This document shows, in pieces, positions 1 through 43,171 of a DNA stretch of 43,171 nucleotides. Below the pieces are notes generated by a model. That model saw nothing but the letters and a program-made list of their open reading frames with translations, did not search any database and had not been told where the DNA came from. Positions within the stretch are counted from its first letter, which is position 1; every line of letters begins with the position of its first letter. Where the stretch lies: UHGV virus genome UHGV-1379488; one strand, given 5' to 3'. This DNA comes from a virus. The translations under genes and the position numbers were made by a program.

Positions 1-139
1 ACGGGTCCGATTCCCGTCAGCAGCTTTTTCTTAAAACCTTGTAGATACGTAGAAAACAACGTATTTGCAAGGTTTTTTCATGTTTTTGGATAGCACTTCC
101 TCCGTGACAGACGGAGGAAATAATTATAATATTTAGGAT

Positions 140-162
140 ATATGCAACACGATGCAACACGA
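140..162. repeat. attL-side direct repeat (ATATGCAACACG ATGCAACACG)
   Basis: ATATGCAACACGA followed by a second ATGCAACACG. Near-identical copy at 43115-43138. Integrase stop lies 17 bp away. Confidence 0.6.
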
Positions 163-178
163 AAAATATGCTATTCTA

Positions 179-1249
179 TCACATGATGAACTTTTCAAAG
201 TGTTTATTGATTTTTTTATTTTGCCGGACAGATTCCAGGTCAATCACATTTCTGTATACAGCTTTCATAATATTGTCACTGGCCCATCCCCCCCGCTGCA
301 ATATATATTGGTCCGGTACACCTATGGCGTGCATAATAGATGCAGCATAATGCCGGAGGTCATGGAAACGGAAATGCGGTACATCAATCTTTTTAAGCAC
401 TCGCCCAAATCTATGTGTGATATAATCCGGGTTCATATCAACCAGCTTTCCTTTTTTGCTAGATATCCGCTCAATTACAAATGCTGGCATTTCTACATCC
501 CGTGTGCTGTCATCCGTCTTTGGCTGCTTAATGTACCATTGATTGTCTGGCCCCTTTACCATATTGTCTCTTACATGGACAATACGACCCTCTACATTTT
601 TGTCAGTAAGGGCGCTTATCTCTCCACGTCTGAGTGGGCCAAATGCAGCCAGTAACACGGCTATCTCTAAATCTGTACCTTTGATAGCGTCTAACAGCTT
701 TTTGATATCATTGTCATTGGGGCAGTATAAATCGGGGCGTTTTTTCTGCGGAAGCTTTACCTTTAAGGTTAAATCCGGCGCAAACATTTCCAAGGATGCG
801 GATAACAGGCCATAGGCATTTCTAACTGTCTTTGGAGACAGTTGTTTCCCTGCCAAATCACTTACCCATATCTGTACAGATGGATTAGATAGTTCTGAGA
901 GCCGTTTACGCCCAAATAAGCCGTCAAAATATTGCTTTTGCATACCAATATACCCTCTAAGCGTAGAAGGGCTTAAAACGCCTTTTTTGACGCTCAAATA
1001 ACGTTCGATAGCTTGGTTTACTGTTATATCTTCGTCCTCATCATCTTCCGATTCATTGTATCGCTCTATGGGCTTGTCTTTCATGTCTAATTTCCATCTG
1101 GTAGCCATTTCTTTTGCTTCCTTGCGTGATGGGGCAACAAAGCTTTTGTAATGCCGCTTACCTTTATCATCTGTATACAGATACACTTGCACTCGGACAT
1201 TTCCAGACGGAAGTACTCCTTTTTTTCTTTTCGGGGCTTTTATAGTCAT
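179..1249 (-). CDS. int: tyrosine-type phage integrase
   Basis: C-terminal HDLRHYAAS...GGWAS...AVYRN recombinase motif region. AAGGAGG RBS 8 nt before the ATG of MTIKAP; the track TTG start at 1267 is probably too long. Adjacent to the left repeat. Confidence 0.85.
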   Translation of the reverse strand: MTIKAPKRKKGVLPSGNVRVQVYLYTDDKGKRHYKSFVAPSRKEAKEMATRWKLDMKDKPIERYNESEDDEDEDITVNQAIERYLSVKKGVLSPSTLRGYIGMQKQYFDGLFGRKRLSELSNPSVQIWVSDLAGKQLSPKTVRNAYGLLSASLEMFAPDLTLKVKLPQKKRPDLYCPNDNDIKKLLDAIKGTDLEIAVLLAAFGPLRRGEISALTDKNVEGRIVHVRDNMVKGPDNQWYIKQPKTDDSTRDVEMPAFVIERISSKKGKLVDMNPDYITHRFGRVLKKIDVPHFRFHDLRHYAASIMHAIGVPDQYILQRGGWASDNIMKAVYRNVIDLESVRQNKKINKHFEKFIM

Positions 1250-1415
1250 TTTTCTTTCCTCCTTCAATTGATTTTCCTAAAAATAGGTATAAAAAATACA
1301 GCTCCACAAAAATATTGCAAAGCCGCCCCGAAGATGGTACAATATAGGTGCGAATTATAGTGCATATCTTCGGGTATGCAATCCGGTTCCTGTTGGCGCA
1401 GGGGCCGGTTTTTTG

Positions 1416-2111
1416 TTATTTTAGACCAAACTGAGCTTTTGAAGTCAATTTTCCATTCGTAAAATACATAGTTGCATTGGCTCCTGATGAATTATCTCCA
1501 TACCATATGTATGCGGTGGAATTAATATCTAAGATATTAGTTTCTGCCATAGGCTCTCCATCTCCACCAATTATATCAACGCATTCTTGGTATGTCATCC
1601 CAGTAGTACATTGATTATATTCATTCAATGTTATGTGATAATTGTAAGTGCGTGGCCATGATGAAAATAACCCAGTTCCCCATAAGGTTATAAATAAAAC
1701 TGTAAGTATGATTCGTGTTGATTTTGTGCCTTTTTTGTAATACCACATTAAAAACAATCCTAAAGGCATACAACAAATAAAGAGCATTAGAAGATAAAAC
1801 CAATCCTTTTGATAGAATTTATAATCTTCAGTAGAATGTTCAATGATTTCTAATTCTGGATTATTTTCTTCAATTAGTTCAATGGTTCTTTTTATTTTGT
1901 CATTTGCTTTATGATTAAAATCAAAATGCTTTACATTATTTGGGCCATAAACAAAATCTAGATATCCACCACCTACACCAATTTGAAAATAACAATACTC
2001 TATTTTACTTAAATCCGAATAAGAAATTTTTGTGGAATTACCCAAAAAGTCTATAATTTTAGATTCCTTTTTTCCCACAAATAGTTCCTTAGTGGTGCCT
2101 TTTATACTCAT
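1416..2111 (-). CDS. hypothetical membrane protein (moron; N-terminal soluble domain, 2 TM, C-terminal small beta domain)
   Basis: Hydrophobic segments FYLLMLFICCMPLGLFLMWYY and IILTVLFITLWGTGLF. Region is much more AT-rich than the rest of the phage. Start chosen at MSIKG after a GGTGA RBS. Confidence 0.5.
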   Translation of the reverse strand: MSIKGTTKELFVGKKESKIIDFLGNSTKISYSDLSKIEYCYFQIGVGGGYLDFVYGPNNVKHFDFNHKANDKIKRTIELIEENNPELEIIEHSTEDYKFYQKDWFYLLMLFICCMPLGLFLMWYYKKGTKSTRIILTVLFITLWGTGLFSSWPRTYNYHITLNEYNQCTTGMTYQECVDIIGGDGEPMAETNILDINSTAYIWYGDNSSGANATMYFTNGKLTSKAQFGLK

Positions 2112-2132
2112 ATATATCACCAGCCCTGTGCT

Positions 2133-2627
2133 TCAATTAGAATCTTTATACTGTTCCATCTCTTCTTGATGTTCAATATAGGCATTACACATTTTTGCAT
2201 ATTGTTCTACATCAAACTTTTTTCTTTCTTCAAATCTTTTTCTAGTTAATTGTTCATTGTCAATAATTTTTTCTAGGTCATTTGATGGACAAAATTCTGG
2301 CCCTAGACATCCACTTTTTTCATAAGGTACCAATTTATTTAACTCTATTTTAATTTCATTCAATGAAGTTTCAAATATATCTTCATCTTTGGTGGTGTTT
2401 ATGATTTCAGCCAATGATTTTATGTGTTCTAAAATTGTTTCTGGTAATTCATCAATTTCTTTTTTGGCCCACTTACAATATATAAATATAGATAAAAAAA
2501 TCATAAACAATATCAAAGGTCCATAGCCAAATAAATAAAAGAAATTCTGAATACAGTATAATATTAAAAATGTTATAAGTAGAATTGATACCCCACCCAA
2601 AATACCTTTTATTGTTTCTGTAGACAT
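2133..2627 (-). CDS. hypothetical membrane protein (moron)
   Basis: Two TM helices (ILGGVSILLITFLILYCI, PLILFMIFLSIFIYC) followed by a charged cytoplasmic tail. Start set at internal ATG (MSTETIKG); the track ORF extends to 2813 but that upstream part is low-complexity basic sequence. Confidence 0.4.
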   Translation of the reverse strand: MSTETIKGILGGVSILLITFLILYCIQNFFYLFGYGPLILFMIFLSIFIYCKWAKKEIDELPETILEHIKSLAEIINTTKDEDIFETSLNEIKIELNKLVPYEKSGCLGPEFCPSNDLEKIIDNEQLTRKRFEERKKFDVEQYAKMCNAYIEHQEEMEQYKDSN

Positions 2628-2816
2628 ATCGTTTTTATATGTTTTTATTTTTCTACTACTTTTAAATGGATAGGCCATTAACCTAAAAGGAAAACTATAA
2701 AAATTATAAACCAGTCGAAATGGTAGCAATAATATATGTTTCCTTTTTTCTTTTCTCTTATACGAACTTCTTACCCACATGCGCTTTATATAATGGTATT
2801 GACTTGGACGCATAGG

Positions 2817-3242
2817 CTATCTCCATTCTTTAAAGTCAAAAAGTTTTTCTCTGTATCCTGTTAAACAGGAAAGTTGCTTTTTGTTTAACCCTGGGTTTTC
2901 CAATATAGTAGTGTCAGGTATCAATAACTCCGCAGCAAAAATATTTGCTTCTTGCTCCGGCTTAACCTTACTGAAAAAGGTTCCTCCAAAAAACATACAT
3001 TCAGTACCTTGGTGTAGCACCCCATGACCTACTTCATGGGCTAAGACAATATCACTGTATTTTGTATCGGCAATGCGGGAATTGATGCAGATGCACGGTA
3101 CTCCTTCGTATTCTATGTAGTAACCTGAGTATTTCCCCAGGTCATGCTTTTGTACAATAAAACCTAAATAGTCCGCAAGTTCCATAGGATTTCTGGTTCC
3201 GTATTTTTCAACCAGATTCAAAACAGTATCTTTAATCTCCAA
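2817..3242 (-). CDS. ImmA/IrrE-family metallopeptidase (antirepressor-type protease partner of the repressor)
   Basis: HEVGHGVLH zinc-peptidase motif, about 140 aa, immediately downstream of and co-oriented with the XRE repressor. TTG start with GGAGAG RBS. Confidence 0.75.
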   Translation of the reverse strand: MEIKDTVLNLVEKYGTRNPMELADYLGFIVQKHDLGKYSGYYIEYEGVPCICINSRIADTKYSDIVLAHEVGHGVLHQGTECMFFGGTFFSKVKPEQEANIFAAELLIPDTTILENPGLNKKQLSCLTGYREKLFDFKEWR

Positions 3243-3245
3243 TCG

Positions 3246-3668
3246 CTACTCTCCAAAGCCTTCCTGCTTTTTCTTAATCTTAGCTGCCCTACAAAGTGAT
3301 AACAGTGAGTCTCTTAATAATTTATCTTCATCCTCGTCCCCCGAATAATCCTCGCCGTTAAATCTTAGGACAACTGTTTCATTGTTCCTTATGCGCTTCA
3401 TAATCTCGTCAACATCATTAATTACATTAAGCTCTTCATTTTCAGAAAGAGTGGGCTTCTTTGCTTCTGGGGATTCCTCCTTCCCATTCATCAGGTAGTC
3501 AACAGTTACATTAAAATAATCTGCAAGTTTTTGTAACCGTTCTGATGTAGGAGTACTGTTTTTCCATTTAGAAACAGAACCATTGGAAAAACCTAGCTCC
3601 TTTTCCAACTTTCCTTGTGAAAGCCCACTTGATTTTCTTAAGCTTTCAATTCGTTCGTAGACAGTCAT
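3246..3668 (-). CDS. XRE-family HTH repressor (cI-like)
   Basis: N-terminal HTH_XRE (LRKSSGLSQGKLEKELGFSNGSVSKWKN). AAAGGAG RBS 5 nt before ATG. Divergent from a cro-like gene. Confidence 0.8.
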   Translation of the reverse strand: MTVYERIESLRKSSGLSQGKLEKELGFSNGSVSKWKNSTPTSERLQKLADYFNVTVDYLMNGKEESPEAKKPTLSENEELNVINDVDEIMKRIRNNETVVLRFNGEDYSGDEDEDKLLRDSLLSLCRAAKIKKKQEGFGE

Positions 3669-3689
3669 AAAACTCCTTTCTAATTTACA

Positions 3690-3840
3690 GAAAAAGTTCT
3701 GTAAAAAAGGCTTGACAATTAGAAAGAGTTCTGTATAATAGTAGTATAAGCACAGAAAACTTTCGGTGAAATAAGGCCGATACAGATGTATTTTTCTAAT
3801 AAATTGTGTGGTAACTCTATATTAGAATAGTTTCTGTATT
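3690..3840. promoter_or_regulatory. operator cluster: repeated AAAGTTCTGT-like motif (3 direct, 1 inverted)
   Basis: AGTTCTGTA at 3695-3703 and 3727-3735, TAGTTTCTGTA at 3829-3839, and inverted CACAGAAAACTTTC at about 3751-3764. All lie in the repressor/cro intergenic region. Confidence 0.55.
3712..3739 (+). promoter_or_regulatory. sigma-A consensus promoter (TTGACA-16-TATAAT) reading toward cro
   Basis: TTGACA 3712-3717 and TATAAT 3734-3739, both perfect hexamers. An operator copy overlaps the spacer. Confidence 0.65.
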
Positions 3841-3847
3841 TTGTCAA
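3819..3847 (-). promoter_or_regulatory. sigma-A-like promoter (TTGACA-17-TAATAT) reading toward the repressor gene
   Basis: Minus-strand TTGACA (plus-strand 3842-3847) and TAATAT (plus-strand 3819-3824) with a 17-nt spacer containing an operator copy. It faces the plus-strand promoter. Confidence 0.5.
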
Positions 3848-3887
3848 TAGATTTGCCGAATATTTTCTAAAGAAAGGAGATGGTAAA

Positions 3888-4070
3888 TTGATTTATGACA
3901 AAATTAAAGAAATATGTGAAGAAAGAGGCGTTAGTGTAAGGTCTATTGAAATTGAAGCTGGATTAAAAAATGGAGCAATTAGTAAATGGAATGATTCGAG
4001 TCCAACAGTAAAGAGCCTTAAAGCGGTTGCAGATGTTTTAAAAGTAAAGGTTGACAAGCTTATTTCTTAG
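3888..4070 (+). CDS. Cro-like XRE-family HTH protein
   Basis: 60 aa, HTH_XRE (VSVRSIEIEAGLKNGAISKWN). TTG start 8 nt after AAAGGAGA. Divergent from the repressor. Confidence 0.75.
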   Translation: MIYDKIKEICEERGVSVRSIEIEAGLKNGAISKWNDSSPTVKSLKAVADVLKVKVDKLIS

Positions 4071-4086
4071 AGGAGGAGGTGAAGCG

Positions 4087-4293
4087 GTGGAGAATGAAAA
4101 AATCATTTTTATGGACAAAGGGGCTTTGGCATTAGATTTGAATAGAGATAGTGCTACTTCGATTCTTTGCCAAGCTATGATGGACGAAACTGTGAGATTG
4201 CGGTCATGTATTTGGAAAAAGGAAAGAGATTCCATAAGGAAGTTTCTTATAGAATCTTTTCAAATAATTTCTGTAAATATTCAAGATAAGTAA
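4087..4293 (+). CDS. hypothetical protein
   Basis: GTG start 7 nt after AGGAGGAGG. The track ORF starts earlier at 4051 and overlaps the cro stop. Confidence 0.35.
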   Translation: MENEKIIFMDKGALALDLNRDSATSILCQAMMDETVRLRSCIWKKERDSIRKFLIESFQIISVNIQDK

Positions 4294-4759
4294 AATCAAG
4301 AAAAGCATTAAGGTGATAAGCGGCAAGCGAACCAATCAACCAATAAATACCAGTCAGGATTATATTGAGGATGAAAGGCAAATGTATATTTTTCGTTTGT
4401 ACCCAATGTGCAGGTAAAAATATTATGTGGATGGGAAAAATTGAATGTTTTAATCTATTCCTAAAAGTTCCAATTGTAATAAGAAATACTTTTTCAACCT
4501 CTAATTGATATTTTTTTCTATCGCACAAATAAGCAACATTTGTTAAACAACGTTGCTTATATCCTCCTTTATTTTCATCATAATAGGTTGGGTATGATGT
4601 ACCTGCTTGTTTGAATATTTCGTCAACATCTGGTATGTAAGATGACATTTCTTTTCCCGTGGTAAATCGACCATAAAGCCTTTTTGATTTTAAATACCAG
4701 TACGTATTTGAAATTATGCAATATACCCAAATACCAATGCATATAATAATGAGTTTCAT
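4247..4759 (-). CDS. hypothetical membrane protein, opposite orientation to the early operon (candidate exclusion or conversion gene)
   Basis: N-terminal TM (MKLIIICIGIWVYCII), C-terminal TMs. GAGGAG RBS. Possible extended -10 (TGATATAAT, minus strand) upstream. Confidence 0.5.
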   Translation of the reverse strand: MKLIIICIGIWVYCIISNTYWYLKSKRLYGRFTTGKEMSSYIPDVDEIFKQAGTSYPTYYDENKGGYKQRCLTNVAYLCDRKKYQLEVEKVFLITIGTFRNRLKHSIFPIHIIFLPAHWVQTKNIHLPFILNIILTGIYWLIGSLAAYHLNAFLDFTYLEYLQKLFEKIL

Positions 4760-4931
4760 TAGTTTGCTCCTCACAAACCGATATAAAAATTATATCATGT
4801 AATGAATAAAATGCCCCGGCGGTGCTACGAACACCAACCGGAGCCGTAACCACATTAACCAAACTAATGCGGATACAGGAATATTTTACCATTTTCTCCT
4901 GTATTACGCAAGCACAGGAGGAAAAATATTT

Positions 4932-5198
4932 ATGAACATTGAAAACCAGAAGGACAAGCCAACATGGGAAAGGCTGGAGCAGTATTTTGCGGTAGAGGTA
5001 ATCGAGCAGAGCAAGAGGAATGCAAAACATTGGTTTATAGCGTTCCTGGTAACACTGGCGGCGCTGATAGGCACCAATGCTGCATGGCTTTATACTGCCA
5101 GTACATATGACTATGTTTCCCAGGATGGCACCGGATTGAACAACATCAACACAGGAACGCAAGGAAACTTAGAGAATGGGACAGAGAGCCAGGATTAA
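4932..5198 (+). CDS. hypothetical small membrane protein
   Basis: AGGAGG RBS, one TM (WFIAFLVTLAALIGTNAAWLY). Confidence 0.5.
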   Translation: MNIENQKDKPTWERLEQYFAVEVIEQSKRNAKHWFIAFLVTLAALIGTNAAWLYTASTYDYVSQDGTGLNNINTGTQGNLENGTESQD

Positions 5199-5247
5199 GA
5201 AGAACGGCAAGAGTCGGGGAATCAAGAGGAAGAGAAGGAGATAAACG

Positions 5248-5346
5248 ATGTACATCAATCCATTTTTAGCAGGAGTAGCTTGCACTGTTTTTGCAGAGAT
5301 ACTAATAATTATAGCAATAGCGCTTTACCAGTATTTTAAAAGTTGA
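5248..5346 (+). CDS. 32-aa hydrophobic peptide (MYINPFLAGVACTVFAEILIIIAIALYQYFKS)
   Basis: Strong GAAGGAG RBS 7 nt upstream of the ATG. Below the ORF-track size cutoff. Confidence 0.4.
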   Translation: MYINPFLAGVACTVFAEILIIIAIALYQYFKS

Positions 5347-5362
5347 TAGGAGGTAGTAAGAG

Positions 5363-5575
5363 TTGAAACTTAGTAGAGATAAAATTGATATTGCTCTGGC
5401 TAGAAATTCTTTGACTATAACAAATCTTTCCAAACGGTATGGAGTGAGCCGGGCGCGTATGAATGTTATTTTAAATATGCGGGAAGTTACACCTGTGTGT
5501 GCCGGACGCATGGCAAATGCTCTTGGTGTGGATGTAAAAGAGATAATAGAAGATAATTTATCCTGGAATGTATAA
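5363..5575 (+). CDS. small HTH DNA-binding protein
   Basis: HTH-like segment LTITNLSKRYGVSRARMNVIL. TTG start 9 nt after GGAGG. Confidence 0.5.
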   Translation: MKLSRDKIDIALARNSLTITNLSKRYGVSRARMNVILNMREVTPVCAGRMANALGVDVKEIIEDNLSWNV

Positions 5576-5593
5576 ACGAAAGGAAGTGAGGTC

Positions 5594-5821
5594 GTGAAAT
5601 CTAAGAAGCCGTCAGAATGGCAAAAGGACAGCATCCGAGTACTGATAGAAGAAGCCAAGATAAGAAACAATTTTGATGATTCTGAGTTAGCCCAGTACTT
5701 AGGATTATGTACAAGCTCATTTAGGGAGCGCAAGGCCAACCCTGGAAAGCTAACAATAGAAAAGCTTCAGATACTTCTGGAGCTGACCAAAAAGGAGATG
5801 AAATTTAGTGAAACAGCTTGA
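5594..5821 (+). CDS. small HTH-like protein
   Basis: GTG start after GGAAGTGAGG. HTH-like segment DSELAQYLGLCTSSFRER. Confidence 0.45.
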   Translation: MKSKKPSEWQKDSIRVLIEEAKIRNNFDDSELAQYLGLCTSSFRERKANPGKLTIEKLQILLELTKKEMKFSETA

Positions 5822-5948
5822 ATACATACCTGTTGGTAAAACACACTTAAGCCCGCGTCAGAAAGACCGGATGATTATTCGAGGCTTAACTGCTGCGGTG
5901 ATGGTCTTAAGCGGATTGTTGGTGATATGTCTGGCGGTGATATTATGA
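5808..5948 (+). CDS. 46-aa small membrane protein (low confidence)
   Basis: GTG 10 nt after AAAGGAG. TM segment GLTAAVMVLSGLLVICLAVIL. Stop overlaps the next ATG (ATGA). Confidence 0.3.
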   Translation: MKQLEYIPVGKTHLSPRQKDRMIIRGLTAAVMVLSGLLVICLAVIL

Positions 5949-6133
5949 GCCGCCGCCGGAATGGCACTAACCGGGCCGGAGCAATGGTGAATGCCAGCCG
6001 GTACACTGGATATGGTAAGCCAATAAAAAAGGTCGTCAGCTTGACAGAGCTAAACGACCGGATACAAAAAATAACTCAGTCTGATTATATCAGAGATTAT
6101 GGAGGTTTGCAAGATGGAAGAAAGAATGGTTGA
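5945..6133 (+). CDS. hypothetical protein
   Basis: ATG at 5945 overlapping the preceding stop. Basic N-terminus. Confidence 0.4.
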   Translation: MSRRRNGTNRAGAMVNASRYTGYGKPIKKVVSLTELNDRIQKITQSDYIRDYGGLQDGRKNG

Positions 6134-6296
6134 AATTCCTGTTGATGAATATAGAAAGCTTATTGAGCTTGAAGGTCGGGTAAATGCAGCTTTGGTTTTT
6201 TTGGATACCGATGAATACGCACAGCGTAATGTACTGGTCGGTATTTTAAGAGGCGTGAAGGTTAAAGTCCCTATGGATAAAACGCATGATGAATAA
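6114..6296 (+). CDS. hypothetical protein
   Basis: ATG 8 nt after GGAGG. The track ORF starts at 6099. Confidence 0.5.
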   Translation: MEERMVEIPVDEYRKLIELEGRVNAALVFLDTDEYAQRNVLVGILRGVKVKVPMDKTHDE

Positions 6297-6438
6297 TTCA
6301 AAATGTGATTCCTGCGGGTGTTTCCTTGACCCGGATAGATGGAAAGTATGCGATAAATGTATTAAGAAAACTACAAGACGGAATAAAGAGCATTACAAGG
6401 AGGTTATAAAACATGAATCTGGAACACAAGATGATTGA
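6289..6438 (+). CDS. 49-aa Cys-rich zinc-ribbon peptide (CDSCGC...CDKC), low confidence
   Basis: In-frame ATG overlapping the upstream stop, no clear SD. Two CxxC pairs. Confidence 0.3.
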   Translation: MNNSKCDSCGCFLDPDRWKVCDKCIKKTTRRNKEHYKEVIKHESGTQDD

Positions 6439-6577
6439 TGGTACTGCAATGGTATCTTATCTCCGAGATAGACAGTCACACTTAAGCATTGGAAGTGATG
6501 CAAGAAAGGAGCTTGAAATGGCTGTCATCTATATAGTTGGAACGCTCATGAAGGAGGAAAAAGATGGGAAATCTTGA
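6413..6577 (+). CDS. 54-aa hypothetical protein
   Basis: AGGAGG RBS 9 nt before ATG 6413. Stop overlaps the start region of the next gene. Confidence 0.45.
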   Translation: MNLEHKMIDGTAMVSYLRDRQSHLSIGSDARKELEMAVIYIVGTLMKEEKDGKS

Positions 6578-7238
6578 CTTATACGAAAAGGTCCGTTCCG
6601 TCCCGGATAGCGCCAAGAAAACCATTAAGGGAGGACGTACAAGTGGTATGACCGATATCAACCCCATGTGGCGCATAAAAGTCCTTACTGAGCAGTTCGG
6701 TCCATGTGGTATAGGGTGGTACTACATACCTACACGAAAGTGGTTAGAAACATCAGGAAATGAGATAGCGGCTTTTGTGGATATCGAATTATACATAAAG
6801 GTTGACGGGGAATGGTCTAAACCAATTCCCGGAAACGGCGGCAGCATGTTTGCATCAAAAGAGAAATCCGGCATATATGTTTCGGACGAATGCTATAAAA
6901 TGGCAACCACAGATGCTATATCGGTAGCGTGTAAGCAGCTTGGAATTGGTGCTGATGTTTATTGGGATTCAGATAGAACTAAATATAACAAGCAGAATAG
7001 TCCAGATTTGATTACTGAATCTGATATCAATGAAATATTCCTGGAGCTGAAACGGACAGGAATAGGGATTAAGAATGTGCTATCAAAGTATGGACTGACT
7101 GATATTCATGATATGACTAATTCCCAGGCAAATGAAACAATTAAAAAGCTGAAAGAACATCCAGATAAGGAGTTAGTAATGCAGCCACCGAATGATATGC
7201 AGGATAGTGAACTACCATGGAATGACCCAAAGAGGTGA
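6564..7238 (+). CDS. Rad52/Sak-like single-strand annealing recombination protein
   Basis: GAAGGAGG RBS. Motifs EQFGPCGIGW and ATTDAISVACKQLGIGADVYW resemble Rad52-family phage SSAPs (recalled from memory, not searched). Confidence 0.55.
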   Translation: MGNLDLYEKVRSVPDSAKKTIKGGRTSGMTDINPMWRIKVLTEQFGPCGIGWYYIPTRKWLETSGNEIAAFVDIELYIKVDGEWSKPIPGNGGSMFASKEKSGIYVSDECYKMATTDAISVACKQLGIGADVYWDSDRTKYNKQNSPDLITESDINEIFLELKRTGIGIKNVLSKYGLTDIHDMTNSQANETIKKLKEHPDKELVMQPPNDMQDSELPWNDPKR

Positions 7239-7242
7239 TTAT

Positions 7243-7872
7243 ATGCATGAGGCAGCAGACATAATAGCATACAAGCTTGTTCCAGAGGGAACGTATCTAA
7301 AGATATTTATTCCTGGAAAAAATCTTATGGAACCAATCGTTGATAAGCACATGAATAGATGCAGTGTATGGCTTGACGATGGTAGACATATAAGTGCAGA
7401 CCAGCGCAGGAAGATTTATGCCACAGTTAATGACATCTCCGCCTATTCCGGGAACGTGCCGGAGGTTGAGAAAGAATGGCTTAAGTATTTACACATCAAC
7501 CGGACCGGATGCGGATATTTTTCCCTGTCTGATTGCTCTATGGATACTGCCAGGGAATTTATCAATACCATGCTGGATTATGCGCTGGAGCAGGGGATAC
7601 CGCTGCTGGATTTTGCCCTTAACCGTACCGATGACATAGGACATTACCTGTATGCGTGCTTGAAGCTGCGGAAGTGTGCCATATGTGGCCGGGATGGGGA
7701 GATACACCATGTAGACACAATCGGCATGGGAAATGACCGGAGGAAGGTTGATGATTCGGATTATCGCAAAATATGTCTATGCCGGAAGCACCATACAGAA
7801 GCACATAACATTGGTATGACAGCGTTTGAAAGTAGATATAAGGTATATGGAATTAAATTTGGAGATGATTAG
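7243..7872 (+). CDS. HNH/His-Me-finger nuclease-like protein (recombination-associated; NinG/Rap-like or DUF968-like)
   Basis: Cys/His cluster CAICGRDGEIHHVD...CLCRKHHTEAH. AAGAGGTGA RBS. Immediately downstream of the SSAP. Confidence 0.45.
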   Translation: MHEAADIIAYKLVPEGTYLKIFIPGKNLMEPIVDKHMNRCSVWLDDGRHISADQRRKIYATVNDISAYSGNVPEVEKEWLKYLHINRTGCGYFSLSDCSMDTAREFINTMLDYALEQGIPLLDFALNRTDDIGHYLYACLKLRKCAICGRDGEIHHVDTIGMGNDRRKVDDSDYRKICLCRKHHTEAHNIGMTAFESRYKVYGIKFGDD

Positions 7873-7910
7873 TACATGAATCAAGAAATTAAGATTTTAG
7901 AGGTGCGAGA

Positions 7911-8057
7911 ATGAGAAGTGAACAGGAAGTACAAGAAACTATTATGGATTGGTTTTCTGAGTGTGAAAATGATGAGGAAATCATAGAGATGGAAAGTATG
8001 ATTTCCGATTTGACAGCGCAGGAAAGAGAAAATCGTATATTTGATTTAAGAAATTAA
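7911..8057 (+). CDS. 48-aa acidic hypothetical protein
   Basis: GAGGTG RBS; below the track cutoff. Confidence 0.4.
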   Translation: MRSEQEVQETIMDWFSECENDEEIIEMESMISDLTAQERENRIFDLRN

Positions 8058-8073
8058 AATTTAAGGAGAATAC

Positions 8074-8289
8074 ATGAAAATTACAAAACAGGATGGAACC
8101 GTGGTTAACGGTCATAGTATTGAAATGCAGGGCTGTAGGATATTTTGTACGCCTGATGGAACCCCAATAAAACCGCGAGTGCTGTGCGGTAAGTATTCGG
8201 ATATATTGAGGACTACAGAAGTATTCTCGGAAATGACATACATGGGATGGAACTTTAAGAACCCAGAATACGTTATGCCACAAAACTGA
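8074..8289 (+). CDS. hypothetical protein
   Basis: AAGGAG RBS 7 nt before ATG. Confidence 0.55.
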   Translation: MKITKQDGTVVNGHSIEMQGCRIFCTPDGTPIKPRVLCGKYSDILRTTEVFSEMTYMGWNFKNPEYVMPQN

Positions 8290-8322
8290 CATCTACAGTA
8301 TTAGCATTGTGAGGTGAAAAGG

Positions 8323-8499
8323 ATGGACCACAAAAGTGCGATTAAATCACAAGAAATACAAAATGTAGCAAACTTTTCTACCTGCTATTTTAACGAACTA
8401 TATGTTTTATGCAACAGAGTTTACACAGAAAAGCCAGAAGTAAAAAATTTTAATGAATATGTAAAGAGCCTTATTTTAAAGGACTTGGAACAAAATTAG
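8323..8499 (+). CDS. hypothetical protein
   Basis: ATG 8 nt after GAGGTGA. Confidence 0.45.
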   Translation: MDHKSAIKSQEIQNVANFSTCYFNELYVLCNRVYTEKPEVKNFNEYVKSLILKDLEQN

Positions 8500-8557
8500 A
8501 ATTTTTGGTATCTATTCCCCCTTGTGGGATGATACATACAACGGAAATGAGTACTGG

Positions 8558-8631
8558 TCAGAATGCTGATATGTCATGATATACTTTCTGACCCTGGGCC
8601 GGGACCTATCAAACCTCCTTTACCCGGCCCG
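8558..8631. promoter_or_regulatory. two inverted repeats upstream of the replication module (GGTCAGAA...TTCTGACC; GGGCCGGG...CCCGGCCC)
   Basis: Perfect 8-bp arms at 8558-8565/8588-8595 and 8596-8603/8624-8631. Confidence 0.35.
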
Positions 8632-8645
8632 AAAGGAGGGATTAT

Positions 8646-9020
8646 TTGAAGAATAAGCGAACTGTTAGTGAAGAAGTTCAAGCAAGAGTATATAATGCGC
8701 TCCTTGTAGGGAAAGAGAATGCATTGAACAGAGATGAATTGGTATCCAAGATAGGGGAATCGGATAGAGATATACGAACCGCCATTGAGATATTAAGGCA
8801 CGATAAAGTAATTCTTACATTGCCAACAGGGAAAGGTTACTATATACCCCGTGACGATGCACAGGGACGGCAAGAAACAGAGAAATGGCTTGTCAGCCAG
8901 AATAATAGGACTAAGAGCATAAAGGCAGCAGAACGTGGCGCACAGCTGTTTATAAGCCGGAATAAGAAAAAAGACAAAGGTATTCCTGGTCAGATTAGTA
9001 TGTTTGGAGCCGGATTATGA
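8646..9020 (+). CDS. winged-helix DNA-binding protein (replication or regulatory)
   Basis: TTG start 6 nt after AAAGGAGGG. wHTH-like segment LNRDELVSKIGESDRDIRTAIEILRHDKVILTLPTGKGYYI. Confidence 0.45.
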   Translation: MKNKRTVSEEVQARVYNALLVGKENALNRDELVSKIGESDRDIRTAIEILRHDKVILTLPTGKGYYIPRDDAQGRQETEKWLVSQNNRTKSIKAAERGAQLFISRNKKKDKGIPGQISMFGAGL

Positions 9021-9733
9021 GAGATAGTTTTGTAATGTATACAGCAAATATTGACCAAATTTTACTATTGAACATGGAGCAGAGAGGAAATCTATTTACT
9101 GCTATCATGTTATATGCAGCGGATAAAGAACTTCCACAGATGGATGGAATGACACAAATGGCTTTTAGCTTCATCAAGGCTCAGCTTGATAGAGATAATC
9201 AGAAGTATCAGAAGATGATAGAATCCAGAAGAGAAGCGGGAAAACTTGGAGGAAGGCCAAAAGGAAGTGCTTCATTTGATAAAAGTTCAGAATCAAAAAA
9301 AGCAAATGGTTTTTTTGAAAAGCAAACCGAAGCAAAAAAACATGATAATGTAAATGATAATGTAAATGATAATGTAAATGATAAAAAAAACTATTGTGTG
9401 CGTTTTGAACAGATGTGGCAAGCGTACCCGAGAAAAAAAGAGAAAGCAGCAGCCTATAAGGCATATAAGGCGCGCTTATCTGATGGATTTTCAGAGGACG
9501 AGCTGGAAACAGCAGTTAAAAGATACGCTGATGATTGTAAAAGTATGCACACGGAAGAACGGTATATCAAACATGCGGCTACCTTTTTTGGCCCCAATAC
9601 GCCGTTTGCGGATTACCTGAAAGGAGATAGAAATGGACCCATTACAGGAGATGGTCAGCAGAATACAGGGGGAACGCAAACATATTGCGATGACTACCTC
9701 GAAGGAGTTGGGGAAGGATTTACCGGATTCTGA
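9017..9733 (+). CDS. phage replisome organizer / DnaD-like replication protein
   Basis: N-terminal replisome-organizer-like domain with RREAGKLGGRPKG, C-terminal FEQMWQAYPRKKEKAAAYKAYKARL region. Directly upstream of and overlapping the DnaC-like loader. Contains a 12-bp tandem repeat. Confidence 0.5.
   Translation: MRDSFVMYTANIDQILLLNMEQRGNLFTAIMLYAADKELPQMDGMTQMAFSFIKAQLDRDNQKYQKMIESRREAGKLGGRPKGSASFDKSSESKKANGFFEKQTEAKKHDNVNDNVNDNVNDKKNYCVRFEQMWQAYPRKKEKAAAYKAYKARLSDGFSEDELETAVKRYADDCKSMHTEERYIKHAATFFGPNTPFADYLKGDRNGPITGDGQQNTGGTQTYCDDYLEGVGEGFTGF
9344..9379. repeat. 3 perfect tandem copies of GATAATGTAAAT (plus a partial 4th) inside the replication gene, flanked by A-tracts
   Basis: Direct reading. 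Encodes the DNVN x3 peptide. Confidence 0.8.
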
Positions 9734-10472
9734 TGTTTGTCCCATATGTCACGGTACAGGGTGGGTGTACTGGTGTGACGAGGAAGGCCGGGAAAACGGA
9801 TACAGATGCGATTGTGGGCTGATAGAACGACAGATAGCAGACAGGAAGCTTGAATTTGCGAACATACCAGAAGCATTTAAAAACTTGGATATCCGCTCCT
9901 TTGACCTTGGGGTATACCGGAAGAATGAGAGCCAGAAGATAATCAGGAACACTGGAGCAGCAATTAAATACTATCTGGACAACTTGGAAATGATGCGGAA
10001 GGACGGGATGGGACTGTACTTGTATTCCGGGACCAAGGGGTCAGGAAAGACACGGATGGCCGCAAGCATAGCAAACGAGATGGTCAGTACATACAGGATG
10101 CAGGTTAAGTTTACCGGCTCTATGCAGATTATCAACGAGATTAAAGCTACATGGGATGATAAGGACAGAAGCGAGAGTGACTTGTTAAGAGCGTTATCCA
10201 CTGTTCAGGTCTTGGTGATAGATGATTTTGGAACAGAGATTCCAAAGGACTGGATAGGAGAACGGTTTTACAGCATCATCAATGGACGGTACCAGGACAA
10301 GCTGATAACGATGTATACCAGCAATCTAAGCCTGCAGGACTTGCGATATGATGACAGGATAACCAATAGAATCAAGGAGCGTACCTTCCAACTGTCATTC
10401 CCGGAAGAATCAGTCAGGGAATTAATAGCAGAGAAGAATCGGAAAGCGCTTATAGAAGGAATGAGAGGATAG
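9633..10472 (+). CDS. DnaC/IstB-like AAA+ helicase loader
   Basis: Walker A GTKGSGKT and Walker B VLVIDDFG. N-terminal Cys cluster CPICHGTGW...CDCG. AAAGGAG RBS. Confidence 0.8.
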   Translation: MDPLQEMVSRIQGERKHIAMTTSKELGKDLPDSDVCPICHGTGWVYWCDEEGRENGYRCDCGLIERQIADRKLEFANIPEAFKNLDIRSFDLGVYRKNESQKIIRNTGAAIKYYLDNLEMMRKDGMGLYLYSGTKGSGKTRMAASIANEMVSTYRMQVKFTGSMQIINEIKATWDDKDRSESDLLRALSTVQVLVIDDFGTEIPKDWIGERFYSIINGRYQDKLITMYTSNLSLQDLRYDDRITNRIKERTFQLSFPEESVRELIAEKNRKALIEGMRG

Positions 10473-10482
10473 GTGTGGGGAG

Positions 10483-10743
10483 TTGAAGGAAATACATAAA
10501 AAAATACTGATGTTTGTAAAGCGATATATGCTGGAGCATGATTATCCACCCACAACCAGGGAAATAGGAGAGGGGGTTGGATATACGTCAAGCTCTACAA
10601 TTTGGGGGTATTTGCGTGATATGAGGGACATTGGCCTGATTAACTACACAGAAGAATGCCCTAGAACTATAACAATTCCAGGGATACATTATACGGATAC
10701 GCAAGATAACATCACAGAAGGGGGAACGCAAAATGCCGGATAA
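10483..10743 (+). CDS. LexA N-terminal DNA-binding-domain-only protein
   Basis: YPPTTREIGEGVGYTSSSTIWGYLRDMRDIGLI matches the LexA winged-helix signature. No peptidase domain follows (86 aa). Confidence 0.55.
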   Translation: MKEIHKKILMFVKRYMLEHDYPPTTREIGEGVGYTSSSTIWGYLRDMRDIGLINYTEECPRTITIPGIHYTDTQDNITEGGTQNAG

Positions 10744-10933
10744 CAAAGTAAAGAGCCAATATTTGGAAAACTCAGAGCGTCAGAGAATGGCTGTCATCAA
10801 GGATATGGAGCGCAATCCATCCCCTATGACAAAAGCATTTTTAAGACCAGCTTATGATGGGACGGAGGCGTGTCCAATTTACTGTAGACGGCCTACTAAG
10901 GCAAACACGTATTTAGAGGAGGAAATGCAATGA
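10733..10933 (+). CDS. hypothetical protein
   Basis: ORF with GGGGGA RBS. Confidence 0.45.
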   Translation: MPDNKVKSQYLENSERQRMAVIKDMERNPSPMTKAFLRPAYDGTEACPIYCRRPTKANTYLEEEMQ

Positions 10934-11142
10934 AGCATTTGAATGATAGATACGCAAAGGTAATGGAATACAAAGGCATGGATATCTGCACCTTGAGGGT
11001 AGCAACCCCATCCGATGGAGATGAACTGGGGTACCGGATTGATGATATCTCGTACGATGGAAGGGTGTTTGATGATTTGGGAGAGGCCATGAAGGCAATT
11101 GACTCATTTGGCATGCATTTAGCGAAGGAGACAGAGGAATGA
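10930..11142 (+). CDS. hypothetical protein
   Basis: AGGAGG RBS 7 nt before ATG. Confidence 0.55.
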   Translation: MKHLNDRYAKVMEYKGMDICTLRVATPSDGDELGYRIDDISYDGRVFDDLGEAMKAIDSFGMHLAKETEE

Positions 11143-11309
11143 AAAGAATATGCTGTTTTTTAACTGGTGGTCATAGATTCCAGCCAGGTAAAACCGAAAT
11201 AGACTGCGACGATGAAAGTAAAACCTGTAAAGTAACAGAAACCTGCTGTAAATGTGGAAAAAAATTTACATTCACGGCGACATATAAGCAGTTTGGAATG
11301 CCAGATTAG
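11139..11309 (+). CDS. 56-aa Cys-rich protein (CC...C..CDD...CKVTETCCKCGKKF)
   Basis: ATG overlaps the upstream stop (ATGA). AAGGAG nearby. Below the track cutoff. Confidence 0.4.
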   Translation: MKRICCFLTGGHRFQPGKTEIDCDDESKTCKVTETCCKCGKKFTFTATYKQFGMPD

Positions 11310-11384
11310 TAACCAAAATCAAGACAAAGCGGCGGACGGAGCTGAACATTCACTTCGGACGCATGCCGGGAAGGAGAAGAGAAG

Positions 11385-11738
11385 ATGAGAAAATATCTGG
11401 AAAAAGAAAAAGCGATCGACACATTAGCAATACTGTATGAGCGCATAAAAAGAGAAGAACATAACCAGGAAGCGGCTAATGGAGTTTGGCGTGCAATGGA
11501 AGCTATTGCGGGCCTGGGCGATGCGTGGATTCCCGCTTCTGAACGGCTCCCAAAGAAACCAAAAGAAAATCCGCTATATGATAACAAACCGTTGGAGTTA
11601 TATTTAGTGTCTGTCAAAAATACAGACTGTGTGATTATGGCACTTTGGAACGGAGCATCATTTACTGATGGGTGGGAGAAACTGGACGTGCTGGCCTGGA
11701 TGCCATTGCCGGAGCCATATAAGGAGGCAGAGGGATGA
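11385..11738 (+). CDS. DUF551-like phage protein
   Basis: GGAAGGAG RBS. Motifs WIPASERLPK and WMPLPEPYK resemble the DUF551 family (from memory). Confidence 0.45.
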   Translation: MRKYLEKEKAIDTLAILYERIKREEHNQEAANGVWRAMEAIAGLGDAWIPASERLPKKPKENPLYDNKPLELYLVSVKNTDCVIMALWNGASFTDGWEKLDVLAWMPLPEPYKEAEG

Positions 11739-12037
11739 TTGAAGAAGGAATCGTGAAAGACTTATCAATGGTAGTTGAAAATGCAAAATTGATGGGATGC
11801 CAAGAGGTTAAGTCATTTAAGAATATACCACTGAAAAATGTTGAGGCTGTCATATCAGCTCTACAGAAACAGATAGCAAAAAAACCAGAGGATGAAAGGT
11901 GTTTTATTAAAGACAAAGAGAATATCGGATTGTGCCCATCTTGTGGTGAAGGGGTCAATTCAAATTATCCATATTGTGGACACTGTGGGCAGAGAATCAA
12001 ATGGGATGTTGAGTGGCGCATGGAGGTAGATGGATGA
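11735..12037 (+). CDS. hypothetical protein with C-terminal zinc ribbon (CPSCG...CGHCG)
   Basis: ATGA overlap with the upstream gene. CxxC...CxxC. Confidence 0.5.
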   Translation: MIEEGIVKDLSMVVENAKLMGCQEVKSFKNIPLKNVEAVISALQKQIAKKPEDERCFIKDKENIGLCPSCGEGVNSNYPYCGHCGQRIKWDVEWRMEVDG

Positions 12038-12300
12038 TAGATAGACAAGGAGCAATTGCGATATTACAGGAGCACATTAATACATACCGCTACCAAACTA
12101 CAGATAAGGGATGGGCGCAAATGGTACGCACTGGAATTGTCGGAAACACGATACCTGACAAGATAGGTTTTATAGCAGAGGCGGAGAAACAGATACAGGC
12201 TTATGAGATGGCTATTAAGGCCCTGGAGAGCAGCGAAACGGAGGAGTTTATGGATCGGTGTCACCTGGGGAGCCCTTGTCCATATCAGATGCCCGTGTAA
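12034..12300 (+). CDS. hypothetical protein
   Basis: ATG 5 nt after GGAGGTAG. The track ORF starts at 12013. Confidence 0.45.
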   Translation: MIDRQGAIAILQEHINTYRYQTTDKGWAQMVRTGIVGNTIPDKIGFIAEAEKQIQAYEMAIKALESSETEEFMDRCHLGSPCPYQMPV

Positions 12301-12513
12301 TGTTTATAACGCAGCAGCGCATACCGGTACCTGATTCGCAGGACCGTGACTGCGTAAAGATAGCTGGCATGGCTCTGGTGTATGCACAACCAGTAAGACC
12401 GGCAGCGGATGTGCCTATGGAGAGATAATGGAGGACCATACGGCCAGGGGTTCCGGTCTGGCGCACATCCACTATATCGTTATTTGACAAATCACTGAGA
12501 GAAAGGAACAAAA

Positions 12514-12699
12514 ATGGAAGAATTGGAGGTATGTCCATTTTGTGGAAAAGAAGTAAAACTTGATGAAGATGGTTTTTATATGTTTTGCTGTGATAACTGC
12601 GGTGCAGGAGTGAGTTTTGCAAAAGTGCTTGCTGATGGAACTGCAACGGATATGGATAAAAAAGAAAGCATAGATGCTTGGAACAGAAGAGAGAACTAA
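12514..12699 (+). CDS. Lar-family restriction alleviation protein (zinc ribbon)
   Basis: 61 aa: LEVCPFCGKEV...FCCDNCGAGVSF...AWNRR, pattern typical of Lar-like anti-restriction proteins (recalled). Confidence 0.5.
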   Translation: MEELEVCPFCGKEVKLDEDGFYMFCCDNCGAGVSFAKVLADGTATDMDKKESIDAWNRREN

Positions 12700-12727
12700 A
12701 TTAGGATTTAACGAAAGAAGGTGCGAG

Positions 12728-12835
12728 ATGATTTGCGAAGAATGTAAAAGCTGTTGGAATTATATGATATGCGAGAATGGCTGTTATGGGAGTGATAAGC
12801 TATGCGAATATTTTGTTTCAGATACAGACAATTAA
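12728..12835 (+). CDS. 35-aa Cys-rich peptide (low confidence)
   Basis: GAAGGTG RBS. Sequence MICEECKSCWNYMICENGCYGSDKLCEY. Confidence 0.3.
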   Translation: MICEECKSCWNYMICENGCYGSDKLCEYFVSDTDN

Positions 12836-12854
12836 CATTTAAAGGAGGTACAGG

Positions 12855-13019
12855 GTGCGAAAAAGTAAGTGTATAAAAACGCATTACCCGGAATCCATCT
12901 GCATGGCAGAGAGAATTGTATTATTTCATGGAACCAGATTTCGCATTGCTTTGAGCTATCATGAATTTTACTGCGAGAAGTGCAAGAAGGTTAGGCATTT
13001 GTGGTTCATCAATAGATAA
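12855..13019 (+). CDS. 54-aa Cys-rich zinc-finger protein
   Basis: GTG 7 nt after AAGGAGG. C...C...CEKC. Confidence 0.45.
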   Translation: MRKSKCIKTHYPESICMAERIVLFHGTRFRIALSYHEFYCEKCKKVRHLWFINR

Positions 13020-13039
13020 TAGCAGTTTGGAGGATGAAG

Positions 13040-13204
13040 ATGTATTTAAACATTGAATATAGAGATGGAAAGACAGAACAGAAAATCGTGGATGATTGTA
13101 CTGTTAAAGATGGGTGCCTAAAGTATTATATCAGGACAGGAAGAGATGCTGGCACGCATTATATTCCATTGGATATTATCAAAGAGTTTCATAAAGAGAA
13201 TTAA
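13040..13204 (+). CDS. 54-aa hypothetical protein
   Basis: GGAGG RBS then ATG. Confidence 0.4.
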   Translation: MYLNIEYRDGKTEQKIVDDCTVKDGCLKYYIRTGRDAGTHYIPLDIIKEFHKEN

Positions 13205-13402
13205 CATTTAAGGGAACAAAAAAAGAGCCTTACGGCTCTGCCCGACGTTTTCACTAACGGGTGTGGAATTTCAACCACACAAGGGTCTACTGGCGGCTTT
13301 GCGTTCCCTGTTATTTGATTCAATTATAACAGCTTTAAAGCAACTATTCAATAGCAATAGTAGCTATTTTAATTTTCGGGAGAACCAGAGGAAGGAAGTA
13401 AG

Positions 13403-13543
13403 ATGATTGTTGTATTAGCTATATTAGGAGTATTATTGGGATTTTCTGTTGCTGTGAACATTGTTCTTGTGGTCGGATATGGACAACAAGTTAAGGAAAA
13501 TGAACGCTTAAAACATGAAGAGTGGAGACGTAATCTGACATAA
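13403..13543 (+). CDS. 46-aa single-TM protein
   Basis: GGAAGGAAG RBS. Hydrophobic N-terminus. Confidence 0.45.
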   Translation: MIVVLAILGVLLGFSVAVNIVLVVGYGQQVKENERLKHEEWRRNLT

Positions 13544-13604
13544 AAGAACGGTGGTTCAAGTTTGTAAATTAGCATTTCTGGGAGAACCGGAGAAAGGAGC
13601 CTGG

Positions 13605-13964
13605 ATGGAAAGAGATTTTGAAAAAGACATCATAGAGCTGGATGCTGCAATAAAGTCCAACGCGGAACGGGATAATACTTTTACGTTGTCGGTACTGCAA
13701 CGGGTGAAGGCAATCATGCTGCAACAGAAAGAAAAGCTGAAAGCCTATGAGGATACCGGCCTGACGCCAGGAGAAGTCCAGTATTTAAAAGACAAAAGCG
13801 AGCCGAGAATGGTGGTGTGGACACCAGCATATCAATCATATTATTCAGCTGGTGATGAAGCAGAGTGCCTCTGTCCGGTATGTGATTCAGATGTGGTTGA
13901 GGATGATGATTATTTCTGTCCAACTTGCGGCCAGGCATTGAAATATCATGATGAACCAAACTAA
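13605..13964 (+). CDS. hypothetical protein with C-terminal zinc ribbon (CPVCDS...CPTCGQ)
   Basis: AAAGGAG RBS. The track ORF starts at 13551. Confidence 0.55.
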   Translation: MERDFEKDIIELDAAIKSNAERDNTFTLSVLQRVKAIMLQQKEKLKAYEDTGLTPGEVQYLKDKSEPRMVVWTPAYQSYYSAGDEAECLCPVCDSDVVEDDDYFCPTCGQALKYHDEPN

Positions 13965-13992
13965 AATATTAACATTTTGAAAGGTTAAAGAC

Positions 13993-14217
13993 ATGATAAG
14001 ACGAGAAATTGAATTTCATCCGATGTCAGAACTGCCTAAAAATTCAGGATATGTATTATTGGCAATTCGACACAATAATCTTAATGATGTGGTTATGGGA
14101 CATTGGAGTGTTTTAAGAGGATTTCAATGTGGGATATATCCCGCATCGGCCAATACGGTATTCTGCTATTGGGCATATCCTCCGAAGCATCCAGACGGAG
14201 AGGAATGGAAAAAGTAA
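13993..14217 (+). CDS. hypothetical protein
   Basis: ORF; weak RBS. Confidence 0.4.
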   Translation: MIRREIEFHPMSELPKNSGYVLLAIRHNNLNDVVMGHWSVLRGFQCGIYPASANTVFCYWAYPPKHPDGEEWKK

Positions 14218-14333
14218 ACTCATTCCGGGAACCAGTTGGGGCTGCGGGCTTCTGTGCAATATGGCAGAGAAATGGAGAGGCTGGTATAAGAAAAAAGCAG
14301 CATAATTGCAAAATGAAATTTGGAGGATAAAAA

Positions 14334-14489
14334 GTGATTAAAGAATATATTACAACTCCCCAGTCATTAGCATTAGCCGCGATGATGTTCACATGGGGAT
14401 TAACTATATCCATCAATAGTAAAACGTTGCTATCTGCAATAAAAGTACTGTGGATTTTTTGCATGGTAGTACTGTGGGCATTAACGTAA
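14334..14489 (+). CDS. 51-aa small membrane protein
   Basis: GTG 7 nt after GGAGG. Two hydrophobic segments. Argues against the overlapping minus ORF 14093-14533. Confidence 0.4.
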   Translation: MIKEYITTPQSLALAAMMFTWGLTISINSKTLLSAIKVLWIFCMVVLWALT

Positions 14490-14507
14490 ATTTCTGGGAG
14501 GATGAGT

Positions 14508-14681
14508 ATGACGGAGGATATTACATACTGCACGAAACAGAATTGTGGTTATCTGCGCTGTGAAAGAAATCAAAAGCATATTAAGCAGCCGATTCCACAC
14601 AGCTATGCGCAGGTGGAGGGAACGAAATTTTGTTATAAAAAGCGTGAAGGTGTTGGAAGAATTGTATATCAACAAGATTAG
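14508..14681 (+). CDS. 57-aa Cys-rich protein (YCTKQNCGYLRCE...FCYKK)
   Basis: GGGAGG RBS 6 nt before ATG. Confidence 0.45.
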   Translation: MTEDITYCTKQNCGYLRCERNQKHIKQPIPHSYAQVEGTKFCYKKREGVGRIVYQQD

Positions 14682-14706
14682 GAAATCTAAGAAAGAAGGT
14701 GTGAAA

Positions 14707-15168
14707 ATGGCATATGCGGAAAAAACTTCTATTTCGGTTGCACGAACCAAGGCAGATATAGAGGAATTAGTACAGAAGTATGGAGCTAGTCAGTTCGTAA
14801 GCGGATACAAGGATAACTTGGCGGTAATAGGCTTTTCAATGTCCGGCCGCCAAATTAAGTTTCTTCTTCCTCTGCCGGACAAATCAGCGCGGGAATACTG
14901 GTACACGCCCGGCCGTGGGCAACGCCGGACAGAGGCGGCGGCGCATACCGCTTGGGAGCAAGCCTGCCGGAGCCGGTGGCGGGCATTGTATCTAATTATC
15001 AAAGCGAAACTGGAGGCAGTGGAAGCTGGAATTAGCACAGTGGAACGAGAATTTTTGTATGACATCGTGCTACCGGATGGCCAGACGGCCGGGGAGTGGA
15101 TGGCACCGCAGATTGCAGAGGCATACCAAACCGGCCAGATGCCGCCTATGCTTCCGTTACTAGATTAG
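14707..15168 (+). CDS. hypothetical protein (153 aa, higher GC)
   Basis: GAAGGTG RBS. The track ORF starts at 14545 in-frame, but the N-extension overlaps the upstream gene. Confidence 0.5.
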   Translation: MAYAEKTSISVARTKADIEELVQKYGASQFVSGYKDNLAVIGFSMSGRQIKFLLPLPDKSAREYWYTPGRGQRRTEAAAHTAWEQACRSRWRALYLIIKAKLEAVEAGISTVEREFLYDIVLPDGQTAGEWMAPQIAEAYQTGQMPPMLPLLD

Positions 15169-15195
15169 AATTTCTGGGATAACCGGAGGAACGTT

Positions 15196-15414
15196 ATGAT
15201 TGATAGGAAACATCCTTTTATTTTTAAAGTAAAATGGAGAGATTTTTATATTTTGTGGGTTTGGAAGTTTGCTTTTATATGGATTACCAAAGCCGAACAT
15301 ACAAATCCAAAGAAATACATAGAAATATGGAATGCAGAATATGGAAAAGCATTGGTATTCGGAAGATATGGAATCGGAATAGGTCATGCATTTAAGTTTA
15401 AGCCACAAAACTGA
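15196..15414 (+). CDS. hypothetical protein
   Basis: CCGGAGGAA RBS (a copy of the shared leader motif). Confidence 0.5.
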   Translation: MIDRKHPFIFKVKWRDFYILWVWKFAFIWITKAEHTNPKKYIEIWNAEYGKALVFGRYGIGIGHAFKFKPQN

Positions 15415-15473
15415 TATTTTCTAAACATAAGAAAAAACAAATTGAGGAAAAATTATATGCACAGAATAAAAAC

Positions 15474-15550
15474 TGAGCGGTGGTCACCCGCCAAGATGAT
15501 TCCACCGCTCCCGTAAATACGTCTGAGTATATTATACCTTACTCAGACGT
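15474..15550. promoter_or_regulatory. two perfect inverted repeats upstream of the internal recombinase gene
   Basis: GAGCGGTGG...CCACCGCTC (15474-15482 / 15501-15509) and CGTCTGAGTA...TACTCAGACG (15521-15530 / 15541-15550). Confidence 0.5.
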
Positions 15551-15581
15551 GAAAATCAATACGAATGAGGAGGATATAATT

Positions 15582-16628
15582 ATGAGTACACAGACAATAA
15601 AAGCTGAAATAATCAACAATGTACTGGTAGCAATGTCCTTATATATCATGGAGCAGCAGACTCTTACCATTCTTCAAAATGTAATGCAGCAGGAATTAGT
15701 AAGGGTGAATATGGAGGAAATAACTACACTTCCAGCAGAAAGAAAGGATGATATAAGCCAGAGTAATCAGTACATAATACAGTTATTCTTGATAAAAAAG
15801 CGTGATTTGGCACGAGGAACCAAAGAAAACTATCTTAATTCCATACGAAGATTGCTGACAGAGATAAGCACAAAATCACTGGACCAGATGGACACCACTG
15901 ATATTGATTGGTATTTATCGCGGTATGAAATCAGAAATGTGTCCAGTGGAGGAAAGAAAAATCAGCCCAGTACCTATAATAACGAGCGCCGTTTTCTGTC
16001 GGCATTCTTTACATGGATGCGCCTTGAAAAGCTTATTGCAGATAATCCGGTAGAGTCTATACCAGCAAAGAAAGTACCAATTAAACCGATTGATTACTAC
16101 AGTCCAGAAGAATCAGCAAGGTTAAGGGATGCGTGCAAAAATATCCGAGAGAGGGCATTGCTGGAGGTGTTGCGCAGTACGGGGGCCAGGATAGGGGAGA
16201 TTGCGGAAATAACTCTGAACCAGATAGACATGGGAACCGGCGATATTTGGATTCAGGGAGAGAAAAGCGGAAGATATCGGACTATCTATCTGGATGATGA
16301 TGCGCGGCATTATTATGGCCTGTATTTGGACAGCAGGAAAGATGATTGCCTATATATGTTCCCGCGCTCCAGAAAACCGTATGGAAAAATGACTACTTGT
16401 GGATTTCGGGCGATATTGAAAACCATAAGGAAAAGAGCCGGCTTAACATGTCGGGTATATCCGCATAAGTCACGAAAGACGCTGGGGATGAATCTAAAAA
16501 ACAGAGGAGTTGATATTGGGACCATACAGGAAATTATGGGACATGCTGACCCAGGAGTTACGGCACGTTATTATGCACAGTCTAACCCGCGTACTCTTCG
16601 TTCAATAAGGGAAAGGGTTAATGTGTAG
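15582..16628 (+). CDS. second tyrosine recombinase (XerC/D- or integrase-family) inside the prophage
   Basis: SAM-like N-domain (TKENYLNSIRRLL). Catalytic region RSTGARIGE...HKSRKT...MGHADPGVTARYYA. GAGGAGG RBS 8 nt before ATG. Confidence 0.8.
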   Translation: MSTQTIKAEIINNVLVAMSLYIMEQQTLTILQNVMQQELVRVNMEEITTLPAERKDDISQSNQYIIQLFLIKKRDLARGTKENYLNSIRRLLTEISTKSLDQMDTTDIDWYLSRYEIRNVSSGGKKNQPSTYNNERRFLSAFFTWMRLEKLIADNPVESIPAKKVPIKPIDYYSPEESARLRDACKNIRERALLEVLRSTGARIGEIAEITLNQIDMGTGDIWIQGEKSGRYRTIYLDDDARHYYGLYLDSRKDDCLYMFPRSRKPYGKMTTCGFRAILKTIRKRAGLTCRVYPHKSRKTLGMNLKNRGVDIGTIQEIMGHADPGVTARYYAQSNPRTLRSIRERVNV

Positions 16629-16639
16629 GAAGGAGGGCT

Positions 16640-16942
16640 ATGAGGACCAGGGACAAGAACTATAGTGATTATGGAATTACGGAGGATGAAGCCAAACGCA
16701 TAAAAGAATACTGCCAGACCGCCAGCGTAGAAGATAAGCTTACATTGTTCCAGTGCGCCATATCATCCGCTCCTGGCCTGGAGGTGGAGATATACGAAAG
16801 CCTTGTTAGTAATATCGGATATGACAAGCTGAGCAAGCGAAAGAATATACCAATTAAGCGGGATGATTTTTACGGATATCAAAGAAAAACGCTGGATGAA
16901 TATAGGCGGTTAATGACATTGTTTGGGAGGTGGAAAGGATGA
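16640..16942 (+). CDS. hypothetical protein (possible late regulator)
   Basis: GGAAGGAGGG RBS. Confidence 0.5.
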   Translation: MRTRDKNYSDYGITEDEAKRIKEYCQTASVEDKLTLFQCAISSAPGLEVEIYESLVSNIGYDKLSKRKNIPIKRDDFYGYQRKTLDEYRRLMTLFGRWKG

Positions 16943-17082
16943 TTAATACTAATAGCACTATACGGGTAACAGAGTTTTTATATGCCTTAAGGTTGGTTAT
17001 AGAAGCCAGTAATAAATTAACCGGTGAAGATATGGTAATGCTTGAAAACATTGCGGAGAAAATGGAGGAAATAAAAAAATGA
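16939..17082 (+). CDS. 47-aa hypothetical protein
   Basis: GGGAGGTGGAAAGG then ATG. ATGA overlap with the upstream gene. Confidence 0.4.
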   Translation: MINTNSTIRVTEFLYALRLVIEASNKLTGEDMVMLENIAEKMEEIKK

Positions 17083-17261
17083 AATGCCCATATCGTAAAG
17101 AAACAAATTTAATCAAAACGGTTGAAACAGAAAAAACCTTTGATACATTTGCTGATTGTTATGAAGATGAATGCAGGCTGTACTGTCACGAAACAAAAAG
17201 TTGTCTTAGGGCAGAAGCGCATAAAGCACAGATATTTGGTACAGTCAAGTATTCACAATAA
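17079..17261 (+). CDS. hypothetical Cys-containing protein
   Basis: GGAGG RBS. Confidence 0.5.
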   Translation: MKCPYRKETNLIKTVETEKTFDTFADCYEDECRLYCHETKSCLRAEAHKAQIFGTVKYSQ

Positions 17262-17306
17262 CGATAAGGCAAAGGGTGGAATTAAGTAGAAACAATGGAT
17301 ACGCTT

Positions 17307-17346
17307 AAATGTGGGGACGGTTTGACCGACCCGAACATGGTAAAAT
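17307..17346 (+). promoter_or_regulatory. candidate late promoter: AAATGTGGGGACG - 21 nt - TAAAAT (copy 1, upstream of terS)
   Basis: The same bipartite arrangement recurs at 27435-27473. Confidence 0.45.
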
Positions 17347-17398
17347 TAGTATAGGACTATTATACCGTGTGAAGCACAAAGAATAAGGGGTGGTGATT

Positions 17399-17800
17399 GT
17401 GGCTTCCAGACTGACGGATAAGCAGAAAAAAGATATTATTGCTGATTATGTAGAGACTGGAAGCTACAATGCTACAGCAAAGAGATTTGGAGTGGCGCTG
17501 AACACAGTCAAAAAAATATGCACACAAAATGCAGATATTGCACAAAAATGCAAACAAAAAAAGGAACAGAACACAGCGGACATGTTAGCTTATATGGATT
17601 CCCGAAAAGAACAGGCGCAGGGAATCATTGATGAATATTTAAAGAAGTTAGCAGACCCAAAGAAATTAGAAAACGCTACTATTTCACAAATTGCAACAGC
17701 TATGGGAATTGTGGTTGATAAGTTTATGGATAACACTAAAAGGGGAGATAACACAGAGGGTATTACTATTTTGAATGATATACCAAAGGAAGAAAGGTAG
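17399..17800 (+). CDS. terS: terminase small subunit
   Basis: N-terminal HTH (LTDKQKKDIIADYVETGSYNATAKRFGV). Immediately upstream of and overlapping terL. GTG after AAGGGGTGGTGA. Confidence 0.7.
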   Translation: MASRLTDKQKKDIIADYVETGSYNATAKRFGVALNTVKKICTQNADIAQKCKQKKEQNTADMLAYMDSRKEQAQGIIDEYLKKLADPKKLENATISQIATAMGIVVDKFMDNTKRGDNTEGITILNDIPKEER

Positions 17801-19052
17801 AACAAAGAGTGTGGGTGAAATTGTTAAACTGACTGACGTAATCGCACCATCCTTCTATGACGTTCACTGGGATATTCTGGACGGTAATCATTCATATTAC
17901 GACCTGTACGGCGGGCGAGGTTCCGCGAAGTCCTCTTTTATATCAGCGGAGATTGTGCTAGGTATGATGGACGACCCAGAGGCCAATGCTGTTATATTCC
18001 GTAAATATGCCGTAACCATTGGAGAATCAGTCTTTGAGCAGATACAGTGGGCCATAGATGCATTGGGTGTAACAGACTTATGGGAATCCCGTACAAGTCC
18101 ATACCGATTTGTTTATAAGCCGACAGGACAAAAAATAATATTCCGTGGACTTGACAAGGCAAAGAAAACAAAATCTATAAAAGCCAGTAAAGGATACTTT
18201 AAATATCTATGGTTCGAGGAACTGGACGAATTTGCAGGACCGGAAGAAATACGAACTGTTGAGCAGTCAGTATTGCGTGGTGGCAGCAAGTTTGTTGTAT
18301 TTAAATCCTTCAACCCGCCTATCAGTCAAAGCAACTGGGCTAATCAGTATGTGAATACTCCAGACGATAGCGCGTATAGGCATAAAAGCGATTACCGTTC
18401 TGTGTCGATTGAATGGCTGGGAGAAATGTTTATTGAGCGTGCTGAACATCTTAAAGCCACCAATGAGCGGGCATATAATCATGAGTATTTAGGTTTGCCG
18501 GTTGGGCTTGGCACAAATATATTTGATATGCTGGAGATTAGAACAATCACGGATGAAGAAATACAGAGCTATCAATCTATATATCAAGGTCAGGATTTTG
18601 GGTGGTGGCCTGACCCTAAAGCATTTATTCGGGCAGCCTATGTAGCAAATAAAGAAAAAATTGTGTTATTAGATGAATTAGGCGGGTGCAAGATTAGAAA
18701 CTCTGATATGGCTCGCATGATACAGGAAAAAGGATACGATGATTATACTCTTATGTGTGGAGTGGACGAGAAGGAAAGTATTGTTGACCTTCGTGACGCT
18801 GGTATTCCAGCCCGTAGTGCTATTGTAACGCCTGGGAGTAGGAAATATACGTATGAATGGCTACAGTGTCGTACAATCGTCATAGACCCAGCCAGAACGC
18901 CAAGGGCATACAAAGAGATTATAGAGTATGAGCATGAGATTGATAGCAACGGAGAAGTGATTGCAGATTATCCAGACGGAAATGACCACTGGATAGATGC
19001 CTTACGGTATAGCATTTCTCCTATGGCTATGAGAAGGGGACACAGTGCGTAG
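17775..19052 (+). CDS. terL: terminase large subunit (PBSX/Terminase_3-like)
   Basis: Walker A-like DLYGGRGSAKSSF, nuclease-domain acidic residues, 425 aa. Start uncertain; GTG at 17808 is also possible. Confidence 0.85.
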   Translation: MIYQRKKGRTKSVGEIVKLTDVIAPSFYDVHWDILDGNHSYYDLYGGRGSAKSSFISAEIVLGMMDDPEANAVIFRKYAVTIGESVFEQIQWAIDALGVTDLWESRTSPYRFVYKPTGQKIIFRGLDKAKKTKSIKASKGYFKYLWFEELDEFAGPEEIRTVEQSVLRGGSKFVVFKSFNPPISQSNWANQYVNTPDDSAYRHKSDYRSVSIEWLGEMFIERAEHLKATNERAYNHEYLGLPVGLGTNIFDMLEIRTITDEEIQSYQSIYQGQDFGWWPDPKAFIRAAYVANKEKIVLLDELGGCKIRNSDMARMIQEKGYDDYTLMCGVDEKESIVDLRDAGIPARSAIVTPGSRKYTYEWLQCRTIVIDPARTPRAYKEIIEYEHEIDSNGEVIADYPDGNDHWIDALRYSISPMAMRRGHSA

Positions 19053-19506
19053 TGGGGCAAAGAAAAATTATCCAAGGATATATAAAATATGGCAGGGTAT
19101 CCGTCAGAGATGCAATAACCCGAATGACAAGGATTATGATAATTATGGTGGTAGAGGAATAAAGGTCTGTGAGGGATGGAATAACAACTCAATGGAATTT
19201 ATTCAATGGGCCTTGCAAAATGGATATACTGATAATTTGAGCATTGACAGAAAAGATACAAACGGAGATTATTGCCCTGAAAACTGTCATTGGGCTACGG
19301 AAACAGAACAGGCCAGAAACAAGCGAAAACAGAGGACGAATAGAACCGGGTATAATGGCGTACATTATGAGGCAGATAGGGGAAAATATCGAGCTTTGAT
19401 ATACGTTAATAGCAGACGTATGGATTTGGGGAGATATGATACAGCAGAAGAAGCTGCCGAGGCACGAAGAAAGGGAGAAGTGAAATACTGGGGTGCTATG
19501 CCATAA
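19045..19506 (+). CDS. HNH endonuclease with AP2 domain
   Basis: HNH_3-like SIDRKDTNGDYCPENCHWATETEQ. AP2-like YNGVHYEADRGKYRALIYVNSRRMDLGRYDTAEEAAEARRK. Confidence 0.75.
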   Translation: MRSGAKKNYPRIYKIWQGIRQRCNNPNDKDYDNYGGRGIKVCEGWNNNSMEFIQWALQNGYTDNLSIDRKDTNGDYCPENCHWATETEQARNKRKQRTNRTGYNGVHYEADRGKYRALIYVNSRRMDLGRYDTAEEAAEARRKGEVKYWGAMP

Positions 19507-19537
19507 GCCAATTATCAATGAGAAGGGGGAACAGCGC

Positions 19538-19759
19538 ATGACAGAATATAGCAAAAAGCGAATAGGACAATTTCTAAAAAAGTATGTTGATATTTCCCCT
19601 GGTCATTCATACACAGAAGAATGTGTTATACGCCAAGGAATAAATGAACTAACATCAAACTGCGTCTATACACCTAAAGGATTGCAGAGACAGATATTAA
19701 AGGAACAATTGGTATTGTTGCCTTTAAGCTATATTGAAAATTGTGCAAAATACAGGTGA
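19538..19759 (+). CDS. hypothetical protein
   Basis: GAAGGGGGA RBS 7 nt before ATG. Confidence 0.45.
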   Translation: MTEYSKKRIGQFLKKYVDISPGHSYTEECVIRQGINELTSNCVYTPKGLQRQILKEQLVLLPLSYIENCAKYR

Positions 19760-19763
19760 GTAA

Positions 19764-21197
19764 ATGGGACTAATAAAATGGGCTAAAAAGGTGATAGGAA
19801 TGATATTCAAGCGACAGGCAGAGGAAGATTTTAACGTTGAGTCAGTGGTATCCCCGGAGATGGAAAGCAAGATTGCAGAGTGCGCCAATATCTACCGGGG
19901 TACTCCCTATTGGGTGAATGCTGACGATAACGTTAAGACAATCAATTTTGCAAAGGCTATATGCTCCGAGACGGCCCGACTTGCTACTTTGGCAATCGGA
20001 ATACAGATTGATGGGAGTTCGCGGGCTGCATGGCTCCAGGAGCAGATTGATAAGATATATTTCCAGATTAGGCACTGGGTAGAATATGGTATGGCCTACG
20101 GCACAATCATCCTTAAGCCAAATGGTAAGGGACTGGACATATTCACACCTATGGATTTTATCATTACAGACTGCGACAATGAAGGTATATATGGAATCGT
20201 ATTTAAGGATAGCTACAGCGAGAACGACAAGTATTATACCCGATTTGAGTATCATAGGTTTGTCGAGGTCAAGGATGGAGAAAACACCTATTACCCATAT
20301 TACATATCCAATAGAGCCTATGTGTCTCACTCCGCAAAAAGTGTGGGGGACCCGATAGCATTAAACAGGACTAAGTGGTCCGACTTACTTCCAGAGACTC
20401 CACCCATACTTAAAGCAAACAATGAGAAAATAGATGGTCCCATGTTTGGCATACTCCGCACTCCACAGGCTAATAATTTAGATATTTCATCACCTTTGGG
20501 ATTACCAATATATGCCGAGGCCATAGAAGAATTAAAGGACCTTGATATAGCATACAGCCGAAACGTGGGTGAAATATTTGACAGTGAGAAGATTATATTG
20601 GCAGACGACCAGCTGATGTTTGGAAGCGGTACAAACATTAAAGGCCGTTATGCTGGCATGAGCAATGAAAAGCTTCCTCATTATGTTAAAAATGTATTTG
20701 GAAATGGAACAGAGTCTTTCTATCAGGAGATTGTTCCATCGTTGAATACTGATATCAGAATTACCGGAATAAACAACCTACTCTCATTTGTGGGATTTAA
20801 GTGTGGATATTCCAATGGGTATTTTGTGCTTGATGAAAAAACAGGAATGGTCACAGCTACACAGGTAGAGGCTGACGACAGGAGAACCATACAGCTAATC
20901 AAGGATGTGCGCGACAAATTGGAAAGTTGCCTTGATGGCGCAATATATGCGCTCAATGTATATGCTGACCTGTACGGACTGGCACCAGCCGGAAACTACG
21001 AAATAACATATGATTTTGGGGACATTACATACAACCGTGAAGAGGACCGGGCAAGATGGTGGCAGTATGTTGTGCAGGGGAAGGTACCACCCTGGATGTA
21101 TTTCCAGAAGTTTGAGGGATTATCTGAAGAAGATGCAAAAGCTATGGTAAAGGAAGCACAGCCGAAGGATGGACCTAGGATGTTTGAGGAGGAATAA
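19764..21197 (+). CDS. portal protein
   Basis: 477 aa, immediately after TerL/HNH, acidic C-terminus. Position and size typical of SPP1-like portals. Confidence 0.7.
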   Translation: MGLIKWAKKVIGMIFKRQAEEDFNVESVVSPEMESKIAECANIYRGTPYWVNADDNVKTINFAKAICSETARLATLAIGIQIDGSSRAAWLQEQIDKIYFQIRHWVEYGMAYGTIILKPNGKGLDIFTPMDFIITDCDNEGIYGIVFKDSYSENDKYYTRFEYHRFVEVKDGENTYYPYYISNRAYVSHSAKSVGDPIALNRTKWSDLLPETPPILKANNEKIDGPMFGILRTPQANNLDISSPLGLPIYAEAIEELKDLDIAYSRNVGEIFDSEKIILADDQLMFGSGTNIKGRYAGMSNEKLPHYVKNVFGNGTESFYQEIVPSLNTDIRITGINNLLSFVGFKCGYSNGYFVLDEKTGMVTATQVEADDRRTIQLIKDVRDKLESCLDGAIYALNVYADLYGLAPAGNYEITYDFGDITYNREEDRARWWQYVVQGKVPPWMYFQKFEGLSEEDAKAMVKEAQPKDGPRMFEEE

Positions 21198-21303
21198 ATT
21201 GAGAAGCTTATTAATTTGGATAGTATTCAATATACCACTTGGTCCATTTGCCCCGAAAGTGTTTGAATGGTCGATTAAGCATAAGGGAAAGAAGGAAGGG
21301 TAA

Positions 21304-22536
21304 ATGTTAAGCCCTGATTACCTTGCAAGAATCGCAGAAGGAAGCGAAGAAATAGCCTCACAACTCCATACATACATTATTCGTCAGATAATAGACCGCA
21401 TGATGATACGCATAGGCCGCGGCGATGATTGCCTGCTCACCTCATCTGACCGATGGCGCATACATGTATTGCAGGACGCAGGGTATCTGCTGGAGGATAT
21501 AACAGCAGAGTTATCCAAGTACACCAAGAGGCAGGAGAAAGAGATTAAAGCGGCTATGGAGGAGGCCGGGATAAAAGCTCTGGAATACGACCACAGAATA
21601 TACGAGGCCGCCGGCCTGTCTCCTATGCCCCTGACGCAATCCCCGGCCCTTATTCGGCTGATGGAACGCAATTACCTGGCAACATTAGGGGAATGGAAAA
21701 ACTACACTAGGACAACCGCGCAATCTGCTCAAAGATTATTTATTAACGAGTGCGATATGGCCTATAACAAAGTTATGAGTGGAGCAACATCTTACACACA
21801 AGCAGTTAAAGAGGCCGTAGAAAATGTGGCCAGTGGGGGTATTACACTTGTTCAATATAGAAGTAAAAATACTGGAGATATAAGAAATGACACGATAGAG
21901 ACAGCTACAGCACGAGCGGTACGGACTGGTATAGCACAGGCTACGGCGGAAATTACGCTGGCAAGAATGGTAGAAATGAAGTGGGAAGTTGTGCTGGTGT
22001 CGGCGCATGTGGGCGCAAGAAATGTTGGGGGGATACCAGAGAATCATGAACTTTGGCAAGGAAAATTCTACAGTCTCCCGCAATATGGACATAGATTCCC
22101 GGATTTCTATTACTCTACAGGATATGGAGATATTACTGGATTGTGCGGAGTAAATTGTAGGCATAGTTTTGGACCAGGTGATGGAGAAAATAATCCGTAT
22201 GACCCAATAGACACAGAGGAAAATCGAAATCAGTACGAAAAAGAGCAACGCCAGCGAACGCTTGAACGCCGCATCCGCAAGACCAAGCGCGAGGTTATGG
22301 GCCTGCAAGAGGCCGTAGAGAAATGCCAGGACAAGGCGGCAAAGTTTGAGCTACAGCAGGCGCTTGACCGGAAATCCTACTTGCTATCCAAGCAGTATAA
22401 GGCATATAACGAGTTTTGTAAGGAGAATAACCTTAGAACTCAGTCAGAGAGATTACAGATTGCCCGCTGGAGCCGTGAACAGGCTGCAAAGGCCAGAGGG
22501 GCGGCGAGACGGTATCAAAATGCGAAAGGGGAATGA
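21304..22536 (+). CDS. minor head / head morphogenesis protein (Mu F-like, SPP1 gp7 family)
   Basis: HVGARNVGG...GLCGVNCRHSF motif region characteristic of the Phage_Mu_F domain. C-terminal coiled coil. Confidence 0.7.
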   Translation: MLSPDYLARIAEGSEEIASQLHTYIIRQIIDRMMIRIGRGDDCLLTSSDRWRIHVLQDAGYLLEDITAELSKYTKRQEKEIKAAMEEAGIKALEYDHRIYEAAGLSPMPLTQSPALIRLMERNYLATLGEWKNYTRTTAQSAQRLFINECDMAYNKVMSGATSYTQAVKEAVENVASGGITLVQYRSKNTGDIRNDTIETATARAVRTGIAQATAEITLARMVEMKWEVVLVSAHVGARNVGGIPENHELWQGKFYSLPQYGHRFPDFYYSTGYGDITGLCGVNCRHSFGPGDGENNPYDPIDTEENRNQYEKEQRQRTLERRIRKTKREVMGLQEAVEKCQDKAAKFELQQALDRKSYLLSKQYKAYNEFCKENNLRTQSERLQIARWSREQAAKARGAARRYQNAKGE

Positions 22537-22922
22537 ATTTGAATAGATGGAAACCATATAACCCTAACCCAGTCCGTAATCAGCGTGTAGGCGACTGTGC
22601 CATACGTGCAATCTGCAAAGCAACCGGACAGGATTGGGAAACCGCCTTTGCTGGCGTTATGGTGGTGGCGTGCGAGAAATCAGATATGCCGTCAGCTAAC
22701 AGCGTGTGGGGGACATATCTCAGGCGCAACGGGTTTCGGAGAAACATTATACCAGACGAATATCCAGAAGATTATACCGTGGAAGAATTTTCGGCAGACC
22801 ACCAAAACGGAGTATTTGTTCTTGGGCTTGATGGTCATGTGGTAACGGTTGTGGATGGATTTTACTGGGACACATGGGACAGCGGTCAAGAAATACCAAT
22901 ATACTACTGGGAAAGGCGATAA
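22533..22922 (+). CDS. hypothetical protein with conserved Cys and His (possible papain-like fold)
   Basis: GDCAIRAICKATG ... GHVVTVVDG. Confidence 0.35.
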   Translation: MNLNRWKPYNPNPVRNQRVGDCAIRAICKATGQDWETAFAGVMVVACEKSDMPSANSVWGTYLRRNGFRRNIIPDEYPEDYTVEEFSADHQNGVFVLGLDGHVVTVVDGFYWDTWDSGQEIPIYYWERR

Positions 22923-22925
22923 TTT

Positions 22926-23219
22926 ATGGAAACATTAAACTCTATTATGGTTGTATGCGGTTGGCTTATTACTCTTGGAGGCGCAGGAGCCGTAATATAC
23001 AAATTGTTGCATCCGGCATTTAAGCTAAAAAATCGAGTGGATAAATTAGAAATAAATGTGGAAAATGATTATAAATCTATCAAAGAAATAAGAGATATGC
23101 AATCTCTTTTATGCCAAGGAATGATAGCATTAATTGATAATCGTATAACCGGTAACAACATAGAGGGTTTAAAAAAAACCAAAGAAGCTATGATAAAGCA
23201 TTTGTCAGAAGGTATTTAA
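22926..23219 (+). CDS. hypothetical membrane protein
   Basis: N-terminal TM (IMVVCGWLITLGGAGAVIY). Confidence 0.5.
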   Translation: METLNSIMVVCGWLITLGGAGAVIYKLLHPAFKLKNRVDKLEINVENDYKSIKEIRDMQSLLCQGMIALIDNRITGNNIEGLKKTKEAMIKHLSEGI

Positions 23220-23230
23220 GGAGCGTTGCG

Positions 23231-23431
23231 TTGAAGGTATATGACTTTACAGTGCCAGAACTAAACTATTTTCGTACATATTGTAACTTTACGGATGAAG
23301 AACGGGCACTGTTTGAGTACCGGGCCAAGAACTATCCTTTGGAGTATTGCGCTGAATTAATGAATGTAAGTGTATCCACAGCAAAGAGATTGAGCAGAAA
23401 AGTAAACAACAAAATAATCCGATTATGTTGA
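23231..23431 (+). CDS. small HTH protein resembling sigma-70 region 4
   Basis: TTG start 7 nt after AAGGAG. Segment YCAELMNVSVSTAKRLSRKV. Confidence 0.45.
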   Translation: MKVYDFTVPELNYFRTYCNFTDEERALFEYRAKNYPLEYCAELMNVSVSTAKRLSRKVNNKIIRLC

Positions 23432-23452
23432 TACTTGCGTGATACTTTTATA

Positions 23453-23490
23453 AGTCTTTGACGACCTGTCAAGGGCTTATTTTTTATGGG
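23453..23490 (+). terminator. rho-independent terminator-like hairpin (CTTTGAC...GTCAAGG + T-run)
   Basis: 7-bp stem with one G-U pair, followed by GCTTATTTTTTA. Confidence 0.45.
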
Positions 23491-23523
23491 ATAATTGGAT
23501 TATAAAAGAACGGAGGGGATATA

Positions 23524-23994
23524 ATGCCGCAACCATTTATCAATCCAAACTATCTGAATACATATCCAAACGCATATCCTTATCAGCCACAGATGCAACC
23601 ACCTATGGACCGATTGCAGCAGCTACAGGCACCATACCAAATGCCGCAACAGACGCAGGTTTCACAGGTCCCGCAGACCAACCAGGGAATATTATGGGTG
23701 CAGGGTGAAGCCGGGGCAAAGTCGTATTTAGTAGCGCCAAGCACATCCATATTACTGATGGATAGCGAAAATGAGTACTTTTATATTAAAACAACAGATG
23801 CAGCAGGTATGCCAACACTCCGCACTTTTGAATATAAAGAGATTGTTAATGGACGGAAAAAGGAATCTACATCGGCTGAAAATCTGGATGAAAAGTATGT
23901 TACCAGAAATGAGTATCAGGATTTAAAGGCAAAATATGATGAATTATATGGACTTTTAGAAACCAGTACAGCACCAACAGGAAAGGGGAAGTAA
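23524..23994 (+). CDS. Pro/Gln-rich N-terminal low-complexity protein with globular C-domain
   Basis: ACGGAGGGGA RBS. N-terminal YPNAYPYQPQMQPPM repeats. Confidence 0.55.
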   Translation: MPQPFINPNYLNTYPNAYPYQPQMQPPMDRLQQLQAPYQMPQQTQVSQVPQTNQGILWVQGEAGAKSYLVAPSTSILLMDSENEYFYIKTTDAAGMPTLRTFEYKEIVNGRKKESTSAENLDEKYVTRNEYQDLKAKYDELYGLLETSTAPTGKGK

Positions 23995-23997
23995 TAT

Positions 23998-24255
23998 ATG
24001 AATCCATTATTTAACATGTTAGGTGGAATGGGTGGAGGTAGCCCAATGGGAGGAATGATTCCTGGGATGGGCGGAGGAAACAACCCCATGCAGATGATAC
24101 AGAAATTTATGGAGTTTAAAAACAATTTCAAGGGAAACCCTCAAGAAGAAGTACAGAAGATGCTACAGTCCGGCCAGATAACTCAGCGGCAATTAGACCA
24201 GGCCCAACAAATGGCCCGGCAGTTTCAGCAGATGCTTAATAACATGAAAAAATAG
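23998..24255 (+). CDS. Gly/Met-rich then Gln-rich small protein
   Basis: MLGGMGGGSPMGGMIPGMGGGNNP low complexity. Confidence 0.5.
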   Translation: MNPLFNMLGGMGGGSPMGGMIPGMGGGNNPMQMIQKFMEFKNNFKGNPQEEVQKMLQSGQITQRQLDQAQQMARQFQQMLNNMKK

Positions 24256-24309
24256 TACATAAATCAATGCGCATGATTTTGTAAATATATTTTAAAGGAG
24301 TAGACAATT

Positions 24310-25026
24310 ATGGATTCAGGCTATAGTTTAGCAGACATTGCCGCCGCTACAGGAGGAACAAACCGCAACAATGATGGCTTTGGAGATGGCGGCGCATGGT
24401 GGATTATTATACTGTTCTTATTTGTTTTCTGTGGCTGGGGCAATGGAAACGGCTTTGGAAACAATGGAGCAGGAGGTGCAGGATTGCAGGGATTAGCAAC
24501 ACGTGCAGACATCAATGAGGGATTTGCCCTCAACGGAATCGAAAATGGTATAAGGGGTATTCAGCAGGGCATTTGTGATAGCACGTATGCGCTGAACAAC
24601 ACCATTACCAGCGGTTTCAGCGGAGTGGACCGTAGCTTATGCCAGATGGGCTATCAGCTCCATGATTGCTGCTGCCAGACACAGCGCGCAATTGATGGTG
24701 TAAATTATAACCTAGCTACACAGTCATGCGATACCAGAAACACCATTCAGACCGCAACTAGGGATATTCTGGACAACAACAACAGCAATACAAGAGCTAT
24801 TCTTGACTTCTTAACTCAGGATAAGATTTCTACCTTACAGGCGGAGAATCAAACCCTTAGATTCCAGGCAAGCCAGACTGCCCAGAACGGATTTATTGAT
24901 GCAGTTGGTAACTCAATCGTTGCACAGCTTCGTCAGCCGCAGCCTGTACCGGCTTATACGGTTCCAGCGCCATATCCATATGCCTCTAACTGTGGTTGTG
25001 GATGCAATACTGGATGCGGGTGCTAA
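24310..25026 (+). CDS. Gly-rich membrane-anchored, Cys-rich protein (YjcZ-like Gly/aromatic + TM motif; C-terminal CGCGCNTGCGC)
   Basis: GGAWWIIILFLFVFCGWGNGNGFG. CCC and CGCGC clusters. Confidence 0.55.
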   Translation: MDSGYSLADIAAATGGTNRNNDGFGDGGAWWIIILFLFVFCGWGNGNGFGNNGAGGAGLQGLATRADINEGFALNGIENGIRGIQQGICDSTYALNNTITSGFSGVDRSLCQMGYQLHDCCCQTQRAIDGVNYNLATQSCDTRNTIQTATRDILDNNNSNTRAILDFLTQDKISTLQAENQTLRFQASQTAQNGFIDAVGNSIVAQLRQPQPVPAYTVPAPYPYASNCGCGCNTGCGC

Positions 25027-25297
25027 TGAGAAACGAACAGTTTTACGATAATCTTGCTCTGTATGCAACTGCATTGCAAATGATAAATTTGCTTTTGATT
25101 GTTGGTGATGTGTCAAATAATGATATTATGGAAGCATTGCAACAGGAGAATAAGGAATACATGGAAAAGATTATCGACCAAAACAACCGCATATTGCGTA
25201 TCTTGTCCGAAAAGGACATGTCTACTGAACAGTAGTATTACACACATGGAAGGGTAGGCATAAGCTTGCCCTTCTGTGCATATAAGGAGGATTTATT

Positions 25298-25696
25298 ATG
25301 GCAGATTTTGTAACTGCTGGGACACAGACTGTTGCAGTCAATGCAAGCGTTCTGTTTGCTGCAAACAGGATATATTCTTGCAATTGTCCAAATATAAGGC
25401 ATGAGGCACTCTCTGGTAGGGTAGTTTTGCTTCCTGGCCTGTACCGCGTAGGATTTAATGGAAACTTTTCCACAGCCGCAGCAGGTGACGTTATTTTTGA
25501 AGTACAGCAGGACGGCGAAGGCATTCCCGGTGCAAGAATCCAGAACACGGTTGCCGCCGGCGCAACAATCAATGGAGCGGCAACCGTAGAAGTAAGGGTG
25601 TGCAAACCATGTTGTGCTACCCTATCAGTAAAAAACGTTGGAGCCACAGCAGCGACAGTATCAGACGCTAACCTTGTTGTTAGCAGAATAGGTTAA
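25298..25696 (+). CDS. beta-rich Ala/Thr/Gly/Val protein resembling the BclA C-terminal (C1q/TNF-like) domain
   Basis: AAGGAGG RBS. The LPGLYRVGF...AAGATINGAATVEV pattern is similar to exosporium BclA C-terminal domains (from memory). Confidence 0.4.
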   Translation: MADFVTAGTQTVAVNASVLFAANRIYSCNCPNIRHEALSGRVVLLPGLYRVGFNGNFSTAAAGDVIFEVQQDGEGIPGARIQNTVAAGATINGAATVEVRVCKPCCATLSVKNVGATAATVSDANLVVSRIG

Positions 25697-25708
25697 GGGG
25701 GTAAGGCT

Positions 25709-26248
25709 ATGAGCTATAAGATGATGCAGAATATCCATGAAGAACTGGATAAGATTGCGGAAAAGGGCCTGAACACTAGCAACCTTGAAACCGCATACAA
25801 ACTGATAGACATGTGGAAAGACATGGAGAATGTGGAGTACTGGAAGTGCAAAAAAGAGTACTACAATCAGGTAATGGACGAAATGGATGGCGGAGAATAC
25901 AGCGAAGCGCGCCGCAAACGCGACAGCATGGGACGTTATAGCCGTGCTGATGGAATGTCACAGGACTATGATAATGACAGTTCTTATCGCGGCACACGTG
26001 GAAAGCATTACGTCAGAGGTCATTACAGTCGCGCCACTGGACCGGCCTATGACGACTACATGAATCAGAAGCAGAGCTACAGAAGCGGCGGGAAAGATGA
26101 AGATTGCAAGCGGCGTATGCTTGCAGCCCTGGAAGAGCATATGGACGAACTGACAGAAGAATTAGGCGAAATGTCAAAAGATGCTGATTGCCGCGAGGAA
26201 CGGGAAACCATGAAAAGATATATCGAAAAGTTGCGTAATATGATGTAA
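25709..26248 (+). CDS. highly charged Tyr/Arg/Asp/Met-rich hypothetical protein
   Basis: GGGGGTAAGG RBS. Confidence 0.5.
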   Translation: MSYKMMQNIHEELDKIAEKGLNTSNLETAYKLIDMWKDMENVEYWKCKKEYYNQVMDEMDGGEYSEARRKRDSMGRYSRADGMSQDYDNDSSYRGTRGKHYVRGHYSRATGPAYDDYMNQKQSYRSGGKDEDCKRRMLAALEEHMDELTEELGEMSKDADCREERETMKRYIEKLRNMM

Positions 26249-26253
26249 CAAAA

Positions 26254-26287
26254 AGCGGTGGGAATAATCTCACCGCTTTTTGAAAAT
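26254..26287. terminator. bidirectional rho-independent terminator (AAAAAGCGGTGGG-loop-TCACCGCTTTTTG)
   Basis: Perfect GC-rich stem flanked by an A-run and a T-run between convergent genes. Confidence 0.75.
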
Positions 26288-26317
26288 GTATTACCAAAAA
26301 AATTTGTTTTCTCTCCT

Positions 26318-26608
26318 TTAAATATGATTCCAATCTAACATAATATGGATTTCTTTTTCTTCATTATTGATTGCACATAGACAGGGTGATTCTTTCCCTT
26401 GAATCAGCTCGTTTGGTGTATAAGTCCAACCCCACGGAGCCGTCAACACAATGCCGGCCTCTGTCTCGTCACATCCCCATCCTTCTGGCACTGTGTATTC
26501 TATTGGTTCGCTTTCTACTGCTGTTGGATGAGGATTGCCCTCAGTAAATACCGGATGTTTCTCAGCAGCCAAACATCCATAATTTATGTATCCTTTAAAT
26601 GTTTTCAT
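26318..26608 (-). CDS. hypothetical protein
   Basis: AAGGAGGAG RBS 6 nt before ATG. Confidence 0.55.
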   Translation of the reverse strand: MKTFKGYINYGCLAAEKHPVFTEGNPHPTAVESEPIEYTVPEGWGCDETEAGIVLTAPWGWTYTPNELIQGKESPCLCAINNEEKEIHIMLDWNHI

Positions 26609-26620
26609 TTTTTCTCCTCC

Positions 26621-27037
26621 TTACAATATGGTTTCATGTACCTCGCGCCCTGCCCGCACATTTTCCAGGTAATTGGGGTCTATGCTCTTTGGACAGTACT
26701 CATAATCGCTGTCCTCAACTCCTATTTTTGCCATTTCGTCATGTATAATTTTAAAATAATCATCATGAGAAAAGTTGCGGGAATCAGAAAATACATTGTA
26801 ATTTTCCGGTAACAATTTCTCATAGGCCAAATCTGAAAACTTATTTAAAAGTTTTTTCATTAGACATGGATGAATAAGCTCCTCCAATTGTCTGATGATT
26901 AATTCTTCGGCCCAGGGAGCCGGGTTCCGTTTCCCGGCCTCCCAATCCTCTATGGTCCTTTTAGGTATACCAAGGTAATCAGATAAATCAGATTGTGACA
27001 TGTGCGCTTTCGTACGGTACTCTTTAATTCCGTTCAT
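26621..27037 (-). CDS. XRE-family HTH regulator with unknown C-terminal domain
   Basis: HTH_XRE segment MSQSDLSDYLGIPKRTIEDWEAGKRNP. AAGGAGGG RBS 5 nt before the ATG of MNGIKEY. Confidence 0.6.
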   Translation of the reverse strand: MNGIKEYRTKAHMSQSDLSDYLGIPKRTIEDWEAGKRNPAPWAEELIIRQLEELIHPCLMKKLLNKFSDLAYEKLLPENYNVFSDSRNFSHDDYFKIIHDEMAKIGVEDSDYEYCPKSIDPNYLENVRAGREVHETIL

Positions 27038-27047
27038 AAATCCCTCC

Positions 27048-27359
27048 TTATTTAACATGTTCTATTATGTATTTGGCATCTGTCATTTTCTCTAACTGGC
27101 TGATAAGGCTGTCAATTCCGGCTGTATAACTCTGTGCATCCATTTTGCCATTGGACATCATCATTCCAGCCATCTCGTCTGTTTTAAAAACCTTCTGGGA
27201 CAGAATATCTTTTGCATATGCCACCTGTTTCTCAGTTCCAGTCATTTCTTGGGTAAACATAAAAGCAATGATTTTATGGCAGTCGGCCCGGTCTACAAGG
27301 ATATTATATCCGTTCAGCTCGTTTCTCATTTCCTTTGTATTATCTGCTCGCTTCATCAT
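27048..27359 (-). CDS. hypothetical protein (first gene of the reverse operon)
   Basis: GGATGGGGGA RBS. Its own promoter lies upstream. Confidence 0.5.
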   Translation of the reverse strand: MMKRADNTKEMRNELNGYNILVDRADCHKIIAFMFTQEMTGTEKQVAYAKDILSQKVFKTDEMAGMMMSNGKMDAQSYTAGIDSLISQLEKMTDAKYIIEHVK

Positions 27360-27392
27360 TTTTTATTTCCCCCATCCTTTATCTTATGTATT

Positions 27393-27423
27393 TATTTTAC
27401 CACGCATTGCGTGGCGTGTCAAG
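27393..27423 (-). promoter_or_regulatory. sigma-A promoter (TTGACA-17-TAAAAT) with a perfect palindrome CCACGCATTGCGTGG (27400-27414) in the spacer
   Basis: Minus-strand hexamers correspond to plus-strand 27417-27422 and 27393-27398. Confidence 0.6.
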
Positions 27424-27434
27424 GGGCAATATTA

Positions 27435-27473
27435 AAATGTGGGGACGATTATTTTTTGCGAATAAGTTAAAAT
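27435..27473 (+). promoter_or_regulatory. candidate late promoter copy 2: AAATGTGGGGACG - 20 nt - TAAAAT
   Basis: Matches 17307-17346. Lies upstream of the KTR ORF, the tRNAs and the capsid operon. Confidence 0.45.
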
Positions 27474-27503
27474 GAGAGTAGGAATAAACAGAAAGGACTA
27501 AAG

Positions 27504-27674
27504 CATGGTAAAAAACGGTTGGGTATACTGCCCTATATGTAACAATAAGACCAGGACAAAAATAAGAAAAGATACAGAAGCCAAGAATTTACCTGTGTTT
27601 TGCCCAAAGTGCAGGAATACAACTGTTATGGATATATATGGAAGTAAAATAAAAAGAATGCAAAGCATTAAATA
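27504..27674 (+). CDS. 56-aa cysteine-rich KTR-type zinc ribbon protein
   Basis: YCPICNNKTRTKIRKD...FCPKCRN. Below the ORF-track size cutoff. Confidence 0.5.
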
Positions 27675-27871
27675 GAGCCAGTCGCCAGTCGCAGAGCCAT
27701 ACAGATTACAGCAATGTAGTTTGCATGGCTTTTTACTATATTTGAACCTCCCTCCTATAGCACATGTCCTTAACAGAAACAGGTCCTAGCTCATAGAGTA
27801 AACAGCCTGGAGGTTGAAAAGCGGACGCAATTTCCGGCATGTGCATCAAATTGAAAATATAAAATTGAAAA

Positions 27872-27944
27872 CGGGAAATAGCTCTGATAGCAGAGCAGCG
27901 GCCTTATAAGCCGTGTGTCAGGGGTTCAATTCCTCTTTTCCCGA
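27872..27944 (+). tRNA. tRNA-like gene, anticodon UAU (putative tRNA-Ile reading AUA), atypical D-loop lacking GG
   Basis: Perfect 7-bp acceptor (CGGGAAA/TTTCCCG), D-stem GCTC/GAGC, anticodon stem GCGGC/GCCGT with loop CTTATAA, T-arm AGGGG-TTCAATT-CCTCT. The D-loop TGATAGCA has no G18G19. Confidence 0.5.
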
Positions 27945-28096
27945 TGTGGCCGGGTCGCTCCCGGATGATGTGAGAGTACGCAGAACACCTCACAGAGAAT
28001 GACAATTCCTGCTGAAAACTGCCGGAGTACAGTAAAAGTTTGAATGGGCCATAGCTGAATGATGATGGTGTGATAATCTAAGCGGGAACTGCTTAA

Positions 28097-28185
28097 TGAG
28101 GCTTCGCCAAGCGGTTAAGGCACCGGGCTTTGACCCCGGCAGAGAAGGAACACTCTTTACGCTGGTTCGAATCCAGCAGCCTCAG
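28097..28185 (+). tRNA. tRNA-Gln(UUG)-like gene with a long (21-nt) variable arm
   Basis: Acceptor TGAGGCT/AGCCTCA with U1-A72 and G73. D-arm TCGCCAAGCGGTTAAGGCACCGG is nearly identical to bacterial tRNA-Gln. Anticodon loop CTTTGAC. T-arm GCTGG-TTCGAAT-CCAGC. Hairpin AGAG-AAGGAACA-CTCT inserted in the variable region. Confidence 0.6.
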
Positions 28186-28277
28186 TTTCGGACACGCCAA
28201 GTCCTACAAAATGGCAAACCGTTGGTGGACGGTTACACACCTACAAATAACCTAATAACGGAAAAGGAGAATCATCA

Positions 28278-28898
28278 ATGAAAACCGAAGAATTAAAGTC
28301 ACAGGGATTGACAGAGGAACAGATATCTTTTGTCATGGCTGAAAATGGGAAAGACCTTAAAAAGTTGCAGAAAGAAAATGACAATCTGACATCTGAACGG
28401 GATACCTGGAAAGAAAAAGCAGAGGCAGCAGAAACAACGTTGAAAGGATTTGAAGGGGTTGACCTGGAGACAATGCAGAAGGAACTGTCTGACTGGAAAC
28501 AGAAAGCTACAGAAGCCGAAAAAAACGCCCAGGCACAGCTTTATGAACGTGATTTCGCAGATGCGCTTAAGACAGAATTTGAAGGTATTAAATTTTCCAG
28601 CGACGCAGCTAAACGTGCAATTATGGCAGAAGTAAAAAAGGCCGATTTAAAGCTAAAAGATGGTAAAATCCTGGGGCTGAATGACCTTTTATCTCAAATG
28701 AAAGAAAAAGATGCTTCGGCATTTGTTGATGATGCGCAGCAGCAGGCACAGCAGAACATGGCGAGGTTCACGGCCCCGGCCGGCAAAAGCGGAAGCGCAG
28801 GAACATTAACAAAAGCGGATTGGAAGGGAATGAGCCTTGACGAGAGGATTGCGCTCAAGAACAGCAACCCGGAACTCTATAACAGTATGAAAGGATAA
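28278..28898 (+). CDS. scaffolding protein
   Basis: AAGGAG RBS. Coiled-coil, Glu/Lys/Gln-rich. Immediately upstream of the capsid gene. Confidence 0.65.
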   Translation: MKTEELKSQGLTEEQISFVMAENGKDLKKLQKENDNLTSERDTWKEKAEAAETTLKGFEGVDLETMQKELSDWKQKATEAEKNAQAQLYERDFADALKTEFEGIKFSSDAAKRAIMAEVKKADLKLKDGKILGLNDLLSQMKEKDASAFVDDAQQQAQQNMARFTAPAGKSGSAGTLTKADWKGMSLDERIALKNSNPELYNSMKG

Positions 28899-28904
28899 TG
28901 AATC

Positions 28905-29924
28905 ATGCCAAGAACAGGTACATTTGGAGGGTTTGCATTTGACCCGGAAGTATTTGCTGATTATATGTCGGAGCAGCCTACATGGAGCAATGCAATCATT
29001 GCATCCGGCATACTCCAGCAGGACAGCACCATCATGAACCTCATCGGTTCTGAGGGTAATGTTGCCACACTGCCATTCTATAAGGCGATGGACATTGCAG
29101 ACTATGAGCCGTACAACAATGATGGTAACACGAACAACACGCCGAAGGAGATTAGCGGCGGAAAGCAGACCGCCATGCTGATTCAGAGGATGATGGCATG
29201 GAAGGCACAGGACTTCACGAAGGAGCTTACCGGAGCGGACCCGATGCAGCATATCGCAAACAGCGTGTCCGACTATTATCGGCAGGTATGGGAGGCCGAA
29301 CTCATGAACATCGTGAATGCGGTCATGGGGCTGGATTCGATGAAAGACCATGTATACAACATCGCCCTTTCGGAGGGGAGCAGCGTACAGGATGCCAACA
29401 GGATTGACGAAACGACCATGATTTATGCGCAGCAGAAGGCCCTTGGGGACATGGCGAACGGTTTCGGAATCGCAATCATGAACTCACTCATATTTGCGAG
29501 ATACCAGGCAATGGGGCTTGTGAACTATAACAAGTATACCATCCAGAATGCCATGACATCGGAGGTCAACCTCCCGACAATCAACGGCCTCATCCCGGTA
29601 GTGTCTGACCGGTTCACGGTAGATACATCTGGCGATGTCCCGAAGTACATCACCACAATCGTGGGTCAGGGTTCCATCTTGACGGCAGAGAAGACCAATT
29701 ACAATGAGCCGTACTACACAGACTATGATGCGGAGACCAAGGCAGGTATCGAGAAACTGTATACTAAGGAAGGCCGTGTACTGCATCCGAACGGCTTCAA
29801 TCTCAAGGTTGCAAGCATTGCCGGAGAATCCCCGACCAAGACGGAACTTGGAGACAAGGCTAACTGGGAGCTTGCATACAAGGCAAAGAACATCCGTATC
29901 GGTCAGATTATTTCCAACGGATAA
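28905..29924 (+). CDS. major capsid protein
   Basis: 339 aa, follows the scaffold. Composition and position typical. Confidence 0.65.
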   Translation: MPRTGTFGGFAFDPEVFADYMSEQPTWSNAIIASGILQQDSTIMNLIGSEGNVATLPFYKAMDIADYEPYNNDGNTNNTPKEISGGKQTAMLIQRMMAWKAQDFTKELTGADPMQHIANSVSDYYRQVWEAELMNIVNAVMGLDSMKDHVYNIALSEGSSVQDANRIDETTMIYAQQKALGDMANGFGIAIMNSLIFARYQAMGLVNYNKYTIQNAMTSEVNLPTINGLIPVVSDRFTVDTSGDVPKYITTIVGQGSILTAEKTNYNEPYYTDYDAETKAGIEKLYTKEGRVLHPNGFNLKVASIAGESPTKTELGDKANWELAYKAKNIRIGQIISNG

Positions 29925-29934
29925 GGTGGACAGT

Positions 29935-30138
29935 ATGAGGTTTACAATCATTGACGGGCTGCCTTACATGGTATCAAACGGGAGGCTGTACCCGGTCGAC
30001 ATCAAGGATGGTAAGGTGACATACAGCAAGGAACAGTCATCCATGACGGATTCCATGGGGGAATATACCCTCGCGGAAGTCATGGCAAAATGTACTAAAC
30101 TGTGTAGCATTAAAAGAAAAAGGCAAACGGCAGAGTGA
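29935..30138 (+). CDS. hypothetical head-associated protein
   Basis: AAGGTGGA RBS. The track ORF starts at 29704 and overlaps the capsid gene. Confidence 0.45.
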   Translation: MRFTIIDGLPYMVSNGRLYPVDIKDGKVTYSKEQSSMTDSMGEYTLAEVMAKCTKLCSIKRKRQTAE

Positions 30139-30151
30139 GTGAGGAATCAAT

Positions 30152-30649
30152 ATGGCATATGCAGACTATGAGTTTTACACAACAAAATACTACGGCAGTG
30201 CCATACCGGATTCCCAATCATTTGATAAAGAAGCAGAACGGGCAAGCGACTTTCTTGATATCATAACATTTGAACGATTGGTTAATGGCCTCCCAGACAA
30301 TGAACGAGCGCAGACCAAAATCAAGAAAGCCGTATGTGCCTTAGCTGATAAGCTGTATGGTTTGGAACTGGCAGAAAAACAGGCGCTATCTGCCGCCGCT
30401 GGAAGCATAACCAGCGGGACCGGCGGCGCAACCACCGGCGTTATCACGTCAAAGTCATCCGGTTCCGAATCCATCAGCTATGCATCCCCGTCTGAAATAG
30501 CTAATGGCGCTAAAGCCTGGAGTGCTCTATACTCTGCGGCAGGGGATGAGCAAGTAACCAATAAACTCCTGTATGATACAGCAAATGGGTATCTGATGGG
30601 AGTAAGAGATAATAGTGGCGTTCCATTGCTGTACGCCGGAATGGGGTAA
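30152..30649 (+). CDS. head-tail connector (gp6/gp15-like DNA packaging protein)
   Basis: N-terminus MAYADYEFYTTKYYGSAIPDSQSFDKEAERASDFLDIITFERL is typical of Phage_connect_1 proteins. Confidence 0.55.
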   Translation: MAYADYEFYTTKYYGSAIPDSQSFDKEAERASDFLDIITFERLVNGLPDNERAQTKIKKAVCALADKLYGLELAEKQALSAAAGSITSGTGGATTGVITSKSSGSESISYASPSEIANGAKAWSALYSAAGDEQVTNKLLYDTANGYLMGVRDNSGVPLLYAGMG

Positions 30650-30651
30650 AT

Positions 30652-30915
30652 ATGGACATTACGACATTAGGAACATGTGTGGCTATTGTGGCTCTGAGCT
30701 ATGTGGTTGGCCTTGGATGCAAGGCGGCAAAGAAGATACCGGACGAATGGATTCCGGTTATTATGGCTATTGTGGGTGGCATACTGGGTGCACTTGGCAT
30801 GGGGACCATCCCAGATTTCCCAGCATCGGACTATATCACGGCTGTAGCGGTTGGTGCTGTATCTGGCCTGGCAGCTACAGGGGTTAACCAGATGTATAAG
30901 CAGATGAATAAATAA
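30652..30915 (+). CDS. holin-like small membrane protein (3 predicted TM, charged C-terminus)
   Basis: TM segments LGTCVAIVALSYVVGLG, WIPVIMAIVGGILGALGMG and ITAVAVGAVSGLAATGV, then NQMYKQMNK tail. Confidence 0.4.
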   Translation: MDITTLGTCVAIVALSYVVGLGCKAAKKIPDEWIPVIMAIVGGILGALGMGTIPDFPASDYITAVAVGAVSGLAATGVNQMYKQMNK

Positions 30916-30930
30916 TGGAGGGGATACCTT

Positions 30931-31398
30931 ATGTACAATGCCACGGTGACTGTTTTTAACTATTATGAATCATCCACAACTGGCGTTGGACTTTGGTATC
31001 CCCATGTATTATCTGGCGTTGACCTTAATACCGACAAGGGCGCGATACTAAAAAAATATGGGTCAGACAGCACGGACAACGCCGAATTACACATAGTTTA
31101 CGAATTACAGGATGGCAAACAGATAATCCGCGATGCAGACGGTAAAGAATTGCCGTGGCTCCCTCCGAAGGAATGGAGGCGGCAGGTAAATGATTTGTTG
31201 GACGATACCATTACCTTTGATGCATCGGATGATTGTTTTTTCTGGGAAGGGGTATGGGATAATGGACCGGTAAACGATGAAAATTATCGTGGCGGGTTTT
31301 ATGCCTATATGAACAACCGGTACGACTTCGTATATTTGGTATCCTCTGTTGGCGGTCCATACTCTGTGATTCCTCACTTTGAAATATTGGGGAAATAA
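30931..31398 (+). CDS. head-tail joining / neck protein (hypothetical)
   Basis: GGAGGGGA RBS. Position in the head-tail cluster. Confidence 0.4.
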   Translation: MYNATVTVFNYYESSTTGVGLWYPHVLSGVDLNTDKGAILKKYGSDSTDNAELHIVYELQDGKQIIRDADGKELPWLPPKEWRRQVNDLLDDTITFDASDDCFFWEGVWDNGPVNDENYRGGFYAYMNNRYDFVYLVSSVGGPYSVIPHFEILGK

Positions 31399-31399
31399 T

Positions 31400-31891
31400 A
31401 TGGCAAGTAAAACAACACATTTTAAAGGATTCTCCGTTGTTGACGGTGATATCAAAATCAAGCTTAATTTGACCCGGTTTGATAAGCAATTCCAGCGCGC
31501 GCAGTATCAGCTTGATGGCAATGTCATGAATAGTATGGTTCCTTTTATGCCTATGGTTACAGGCGATTTTGTGGATGTTACCAGAGCAGCGAGCGCCGCA
31601 GTACAAGGGAGCGGAAAAGTATATGCCGCCTATGGCCCTGCTGGTCGTTTTTTATACCAGGGTAAAACTATGGTTAGCACTGTTACTGGTAGTACCTGGG
31701 CTACAAAGGGTACTAAAAAGGTACTGGTCAGCCAGTATAGCGGAAAAACCAAAGCAAAAGAGGATTTACAATATACCAAAACAGCGCACCCAAAAGCACA
31801 AGCAAAATGGTTTAATGCAGCAAAAAAAGCAGACGGTAAAACTTGGATAAAGCAAGCCAAGAAAACCGCTGGAGGTGGAAAACGTGGATGA
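31400..31891 (+). CDS. structural protein (head-tail), Lys/Ala-rich C-terminus
   Basis: ORF in the structural cluster. Confidence 0.4.
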   Translation: MASKTTHFKGFSVVDGDIKIKLNLTRFDKQFQRAQYQLDGNVMNSMVPFMPMVTGDFVDVTRAASAAVQGSGKVYAAYGPAGRFLYQGKTMVSTVTGSTWATKGTKKVLVSQYSGKTKAKEDLQYTKTAHPKAQAKWFNAAKKADGKTWIKQAKKTAGGGKRG

Positions 31892-32390
31892 TGAACGAAA
31901 ACCAATTGGAAAAGACGCAAGCGGATATGATGTGCTGACAATCGCTGTAAAGGCCTTGCTTAATCAATTCCCCGGTTTGTATGAAAATGAAACCGTTAAG
32001 TTTGAAGAATTGGGTGAGGATAGTGGGATTGCATTTTCGGCAGATAATGGAGCCTTAATCTTTTCTGAGACTGAGGATGTACTAGGTGGAGTGCGCCAGA
32101 CCTGCCAGTATCCCTTCTATATTATATACCGTACATCATCCACAAAAGAGCGTCAGAAAATGAGCATACAGGAATTTCTTGATACGTTCGGAAAGTGGCT
32201 GTGTCGTGAGCCGGTTGTGATTGATGGGAGTGAGGAACGATTATCAAATTATCCCACATTATCCCAAGGAAGAAAGATAACCAAAGTTACCCGTGACAAC
32301 TCTTATGGCCTGGAACCGCAGGAAAGTGGTGTGCAGGATTGGATACTTCCAGTATCGATAGAATATAAATATGATTTTGAAAGATGGTAG
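31875..32390 (+). CDS. tail completion / neck protein (hypothetical)
   Basis: ORF in the structural cluster. Start ambiguous (GTG). Confidence 0.4.
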   Translation: MENVDDERKPIGKDASGYDVLTIAVKALLNQFPGLYENETVKFEELGEDSGIAFSADNGALIFSETEDVLGGVRQTCQYPFYIIYRTSSTKERQKMSIQEFLDTFGKWLCREPVVIDGSEERLSNYPTLSQGRKITKVTRDNSYGLEPQESGVQDWILPVSIEYKYDFERW

Positions 32391-32456
32391 AGCCAGACGC
32401 TAAGACGCAGAGCCTTGTATGGTGGCGCTATATTTTTATTTGAAAGGAGAAAGACA

Positions 32457-32984
32457 GTGGCAACGTGGACTTATGCCGATGGAGAGGCAAAAAGAAAAGA
32501 CTTTATGGTATTTTGGATAACTGATGGAAGCACCACAAAGATCACAAAAGATAAACTTGAAATTATTGGAAAAGGCGTTGAAGATATGCCGATTTCGATG
32601 AATCCAGAGACGGAAGAAAGCCAGGATGTGCTTGGAAATAATAACTATGACATCACCGGCTATGCAGAAAGCATGACAGTGGACCCAACCAATGTATCTG
32701 GAGAAAGTAAATACGCTCAGAAGATAGATACGCTCATGGAAGAAAGGGCAACTCTGTCAGATTTGAGATTGAAATATCTCTGTGTAAAGCGATACAAAAC
32801 CGATAGTACCGGAAATATGCGTGCATGGGTGCAGGAGGGTGTTGTTGAGTTGGGAGACTTTGCAGGAGGCCTGAAAGGTGTTTCTGCAACGCATACGGTG
32901 CACTATGTAGGTGATAGGACTCTTGGCGCTGTAAACCCTACAACGATGACTTTTACGGCTGATGGAGCTTCTTTGTCAGAGTAA
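32457..32984 (+). CDS. major tail protein
   Basis: GTG 7 nt after AAAGGAG. About 175 aa, immediately upstream of the tail assembly chaperones and tape measure. Confidence 0.6.
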   Translation: MATWTYADGEAKRKDFMVFWITDGSTTKITKDKLEIIGKGVEDMPISMNPETEESQDVLGNNNYDITGYAESMTVDPTNVSGESKYAQKIDTLMEERATLSDLRLKYLCVKRYKTDSTGNMRAWVQEGVVELGDFAGGLKGVSATHTVHYVGDRTLGAVNPTTMTFTADGASLSE

Positions 32985-32997
32985 AGGAGGATAAATT

Positions 32998-33468
32998 ATG
33001 CCTAATATTCCAATAAATATTGAAAGCCCAGTTAAATACTACGATTTTACGGACCAGCATGGAGATGTGCTGGCAACTTTCAAATTTGTTCCAACCGACC
33101 TTGACATATTCGAGCGGCAGCAGAATGTGTATAAAGCATTCGAGGATATGTGGATGGAATTAAAAACAACTCTTGATAACAAGAAGAAGGAAGAAATGTC
33201 GTTAGAGATAATTAATAAATATGCAAAGTCGCTTCAGGAAAAATTTGATTATCTATTTAACGCAGACACTTCTGGCTTCTTCAAAATCGCCAGTCCATTT
33301 ACCCCTATGGAAAATGGCGACCCTTGGGCGCTGGTGATACTTGAGAGCGTTAAAAAAATTATAGAGCAGGAAACGGGTAAAAATTTCACGGAAATGGAAA
33401 GTAAAGCCGGGAAATATACACAACAGTATAATGCTGGTCCTGGAAAATATCCATTTCCTGTTAAATGA
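32998..33468 (+). CDS. tail assembly chaperone
   Basis: AAGGAGG RBS. Acidic protein between major tail and tape measure. Confidence 0.55.
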   Translation: MPNIPINIESPVKYYDFTDQHGDVLATFKFVPTDLDIFERQQNVYKAFEDMWMELKTTLDNKKKEEMSLEIINKYAKSLQEKFDYLFNADTSGFFKIASPFTPMENGDPWALVILESVKKIIEQETGKNFTEMESKAGKYTQQYNAGPGKYPFPVK

Positions 33469-34022
33469 GTGCAGCGTGGTCCCTCCCATATTCTCTCTCT
33501 GTTAATGGGGTAAATTATGAAATTCGTGAGGACTTCCGGGCAATATTAGATATTTTATCAGCCTTTGCGGATGAAGAATTGTCTGACCCAGAGAAAACAC
33601 AAGCAATGCTTGAAATTCTTTACTGGCCCGTTATCCCGCCTCCGCAGGATTTAACAGAAGCGGCAGAAAAAGCATTATGGTTTATCGACTGTGGTGTGGT
33701 GCATGAAGATACTCCATCACCGCGCGTAATTGACTGGGAACAGGACGCAGGAATTATTTTCCCGGCGGTTAACAGGATTGCAGGGTTTGAAACACGCGGA
33801 TGCCAGATAATCCATTGGTGGACTTTCTACGGATGGTTCATGGAAATTGGGGACGGATTGTTTTCTCAGGTCCTTTCTATCCGGCAGAAACTGTCAAAAG
33901 GGAAGCGCTTAGAAAAGTGGGAGCAGGAGTTTTTACAGAACAATAAAAAGCTATGTGAACTTGAAAAATCCACTGACAAATCTAAAGAAGAATTTGATTA
34001 TTTTGCAGAGTTGCTAAAGTGA
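33465..34022 (+). CDS. tail assembly chaperone-like protein (Gp15 family)
   Basis: IDWEQDAGIIFPAVN region. Position directly before the tape measure. Confidence 0.5.
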   Translation: MSAAWSLPYSLSVNGVNYEIREDFRAILDILSAFADEELSDPEKTQAMLEILYWPVIPPPQDLTEAAEKALWFIDCGVVHEDTPSPRVIDWEQDAGIIFPAVNRIAGFETRGCQIIHWWTFYGWFMEIGDGLFSQVLSIRQKLSKGKRLEKWEQEFLQNNKKLCELEKSTDKSKEEFDYFAELLK

Positions 34023-34023
34023 G

Positions 34024-36480
34024 GTGATATCTTTGCAACCTGATGGAACTGTATTAATAGATACTAAAATCAAAACGGATGGTGCAAAAACAGGAAGCGA
34101 AGATATCAAAAGAACGCTATCCGGCACAATGGATTATATAAAATTGCTACCTCAGGCTTTTAAGGATATTCCAGGCATTATGAAACATACATTTTCATCT
34201 GCTTCTAAATCCATACAAAGTCTTGCTCCAAGTGTACGCAATTTGCAAGATGAGGTGGACCAATATAAAGATGCATTGTATTACGCTGAAAAGGCTGGTT
34301 ATGGACTTGGCGATGCGCCATATGACAAGGCATTAGCAGGATTGCAGCGGGCTAAAAAAGCAATGCAGGATTACAAGAAAAAGTTGCTCGGTGTTGATAA
34401 TGAACAAAAGAAGGCAAGCAAAAGTGGAAGTAAGCTCAATAAATCATTAAAAGGTACTGAGAAAGCATCCCGTGGCGCACGAATTGGATTGGGCCGAATG
34501 CTTGCAACATCTATCTTATTTAGCACTGTATTCCGTGCCATTTCCGCAGTAACGGGCGGACTTAAAGAGGGAATGGATAATCTGGCCCAGTATTCTGATG
34601 ATACCAATAAAGCGTTATCCATATTGATGTCCAGTATGACCCAGCTTAAAAATTCTTTTGCTACAGCCTTTTCCCCATTGGTTGAGTACGCGGCCCCGGC
34701 CCTGGCACAGTTCATCAATTTGCTATCCCAGGCAGTCACCTGGACAGCGCAACTGCTGGCAGCATTAACCGGAAAGGATACATTTGTTAAAGCGGTTAAG
34801 GTACAGCAAGATTATGCTGATAGCCTGGACAAGACGAAGGATGAAACCAAAGATGCAGCCAAAGAAACAGAAAAAGCATTAGCGCCATTTGATAAGCTGA
34901 TACAGATTACAACTGGAAAGAAAAAAAGCGAAGATAAGAACGAGCTTAAACCAGAGGATATGTTTACCACGGAAGAAGTATCCAATGATATTAAGCTACA
35001 GGCAGAGGCTATAAAGAATACGCTTGGGAAACTGTTCGACCCGCTTAAAGAATCATGGCTTGAAAATGGCCCACAGGTAATGAGTTCGTTGCAAAATACA
35101 TTTTCTGCTATTAAACAGCTTGCAAGTGATGTAGGCTCATCGTTTATGCAGGTGTGGAATGTAGAAGGATATGGGAAAGCAATCACGGATGATTTACTAA
35201 TTACTTTTGCAAATCTGGTTGATACAGTTGGTAATCTAGTTACAAACTTTGATAAGGCGTGGGTATCTGGAGATACTGGAACAAACATTTTAAGGCATCT
35301 TGGGGATATTATTCTTGAGATAACAGGATTTTTCCGTCAGGCATCAGAAAGTTTAAAAGAATGGTCTGCGGATTTGGATTTTTCACCTTTATTGGAAAGC
35401 TTTGACAGAATTTTAATTTCTGTAAAACCTATTGTATCAGATGTTGGAAACTTGCTATTGTGGTTTCTTAACGATGTACTACTTCCAATTGCAAAATGGG
35501 GAGTAGAGCAAGCGTTGCCAACCGTATTTGATTTAATTGCAGCAGCCCTGAAAGCAATACATAGTGTGATTGATGCACTGAAGCCATTGGGAATATGGTT
35601 ATGGGAAGAATTTTTACAGCCATTAGGAGAGTGGACCGGAGCAGTTATCATAGCTGCATTAGAAAAAGTTGTTGAATGGTTGACTAAATTTTCGGATTGG
35701 GTAAGTCAAAACCAGACATTGGTGGAAAATATTACACTTGCAGTGCTGGCATTTTTTGCAGCGTGGAAGTTTTCAGAATTTGTATTGGGAATAGGACAAT
35801 TAATAAGCAATCTTGGAGGATTTTTAGCAATTGGAGAACGTGTTATTTCACTTTTAGCAAGAACTGTATCAAATATAAATCCACTTGTCCTTGCTATATC
35901 AGGCATAATATCGCTGATTGCTGTATTGGCCAAAAACTGGAACAACATGTCCCCAACAGAAAAAGTCATAGCAAGTATACTGGCAGCGGCTTCAGCAGTA
36001 GGAATCTTGGCGGTTGCTTTGGGCGCTTTGGCTGGTGGTGTAGGCGCTGGTGTTGTAGCTGCTTCATTAGCTGCTGGAATAGCTGCTGCTACAATAGCAA
36101 TTAATGCTGGTAAGCGTGCTGCATCTGCCGGATATTCTGGTGGGTATGGAGGAAGAAGTGCCTATCCCATGTCTGCCTATGCAGCAGTCCCATATAAAAT
36201 GCCAATGCTTGCAACCGGAACAGTAGTACCACCACGGGCTGGAATGTTTGCTGCTATCTTGGGAGATAACAACCGTGAAACAGAAGTGGTATCCCCTTTG
36301 TCAACTATGAAGCAAGCTCTCAAAGAAGCTTTGGCAGAGAGCAATAAATCTAGCAGAAACCAGATTGCTAAAGCAGATCTAATACTTGATGGTACAAGAT
36401 TTGGTCAGCTTGTAGTCAAATTCGGAAACAACGAAAAGAATCGTGTAGGTGTAAGAATGGTAACGGAAGGAAGCGTATAA
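34024..36480 (+). CDS. tail tape measure protein
   Basis: 818 aa. Coiled-coil N-half, multiple hydrophobic/TM segments. Gly/Ala-rich region AAASAVGILAVALGALAGGVGAGVVAASLAAGIAAA. Confidence 0.85.
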   Translation: MISLQPDGTVLIDTKIKTDGAKTGSEDIKRTLSGTMDYIKLLPQAFKDIPGIMKHTFSSASKSIQSLAPSVRNLQDEVDQYKDALYYAEKAGYGLGDAPYDKALAGLQRAKKAMQDYKKKLLGVDNEQKKASKSGSKLNKSLKGTEKASRGARIGLGRMLATSILFSTVFRAISAVTGGLKEGMDNLAQYSDDTNKALSILMSSMTQLKNSFATAFSPLVEYAAPALAQFINLLSQAVTWTAQLLAALTGKDTFVKAVKVQQDYADSLDKTKDETKDAAKETEKALAPFDKLIQITTGKKKSEDKNELKPEDMFTTEEVSNDIKLQAEAIKNTLGKLFDPLKESWLENGPQVMSSLQNTFSAIKQLASDVGSSFMQVWNVEGYGKAITDDLLITFANLVDTVGNLVTNFDKAWVSGDTGTNILRHLGDIILEITGFFRQASESLKEWSADLDFSPLLESFDRILISVKPIVSDVGNLLLWFLNDVLLPIAKWGVEQALPTVFDLIAAALKAIHSVIDALKPLGIWLWEEFLQPLGEWTGAVIIAALEKVVEWLTKFSDWVSQNQTLVENITLAVLAFFAAWKFSEFVLGIGQLISNLGGFLAIGERVISLLARTVSNINPLVLAISGIISLIAVLAKNWNNMSPTEKVIASILAAASAVGILAVALGALAGGVGAGVVAASLAAGIAAATIAINAGKRAASAGYSGGYGGRSAYPMSAYAAVPYKMPMLATGTVVPPRAGMFAAILGDNNRETEVVSPLSTMKQALKEALAESNKSSRNQIAKADLILDGTRFGQLVVKFGNNEKNRVGVRMVTEGSV

Positions 36481-36890
36481 TGGCTCAGAATGTGAACGGA
36501 ATATTTACCATAGACGGAGTTAATCTCCGCCTATGGGTAAAATCCTTAAAACGGAATTTCTCAGTCGCAGATAGTGAAAATTCTGGACGTTTGCAGTCTT
36601 ACCGGATGCACCGGGATATCATTGGTACATTTTATAATTATACGCTTGATATTGATGCGGAAAGAAGTAATCCGGCTGACTATGATACGTTTTATGAAAT
36701 CATATCTGCTCCGGTTGAGTCTCACGATATGGTATTTCCTTATGGACAGGAAACCAAAGAGTTTGAGGCATACATAACAAGCGGGGATGATGAAATAAAA
36801 ATCAACAAGAATGGAAAAGAAGGGCAGCGTAACCATTGGACCGGGTTATCTATTACCTTTACCGCTATGGAGCCGCAGAGGAGGCCGTGA
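36480..36890 (+). CDS. tail component (distal tail region)
   Basis: ATG overlapping the tape-measure stop. Confidence 0.45.
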   Translation: MAQNVNGIFTIDGVNLRLWVKSLKRNFSVADSENSGRLQSYRMHRDIIGTFYNYTLDIDAERSNPADYDTFYEIISAPVESHDMVFPYGQETKEFEAYITSGDDEIKINKNGKEGQRNHWTGLSITFTAMEPQRRP

Positions 36891-36891
36891 T

Positions 36892-38685
36892 GTGTTTTTA
36901 AAGCAATCCATATTATCTGACGCAGAACAAAATACTGAGGGATTAAAGATTGTTTATGACGACTTGGCCCCTTATGCCAAAGAAAATAGTACAGCATCCA
37001 TTACAAGGCCTGGATTAAGACCGAGAATAGGGCTTCATCCAGGCCCTGGTTTACATCCGCATGGGACAATAATAGAGCAGGAATTTCCAGAATTAAAGCG
37101 AGATGATATTTCTTATCCCGGATATGCTCTATGCTTTCCACGGTTTTCTCTGTTGAATGGAAAGTATATCAATTTTCCAGATAATCCACTCCCGTACGGA
37201 TATATAAGCCCAGAAGTATCAAATGAACAAGGATTGTTCGGATATGTTAAGCAAATACAAGGACTTAAGCCCCAAATAGGTTTGCATCCAGGAATGTTTT
37301 TATATCCTAAATCAACAACTGAAAAGATAATTGAATCCCCCATGCTTACAGTAACCTTTAATCAAAAATTCACCAGTGTAGGATTGCTCTTTACTTTTAA
37401 TATGATGTCTGGAGATTATTGTACACGAATGAGAGTAAAGTGGTACGCGGATAATAACCTCTTGTCAGATATGGAGTTTTCCCCGGATTCAGTTAGATAT
37501 TTTTGTAATAATTATGTGAGAGGATATAACAAACTGGAAATCACGTTTTTGCAGACATCAAAACCCATAAGGCCAGTATTTGTTACCAGAATAGATTATG
37601 GTATATACCGTGATTTTCTAGATAACGAATTATTGGAAAAAAACTGTTTGCAAGAAATCAATGCAATATCAGAAAGCATAAGTATTAACACATTAAATTT
37701 CACGGTCAGGACAACATCCAATATACCGTTTGATTTACAGAAAAAGCAGAAACTTACTTTATATTTCAACGGTGAGCTTATAGGAAATTTTTATCTTAAA
37801 AACGGTGCCAGGAAAAACAAAACGGATTACCATATGGACGCGCATGATGCAGTGGGCGTATTGGATGGCAATGAATTCGCTGGAGGAATATATACAGGCC
37901 AGCCGGTTTCTGAAGTATTAGAGAAAATATTTGAGAATGAAGATTTTAATTATTTGTTGGATGAATCATTTTCAGATATTCCTCTTTATGGATACATACC
38001 ATATACCACAAAAAGAAACGCATTAGTATACATATGCTTTGCTATTGGAGCTATTGCAGATACAAGCAATTACGATGGAATTGTTATCTATCCGCAAGAA
38101 AATGCTTTGAGTGGTGAATTTTTGAATGATGAAGTATTTTCTGGGGTTACATTGGAGCATTCTGATATTGTCACTGGAATCCGGCTAACAGTTCATACAT
38201 ATCAAAAATCGGATGAGGCACAAGAACTATATAATGATACTTTGAATGGAACAGCAGAGGTTATTTTTAGTGAGCCTTATCATAGCCTGGAGATAACTGG
38301 CGGAACCATTGGTCAGTTTGGTGATAACTATGCTTACATAACCGGAACCGGTGCAAATGTAATACTAACCGGAAAGAAATACAACCATCTTACCACATCA
38401 ATACTTAAAGAGAATCCCGATATTGTGTTTAACAAAAATATTCGCGAAGTAACAGATGCAACGTTGGTACACAATGGTAATGCTCAGCAAGTGCTTGAAC
38501 GTGTATATGCATATTATCAGCGAGCAGAAAATGTTGTGGGAGATGTACTTATTGGAAACAAAAAATTGGGACAGAAAGTTAAGATTGATACAGATTACGA
38601 TGGATACCGCACCGGTATCATTGAGAGCTACAATTATAGCTTTTCTCCAAACGAAATTAAGGCAGAGGTAAAAATACATGAGTAA
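36892..38685 (+). CDS. large tail/baseplate protein
   Basis: GTG 7 nt after GGAGG, about 598 aa. Repeated PGLRPRIGLHPGPGLHP / PQIGLHPG motifs near the N-terminus. Confidence 0.5.
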   Translation: MFLKQSILSDAEQNTEGLKIVYDDLAPYAKENSTASITRPGLRPRIGLHPGPGLHPHGTIIEQEFPELKRDDISYPGYALCFPRFSLLNGKYINFPDNPLPYGYISPEVSNEQGLFGYVKQIQGLKPQIGLHPGMFLYPKSTTEKIIESPMLTVTFNQKFTSVGLLFTFNMMSGDYCTRMRVKWYADNNLLSDMEFSPDSVRYFCNNYVRGYNKLEITFLQTSKPIRPVFVTRIDYGIYRDFLDNELLEKNCLQEINAISESISINTLNFTVRTTSNIPFDLQKKQKLTLYFNGELIGNFYLKNGARKNKTDYHMDAHDAVGVLDGNEFAGGIYTGQPVSEVLEKIFENEDFNYLLDESFSDIPLYGYIPYTTKRNALVYICFAIGAIADTSNYDGIVIYPQENALSGEFLNDEVFSGVTLEHSDIVTGIRLTVHTYQKSDEAQELYNDTLNGTAEVIFSEPYHSLEITGGTIGQFGDNYAYITGTGANVILTGKKYNHLTTSILKENPDIVFNKNIREVTDATLVHNGNAQQVLERVYAYYQRAENVVGDVLIGNKKLGQKVKIDTDYDGYRTGIIESYNYSFSPNEIKAEVKIHE

Positions 38686-39118
38686 GTATTTAGAATCCCT
38701 TATTTTTGACCGTACACAGACAGACATAATAGAATTGACCGACAAAGCCTACATTGATTATAAAGACCTCAACCGAATCGAACAGGCGATTAAATGGGTA
38801 TCTTACGTTCTCAACCAGTATGGATATAGAAATATAACAAACAACAAGCTAAATTGGAAACCTGAGGACCATAGGACAGATAAAGAAATGGAACGTCTAA
38901 GAAAAAATATAGTTTCAATAAGAAATGCGTACTATACAGGCGATAGCACTCCCCTTACCCCAGATAAGATAACATACACATCAATTTATCAGGCCAATGC
39001 AATAGAAAAAATCATTTATGATTTAGGTAATTTGATTGAAAAGTCATATCCGGGTCCACAATATTTGTCGTTTAAATTGGGAACCAAAGTTATAGGAAAT
39101 AGAGGTATTAAGCTATGA
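38678..39118 (+). CDS. baseplate/tail fiber-associated protein
   Basis: GAGGT RBS. Confidence 0.4.
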   Translation: MSKYLESLIFDRTQTDIIELTDKAYIDYKDLNRIEQAIKWVSYVLNQYGYRNITNNKLNWKPEDHRTDKEMERLRKNIVSIRNAYYTGDSTPLTPDKITYTSIYQANAIEKIIYDLGNLIEKSYPGPQYLSFKLGTKVIGNRGIKL

Positions 39119-39591
39119 ATTTAAAAACAAATTTTAAAAATGACAAATTTTCTGGGTTACGAAAATATAAGATGACCACAGATGCGTCAACCGGCCTAAC
39201 AACGCTTGAAGATAAAACAGAGTATCAGGAAATAGGAGACATTTTTTCGGCTGCTGATATTAACGAAACCAATAAGGCTGTATTACAAAACAACTCAGAA
39301 ATCGAAGATATCAAAGGTATAAAAAGAATTATGGTTCCTTCTGCAAATTGGAGTACATCTGTCCCGTATTCGCAAACGGTTGGTGTACCGGGAGCAAAGA
39401 AGGACACGGGGCTTATTATTGGTGGTCCATATTTGGGCGACAACCCAACTGCCAGTGTAGCCAGAGAGAGAAAAAAGGCTTTTGGATATGTTGATAGAGC
39501 CGAAAGTGGAAATGGAGTTGTTACATTATATTGTTATGGTTCCAAACCATCCTCCGATTTCCAGATTCTTGTGAAAGGAGCAGGTAATTAA
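39115..39591 (+). CDS. tail protein
   Basis: ORF in the tail cluster. Confidence 0.4.
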   Translation: MNLKTNFKNDKFSGLRKYKMTTDASTGLTTLEDKTEYQEIGDIFSAADINETNKAVLQNNSEIEDIKGIKRIMVPSANWSTSVPYSQTVGVPGAKKDTGLIIGGPYLGDNPTASVARERKKAFGYVDRAESGNGVVTLYCYGSKPSSDFQILVKGAGN

Positions 39592-39995
39592 TGGCGGACT
39601 GCATACTCTATAATGGTGGTATGTTTAATAATGATTATCTCACTGCAAAACCAGAAGATGTCAAATATGGACAGACTTTTATTGGTGCAGGAACAGAAAA
39701 TGCGCAAGAAGGAACTATGCCTACTTATTATAATGTAGAACATGATTTCCCCATTAACGGAAAGTTTTCTATTCCGGAAGGGTACTTTGTTTCAATAACA
39801 TTAAAACAGGACATTCCAACATTGGGAGCACAATACGTTGACCCTACCATTAATGGAACAACCGCCGGGGTCAAAGGAACCTATATGACTGGAAATACCT
39901 TTATAGGTGGCATATCGGGAATTTCAAGCGCTGTAATAAAAAAGGGAGTAAAAATAGGTCCATATATTGGGACATTTGAGGGATGGGTTGATTAA
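39591..39995 (+). CDS. tail fiber paralog (short form; N-terminal domain only)
   Basis: Aligns over its whole length with the N-terminal 140 aa of the next gene (M.DCI, GTMP, IPTLG.QYV.P, G.TivGTyEG). Confidence 0.5.
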   Translation: MADCILYNGGMFNNDYLTAKPEDVKYGQTFIGAGTENAQEGTMPTYYNVEHDFPINGKFSIPEGYFVSITLKQDIPTLGAQYVDPTINGTTAGVKGTYMTGNTFIGGISGISSAVIKKGVKIGPYIGTFEGWVD

Positions 39996-39996
39996 A

Positions 39997-40935
39997 ATGA
40001 CTGATTGCATAATAAAAAAAAATGGAGCTAATGCAGATACAAGTGATTTAACTTCTCTTCCATCAAGCGTAAAAAAAGGAAAAATATTCTTAGGCCGTGG
40101 AAGTGATGATGAACAAGTCGGAACAATGCCAATTATACAACCTGAAAAGCATGAACTACAATTAAATCAGACTCTGTCTTTGGGAGAAGGATTTTATGAA
40201 GCGGGTAGCACAGTAACACAGAATATACCTACATTAGGTAATCAGTATGTTGTTCCGAGCGCAGATTTACAAACAGTAGAAACAACTGGTAAATATATGT
40301 CAGGCGATGTTTTTGTCGAAAGCTTACCTAATCTTATTGCATCAAATATAAAAAGGAATGTAGTTATTAGGGTAGGAGATACAACTATCGTAGGAACTTA
40401 CGAAGGATATGAAAATAACGACCCGTATACACCATATTATAATGGTGTGTTTGCACCAGGACAATCAATAAGCTCGTTTCCCTCATTTGGTCGGCCTGCG
40501 GGTCTGCCATACTACAAGGGGGACGTGACATTTGGGCGAGATAACATCCATATCGAAAACCCTCTTAGCACAGATTATGTAACAACGGCAATTGTATTTA
40601 ATGTTCCACTTAACTTTGATAATATCAACCGAATAACATTGAAATATTCTCTTGCCAACGCATCTGGTGGGTGTGAAATGATTCTTGCCACAGGATATGT
40701 TAGTGATTACATATATATGCGAGCGTCCAGCGGTTCTGGAAAAGATTACAATACTGGACTGGGAGATTATTGGAGGAGAGAAATACCAAATACATCGGGC
40801 AATTTAAAAACGAATAGTTTTGATGTATCCAATATTACCGGAACACGATTTATATATATATCGCTATTTATGCGGACCACAGCAAGTACATCAGTTGTCA
40901 ATATGACATTAAGGGAATTAAAATGCAGCATATAG
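39997..40935 (+). CDS. tail fiber / receptor-binding protein (long form)
   Basis: Shares the N-terminal domain with 39591-39995; unique C-terminal ~170 aa. Confidence 0.5.
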   Translation: MTDCIIKKNGANADTSDLTSLPSSVKKGKIFLGRGSDDEQVGTMPIIQPEKHELQLNQTLSLGEGFYEAGSTVTQNIPTLGNQYVVPSADLQTVETTGKYMSGDVFVESLPNLIASNIKRNVVIRVGDTTIVGTYEGYENNDPYTPYYNGVFAPGQSISSFPSFGRPAGLPYYKGDVTFGRDNIHIENPLSTDYVTTAIVFNVPLNFDNINRITLKYSLANASGGCEMILATGYVSDYIYMRASSGSGKDYNTGLGDYWRREIPNTSGNLKTNSFDVSNITGTRFIYISLFMRTTASTSVVNMTLRELKCSI

Positions 40936-40944
40936 GAGGAGAGC

Positions 40945-41457
40945 ATGGCAATAAATGATTTAGAAAAAATGAACAACTATAATCCAACTAATTATGTAAA
41001 TAATTCAGAACCGGATATTGATGCTGACAATCTTAATAAAACAGAAAATAAACTGGCTGAAACAGTCGAAAAAGCTAATCAGATAATTGATGCACTGAAA
41101 ACATTGATTTCAACTGTGCAAACAAATTCGGAAACCACAGTTCCATCATCCTCGCTGGCTTATTCGATGCAGCAAGAAATCACAAAAAATAAGGAAGATA
41201 TTGCTACTGCAAATAGCAATTTAGCGAATCTGATAAATAACAAAGGCGAGGTAAATGGGTTATCATATGACGCTGCCAATCGGGTATTAGGCATCTGGAA
41301 TGGCGATACTGTTGTTGGTAGGATTTATGATTTAAACACTAAGATTGGCACCAGTATCAAAAAAATTGCTTATGAATGGGATAATAACAATCCTAAGTTT
41401 GTAGTTACAGACGCTAATGGCGCTGTGTTTTATGTGTCACTTACGATGCGAAAATAA
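40945..41457 (+). CDS. tail fiber-associated protein with N-terminal coiled coil
   Basis: AGGAGGAG RBS. Confidence 0.45.
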   Translation: MAINDLEKMNNYNPTNYVNNSEPDIDADNLNKTENKLAETVEKANQIIDALKTLISTVQTNSETTVPSSSLAYSMQQEITKNKEDIATANSNLANLINNKGEVNGLSYDAANRVLGIWNGDTVVGRIYDLNTKIGTSIKKIAYEWDNNNPKFVVTDANGAVFYVSLTMRK

Positions 41458-41826
41458 TCATTTTGCAACAGCGACCCATGTAACATCTGGGGCAAAAGTC
41501 TCGGTATACGCATTTGCAATCCTTATTTTAAATCCGGTTGTTGTTACATCCCATACCATTAAGGCTAGATAGCCATAGTTCGCATTGGTTGTGCCAGAGT
41601 GAAGGGTTGCAATAACTTCAGGAATTTTAGAAAACTCTTTTTCAAATGTAATTGCGTATTCCGCAATACTGCTTCCCTTTGCACTAATACCAGTTTTTGT
41701 ACCGGTTTGGGTATTGCTACTAAGTTCCGCTAAATTGCTATTTGCTATATAAAAACCATATCCACGAAAGGAGTCAAATGAACCAATTAAAATTATCAAA
41801 CAACACAAAATACGACTTAATAACAA
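41458..41826 (-). CDS. H-type lectin domain protein with N-terminal signal/TM, reverse orientation within the tail module
   Basis: ITFEKEFSKIPEVIATLHSG...VWDVTTTGFKIRIANAY...DVTWVAVAK matches H_lectin architecture. Hydrophobic N-terminus LLSRILCCLIILIG. No plus-strand ORF covers the region. Confidence 0.5.
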   Translation of the reverse strand: MLLSRILCCLIILIGSFDSFRGYGFYIANSNLAELSSNTQTGTKTGISAKGSSIAEYAITFEKEFSKIPEVIATLHSGTTNANYGYLALMVWDVTTTGFKIRIANAYTETFAPDVTWVAVAK

Positions 41827-42191
41827 ACGGGATGGAAGAATCAGGCGATTACCTAACCCTGTCGTTTCTTCCCGGCCTAGACAGTTTTGAAACAGTAGAA
41901 GTAGAATTCAATGCGACAAACACAGAAAAAATTTACATACTTGGTTTGAATGGTCAGCCGATGGAAGTAAAAACAGGATTTACCCGGTTGGTGGAGATGC
42001 AAAAGAAAATGGATTATGCCATATCCTATGAAACAGTAAATACCGGAACCGAAGAAGCGCCGAATTATGAAACCAAGGAAGTGAAGGATACCGTTATGGT
42101 AGTTAAACTTCGTAGGCCAGATATCCGAGATACAGTGCAGACCTTGCAAGATACCTTAGATACAATGATTTTAAGTCAACTGGAGGTGTAA
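41778..42191 (+). CDS. hypothetical protein (XkdW-position)
   Basis: AAAGGAG RBS 6 nt before ATG. Confidence 0.45.
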   Translation: MNQLKLSNNTKYDLITNGMEESGDYLTLSFLPGLDSFETVEVEFNATNTEKIYILGLNGQPMEVKTGFTRLVEMQKKMDYAISYETVNTGTEEAPNYETKEVKDTVMVVKLRRPDIRDTVQTLQDTLDTMILSQLEV

Positions 42192-42192
42192 T

Positions 42193-42318
42193 ATGTATAC
42201 AACACTAAAAAGATTATATAACAATGGTAAAGGTCCATTAACTATTGATGAGCTTAACCGGGCTGTATTACTTGGATGGATTACAGAGCAACAGAAGAAC
42301 AGCATAATTGGAGGATGA
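42193..42318 (+). CDS. XkdX-family small protein
   Basis: 41 aa: MYTTLKRLYNNGKGPLTIDELNRAVLLGWITEQQKNSIIGG. GGAGGTG RBS. Sits directly before the lysin. Confidence 0.5.
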   Translation: MYTTLKRLYNNGKGPLTIDELNRAVLLGWITEQQKNSIIGG

Positions 42319-42320
42319 TT

Positions 42321-43061
42321 ATGAGAGATATCACATTGTGTCATCCACGCTTACAGCTTTTAGCAGGTCAGTTGGTGGATGAATGTAATAAACAGGGATT
42401 AAAAATTAAGATAGGAGAGACACTGCGGACTGTAGCAGAGCAAGATGCTTTATATGCCCAGGGCAGGACTAAACCGGGCAACATTGTAACTAATGCGCCT
42501 GGTAGTAGTTATAGCTCCTATCATCAGTGGGGAACAGCTTTTGATATATTTCGTAATGACGGCACTGGTGCTTATAATGAAATTGGTGGATTTTTTAACC
42601 GTGTAGGTGCTATCGGTGTATCTTTGGGACTTGAATGGGGTGGAAATTGGAAGTCTCCTGTAGACAAGCCACATTTCCAATTGCCTGATTGGGGAAGTAG
42701 CACATCTGGAATCAAAAAACTATATCGCACCCCGGATGAATTTATGAAAACCTGGGTGACAGAGGGACGCACTGGCTGGATTAAGGATAATAACGGCTGG
42801 TGGTACCGCAGACCGGATGGAACTTACCCGGCTAATAAGTGGTGTATCATAAATCACCATTGGTACTTGTTTAATAAAGATGGATATGCTTGCACCAGCT
42901 GGCACCGATGGAATGGTAGCGTATGTGACCCGGATAACGGTTCGGGCGATTGGTATTATTTTGACCCTACACCAGACAGTCCATTGGAGGGGGCGTGCTG
43001 GCATAGTCAAGATAATGGGGCGCAGAATGTCTGGTATATTGAGGATGCTAATTCAATATAA
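42321..43061 (+). CDS. endolysin: peptidase M15 (VanY-like) domain + C-terminal cell-wall-binding repeats
   Basis: Zinc-ligand pattern SYHQWGTAFD...H. Repeats GWWYRRPDGTY, NHHWYLFNKDGY, GDWYYFDP. GGAGG RBS 7 nt before ATG. Confidence 0.8.
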   Translation: MRDITLCHPRLQLLAGQLVDECNKQGLKIKIGETLRTVAEQDALYAQGRTKPGNIVTNAPGSSYSSYHQWGTAFDIFRNDGTGAYNEIGGFFNRVGAIGVSLGLEWGGNWKSPVDKPHFQLPDWGSSTSGIKKLYRTPDEFMKTWVTEGRTGWIKDNNGWWYRRPDGTYPANKWCIINHHWYLFNKDGYACTSWHRWNGSVCDPDNGSGDWYYFDPTPDSPLEGACWHSQDNGAQNVWYIEDANSI

Positions 43062-43064
43062 AAG

Positions 43065-43092
43065 CGCCAGAACTTGACTCTGACGCTTCTAT
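43065..43092 (+). terminator. weak terminator-like hairpin after the lysin
   Basis: AAGCGCCAGA...TCTGACGCTT imperfect stem, then TCTATAAATAAAG. Confidence 0.3.
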
Positions 43093-43171
43093 AAATAAAG
43101 TACCATCTTCGGAAATATGCAACACGAAATGCAACACGGAGCCTACAAACCGCATAAAACCGTTGTATTTT

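Follow-up and report, generated by a model that had tools for sequence, protein, structure and literature searches.

The window, meaning the whole 43,171-nt stretch of DNA that was analysed, holds a prophage with the att core ATATGCAACACGA..TGCAACACG at about 138-165 and again at about 43110-43136. An integrase gene (179-1267, minus strand) lies beside attL. A second tyrosine recombinase gene is present 15 kb from this integrase and 26 kb from attR, downstream of early genes (exonuclease at 6564, DnaD-like at 9017, DnaC-like at 9633) and 0.8 kb ahead of the terS/terL genes, namely a terS-like HTH gene (17390-17800) and TerL (17775-19052). The preliminary description had reported a 348-aa XerC/D-like recombinase with an intact catalytic set at this locus, distinct from the att-adjacent integrase and located between the early genes and the packaging module; the ORF, the Pfam matches and the catalytic residues all agreed with this. 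The recombinase gene and the features surrounding it are presented in Table 1.

Table 1. Coordinates of the recombinase gene and of the features predicted around it.
Feature	Position	Strand	Details
Mosaic block	15406-16942	+	86-100% DNA identity with 25 related phages, flanks differing
Possible leader ORF, 19 codons	15457-15516	+	MHRIKTERWSPAKMIPPLP; Shine-Dalgarno GAGGAA at 15444-15449; reads through H1; weak
Predicted countertranscript, about 57 nt	15465-15524	-	inferred transcription start about 15524; U-tract AGUUUUUAUU
Hairpin H1	15475-15510		arms GAGCGGTGG (15475-15483) and CCACCGCTC (15502-15510); 18-nt conserved loop TCACCCGCCAAGATGATT
Hairpin H2	15519-15550	+	perfect 11-nt arms ACGTCTGAGTA and TACTCAGACGT; 10-nt loop
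Antisense -10 box TATAAT	15531-15536	-	within H2 loop; 17-bp spacer to -35
Antisense -35 box TTGATT	15554-15559	-	predicted leftward promoter
Recombinase Shine-Dalgarno GAGGAGG	15567-15573	+	8 nt 5' of ATG; kept in relatives
Tyrosine recombinase gene	15582-16628	+	ATG 15582, stop 16626-16628; 348 aa
100-aa orphan gene	16640-16942	+	co-inherited with recombinase; right-hand part of block

The longest mechanical ORF of the recombinase reaches back to a GTG at 15480, giving a product of 382 aa, and this start has been adopted in some databases (P0001, P0002). Translation is unlikely to begin at this GTG, which forms part of a conserved hairpin. The protein is composed of two extra N-terminal helices, a SAM-like core-binding domain (PF13495, 1.8e-8) and a catalytic domain, the latter matching PF00589 over residues 176-334 (7.3e-30; 104.4 bits against a cut-off of 27.1); PHROG 1, labelled 'integrase', was matched at 1e-48. 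All six residues of the catalytic hexad are present (R203, K228, H295-x-x-R298, H321 and Y331), and both the curated PF00589 threshold and these residues place the protein in the tyrosine recombinase superfamily. The hexad was unchanged in an alignment of 21 relatives with 55-100% identity and was also retained by homologues of 24-38% identity. A search at E<=1e-30 gave 752 cluster representatives, most of them 330-345 aa long with the N-terminal extension included. The dN/dS of the gene was about 0.08, indicating strong purifying selection, and the earlier suggestion of a remnant of modular exchange does not accord with this value. Two observations had been named in advance as counting against an intact enzyme of its own kind, mutated catalytic residues in relatives and a clear match to a known phage resolvase family. 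The residues were kept at 24-100% identity, and no resolvase family was matched in the NCBIfam, solved-structure and PADLOC comparisons.

The solved structures nearest to the recombinase were those of XerA (1.8e-29) and XerD (8e-22). Foldseek agreed in ranking XerA ahead of XerD, and IntI4, near the top, and phi3T SroF were also among the fold matches. The likeness to Xer enzymes acting alone (archaeal XerA, PDB 4A8E and 5HXY; bacterial XerD, XerS and XerH) lies in the two-domain architecture, with a SAM-like core-binding domain and an R-K-H-R-H-Y catalytic domain, and these enzymes provided the best sequence and fold matches. However, the scores were far below the NCBIfam equivalog cut-offs for XerA (138.7 versus 220), XerD (96.4 versus 329.6), XerC (92.1 versus 335) and XerS (41.5 versus 267). 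In addition, the recombinase is phage-borne rather than a chromosomal housekeeping enzyme, it has the extra conserved N-terminal helix pair, and no dif-type site (28-31 bp, with 11-bp arms and a 6-8 bp spacer) adjoins it. The dif site of XerS and XerH adjoins the gene (difSL and difH), and loxP likewise lies beside Cre. The NCBIfam tyrosine DNA invertase model gave 35.6 bits, below its cut-off of 221, and within 14500-17900 no inverted-repeat pair flanking a segment was found, two hairpins aside. Unlike a lambda-type integrase, the protein gave no arm-binding domain match and lies 15 kb from attL. Membership of a defence system was rejected, as PADLOC gave no match for the recombinase or for five neighbouring genes. 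The enzyme is Xer-like, yet it falls outside the Xer, invertase and lambda-Int families by every membership test run.

Cre/loxP of P1 and the Xer-like enzymes of plasmid prophages resemble the present enzyme in being phage-encoded simple recombinases that act apart from integration. In the plasmid prophages c-st, phiCD38-2 and vB_BtS_B83 they are believed to act on phage DNA by cyclising it or by resolving its multimers (PMC8026635). The present phage differs in that it integrates via its own att-side integrase, and no partition genes were found in the prophage; since it is integrated and lacks such genes, resolution of plasmid dimers would be unneeded in the lysogen. Similarity to Cre was weak (Foldseek E about 1e-5), and no lox-like site of fixed spacing (13-bp inverted arms around a fixed, asymmetric 8-bp spacer) adjoins the gene. 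Repressors of the SPbeta family (YopR/MrpR and phi3T SroF) also use the recombinase fold outside integration. Repressors of this type have lost catalysis, whereas the catalytic hexad of the present recombinase is strictly kept.

The gene had been regarded as not being a typical core gene in this position, but it proved to be a conserved module in exactly this slot within the phage lineage. Its position at the early/late boundary was kept in more than 100 Lachnospiraceae phage loci, contexts L003-L009 included, and across phages with otherwise differing replication and terminase genes. In 72 of 106 loci TerL was found downstream, at a median distance of 1.5 kb, with three TerL types represented; in 34 of the 106 the tested TerL types were not found within 7 kb. 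The C. scindens phage phiCs5676-1 likewise encodes two integrases, of which one occupies the slot considered here, and Terrisporobacter phage TPELB_ph1 carries a 29%-identical homologue beside a larger annotated integrase of 527 aa. No recombination products were seen among approximately 125 related loci.

In many relatives the recombinase lies directly upstream of a late activator of the DUF1492/sigma-r4 type. The next gene in loci L172 and L006 is DUF1492 or a phrog_36/248 'transcriptional activator', and sigma-r4-like genes come after the recombinase in several further lineages. DUF1492 corresponds to the late activators of the LtrB family, which are encoded immediately behind the replication module (PMC3753634). 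The recombinase occupies the slot, where the early operon ends shortly before terS, that is also the slot of the Ltr activators (RinA, ArpU, LtrA, LtrB/DUF1492 and LtrC; PMC3753634), but these families have no homology to the recombinase or to the 100-aa gene behind it. Pfam, PHROG and neighbour comparisons revealed no recognisable activator of the Ltr type in the window. The regulatory region, the recombinase and the 100-aa gene together make up a mosaic module, the left boundary of which is at 15476, the start of H1, in loci L058 and L075. The 100-aa gene has 23 homologues, none of them named, and no Pfam match. It was considered as a late activator and rejected, as neither BLASTP nor profile-profile comparison showed any similarity between it and the sigma-r4/DUF1492 genes found behind the recombinase elsewhere.

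The region 15474-15550, upstream of the recombinase, had been proposed as a possible invertible switch. It contains instead two short hairpins, H1 and H2, in one copy per phage and in constant orientation, and these inverted repeats are best read as a minus-strand promoter and terminator, that is, as a putative antisense RNA gene. Compensatory changes were observed in 18 of 18 pairs (9/9 in H1 and 9/9 in H2), and 92.8% of cells were paired, compared with 69% in shuffles and 34-49% when the partner was slid. Loop lengths in relatives ranged from 16 to 22 nt for H1 and from 10 to 19 nt for H2. A covariance model of the element gave one match in the window (15468-15552; 36 bits, E 4e-7) and 96 matches in 100 sources, with one copy per related locus. 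The element was also present upstream of recombinases that are just 24-38% identical, with the same loop and near-identical arms, and it is better conserved than the recombinase protein. No match to Rfam 15 was obtained at E<=1 on either strand of 14000-18000. A second copy or separate recombination site was not supported: the next covariance-model match (26247-26323) is an ordinary terminator, and searches with 9-mers and with the arms returned chance matches only, for example at 626-636 and 17343-17366.

The two hairpins differ in the strand on which they fold. H2 is foldable in the sense leader only, where it brackets the antisense -10 box, and G.U pairs outnumbered A.C mismatches by 23 to 7 on the plus strand. 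C.A mismatches of H1 on the plus strand are G.U pairs on the minus strand, and in all 64 sequences compared H1 folded more stably on the minus than on the plus strand (-17.9 versus -13.0 kcal/mol). For both helices together the G.U and A.C counts were balanced at 45 to 41, these being counts of related sequences and not of independent events, and taken as sole arbiter between RNA and DNA the comparison did not settle the question. On the minus strand H1 corresponds to the terminator hairpin of the predicted countertranscript, and on the plus strand to the matching target hairpin in the leader.

The putative promoter, TTGATT-17-TATAAT, is the best promoter-like site in 14400-17900 (10 of 12 matches) and is near-consensus for sigma-A, with the covarying hairpin and U-tract about 45 nt further on. 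Among 75 distinct relatives, the -35 TTGnnn and the -10 TAnnnT were present in all 75 and the 17-bp spacer in 74; the -10 variants were TATAAT (54), TATACT (14) and TACAAT (7). The invariant columns of the alignment are T-12, A-11 and T-7 of the -10 box. A minus-strand promoter with a 17-bp spacer would explain why the TATA-N20-CAA spacing stays constant although the H2 loop varies from 10 to 19 nt. Reading the loop motif as a plus-strand promoter or TATA-like element gave a poor fit, whereas the minus-strand reading fitted all invariant bases.

The upstream element is therefore presented as a predicted antisense RNA gene, whose countertranscript would be directed against the leader of the recombinase mRNA, to which it is complementary. 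A promoter on the opposite strand and an intrinsic terminator giving a short RNA can both be recognised. In the predicted RNA a short 5' tail precedes a long interrupted hairpin with an apical loop UUGG/UGGC, and a U-tract follows; the RNA would be 49-67 nt long in relatives (median 56), and its fold has an MFE of -25 kcal/mol (z -4.2). The apical loop is conserved as UGGC/UUGGNC, and the A-rich plus-strand flank that encodes the U-tract of the minus strand was present in nearly all relatives. When the antisense target was masked in silico, the 3' arm of H2 (UCUCCUU) could sequester the Shine-Dalgarno sequence in 25 of 82 leaders. In leaders of the window type, the Shine-Dalgarno/AUG pairs with the 5' arm and loop of H2 whether the target is masked or unmasked.

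CopA/CopT of plasmid R1, RNAIII of pIP501, paQ and OOP of lambda, and sar of P22 are known countertranscripts, and tap is a leader peptide of R1. The predicted RNA resembles them in its short length, its position opposite the leader, its constitutive-looking promoter, its hairpin and U-tract end, its YUNR-type loop and its exactly complementary target hairpin. It differs in that it would act on a recombinase gene that, in a Gram-positive phage, stands where the early and late genes meet, it has no Rfam match, and the RNA is predicted. In plasmid incompatibility determinants the pattern of conservation is the reverse of that seen here, where the loop is conserved across phages and the stems vary. 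The possible leader peptide of the phage would be the counterpart of tap; an ATG ORF of 16-19 aa in the same frame was found in 46 of 83 relatives and was absent from the Lacrimispora clade. H1 as the coding sequence of a conserved peptide was rejected, as the clades do not share the reading frame, which is shifted by a 1-nt indel in the loop.

The explanation that we favour, with a probability of approximately one half for the whole of it, is that the gene encodes an intact, active 'simple' tyrosine recombinase of Xer/Cre type, with no arm-binding domain, which would serve the lytic programme of the phage rather than integration. The module would be self-contained, consisting of the recombinase and a countertranscript encoded in cis, and the small antisense RNA probably controls the recombinase. 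The minus-strand promoter would produce an antisense RNA of about 57 nt, the conserved UUGG loop of which would kiss the complementary H1 in the sense leader. Via H2, this pairing would set the yield of the recombinase and of the co-transcribed downstream genes from read-through of the early operon, and the likely effect would be a module that is silent in the lysogen and timed during induction.

What the enzyme does in the lytic cycle can be suggested only tentatively. Once the phage DNA has been replicated, and ahead of its packaging, the recombinase might carry out a site-specific reaction on it that resolves or interconverts multimers, a proposal modelled on Cre and the Xer-like enzymes of plasmid prophages, which are thought to do likewise. 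More speculatively, the module might act as a developmental checkpoint, in which a constitutive countertranscript restrains the operon of an active recombinase (together with a late activator in many relatives) and strand exchange, whether on DNA of the phage or of the host, is a required lytic step. Since phages that differ in other respects share a conserved antisense loop, a resident prophage could also damp this step in related incoming phages, which, if true, would amount to cross-immunity independent of the repressor. Such a checkpoint is not described for Gram-positive phages, and a literature search found no description of this recombinase/antisense module.

Among the other explanations, the one that fares best, although it is unlikely, is that the two hairpins form the DNA on which the recombinase itself acts, rather than an RNA gene, either as a lox/dif-like core site or as a folded single strand like the attC of integrons; the reaction would take place between sister genomes and would serve cyclisation or the resolution of dimers. 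A site adjoins the gene in Cre/loxP, XerS/difSL and XerH/difH, the H2 copy of this phage forms a perfect palindrome (11-10-11), and the arms are semi-conserved (GCYTRAGGA) and always inverted. Furthermore, the hybrid phages L092 and L089 are joined inside H2 and H1, the H1 loop is inverted as DNA in L033, and IntI4 is among the top structural matches. However, arm spacings of 10-19 nt in H2 and 16-22 nt in H1 do not fit a fixed 6-8 bp overlap, and the folding is asymmetric between the strands. A recombination site would also not predict that the invariant bases are a -35 TTG and a -10 T, A and T at 17 bp, and the element is more conserved than the protein, recombinases of 24-38% identity sharing the same loop. 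This substrate role and an antisense RNA gene are compatible, and the enzyme could also bind H2 and repress the antisense promoter.

It is improbable that the enzyme is a DNA invertase that flips a distant switch (host invertible promoters, hsdS shufflons or another phage locus) and so reprogrammes host or phage at induction. Strict antisense control would be apt for an enzyme whose leaky expression does harm, invertons are abundant in Lachnospiraceae, and a weak NCBIfam similarity to tyrosine-type DNA invertases exists; but its 35.6 bits are far under the cut-off of 221, the 14500-17900 region has no segment-flanking inverted repeats except the two hairpins, and searches of the window gave no candidate site for action in trans. 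The surroundings of the gene were in the same orientation in all of the approximately 100 loci. Even less probable is a second integrase or excision partner, using an alternative attachment site or working alongside the att-side integrase. The 'integrase' label in phiCs5676-1 and PHROG 1 would be in line with it, and several IMG/VR prophage predictions end just upstream of the gene, probably through boundary-calling on integrase genes. Against it, the gene is remote from both attL (15 kb) and attR (26 kb), has no arm-binding domain, is flanked by phage genes on both sides in every context examined, and co-occurs with a separate tyrosine integrase, as does its 29%-identical homologue in TPELB_ph1 with the 527-aa annotated integrase. 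Least probable of all is a non-catalytic DNA-binding regulator on a recombinase fold, a late-gene switch like the SPbeta/phi3T repressors, for which the slot usual for late regulators, the SroF fold match and the lack of a recognisable Ltr-type activator in the window could be cited, but the six catalytic residues, invariant over 24-100% identity, are unexpected in a pure DNA binder, and many relatives have a separate sigma-r4/DUF1492 activator behind the gene.

The human gut harbours abundant temperate phages of Lachnospiraceae, whose genetics has hardly been studied. The presence of a strictly conserved, intact recombinase between the early and late genes suggests that the lytic cycle includes a site-specific DNA reaction, and current models of Firmicutes phages include no such recombination step. 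The predicted antisense RNA gene would be a compact regulatory element absent from Rfam, and current annotation masks it as 'hypothetical protein' ORFs or as a 34-codon N-terminal extension of the recombinase. Genome engineering makes good use of simple recombinases whose cognate site lies close by, and identification of the target of the present family would add a new set. Natural variants also exist: loci L235 and L174 lack the recombinase and the gene is split in L187, so the recombinase may be dispensable. The loss in L235 was considered as a site-specific excision, but the deletion has just 2 bp of microhomology, indicating an illegitimate event.

At ~43 kb, the window represents a complete prophage, in which the att core ATATGCAACACGA..TGCAACACG is repeated at ~138-165 and ~43110-43136; it begins in the apparent 3' end of a tRNA gene. 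The 348-aa reading frame matched the Pfam catalytic domain PF00589 (7.3e-30) and the SAM-like core-binding domain PF13495 (1.8e-8), in agreement with the preliminary description of a tyrosine recombinase here. The gene order (exonuclease/DnaD-like/DnaC-like, recombinase, terS-like/TerL) likewise bore out that it is a second recombinase, placed after the early genes and ahead of the packaging genes. Between the integrase and the ImmA/cI pair, a gene at 1416-2120 (-) has a C-terminal domain resembling BLIP, the beta-lactamase-inhibitor protein (phrog_6148, 2.7e-14), and is a possible moron. The HNH/AP2-domain endonuclease gene at 19045-19506 (+; phrog_374, 1.4e-52), which overlaps the TerL end and is followed by the portal gene, resembles a homing-type insertion or else an HNH of cos packaging. 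At the very start of the terS-like gene, two 17-nt stretches (17396-17412 and 17454-17470), separated by 41 nt, form an inverted repeat with 88% complementarity, a possible pac site or binding site for an activator.

Coordinates of the recombinase gene, its upstream elements and neighbouring prophage genes
Feature	Position	Strand	Remarks
Att-side integrase	179-1267	-	Left prophage end
ImmA-like protease			Left prophage end
cI-like repressor	2817-3668	-	Left prophage end
Early genes (exonuclease, DnaD-like, DnaC-like)			Rightward, upstream of recombinase
Co-inherited block	15406-16942		Upstream non-coding region, recombinase, 100-aa orphan gene
Possible leader ORF	15457-15516		Own SD
H1	15475-15510		9-bp arms, 18-nt loop TCACCCGCCAAGATGATT
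H2	15519-15550		11-bp arms, 10-nt loop
Predicted antisense promoter	TTGATT 15559-15554, TATAAT 15536-15531	-	17-bp spacer; best promoter-like site in 14400-17900
Recombinase gene	ATG 15582 to stop 16628	+	348 aa; SD GAGGAGG 8 nt upstream
Three small ORFs			Between recombinase and terS-like gene
terS-like HTH gene	17390-17800		
TerL	17775-19052		Followed by HNH/AP2 endonuclease, then portal

By sequence and fold, the recombinase was closest to archaeal XerA and next to XerD, followed by IntI4, Tn1549 Int, lambda Int, XerH and Cre, and its designation as Xer-like was upheld; the AlphaFold model was of moderate quality (pLDDT 70.6). Its scores nevertheless fell under all the equivalog cut-offs for Xer recombinases and invertases, PADLOC gave no match, and no site with a fixed 6-8 bp spacing was found beside the gene. 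The tests for specific membership (Xer, invertase, arm domain, att, fixed-spacing site, repressor and PADLOC) assigned it to none of these groups. A profile search returned 752 cluster representatives at E<=1e-30, mostly of 330-345 aa with conserved extra N-terminal helices; the recombinase belongs to a large and new subfamily of the simple tyrosine recombinases, marked by two additional helices at the N-terminus. The hosts are Lachnospiraceae (Enterocloster, Lacrimispora, Hungatella, Clostridium scindens and others).

The proposal of an intact catalytic set was confirmed: R203, K228, H295, R298, H321 and Y331 were invariant in 21 sequences (55-100% identity), and the catalytic residues were also kept in homologues at only 24-38% identity. 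Given this invariance, a dN/dS of 0.08 against relatives 90-91% identical, and the conserved module, the suggested remnant of modular exchange was not sustained. In every context examined, the gene lay at the end of the early genes, ahead of a terminase of whatever type. Among the 106 loci with enough sequence, 72 carried a TerL of one of three types at a median of 1.5 kb downstream. The gene directly after the recombinase encodes, in several lineages, DUF1492 or a sigma-r4-type 'transcriptional activator'; DUF1492 corresponds to LtrB, a family of late activators usually encoded immediately downstream of the replication module (PMC3753634). In the cultured C. scindens phage phiCs5676-1, one integrase gene lies beside the repressor and a recombinase homologue near the right genome end. 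In a comparison with 25 close relatives, the block in the table stayed together through inheritance, whereas the sequences on either side of it differed. In this lineage the gene is therefore a conserved part of the lytic module, neither an oddity nor a leftover, contrary to the initial view that it was not a typical core gene in this position.

Several related loci differed in arrangement. In some lineages, the gene that follows the recombinase (L129:2381-3283, L131, L036, L026, L027) encodes, in place of an activator, a protein of 260-300 aa that carries an HUH-like motif (..AEHIHMVQ..) and resembles a rolling-circle Rep. Terrisporobacter phage TPELB_ph1 (L002) has a 29%-identical homologue at 7938-8933, between the tail-fibre genes and the holin, and for integration a second, larger enzyme of 527 aa, annotated as an integrase; where the homologue lies suggests a different role, possibly tail-fibre switching. 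Two loci (L235, L174) lack the recombinase through illegitimate deletion and in L187 the gene is split. Under some conditions phages may be able to do without the gene; alternatively, these prophages may be decaying.

Two hairpins, H1 and H2, occupy the 167-nt region 15415-15581. This architecture was found ahead of the recombinase in ~90 of 96 distinct relatives, and also ahead of recombinases at only 24-38% identity. With the covariance model, the element was detected once in the window (36 bits, E 4e-7) and once in each related locus; no Rfam family matched. Compensatory changes occurred at 18/18 base pairs, and 92.8% of alignment cells were paired, versus 69% in shuffles and 34-49% with the partner column slid. 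The model had only one other, weak match in the window: a bidirectional intrinsic terminator at 26229-26323 (AAAAAGCGGTGGGAATATCTCACCGCTTTTT), within the structural region. The loop motif A(T/G)T(A/G)TA lay a fixed 20 nt from an invariant CAA despite an H2 loop of 10-19 nt, H1 contained C.A mismatches on the + strand, and the H1 loop of one relative (L033:9895-9981) was the reverse complement of a loop type; these three features suited neither a recombination site nor a simple RNA motif of the sense strand. The L033 loop is the exact reverse complement of the L038-type loop (AACTCGCCAAAGTT), with intact stem arms, and is a small DNA inversion.

On the minus strand, the loop motif reads TATAAT (or TATACT, TACAAT) and CAA becomes the TTG of a -35 box, with a 17-bp spacer. 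This reading directly explains the fixed distance and the C.A mismatches, and makes the reversed L033 loop tolerable, since the sense and antisense loops stay complementary. All 75 distinct elements had TAnnnT at -10 and TTGnnn at -35, with a 17-bp spacer in 74. About 45 nt past the promoter, H1 forms a GC-rich hairpin followed by AGUUUUUAUU, together a predicted intrinsic terminator. In the window the predicted RNA measures ~57 nt (15524 to ~15466, -), compared with 49-67 nt across the family (median 56). The folding energy is -25 kcal/mol (z -4.2), and the 'loop' of the RNA closes into an inner stem with a conserved, YUNR-type apical UGGC/UUGGNC. H1 was stabler on the minus strand in 64/64 distinct sequences. 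H2 is not part of the predicted RNA, as only ~6 nt of its 5' arm would be transcribed; on the + strand its G.U pairs outnumber A.C (23 vs 7), which makes folding within the sense leader most likely. From the promoter, the terminator and the minus-strand fold, we read 15465-15559 as a putative countertranscript gene facing the recombinase leader. An invertible switch had also been proposed, but no invertible segment was found in 14500-17900, and the hairpins at 15474-15550 are read instead as this promoter and terminator.

The antisense RNA might mask its target in the leader, upon which the freed H2 3' arm (UCUCCUU) would pair with the SD (25/82 leaders). Masking the target in these 25, chiefly of the long-loop Lacrimispora type, lowered predicted SD accessibility from 0.5-0.9 to ~0. 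In the window-type leader, prediction paired the SD/AUG with the 5' arm and loop of H2 whether or not the target was masked, so that regulation here may be of either sign. An ORF of 16-19 codons runs through H1 in 46/83 elements; it is missing in one large clade, and any leader-peptide role would thus be optional.

The best-supported reading of these sequence data is that the recombinase is catalytically active and expressed in the lytic cycle, its expression probably being gated by the antisense RNA. As to its activity, we tentatively propose that it acts site-specifically on phage DNA that has been replicated but not yet packaged. In favour of this are the analogy to Cre and to Xer-like recombinases from plasmid prophages, for which a role in dimer resolution is assumed (PMC8026635), and the adjoining packaging and late-activator genes. 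The main rival is that H1/H2 itself is the DNA site of the recombinase; against this, the arm spacing is variable, a promoter signature is present, and the element is more conserved than the recombinase protein. A dual role is possible, in which the recombinase binds H2 and shuts off the antisense promoter. Less likely are a trans-acting invertase (scores under the cut-offs), a second integrase (no arm-binding domain, gene not adjacent to the att site) and a non-catalytic regulator, recombinase-fold repressors having lost the catalytic residues kept here.

Phage-borne Xer-like recombinases and cis-antisense RNAs are already known kinds, and no description of a module combining them was found in the searchable literature. 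What is new is the conserved pairing of such a recombinase with a predicted cis-antisense RNA, the fixed early/late position of the gene across >100 Lachnospiraceae phage loci, and the putative RNA element itself, which Rfam lacks and which ORF calls hide.

Two relatives are hybrid phages at the upstream region: L092 is of window type as far as the H2 loop and of 70% type beyond, and L089 changes type inside H1. The conserved loops serve as mosaic joints in these phages. On other viral contigs (L152 ~13108, an oriented copy; L168, L188, L193, L228), hairpins with unrelated stems carry the same 14-nt loop CACCCGCCAAGATG without H2, more commonly than we expected of chance 14-mer matches; that of L152 lies directly upstream of a classical 371-aa integrase. 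Many relatives (among them L078:1070-1130, L003:3387-3450 and L058:9300-9360) have two more conserved elements left of H1, both absent from the window. The first, a GC hairpin (AAGCCGGGGG..CCCCGGC), has AAATAAAAA after it, and the second, AGAACATATGTGCGAA or AAGAACATACATTCGAA, is <=1 mismatch from GAAC-N4-GTTC, the LexA (Cheo) box of Gram-positives. In L034 and L045, both lie directly before the recombinase SD without H1/H2 there, and L045 carries the H1/H2 element 3.5 kb upstream, ahead of ~10 small genes.

Follow-up and report, generated by a model that had tools for sequence, protein, structure and literature searches.

Does a prophage of gut bacteria carry a working isoleucine tRNA that reads AUA through a genomically encoded UAU anticodon, and what does the aberrant D-loop of that tRNA mean for its function? 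The locus that raises these questions lies on the plus strand of the window, by which we mean the whole stretch of DNA analysed, the 43,171-nt virus genome UHGV-1379488. A preliminary description of its letters had reported a phage-encoded cloverleaf there and had left room for a pseudo-tRNA. The features concerned are:

27872-27944, plus strand: tRNA-Ile(UAU), 73 nt, called by ARAGORN and Rfam RF00005, with no encoded CCA and discriminator A73
27881-27896, plus strand: D-arm, with stem GCUC/GAGC and loop UGAUAGCA at 27885-27892
27905-27907, plus strand: anticodon TAT (UAU), within the loop CUUAUAA at 27903-27909

The tRNA gene and its fold

The tRNA finders, proposed at the outset as the first check, agree on a gene. 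ARAGORN calls a tRNA-Ile with anticodon tat at 27872-27944 on the plus strand, and Rfam RF00005 matches the same interval over its full length (model positions 1-71) with 60.0 bits against a gathering threshold of 29 and an E value of 1.2e-10 for the whole window. The complete cloverleaf of 7/4/5/5 bp with the loop CUUAUAA and the anticodon UAU, as first described, is borne out by the sequence, by both of these calls and by the minimum free energy (MFE) fold. Read from the sequence, the acceptor stem is CGGGAAA/UUUCCCG (7 bp), the D-stem GCUC/GAGC (4 bp, with the U12-A23 pair), the anticodon stem GCGGC/GCCGU (5 bp, including G27.U43) and the T-stem AGGGG/CCUCU (5 bp, including G51.U63), while the variable loop counts 5 nt. 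The T-loop UUCAAUU at 27925-27931 presents U54, U55, C56 and A58; the discriminator A stands at 27944 and CCA is not encoded after it. The MFE fold of the whole tRNA is this cloverleaf, at -29.5 kcal/mol (z = -3.7), a value equalled by none of 200 shuffles.

The gene thus shows the stems, the U33, the purine at position 37 and the U54 U55 C56 with A58 that are looked for in a cloverleaf, as well as the characters that identify a tRNA-Ile(UAU), namely UAU in a 7-nt loop, A37, A38, A73 and U12-A23, which are invariant or nearly so across 40 homologues. The marks of a pseudogene (truncation, broken stems, loss of the anticodon-loop format) are absent, the gene being full length with 21 of 21 pairs standard or G.U. 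By these sequence characters, the feature is a genuine phage-borne tRNA gene with a genomically encoded UAU anticodon. Two other identities were considered and rejected: a lysidine-dependent tRNA-Ile2(CAU), because position 34 is a T (27905) and not C34, and an attP or integration-site relic, because nothing of the tRNA is missing, about 27 kb separate it from the integrase, and the prophage junction adjoins the host ldh gene.

A family of UAU tRNAs in phages of Lachnospiraceae

In bacteria as a whole, tRNA-Ile genes with UAU are rare (Taniguchi 2013, PMC3575796), and the preliminary description had considered the present gene a rarity as well. This does not carry over to related phages and Lachnospiraceae. 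The exact 20-nt anticodon arm (GCGGCCTTATAAGCCGTGTG) is found in 111 IMG/VR contigs, each with a tRNA-Ile(tat) call, and in 22 GTDB species genomes, mostly from Lachnospiraceae and for the rest from related Clostridia/Bacillota MAGs; part of these GTDB carriers are prophage-like, with scaffold and capsid homologues close by. A blastn search with the region also matched the tRNA-Ile of two published phages, Ruminococcus gnavus phage phiRgPS_6 and Blautia phage Montmirail, both with TAT. Altogether, 67 other distinct tRNA-Ile(UAU) sequences from phages or Lachnospiraceae are homologous to that of the window. An alignment of 40 diverse homologues supports the cloverleaf, with compensatory changes at 14 of the 21 pairs, and in it the anticodon arm and the D-stem GCUC/GAGC are almost invariant. 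Judged by this homology, the gene belongs to a large family of tRNAs in phages and prophages of Lachnospiraceae.

The two published relatives (phiRgPS_6, MT980839, 36393-36466; Montmirail, ON453898, 18649-18721) are, like that of the window, phage-borne tRNA-Ile of 73-75 nt with TAT. The three share a near-identical anticodon arm, GC[G/A]GCCUUAUAAGC[C/U]GU, and D-stem, their phages have Lachnospiraceae hosts, and the tRNA lies upstream of late genes. They differ in the D-loop, which is canonical in phiRgPS_6 (AGUCGGUUA, 73.8 bits) and in Montmirail (AGGGGUUA, 64.6 bits) whereas the window has UGAUAGCA (60 bits), and in the neighbours of the tRNA, which follows a RinA-type activator gene in phiRgPS_6 and in Montmirail precedes the large terminase gene.

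Some members of the family have a different setting. Two Lachnospiraceae MAG contigs of 199 and 104 kb hold a tRNA-Ile(UAU) with the shared anticodon arm within arrays of 18-19 tRNAs (L118, 570-2963; L119, 34-2236). This suggests a chromosomal copy, so that some hosts may have a UAU tRNA-Ile of their own; the arrays may alternatively come from large phages. A 110-kb viral contig with a tRNA-Ile(UAU) also holds a long-armed CUA tRNA that ARAGORN labels 'Pyl' (L007, 2386-2472), which is likely an amber suppressor, a hint that this phage may recode a stop codon.

An unusual D-arm

A14 and the D-loop GG are near-universal among tRNAs generally. The D-loop UGAUAGCA is without any GG, as the preliminary description had remarked, and in this it was right. 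It had also taken both G18 and G19 to be lost, and this part does not stand: the alignment with 39 relatives and the closest allele numbers the loop U14 G15 A16 U17 A18 G19 C20 A21, so that G19, the partner of C56, is kept and only G18 is gone, replaced by A. The replacement of A14 by U, which the description had missed, is an additional anomaly, and positions 16 and 20 are changed too. Among the core and elbow residues U8, A14, G18, G19 and A21, which are typical of tRNAs though not strictly defining, U8, G19 and A21 are present and A14 and G18 are absent. The loop is aberrant, as suspected: of the 68 distinct tRNA-Ile(UAU) sequences collected, all but the window allele have GG, 39 of the 40 aligned family members keep A14, and the Rfam score of 60 bits is the lowest among the alleles compared (64.6-73.8 bits for the others). 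With the U8-A14 and G18-psi55 contacts gone, folding, processing or function on the ribosome may suffer.

D-loops without GG are found in other tRNAs as well. Seven of the 374 distinct tRNAs in the fetched loci (1.9%) have one, and since the six apart from the window tRNA are also phage tRNAs (Asp-GUC, Pro-UGG, Ile-GAU, two Tyr-GUA and a 'Ser'-ACU), such loops recur at about 2% among gut-phage tRNAs.

In the MFE fold, U14-A21 and G15-C20 are predicted to pair, extending the D-stem to 6 bp with the tetraloop AUAG, and this predicted fold is 4.5 kcal/mol more stable than that of a sister allele described below. A 6-bp stem with a 4-nt loop is also the D-arm of tRNA-Sec. The window tRNA resembles tRNA-Sec in this predicted geometry, in a loop whose last residue, a G, is available for C56 and in the lost 8-14 contact; it differs in lacking the UCA anticodon, the long variable arm and the extended acceptor/T helix. 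The likeness is a structural analogy and implies no membership.

The allele is not an assembly artefact, since the identical tRNA is found in at least five independent ENA gut assemblies, which match the window at 97.6-100% identity over 6.6 kb. These carriers were located by looking up contigs encoding the exact scaffold protein of the phage, and they also exclude the reading as a singleton allele. The scaffold protein appears in 218 blocks of the sequence collection, which indicates that the phage is widespread. A 22-mer specific to the variant had no match in JGI metagenomes or GTDB genomes. An 18-mer of the D-arm (TAGCTCTGATAGCAGAGC) had two matches in IMG/VR, which are not tRNAs; they were discarded because the 18-mer is nearly palindromic and is matched by chance. 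Between 27360 and 29924, all five carriers have the same sequence, which makes them uninformative on purifying selection.

The sister allele occurs in IMGVR_UViG_2531839010_000009 and in no fewer than 12 further contigs. Its acceptor stem, CGGGAAA/UUUCCCG, is that of the window tRNA, and its D-loop, AGUUGGUA, is canonical. The window allele differs from the sister allele at eight sites, four of which are in the D-loop (A14U, U16A, G18A and U20C), two form a compensatory pair (A29G/U41C), one creates a G.U pair (A51G) and one is a purine swap in the T-loop (G57A). Since most of the family has GCGGC/GCCGU, the compensatory change probably took place on the sister branch. A search of IMG/VR and metagenomes for intermediate D-loop alleles with the pattern GGGAAATAGCTC-N8-GAGCAGC found, apart from unrelated Trp/Ala tRNAs, nothing but the canonical sister allele. 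Simulations, made post hoc, gave a probability of 0.0065 that all 21 pairs are kept after eight random changes, of 0.004 that the 14-21 and 15-20 pairs both arise, and of 0.004 that at least four of eight hits fall within the 8-nt D-loop of the 73 positions; these values argue against simple decay.

Decay is nevertheless the alternative to be taken most seriously. It would have A14U and G18A cripple the L-shape of an impaired or decaying tRNA, a young gene that hitch-hikes in a successful prophage block and contributes little to translation. The solitary GG-less loop, the A14 kept by 39 of 40 relatives and the lowest Rfam score would all be understandable in such a gene; the carriers offer no variation with which to show selection, and relatives that do without the tRNA are common, as described in the next section. 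We regard this reading as unlikely, since not a single stem pair is broken, G19, C56, U54 and A58 are retained, the two new Watson-Crick pairs produced by the D-loop changes would be unexpected under random decay (P ~0.004), and the allele is present in at least five independent samples.

The same changes could instead be adaptive, a functional tRNA having been reshaped to escape a tRNA-cleaving toxin, a defence nuclease or a modification enzyme that recognises the D-loop or elbow, or to be stable without host modifications. They are clustered, with four of eight differences in 8 of 73 positions (P = 0.004), and coordinated, creating U14-A21 and G15-C20, and the predicted gain of 4.5 kcal/mol over the sister allele goes in the same direction. 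There is also a published precedent in phage tRNAs that escape tRNA-targeting defences via changes of the anticodon loop (PMC10264068). We still think it very unlikely, because it concerns one allele with neither independent recurrence nor intermediates in the searches made, no candidate host nuclease was identified, and the statistics are post hoc.

A two-tRNA cassette between two leader RNAs

The tRNA-Ile shares its immediate surroundings with a second tRNA, two structured RNA motifs and the first genes of a capsid operon:

27759-27845, plus strand: RAGATH-21 RNA motif (Rfam RF03097, 78.8 bits against a gathering threshold of 70.3)
27846-28185, plus strand: two-tRNA cassette of 340 nt, made of a 26-nt A/T-rich spacer, tRNA-Ile, a 152-nt spacer and tRNA-Gln
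28097-28185, plus strand: tRNA-Gln(UUG), 89 nt, with a long extra variable arm (ARAGORN; Rfam, 56.2 bits)
28190-28254, plus strand: GP20-b leader motif of the scaffold gene (Rfam RF03003, 39.4 bits against a gathering threshold of 36.2)
28278-28898, plus strand: phage scaffolding protein gene, the first gene downstream (PF06810, 101 bits; phrog_194)
28905-29924, plus strand: major head protein gene (phrog_247, E 1e-70)

The cassette sits exactly between RAGATH-21 and GP20-b. In three contigs that encode the identical scaffold protein (L262, L264 and L266), homology to the window ends at about 27844 and resumes at 28185/28186, which makes the 340 nt at 27846-28185 a sharp-edged insertion, or else a deletion elsewhere. 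These are three of the eight places shown with the identical scaffold protein, and in them RAGATH-21 and GP20-b are 5 nt apart. All 15 places read with scaffolds 88-98% identical have no tRNA either, and in 14 of these some 130 nt separate the RAGATH-21 core from the scaffold start downstream of it. The cassette is dispensable, most close relatives being without it. The contigs with the sister allele have the same layout of RAGATH-21, tRNA-Ile(UAU), long-arm tRNA-Gln(UUG), GP20-b and scaffold gene, and their cassette is 86.7% identical to that of the window; they differ in that additional spacer sets RAGATH-21 and the tRNA about 170 nt further apart. A permissive Rfam scan of the spacers found no other RNA family or ribozyme, and the predicted fold of the 152-nt spacer is no more stable than those of shuffled sequences.

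In the tRNA-less relatives, the GP20-b motif follows RAGATH-21 after 5 nt across a U-run, GCATGTGCG-TTTTT-GGACA (window 28190-28254 compared with L262, 2914-2977), a junction from which the two motifs may form one composite leader. Upstream of RAGATH-21 in the window, a Cys-rich ORF at 27505-27675 (56 aa, PF14205 Cys_rich_KTR in contig annotations) is followed at about 27698-27735, just before the motif, by an imperfect long hairpin with UUUUU, which a simple terminator scan did not call.

The arrangement recurs well beyond this phage. One to three tRNAs on the same strand lie within 400 nt downstream of the RAGATH-21 core in 79 of 124 loci, and every tRNA in the scanned RAGATH-21 windows is downstream and on the same strand. 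They are mainly CAU and Ile-UAU tRNAs, with Tyr, Asn, Thr, Ala, Val, Gln and Leu also represented. A scaffold homologue is found downstream on the same strand in 106 of the 110 loci with enough sequence (the window and L140-L258), at a variable distance of 100-1250 nt from RAGATH-21. The literature search found no mention of RAGATH-21, the main text of the 2017 discovery paper included. From these genomic positions, this orphan motif behaves like a 5' leader element conserved in scaffold/major-capsid operons of phages.

The tRNAs of this slot have peculiarities of their own. About 25 distinct 'tRNA-Met(cat)' downstream of RAGATH-21 (L174, L182, L212, L148, L228 and others) have the loop CGCAUAG, in which G33 replaces the universal U33, and their backbone UGGAAUG... 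is also used by tRNA-Ile(UAU) alleles. Other CAU tRNAs of the slot (GGACC..., CGGCUCAUAACCG) resemble lysidine-type tRNA-Ile2. As to the tRNA-Gln(UUG), its D-arm and anticodon loop are like those of ordinary Firmicute tRNA-Gln, to which an extra variable arm of 12-21 nt is added (a 5-bp stem in the window). The long-arm form is present in 33 of the 34 IMG/VR contigs that share its anticodon arm, and the family has at least five different, compensated acceptor stems. We know of no class-II-like tRNA-Gln, and a literature search found no paper on one.

The setting allows a reading in which the tRNA-shaped elements would chiefly provide cleavage sites for RNase P and RNase Z, parting RAGATH-21 from the GP20-b/scaffold mRNA, with aminoacylation irrelevant. 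In its favour are the exact placement of the cassette between two structured RNAs of the leader, the distance of 4 nt from the end of RAGATH-21 to the 5' end of the tRNA-Ile in four loci (L063, L077, L084 and L113), and the same-strand tRNAs that follow the motif in 79 of 124 loci. We nonetheless find it highly improbable, because tRNA-less relatives keep RAGATH-21 and GP20-b 5 nt apart and thus need no such signal there, conservation within the family is highest in the anticodon arm, which speaks for decoding, and the anticodons of the cassette match codons enriched in the phage.

Prophage, host and codon usage

The phage origin of the gene, assumed from the beginning, is secured by its context. 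The window has the gene content of a temperate siphovirus-type prophage, with an integrase at its left end, an ImmA/HTH pair, terminase, minor capsid protein 2, scaffold, major head protein and M15 endolysin, and it is found as a prophage within a 368-kb human-gut contig that is 100% identical to it over the 6.6 kb compared. Past the integrase, this contig continues into host genes (ldh, type II secretion, SpoU methylase and cysS). The scaffold protein is identical to the NCBI entry 'phage scaffolding protein [Enterocloster bolteae]' and relatives of the protein are named for E. clostridioformis and E. aldenensis. By these matches, the window is an Enterocloster prophage. The left-end integrase gene is on the minus strand at 179-1267, and a second tyrosine-recombinase gene (Phage_integrase family) lies mid-prophage at 15480-16628. 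For the ORFs 179-1267 and 42276-43061, the recorded gene calls are shorter (356 and 246 aa), so both probably start at a later codon.

The GC content is 0.41 in the window against 0.49-0.52 in the host flanks. Codons were counted in 56 confident ORFs of the phage (10,981 codons) and, for the host, in 18 flanking genes only (4,882 codons; L299, 13014-20681, and L341, 12686-20513). AUA had been called frequent in this phage and a comparison with the host suggested; it is indeed the commonest Ile codon of the phage, with 327 of 773 Ile codons (42.3%) against 27.6% in the 18 host genes (odds ratio 1.9, p = 4e-6), or 29.8 against 18.6 per 1000 codons. The bias for CAA is far stronger, with 152 of 422 Gln codons in the phage (36%) against 1 of 142 in the host flanks (p = 8e-22), the largest synonymous shift of all codons, AUA ranking 9th of 61 by absolute excess. 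In the scaffold and major head genes, AUA makes up only 3 of 33 Ile codons. Since AUA and CAA are both enriched, the two tRNAs of the cassette fit codon compensation, strikingly for Gln and moderately for Ile.

A proposed role in codon supply

Taken together, these data lead us to think that the gene probably encodes a working elongator tRNA-Ile with a remodelled D-arm that serves codon supply, a reading in which transcription, processing, charging and decoding are inferred. Lying between RAGATH-21 and GP20-b on the strand of the scaffold/major-capsid operon, the tRNA would be co-transcribed with the operon leader. Host RNase P and a 3' processing enzyme would release it, the host CCA-adding enzyme would supply the CCA and the host IleRS would charge it. 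In the remodelled D-arm, the predicted 6-bp stem and 4-nt loop would leave G19 free for the G19-C56 elbow pair. U34 would then read AUA, which would involve no dependence on TilS or lysidine, and supply would be raised for the commonest Ile codon of a phage living in a GC-richer host. The partner tRNA-Gln(UUG) would likewise supply CAA, which the host almost never uses.

Published work on B. subtilis tRNA and IleRS makes the function of a UAU tRNA feasible in Firmicutes. A suppressor of tilS deletion in B. subtilis, tRNA1-Ile(UAU), has an unmodified U34 and binds AUA strongly and AUG weakly (PMC3919564); the anticodon-loop fragment CCUUAUAAG of the window tRNA is the same 9-mer as in this suppressor. 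The IleRS of E. coli charges UAU poorly unless its W905 is changed to Arg, whereas those of B. subtilis and Lactobacillus carry Arg at this site and are thought to accept UAU, and some lactobacilli have a tRNA-Ile(TAT) alongside tilS (PMC3575796). The tRNA of the window shares its genomically encoded UAU with the B. subtilis suppressor and with the tRNA-Ile2(UAU) of Mycoplasma mobile, which read AUA without lysidine. Those two are cellular tRNAs, shown by experiment to have an unmodified U34 and to be charged, whereas that of the window is phage-borne; besides, M. mobile has no tilS and possesses an adapted IleRS and ribosome (PMC3575796, PMC3919564).

Implications for phages of Lachnospiraceae

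Considered by itself, the tRNA would be an ordinary case of a temperate phage supplying tRNAs for codons that it uses more than its host does. What it corrects is the idea of a genomic UAU as something exotic, UAU tRNA-Ile being routine cargo of Lachnospiraceae phages. More unusual than the tRNA-Ile itself, as far as these comparisons indicate, are the findings on the RAGATH-21/GP20-b leader and the family of long-armed tRNA-Gln. A bolder scenario, for which we see only a slim chance, would have the D-arm selected into a tRNA-Sec-like form that works without A14 and G18 and escapes, or becomes independent of, host factors, RAGATH-21/GP20-b being a landing pad at which gut phages exchange customised tRNAs, a class-II-like tRNA-Gln among them. 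For RAGATH-21, the association with the leader of the scaffold/capsid operon, where tRNAs have repeatedly been inserted, would give this orphan RNA a first genomic role. As for the tRNA-Ile(UAU) of the window, which lacks A14 and G18 and is otherwise intact, it provides a natural test of the tRNA core and would show how much of it an elongator can lose.

Follow-up and report, generated by a model that had tools for sequence, protein, structure and literature searches.

Why would a tRNA with the anticodon and the body of a glutamine tRNA carry a variable arm of class II size? In the textbook view, long variable arms are reserved for leucine, serine, bacterial tyrosine and selenocysteine tRNAs and serve as a mark of synthetase identity. 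The question is raised by a gene at positions 28097-28185 (+ strand) of the virus genome UHGV-1379488, a stretch of 43,171 nucleotides that was analyzed as a whole and is referred to here as the window. A first-pass annotation had called the gene a tRNA-Gln(UUG) with an unusually long variable arm and considered, among other options, an intron-like insertion or an altered charging identity. We confirm that 28097-28185 is a Gln-type tRNA with a class-II-sized variable arm and discuss how such an arm might be used.

The tRNA-Gln(UUG) Gene and Its Fold

ARAGORN identifies the gene as a tRNA-Gln(ttg) of 89 nt with exactly these ends. The Rfam tRNA family RF00005 matches it at 56.2 bits (gathering threshold 29, E = 1.3e-9) with the cloverleaf helices in place and an 18-nt insertion in the variable region. 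From 5' to 3', the tRNA reads UGAGGCU-UC-GCCAAGCGGUUAAGGC-A-CCGGG-CUUUGAC-CCCGG-CAGAGAAGGAACACUCUUUAC-GCUGG-UUCGAAU-CCAGC-AGCCUCA-G. The 7-bp acceptor stem (UGAGGCU, 28097-28103, with AGCCUCA, 28178-28184) opens with U1-A72 and is followed by the discriminator G73 (28185), while the D-arm GCCAAGCGGUUAAGGC (28106-28121) has a 3-bp stem. In the anticodon arm, a 5-bp stem (CCGGG/CCCGG) closes the loop CUUUGAC (28128-28134). The anticodon UUG (28130-28132, +) is read alike in the sequence itself, by ARAGORN and by Rfam, and together with U33 and A37 the loop has the form of a tRNA-Gln loop (UUG or CUG). The T-arm GCUGG-UUCGAAU-CCAGC has a 5-bp stem. Conserved tertiary positions are intact, namely U8, A14, G15 with C48, G18G19 and the T-loop UUCGAAU. 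CCA is not encoded, and UUUC follows directly on the 3' side.

The variable region CAGAGAAGGAACACUCUUUAC (28140-28160, +) comprises 21 nt, as seen in the sequence and in the minimum free energy (MFE) fold. It starts with C44 and continues with a hairpin of AGAG (28141-28144), the loop AAGGAACA (28145-28152) and CUCU (28153-28156), after which UUAC leads to C48 as the last base (28160). The MFE fold of the whole tRNA contains this hairpin, and the fold is more stable than 200 of 200 shuffled sequences (z = -3.46). Taken alone, the variable stem is short, with 4 bp, an 8-nt loop and -2.3 kcal/mol. The first-pass annotation had described the acceptor end (U1-A72, G73), the D-arm, the CUUUGAC loop and the 21-nt region with its AGAG...CTCT hairpin correctly. 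ARAGORN and Rfam also agree with its tRNA-Gln(UUG) call, and neither offers a different anticodon.

Regarding class, a variable region of 21 nt with a hairpin places the tRNA outside class I, where the variable loop has 4-5 nt. By size it belongs to class II, which has a stem-loop of more than 10 nt between positions 45 and 48. By identity it does not, because the anticodon is UUG and the first pair U1-A72, and G1-C72 is absent from the whole long-arm tRNA-Gln family described below. The acceptor and D-arm are instead of the Gln type. Besides U1-A72, the window copy has G2-C71 and G10, which are GlnRS/GatCAB elements, and also C11-G24.

A Family of Long-Arm tRNA-Gln Genes

Long-arm relatives were collected with two patterns. 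A strict pattern, which combined a Gln-type anticodon arm with an over-long distance to the T-loop, was scanned against IMG/VR and found long-arm tRNA-Gln in at least 45 viral contigs. A relaxed pattern, scanned against genome and viral collections, fixed the Gln-type D-arm and left the anticodon free. Among the relaxed-pattern matches listed, the anticodon was TTG in 95 of 243. When ARAGORN was run on the collected loci, it found long tRNA-Gln(UUG) at least 83 times in viral loci and at least 7 times in loci from metagenome-assembled genomes (MAGs). The same viral loci hold 14 canonical copies next to the 83 long ones, a ratio that describes a pattern-biased sample and not prevalence. Long and canonical copies of tRNA-Gln(UUG) do not occur together in any of the collected loci, and in the arrays with a long-arm tRNA-Gln this copy is the sole tRNA-Gln(UUG) present.

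Some matches were set aside. Canonical tRNA-Gln genes followed by a second GTTCRAWTC gave false matches in eight loci (L064, L066, L082, L092, L101, L104, L111 and L142), and four further loci (L062, L073, L115 and L149) were excluded owing to runs of N in the variable region. A filter requiring paired acceptor, anticodon and T stems left at least 41 distinct long tRNA-Gln sequences, a count that includes the artefact L143, in which the anticodon arm is duplicated internally and which was dropped from the family.

Carriers are mostly viral contigs and range from temperate-looking phages of about 22-47 kb to phages of 94-208 kb. In the large phages, the long-arm tRNA-Gln lies in ordinary tRNA arrays far from scaffold genes. 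Among deposited phages, the single carrier is an unannotated faecal contig in GenBank (MT838775). A few MAG contigs carry the gene as well, and most of them are phage-like: the array of L155 is the array of phage L187, L098 has an integrase, and L050 and L061 contain many ORFs without matches. In L163, a contig of a Gastranaerophilaceae MAG, YidC-like and signal-peptidase genes are present, and the long-arm tRNA-Gln of this contig could be of cellular origin. Judged by these contigs, the carriers thus appear to be mostly phages, and exclusivity to phages is not claimed. In L155 and L187, an RtcB-type RNA ligase is encoded at a distance of about 2 kb from the array. Occasionally, variable hairpins are also seen in phage tRNA-Ile(UAU), tRNA-Trp(CCA) and tRNA-Asn(GUU). 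In the literature, including reviews on non-canonical tRNAs (PMC7609411, PMC5389517), we did not find a description of a long-arm tRNA-Gln. The recurrence of the same architecture in many independent loci, with compensatory changes, is a feature beyond chance.

An Accessory Cassette in the Head-Morphogenesis Block

The window phage (about 43 kb, 41% G+C) is a temperate siphovirus-like phage and probably infects a Clostridia or Lachnospiraceae bacterium of the gut. Among cultured phages, Blautia phage Montmirail is closest to it, with a TerL identity of 49.6%, and a near-identical genome was not found among deposited phages. The genome encodes an integrase (15480-16628), the large terminase (17775-19052) and minor capsid protein 2 (21304-22536). 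The first gene downstream of the tRNA-Gln encodes the capsid scaffolding protein (28278-28898, +; Pfam PF06810 Phage_scaffold, E = 9.3e-29) and is followed by a Gp13-like major capsid gene (28905-29924). Two RNA motifs frame the tRNA genes in this rightward head-morphogenesis block. On the left lies a RAGATH-21 motif (27759-27845, +; Rfam RF03097, 78.8 bits against a gathering threshold of 70.3), which is also found upstream in L001, L006 and L011. On the right, a GP20-b motif forms the 5' leader of the scaffold gene (28190-28254, +; Rfam RF03003, 39.4 bits against a gathering threshold of 36.2).

Between the two motifs sits an accessory cassette of 340 nt (27845-28184, +), which was delimited by blastn and alignment against L243, L245, L247 and L248. 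It consists of a short spacer, a canonical tRNA-Ile(UAU) of 73 nt (27872-27944, +; ARAGORN, and Rfam with 60 bits), a second spacer of 152 nt (27945-28096, +) and the tRNA-Gln, whose 3' end is the right edge of the cassette. For the spacer between the tRNAs, neither structure (fold z = 0.19) nor an Rfam match at E <= 5 was found. The cassette behaves as one clean indel between RAGATH-21 and GP20-b and is missing from near-identical relatives. These tRNA-less relatives align to the window up to 27844 and resume at 28185/28186, a 1-nt ambiguity of the boundary, while their own coordinates are contiguous. The scaffold gene of L243 is 100% identical to that of the window, and L247 and L248 are 94% identical to the window across 2.4 kb upstream.

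The tRNA content was further counted in 80 loci with a related scaffold gene. No tRNA is present in 45 of them, tRNA-Ile(UAU) alone in 25, tRNA-Ile together with the 89-nt tRNA-Gln in 7, tRNA-Gln alone in 1 and tRNA-Val in 2; a tRNA-Gln of canonical length occurs in 0 of the 80. Since close relatives lack the cassette and more than half of these loci have no tRNA, the cassette is dispensable. Pfam, PHROGs, PADLOC and NCBIfam were searched for nucleases, ligases or modification enzymes linked to the tRNA in the window, and none was found. Likewise, no defence, anti-defence or RNA-repair gene was found near the window tRNA, where the neighbouring proteins are an XRE-type regulator and unknown proteins only.

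The Variable Arm as a Fifth Helix

The family contains 30 distinct variable regions of 15-34 nt, and many of their stems are unrelated in sequence (e.g., CAGCAGA/UCUGCUC; GAACAUUG/CGGUGUUC; GGGCUGG/CCACCC; GCUGUUCU.../...AGAACAGU; GC-GAAA-GC). They share a common frame, in which CA and 0-4 nt are followed by stem, loop and stem and by 2-4 nt up to C48. All 30 can form a hairpin in a shared register. The mean hairpin has 4.97 bp, compared with 2.98 +/- 0.35 bp after shuffling. None of 300 shuffles reaches this value (best 3.87), and the test is independent of the covariance-model alignment.

MAFFT, applied to 12 divergent members, did not bring the variable stems into register. The alignment used was therefore built from a seed of 'CAAG...GCUC' members, from which a five-helix covariance model (R1) was derived. 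R1 aligned 30 members at 72.8-105.5 bits, with 75.4 bits for the window tRNA-Gln. In this alignment, which is fitted to the model structure, 96.3% of the cells are paired, compared with 71.8% after shuffling (0/500 shuffles reach this value). The covariation score, likewise from the model-fitted alignment, is 0.629 versus 0.172 for shuffled sequences and 0.07-0.11 for slid controls. Two-sided changes occur at 5/5 pairs of the variable helix in the R1 alignment, again fitted to the model, and 24/27, 25/26 and 23/25 sequences form the three outer pairs of this helix. For comparison, the four standard helices are 99-100% paired in the 30 relatives and show compensatory changes. Base pairing that is kept through compensatory changes is what one expects of an arm that belongs structurally to the mature RNA.

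An unlikely alternative is that the arm is a tolerated passenger, i.e., a neutral hairpin insertion maintained by drift that adds nothing over a canonical phage tRNA-Gln. In tRNAs, length is naturally unconstrained in the variable region alone, and within the family the sequences of loop and stem are both unconserved. Phages can do without the cassette, which is distributed patchily, the stem of the window copy is weak, and phage tRNAs for Ile, Trp and Asn occasionally carry variable hairpins, too. However, if the insert were neutral, one would expect it to degenerate or vanish in some lineages, whereas the compensatory changes accompany tRNA bodies with differences all along the acceptor, anticodon and T stems, the hairpin potential far exceeds that of shuffled sequences, and none of the 80 scaffold-related loci has a tRNA-Gln of canonical length. 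Hence, we consider it likely that the gene encodes a phage elongator tRNA-Gln(UUG) whose mature form retains the arm as a fifth helix, that is, a class II shape on a Gln body.

Transcription and Processing

An elongator tRNA encoded at this position would probably be co-transcribed with the late genes. RNase P is predicted to make the 5' cut and, because CCA is not encoded, RNase Z the 3' cut, after which the CCA-adding enzyme of the host would complete the 3' end. The GP20-b leader begins 4 nt downstream of the discriminator, and thus excision of the tRNA-Gln would set the 5' end of the scaffold mRNA. This bears on the regulatory or processing feature that the first-pass annotation had listed as an option.

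The same arrangement could mean that the tRNA is primarily a punctuation mark, which recruits RNase P and RNase Z to cut the late transcript upstream of GP20-b, the leader of the scaffold and capsid mRNA, with decoding as a secondary function; in a variant, the arm could tune processing. The distance from the discriminator to GP20-b is similarly small in L006 and L023 (4-5 nt), and in tRNA-less relatives it is RAGATH-21 that occupies this position and ends 5 nt before GP20-b. Moreover, a search for a sigma-70-like promoter of the cassette itself gave nothing but a weak 9/12 match inside RAGATH-21. We nevertheless regard punctuation as improbable as the main function because the large phages carry their long-arm tRNA-Gln in arrays remote from scaffold genes, a mere cleavage signal would need neither a conserved anticodon loop nor Gln identity positions, and relatives manage without the tRNA-Gln.

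Gln Identity and Decoding

If the arm is a stable part of an elongator tRNA, the tRNA has to be charged and to decode. In 32 family members, the 1-72 pair is UA (23), AU (6) or GU (3) and never G-C. G2-C71 is present in 31/32, and position 73 is G in 24, A in 7 and U in 1. The 3-bp D stem is invariant and most members have the loop CUUUGAC, while the variable stem has just 2-4 bp in 15/32. On sequence grounds, this pattern of acceptor, position 73 and stem is unlike one recruited for SerRS, LeuRS or TyrRS. Class I synthetases and GatCAB approach the tRNA from the D-arm/minor-groove side and the elbow. GlnRS contacts G2, G3, G10, positions 34-38, A72 and G73 and leaves the variable region untouched (PMC5766645). 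Given these contacts and the side of approach, the added arm should be tolerated in charging. Charging would follow the Gln route of the host, i.e., GlnRS or a non-discriminating GluRS with GatCAB, and the charged tRNA would read CAA, and possibly CAG, as Gln.

Codon evolution was used as a test of decoding, with tblastn-derived codon alignments of the structural genes in the window and in related phages. CAA codons of the window align with CAG in 136/384 and with CAA in 98/384 cells, and thus with Gln codons in 234/384. An excess of Ser, Leu or Tyr at CAA positions is absent from the 384 cells from related phages. GAA/GAG and AAA/AAG interchange in the same way as CAA/CAG, and ATA aligns with ATT and ATC. 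The interchange of CAA with CAG and of ATA with ATT and ATC therefore indicates that CAA is read as Gln and ATA as Ile. In the phage, 41-49% of Ile codons are ATA, in keeping with a demand for tRNA-Ile(UAU). CAA, on the other hand, makes up just about one third (33%) of the Gln codons in late genes, and hence simple codon supplementation by tRNA-Gln(UUG) is not a compelling rationale for the gene.

These data bear on the altered charging identity that the first-pass annotation had considered. In its explicit form, the arm together with G73, G2-C71 and C11-G24 would turn the tRNA into a substrate of SerRS (or LeuRS or TyrRS), and CAA would partly be translated as Ser, Leu or Tyr. Indeed, SerRS recognition depends mainly on a long variable arm and G73 (PMC7609411, PMC5389517), the window copy has all three of the named elements, and Leu-charged nematode nev-tRNAs set a precedent (PMC3333845). 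Such a switch is nonetheless highly improbable: CAA and CAG interchange as synonymous codons without enrichment of Ser, Leu or Tyr, G1-C72 never occurs, position 73 is not fixed, and many variable stems have only 2-4 bp. Furthermore, the rest of the body is of the Gln type while that of nev-tRNAs is of the Leu type, and host tRNA-Gln would presumably compete at CAA.

The tRNA introns known from bacteria belong to group I, span hundreds of nucleotides and sit in the anticodon loop; archaeal introns with a bulge-helix-bulge (BHB) motif need a splicing endonuclease that bacteria are not known to have. That the extra nucleotides (about 16) are an intron-like insertion removed after transcription, as had also been suggested for this gene, or that the gene is a decaying pseudogene is very improbable: although an otherwise canonical tRNA-Gln is interrupted by an insertion and odd tRNA variants such as L143 occur in assemblies, the insertion lies in the variable region rather than the anticodon loop, has neither a group I core nor a BHB, matches no intron family, be it at the gathering threshold or with the cut-off relaxed to E <= 5, and forms a covarying helix whose boundaries and length (15-34 nt) vary while pairing is maintained, and the invariant tRNA positions are all intact in a gene with at least 83 copies in viral loci.

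A Possible Role of the Arm

For a Gln-decoding elongator tRNA with a fifth helix, the function of the arm has to be sought elsewhere than in the choice of the amino acid. The helix is conserved across the family and the sequence of the arm is not, which suggests that the arm most likely acts through its shape. It may alter how other tRNA-binding proteins see the tRNA. Variable loops of tRNAs are recognized or cut by defence nucleases, with Septu on tRNA-Tyr (PMC13096335), Retron-Eco7 (PMC12673091) and VapC52 (PMC13273310) as examples. In addition, some phage tRNAs evade defences directed at tRNAs (PMC10264068, PMC11555353), and the RtcB-type RNA ligase near the array of L155 and L187 belongs to the same context. 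By analogy, we tentatively propose as one possibility that the arm sterically shields the tRNA from host defence nucleases or toxins that cleave tRNAs, or from other tRNA-targeting factors, or is an anti-determinant for a host tRNA-binding factor. Such a shield would leave the use of the tRNA by its synthetase, EF-Tu and the ribosome intact. The anticodon loop of the window tRNA-Gln is an ordinary CUUUGAC, and the sign of an anticodon-loop escape is absent from it.

A wider version of this proposal, which we hold to be somewhat more doubtful, is that phages have repeatedly fitted class I tRNAs with a variable arm as a disguise against host tRNA-cleaving nucleases or toxins. tRNA-Gln(UUG) would then be the clearest case, with tRNA-Ile(UAU), tRNA-Asn(GUU) and tRNA-Trp(CCA) as sporadic ones, and charging and decoding would stay intact in all of them.

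Implications

The data describe a conserved tRNA-Gln family with a class II arm that is found mostly in phages and for which codon evolution indicates Gln decoding. An arm on a Gln-decoding tRNA suggests that this element can be recruited for uses other than aminoacylation identity. If the arm does shield the tRNA from tRNA-directed immunity, it would represent a new structural strategy in the contest between phages and hosts over tRNAs, a counter-defence that relies on shape and differs from the known escape mutations in the anticodon loop, and would point to an unknown tRNA-Gln-targeting system in gut Clostridia. On the practical side, annotation pipelines and isotype classifiers may mis-score long-arm tRNA-Gln genes, and arm-bearing Gln-specific scaffolds could serve tRNA engineering, e.g., as insertion sites for tags or aptamers. 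The question also lends itself to experiments, since nature offers near-isogenic phage pairs of which one member has the 340-nt cassette and the other lacks it.

Comparison With Known Systems

The closest counterpart is the canonical bacterial tRNA-Gln(UUG) of the Firmicute type. Both have UUG in a CUUUGAC loop, U1-A72 and G2-C71, a D-arm of the form GCCAAGCGGU(U)AAGGC with a 3-bp stem, G15-C48, G18G19, the T-loop UUCGAAU and a 7/5 geometry of acceptor and T stems. They differ in the variable region, which is a 5-nt loop of the CAUUC/CAUGC type in the canonical tRNA, as compared with 21 nt in the window tRNA and 15-34 nt in its family. In this region, the phage tRNA resembles bacterial class II tRNAs, which likewise place a stem-loop between positions 45 and 48, leave a few nucleotides on its 3' side unpaired and retain C48. 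The arm of tRNA-Tyr has 13-14 nt and 3 bp, and the phage arm overlaps in size and stem with the arms of tRNA-Tyr and tRNA-Leu. In contrast to class II tRNAs, however, the phage tRNA has a Gln-type anticodon and acceptor identity. In tRNA-Ser and tRNA-Leu, a 20a/20b extension of the D-loop supports the arm, whereas the D-loop of the phage tRNA is of the short Gln type and lacks it. The class II determinants G1-C72 and A73 (Leu, Tyr) are absent or unconserved in the phage family.

Long arms on tRNAs with class I anticodons have been described in eukaryotes. Nematode nev-tRNAs combine a long arm with the anticodon of a class I amino acid, yet their body resembles tRNA-Leu and they carry Leu (PMC3333845). 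Eukaryotic nov-tRNAs with a V-arm (Hamashima et al., 2016, as cited in PMC5766645) likewise join an arm to a class I anticodon, again on a Leu-type body charged with Leu. With its Gln-like body, its phage context and a codon evolution that indicates Gln decoding, the tRNA-Gln falls outside both groups, which are an analogy only. Allo-tRNAs and selC* tRNA-Cys are non-standard bacterial and phage tRNAs with long variable arms that came to light in metagenomes, but they have an 8/4 or 9/3 branch of acceptor and T stems, long anticodon and D stems and a Sec/Ser-like body (PMC5389517). The phage tRNA-Gln has the 7/5 branch, with 7 bp in the acceptor, 5 bp in the T, 5 bp in the anticodon and 3 bp in the D stem, and is not an allo-tRNA.

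The model for a shield role is provided by phage tRNAs that escape defence (PMC10264068), including T5 tRNAs that act against retron and PARIS systems (PMC11555353). The known escape tRNAs differ from their host counterparts in the anticodon loop or stem, whereas the phage tRNA-Gln has an ordinary anticodon loop and differs by its added arm. In common with them, the long-arm tRNA-Gln is an accessory duplicate of a host isoacceptor that is structurally different from it.

The Cassette Insertion Site and Its Flanks

The tRNA cassette, which carries tRNA-Ile(UAU) and the long-arm tRNA-Gln(UUG) upstream of the scaffold gene, is inserted at the exact junction of two RNA motifs, RAGATH-21 (window 27759-27845) and GP20-b (window 28190-28254). 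Rfam treats these as two distinct motifs, and the pair may form a single composite leader for the scaffold gene.

The tRNA-Ile(UAU) of the cassette (window 27872-27944) decodes AUA without lysidine. ATA accounts for 41-49% of the Ile codons in the window phage, and in 25 related loci tRNA-Ile(UAU) is the sole tRNA upstream of the scaffold gene.

Immediately upstream of RAGATH-21, a plus-strand gene (window 27505-27675) encodes a 56-aa Zn-ribbon protein with two CxxC pairs (MVKNGWVYCPICNNKTRTKIRKD...CPKCRN), which is also kept in relatives without the tRNAs. In the tRNA-less relatives L243, L245, L247, and L248, RAGATH-21 directly adjoins GP20-b at approximately position 2400 with a gap of only 5 nt, and the junction reads ...GGCAUGUGCG-UUUCG-GGACACGCC... 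Further upstream, three leftward genes on the minus strand (window 26318-27435) lie within the rightward late region. Their products are two unknown proteins, of 103 and 96 aa, and a 145-aa XRE/HTH_3 regulator. A sigma-70-like promoter (TTGACA-17-TAAAAT with TG, 27422->27394), which is strong, drives these genes. This module, common to the window, L247, and L248, looks like a moron or a toxin-antitoxin-like insert.

Variable Arms on Other Class I tRNAs

The extra variable arm on class I tRNAs is not confined to Gln. Phage tRNAs for Ile(UAU) (88-91 nt), Trp(CCA) (92 nt), and Asn(GUU), whose anticodons are likewise class I, can carry variable-arm hairpins too. Such tRNAs are found in the collected loci L214 (10191-10281, minus strand), L211 (8400-8487, plus strand), and L210 (5026-5117, plus strand), with further examples in L170, L172, L194, L221, and L225 and in L067, L141, L173, L196, and L219. 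A chromosomal-looking tRNA-Thr(UGU) in Eremiobacterota/'Ca. Cybelea' MAGs (L048, L053, L083, L089, L108, L119, L146, and L147) carries a variable hairpin of ~16 nt (CCCCAGAAAUGGGCAC) that is kept across several MAGs, and this may be a cellular class-II-shaped tRNA-Thr.

For four tRNA-Gln genes, with anticodon CUG in L062, L073, and L149 and UUG in L115, the length of the variable region is unreadable because runs of N (26, 19, and 10 nt) fall exactly in the stretch that separates the anticodon arm from the T arm. The runs represent either masked stretches or scaffolding gaps; L073 and L149 stem from Lachnoclostridium/Lachnospiraceae UBA MAGs.

Unusual Neighbors in the tRNA Arrays

Phage-like arrays with long-arm tRNA-Gln also encode tmRNA, as in L036 (2543-2921, plus strand) and L061, where tmRNA and an amber-suppressor tRNA(CUA) are located at 1758-2108 and 2448-2526 (minus strand). 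The body of this suppressor is Gln-like (U1-A72, Gln-type D-arm), suggesting TAG-to-Gln recoding for L061. In L206 (IMG/VR contig 3300028832_004966), a tRNA(CUA) has U1-A72 together with a variable region of 16 nt and is possibly a long-armed amber suppressor. Adjoining the long-arm tRNA-Gln of L050 is a tRNA (4244-4323, minus strand) whose anticodon loop has 8 nt; ARAGORN calls it with the 4-base anticodon 'ttct', and it may be frameshift-suppressor-like. On the phage contig L002, which bears a RAGATH-18 RNA (1547-1621, minus strand; 62.2 bits), the long-arm tRNA-Gln stands beside tRNA-Met, Thr, and Pro.

In L155, two ligase genes (4311-5516 and 5948-7264) lie downstream of the tRNA array at a distance of approximately 2 kb, one for an RtcB-type RNA ligase (phrog_1075, E = 2.6e-143) and the other for an ATP-dependent DNA ligase, and ligases and tRNA array are arranged likewise in L187. 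Phages able to repair tRNAs after cleavage typically have this kind of arrangement.
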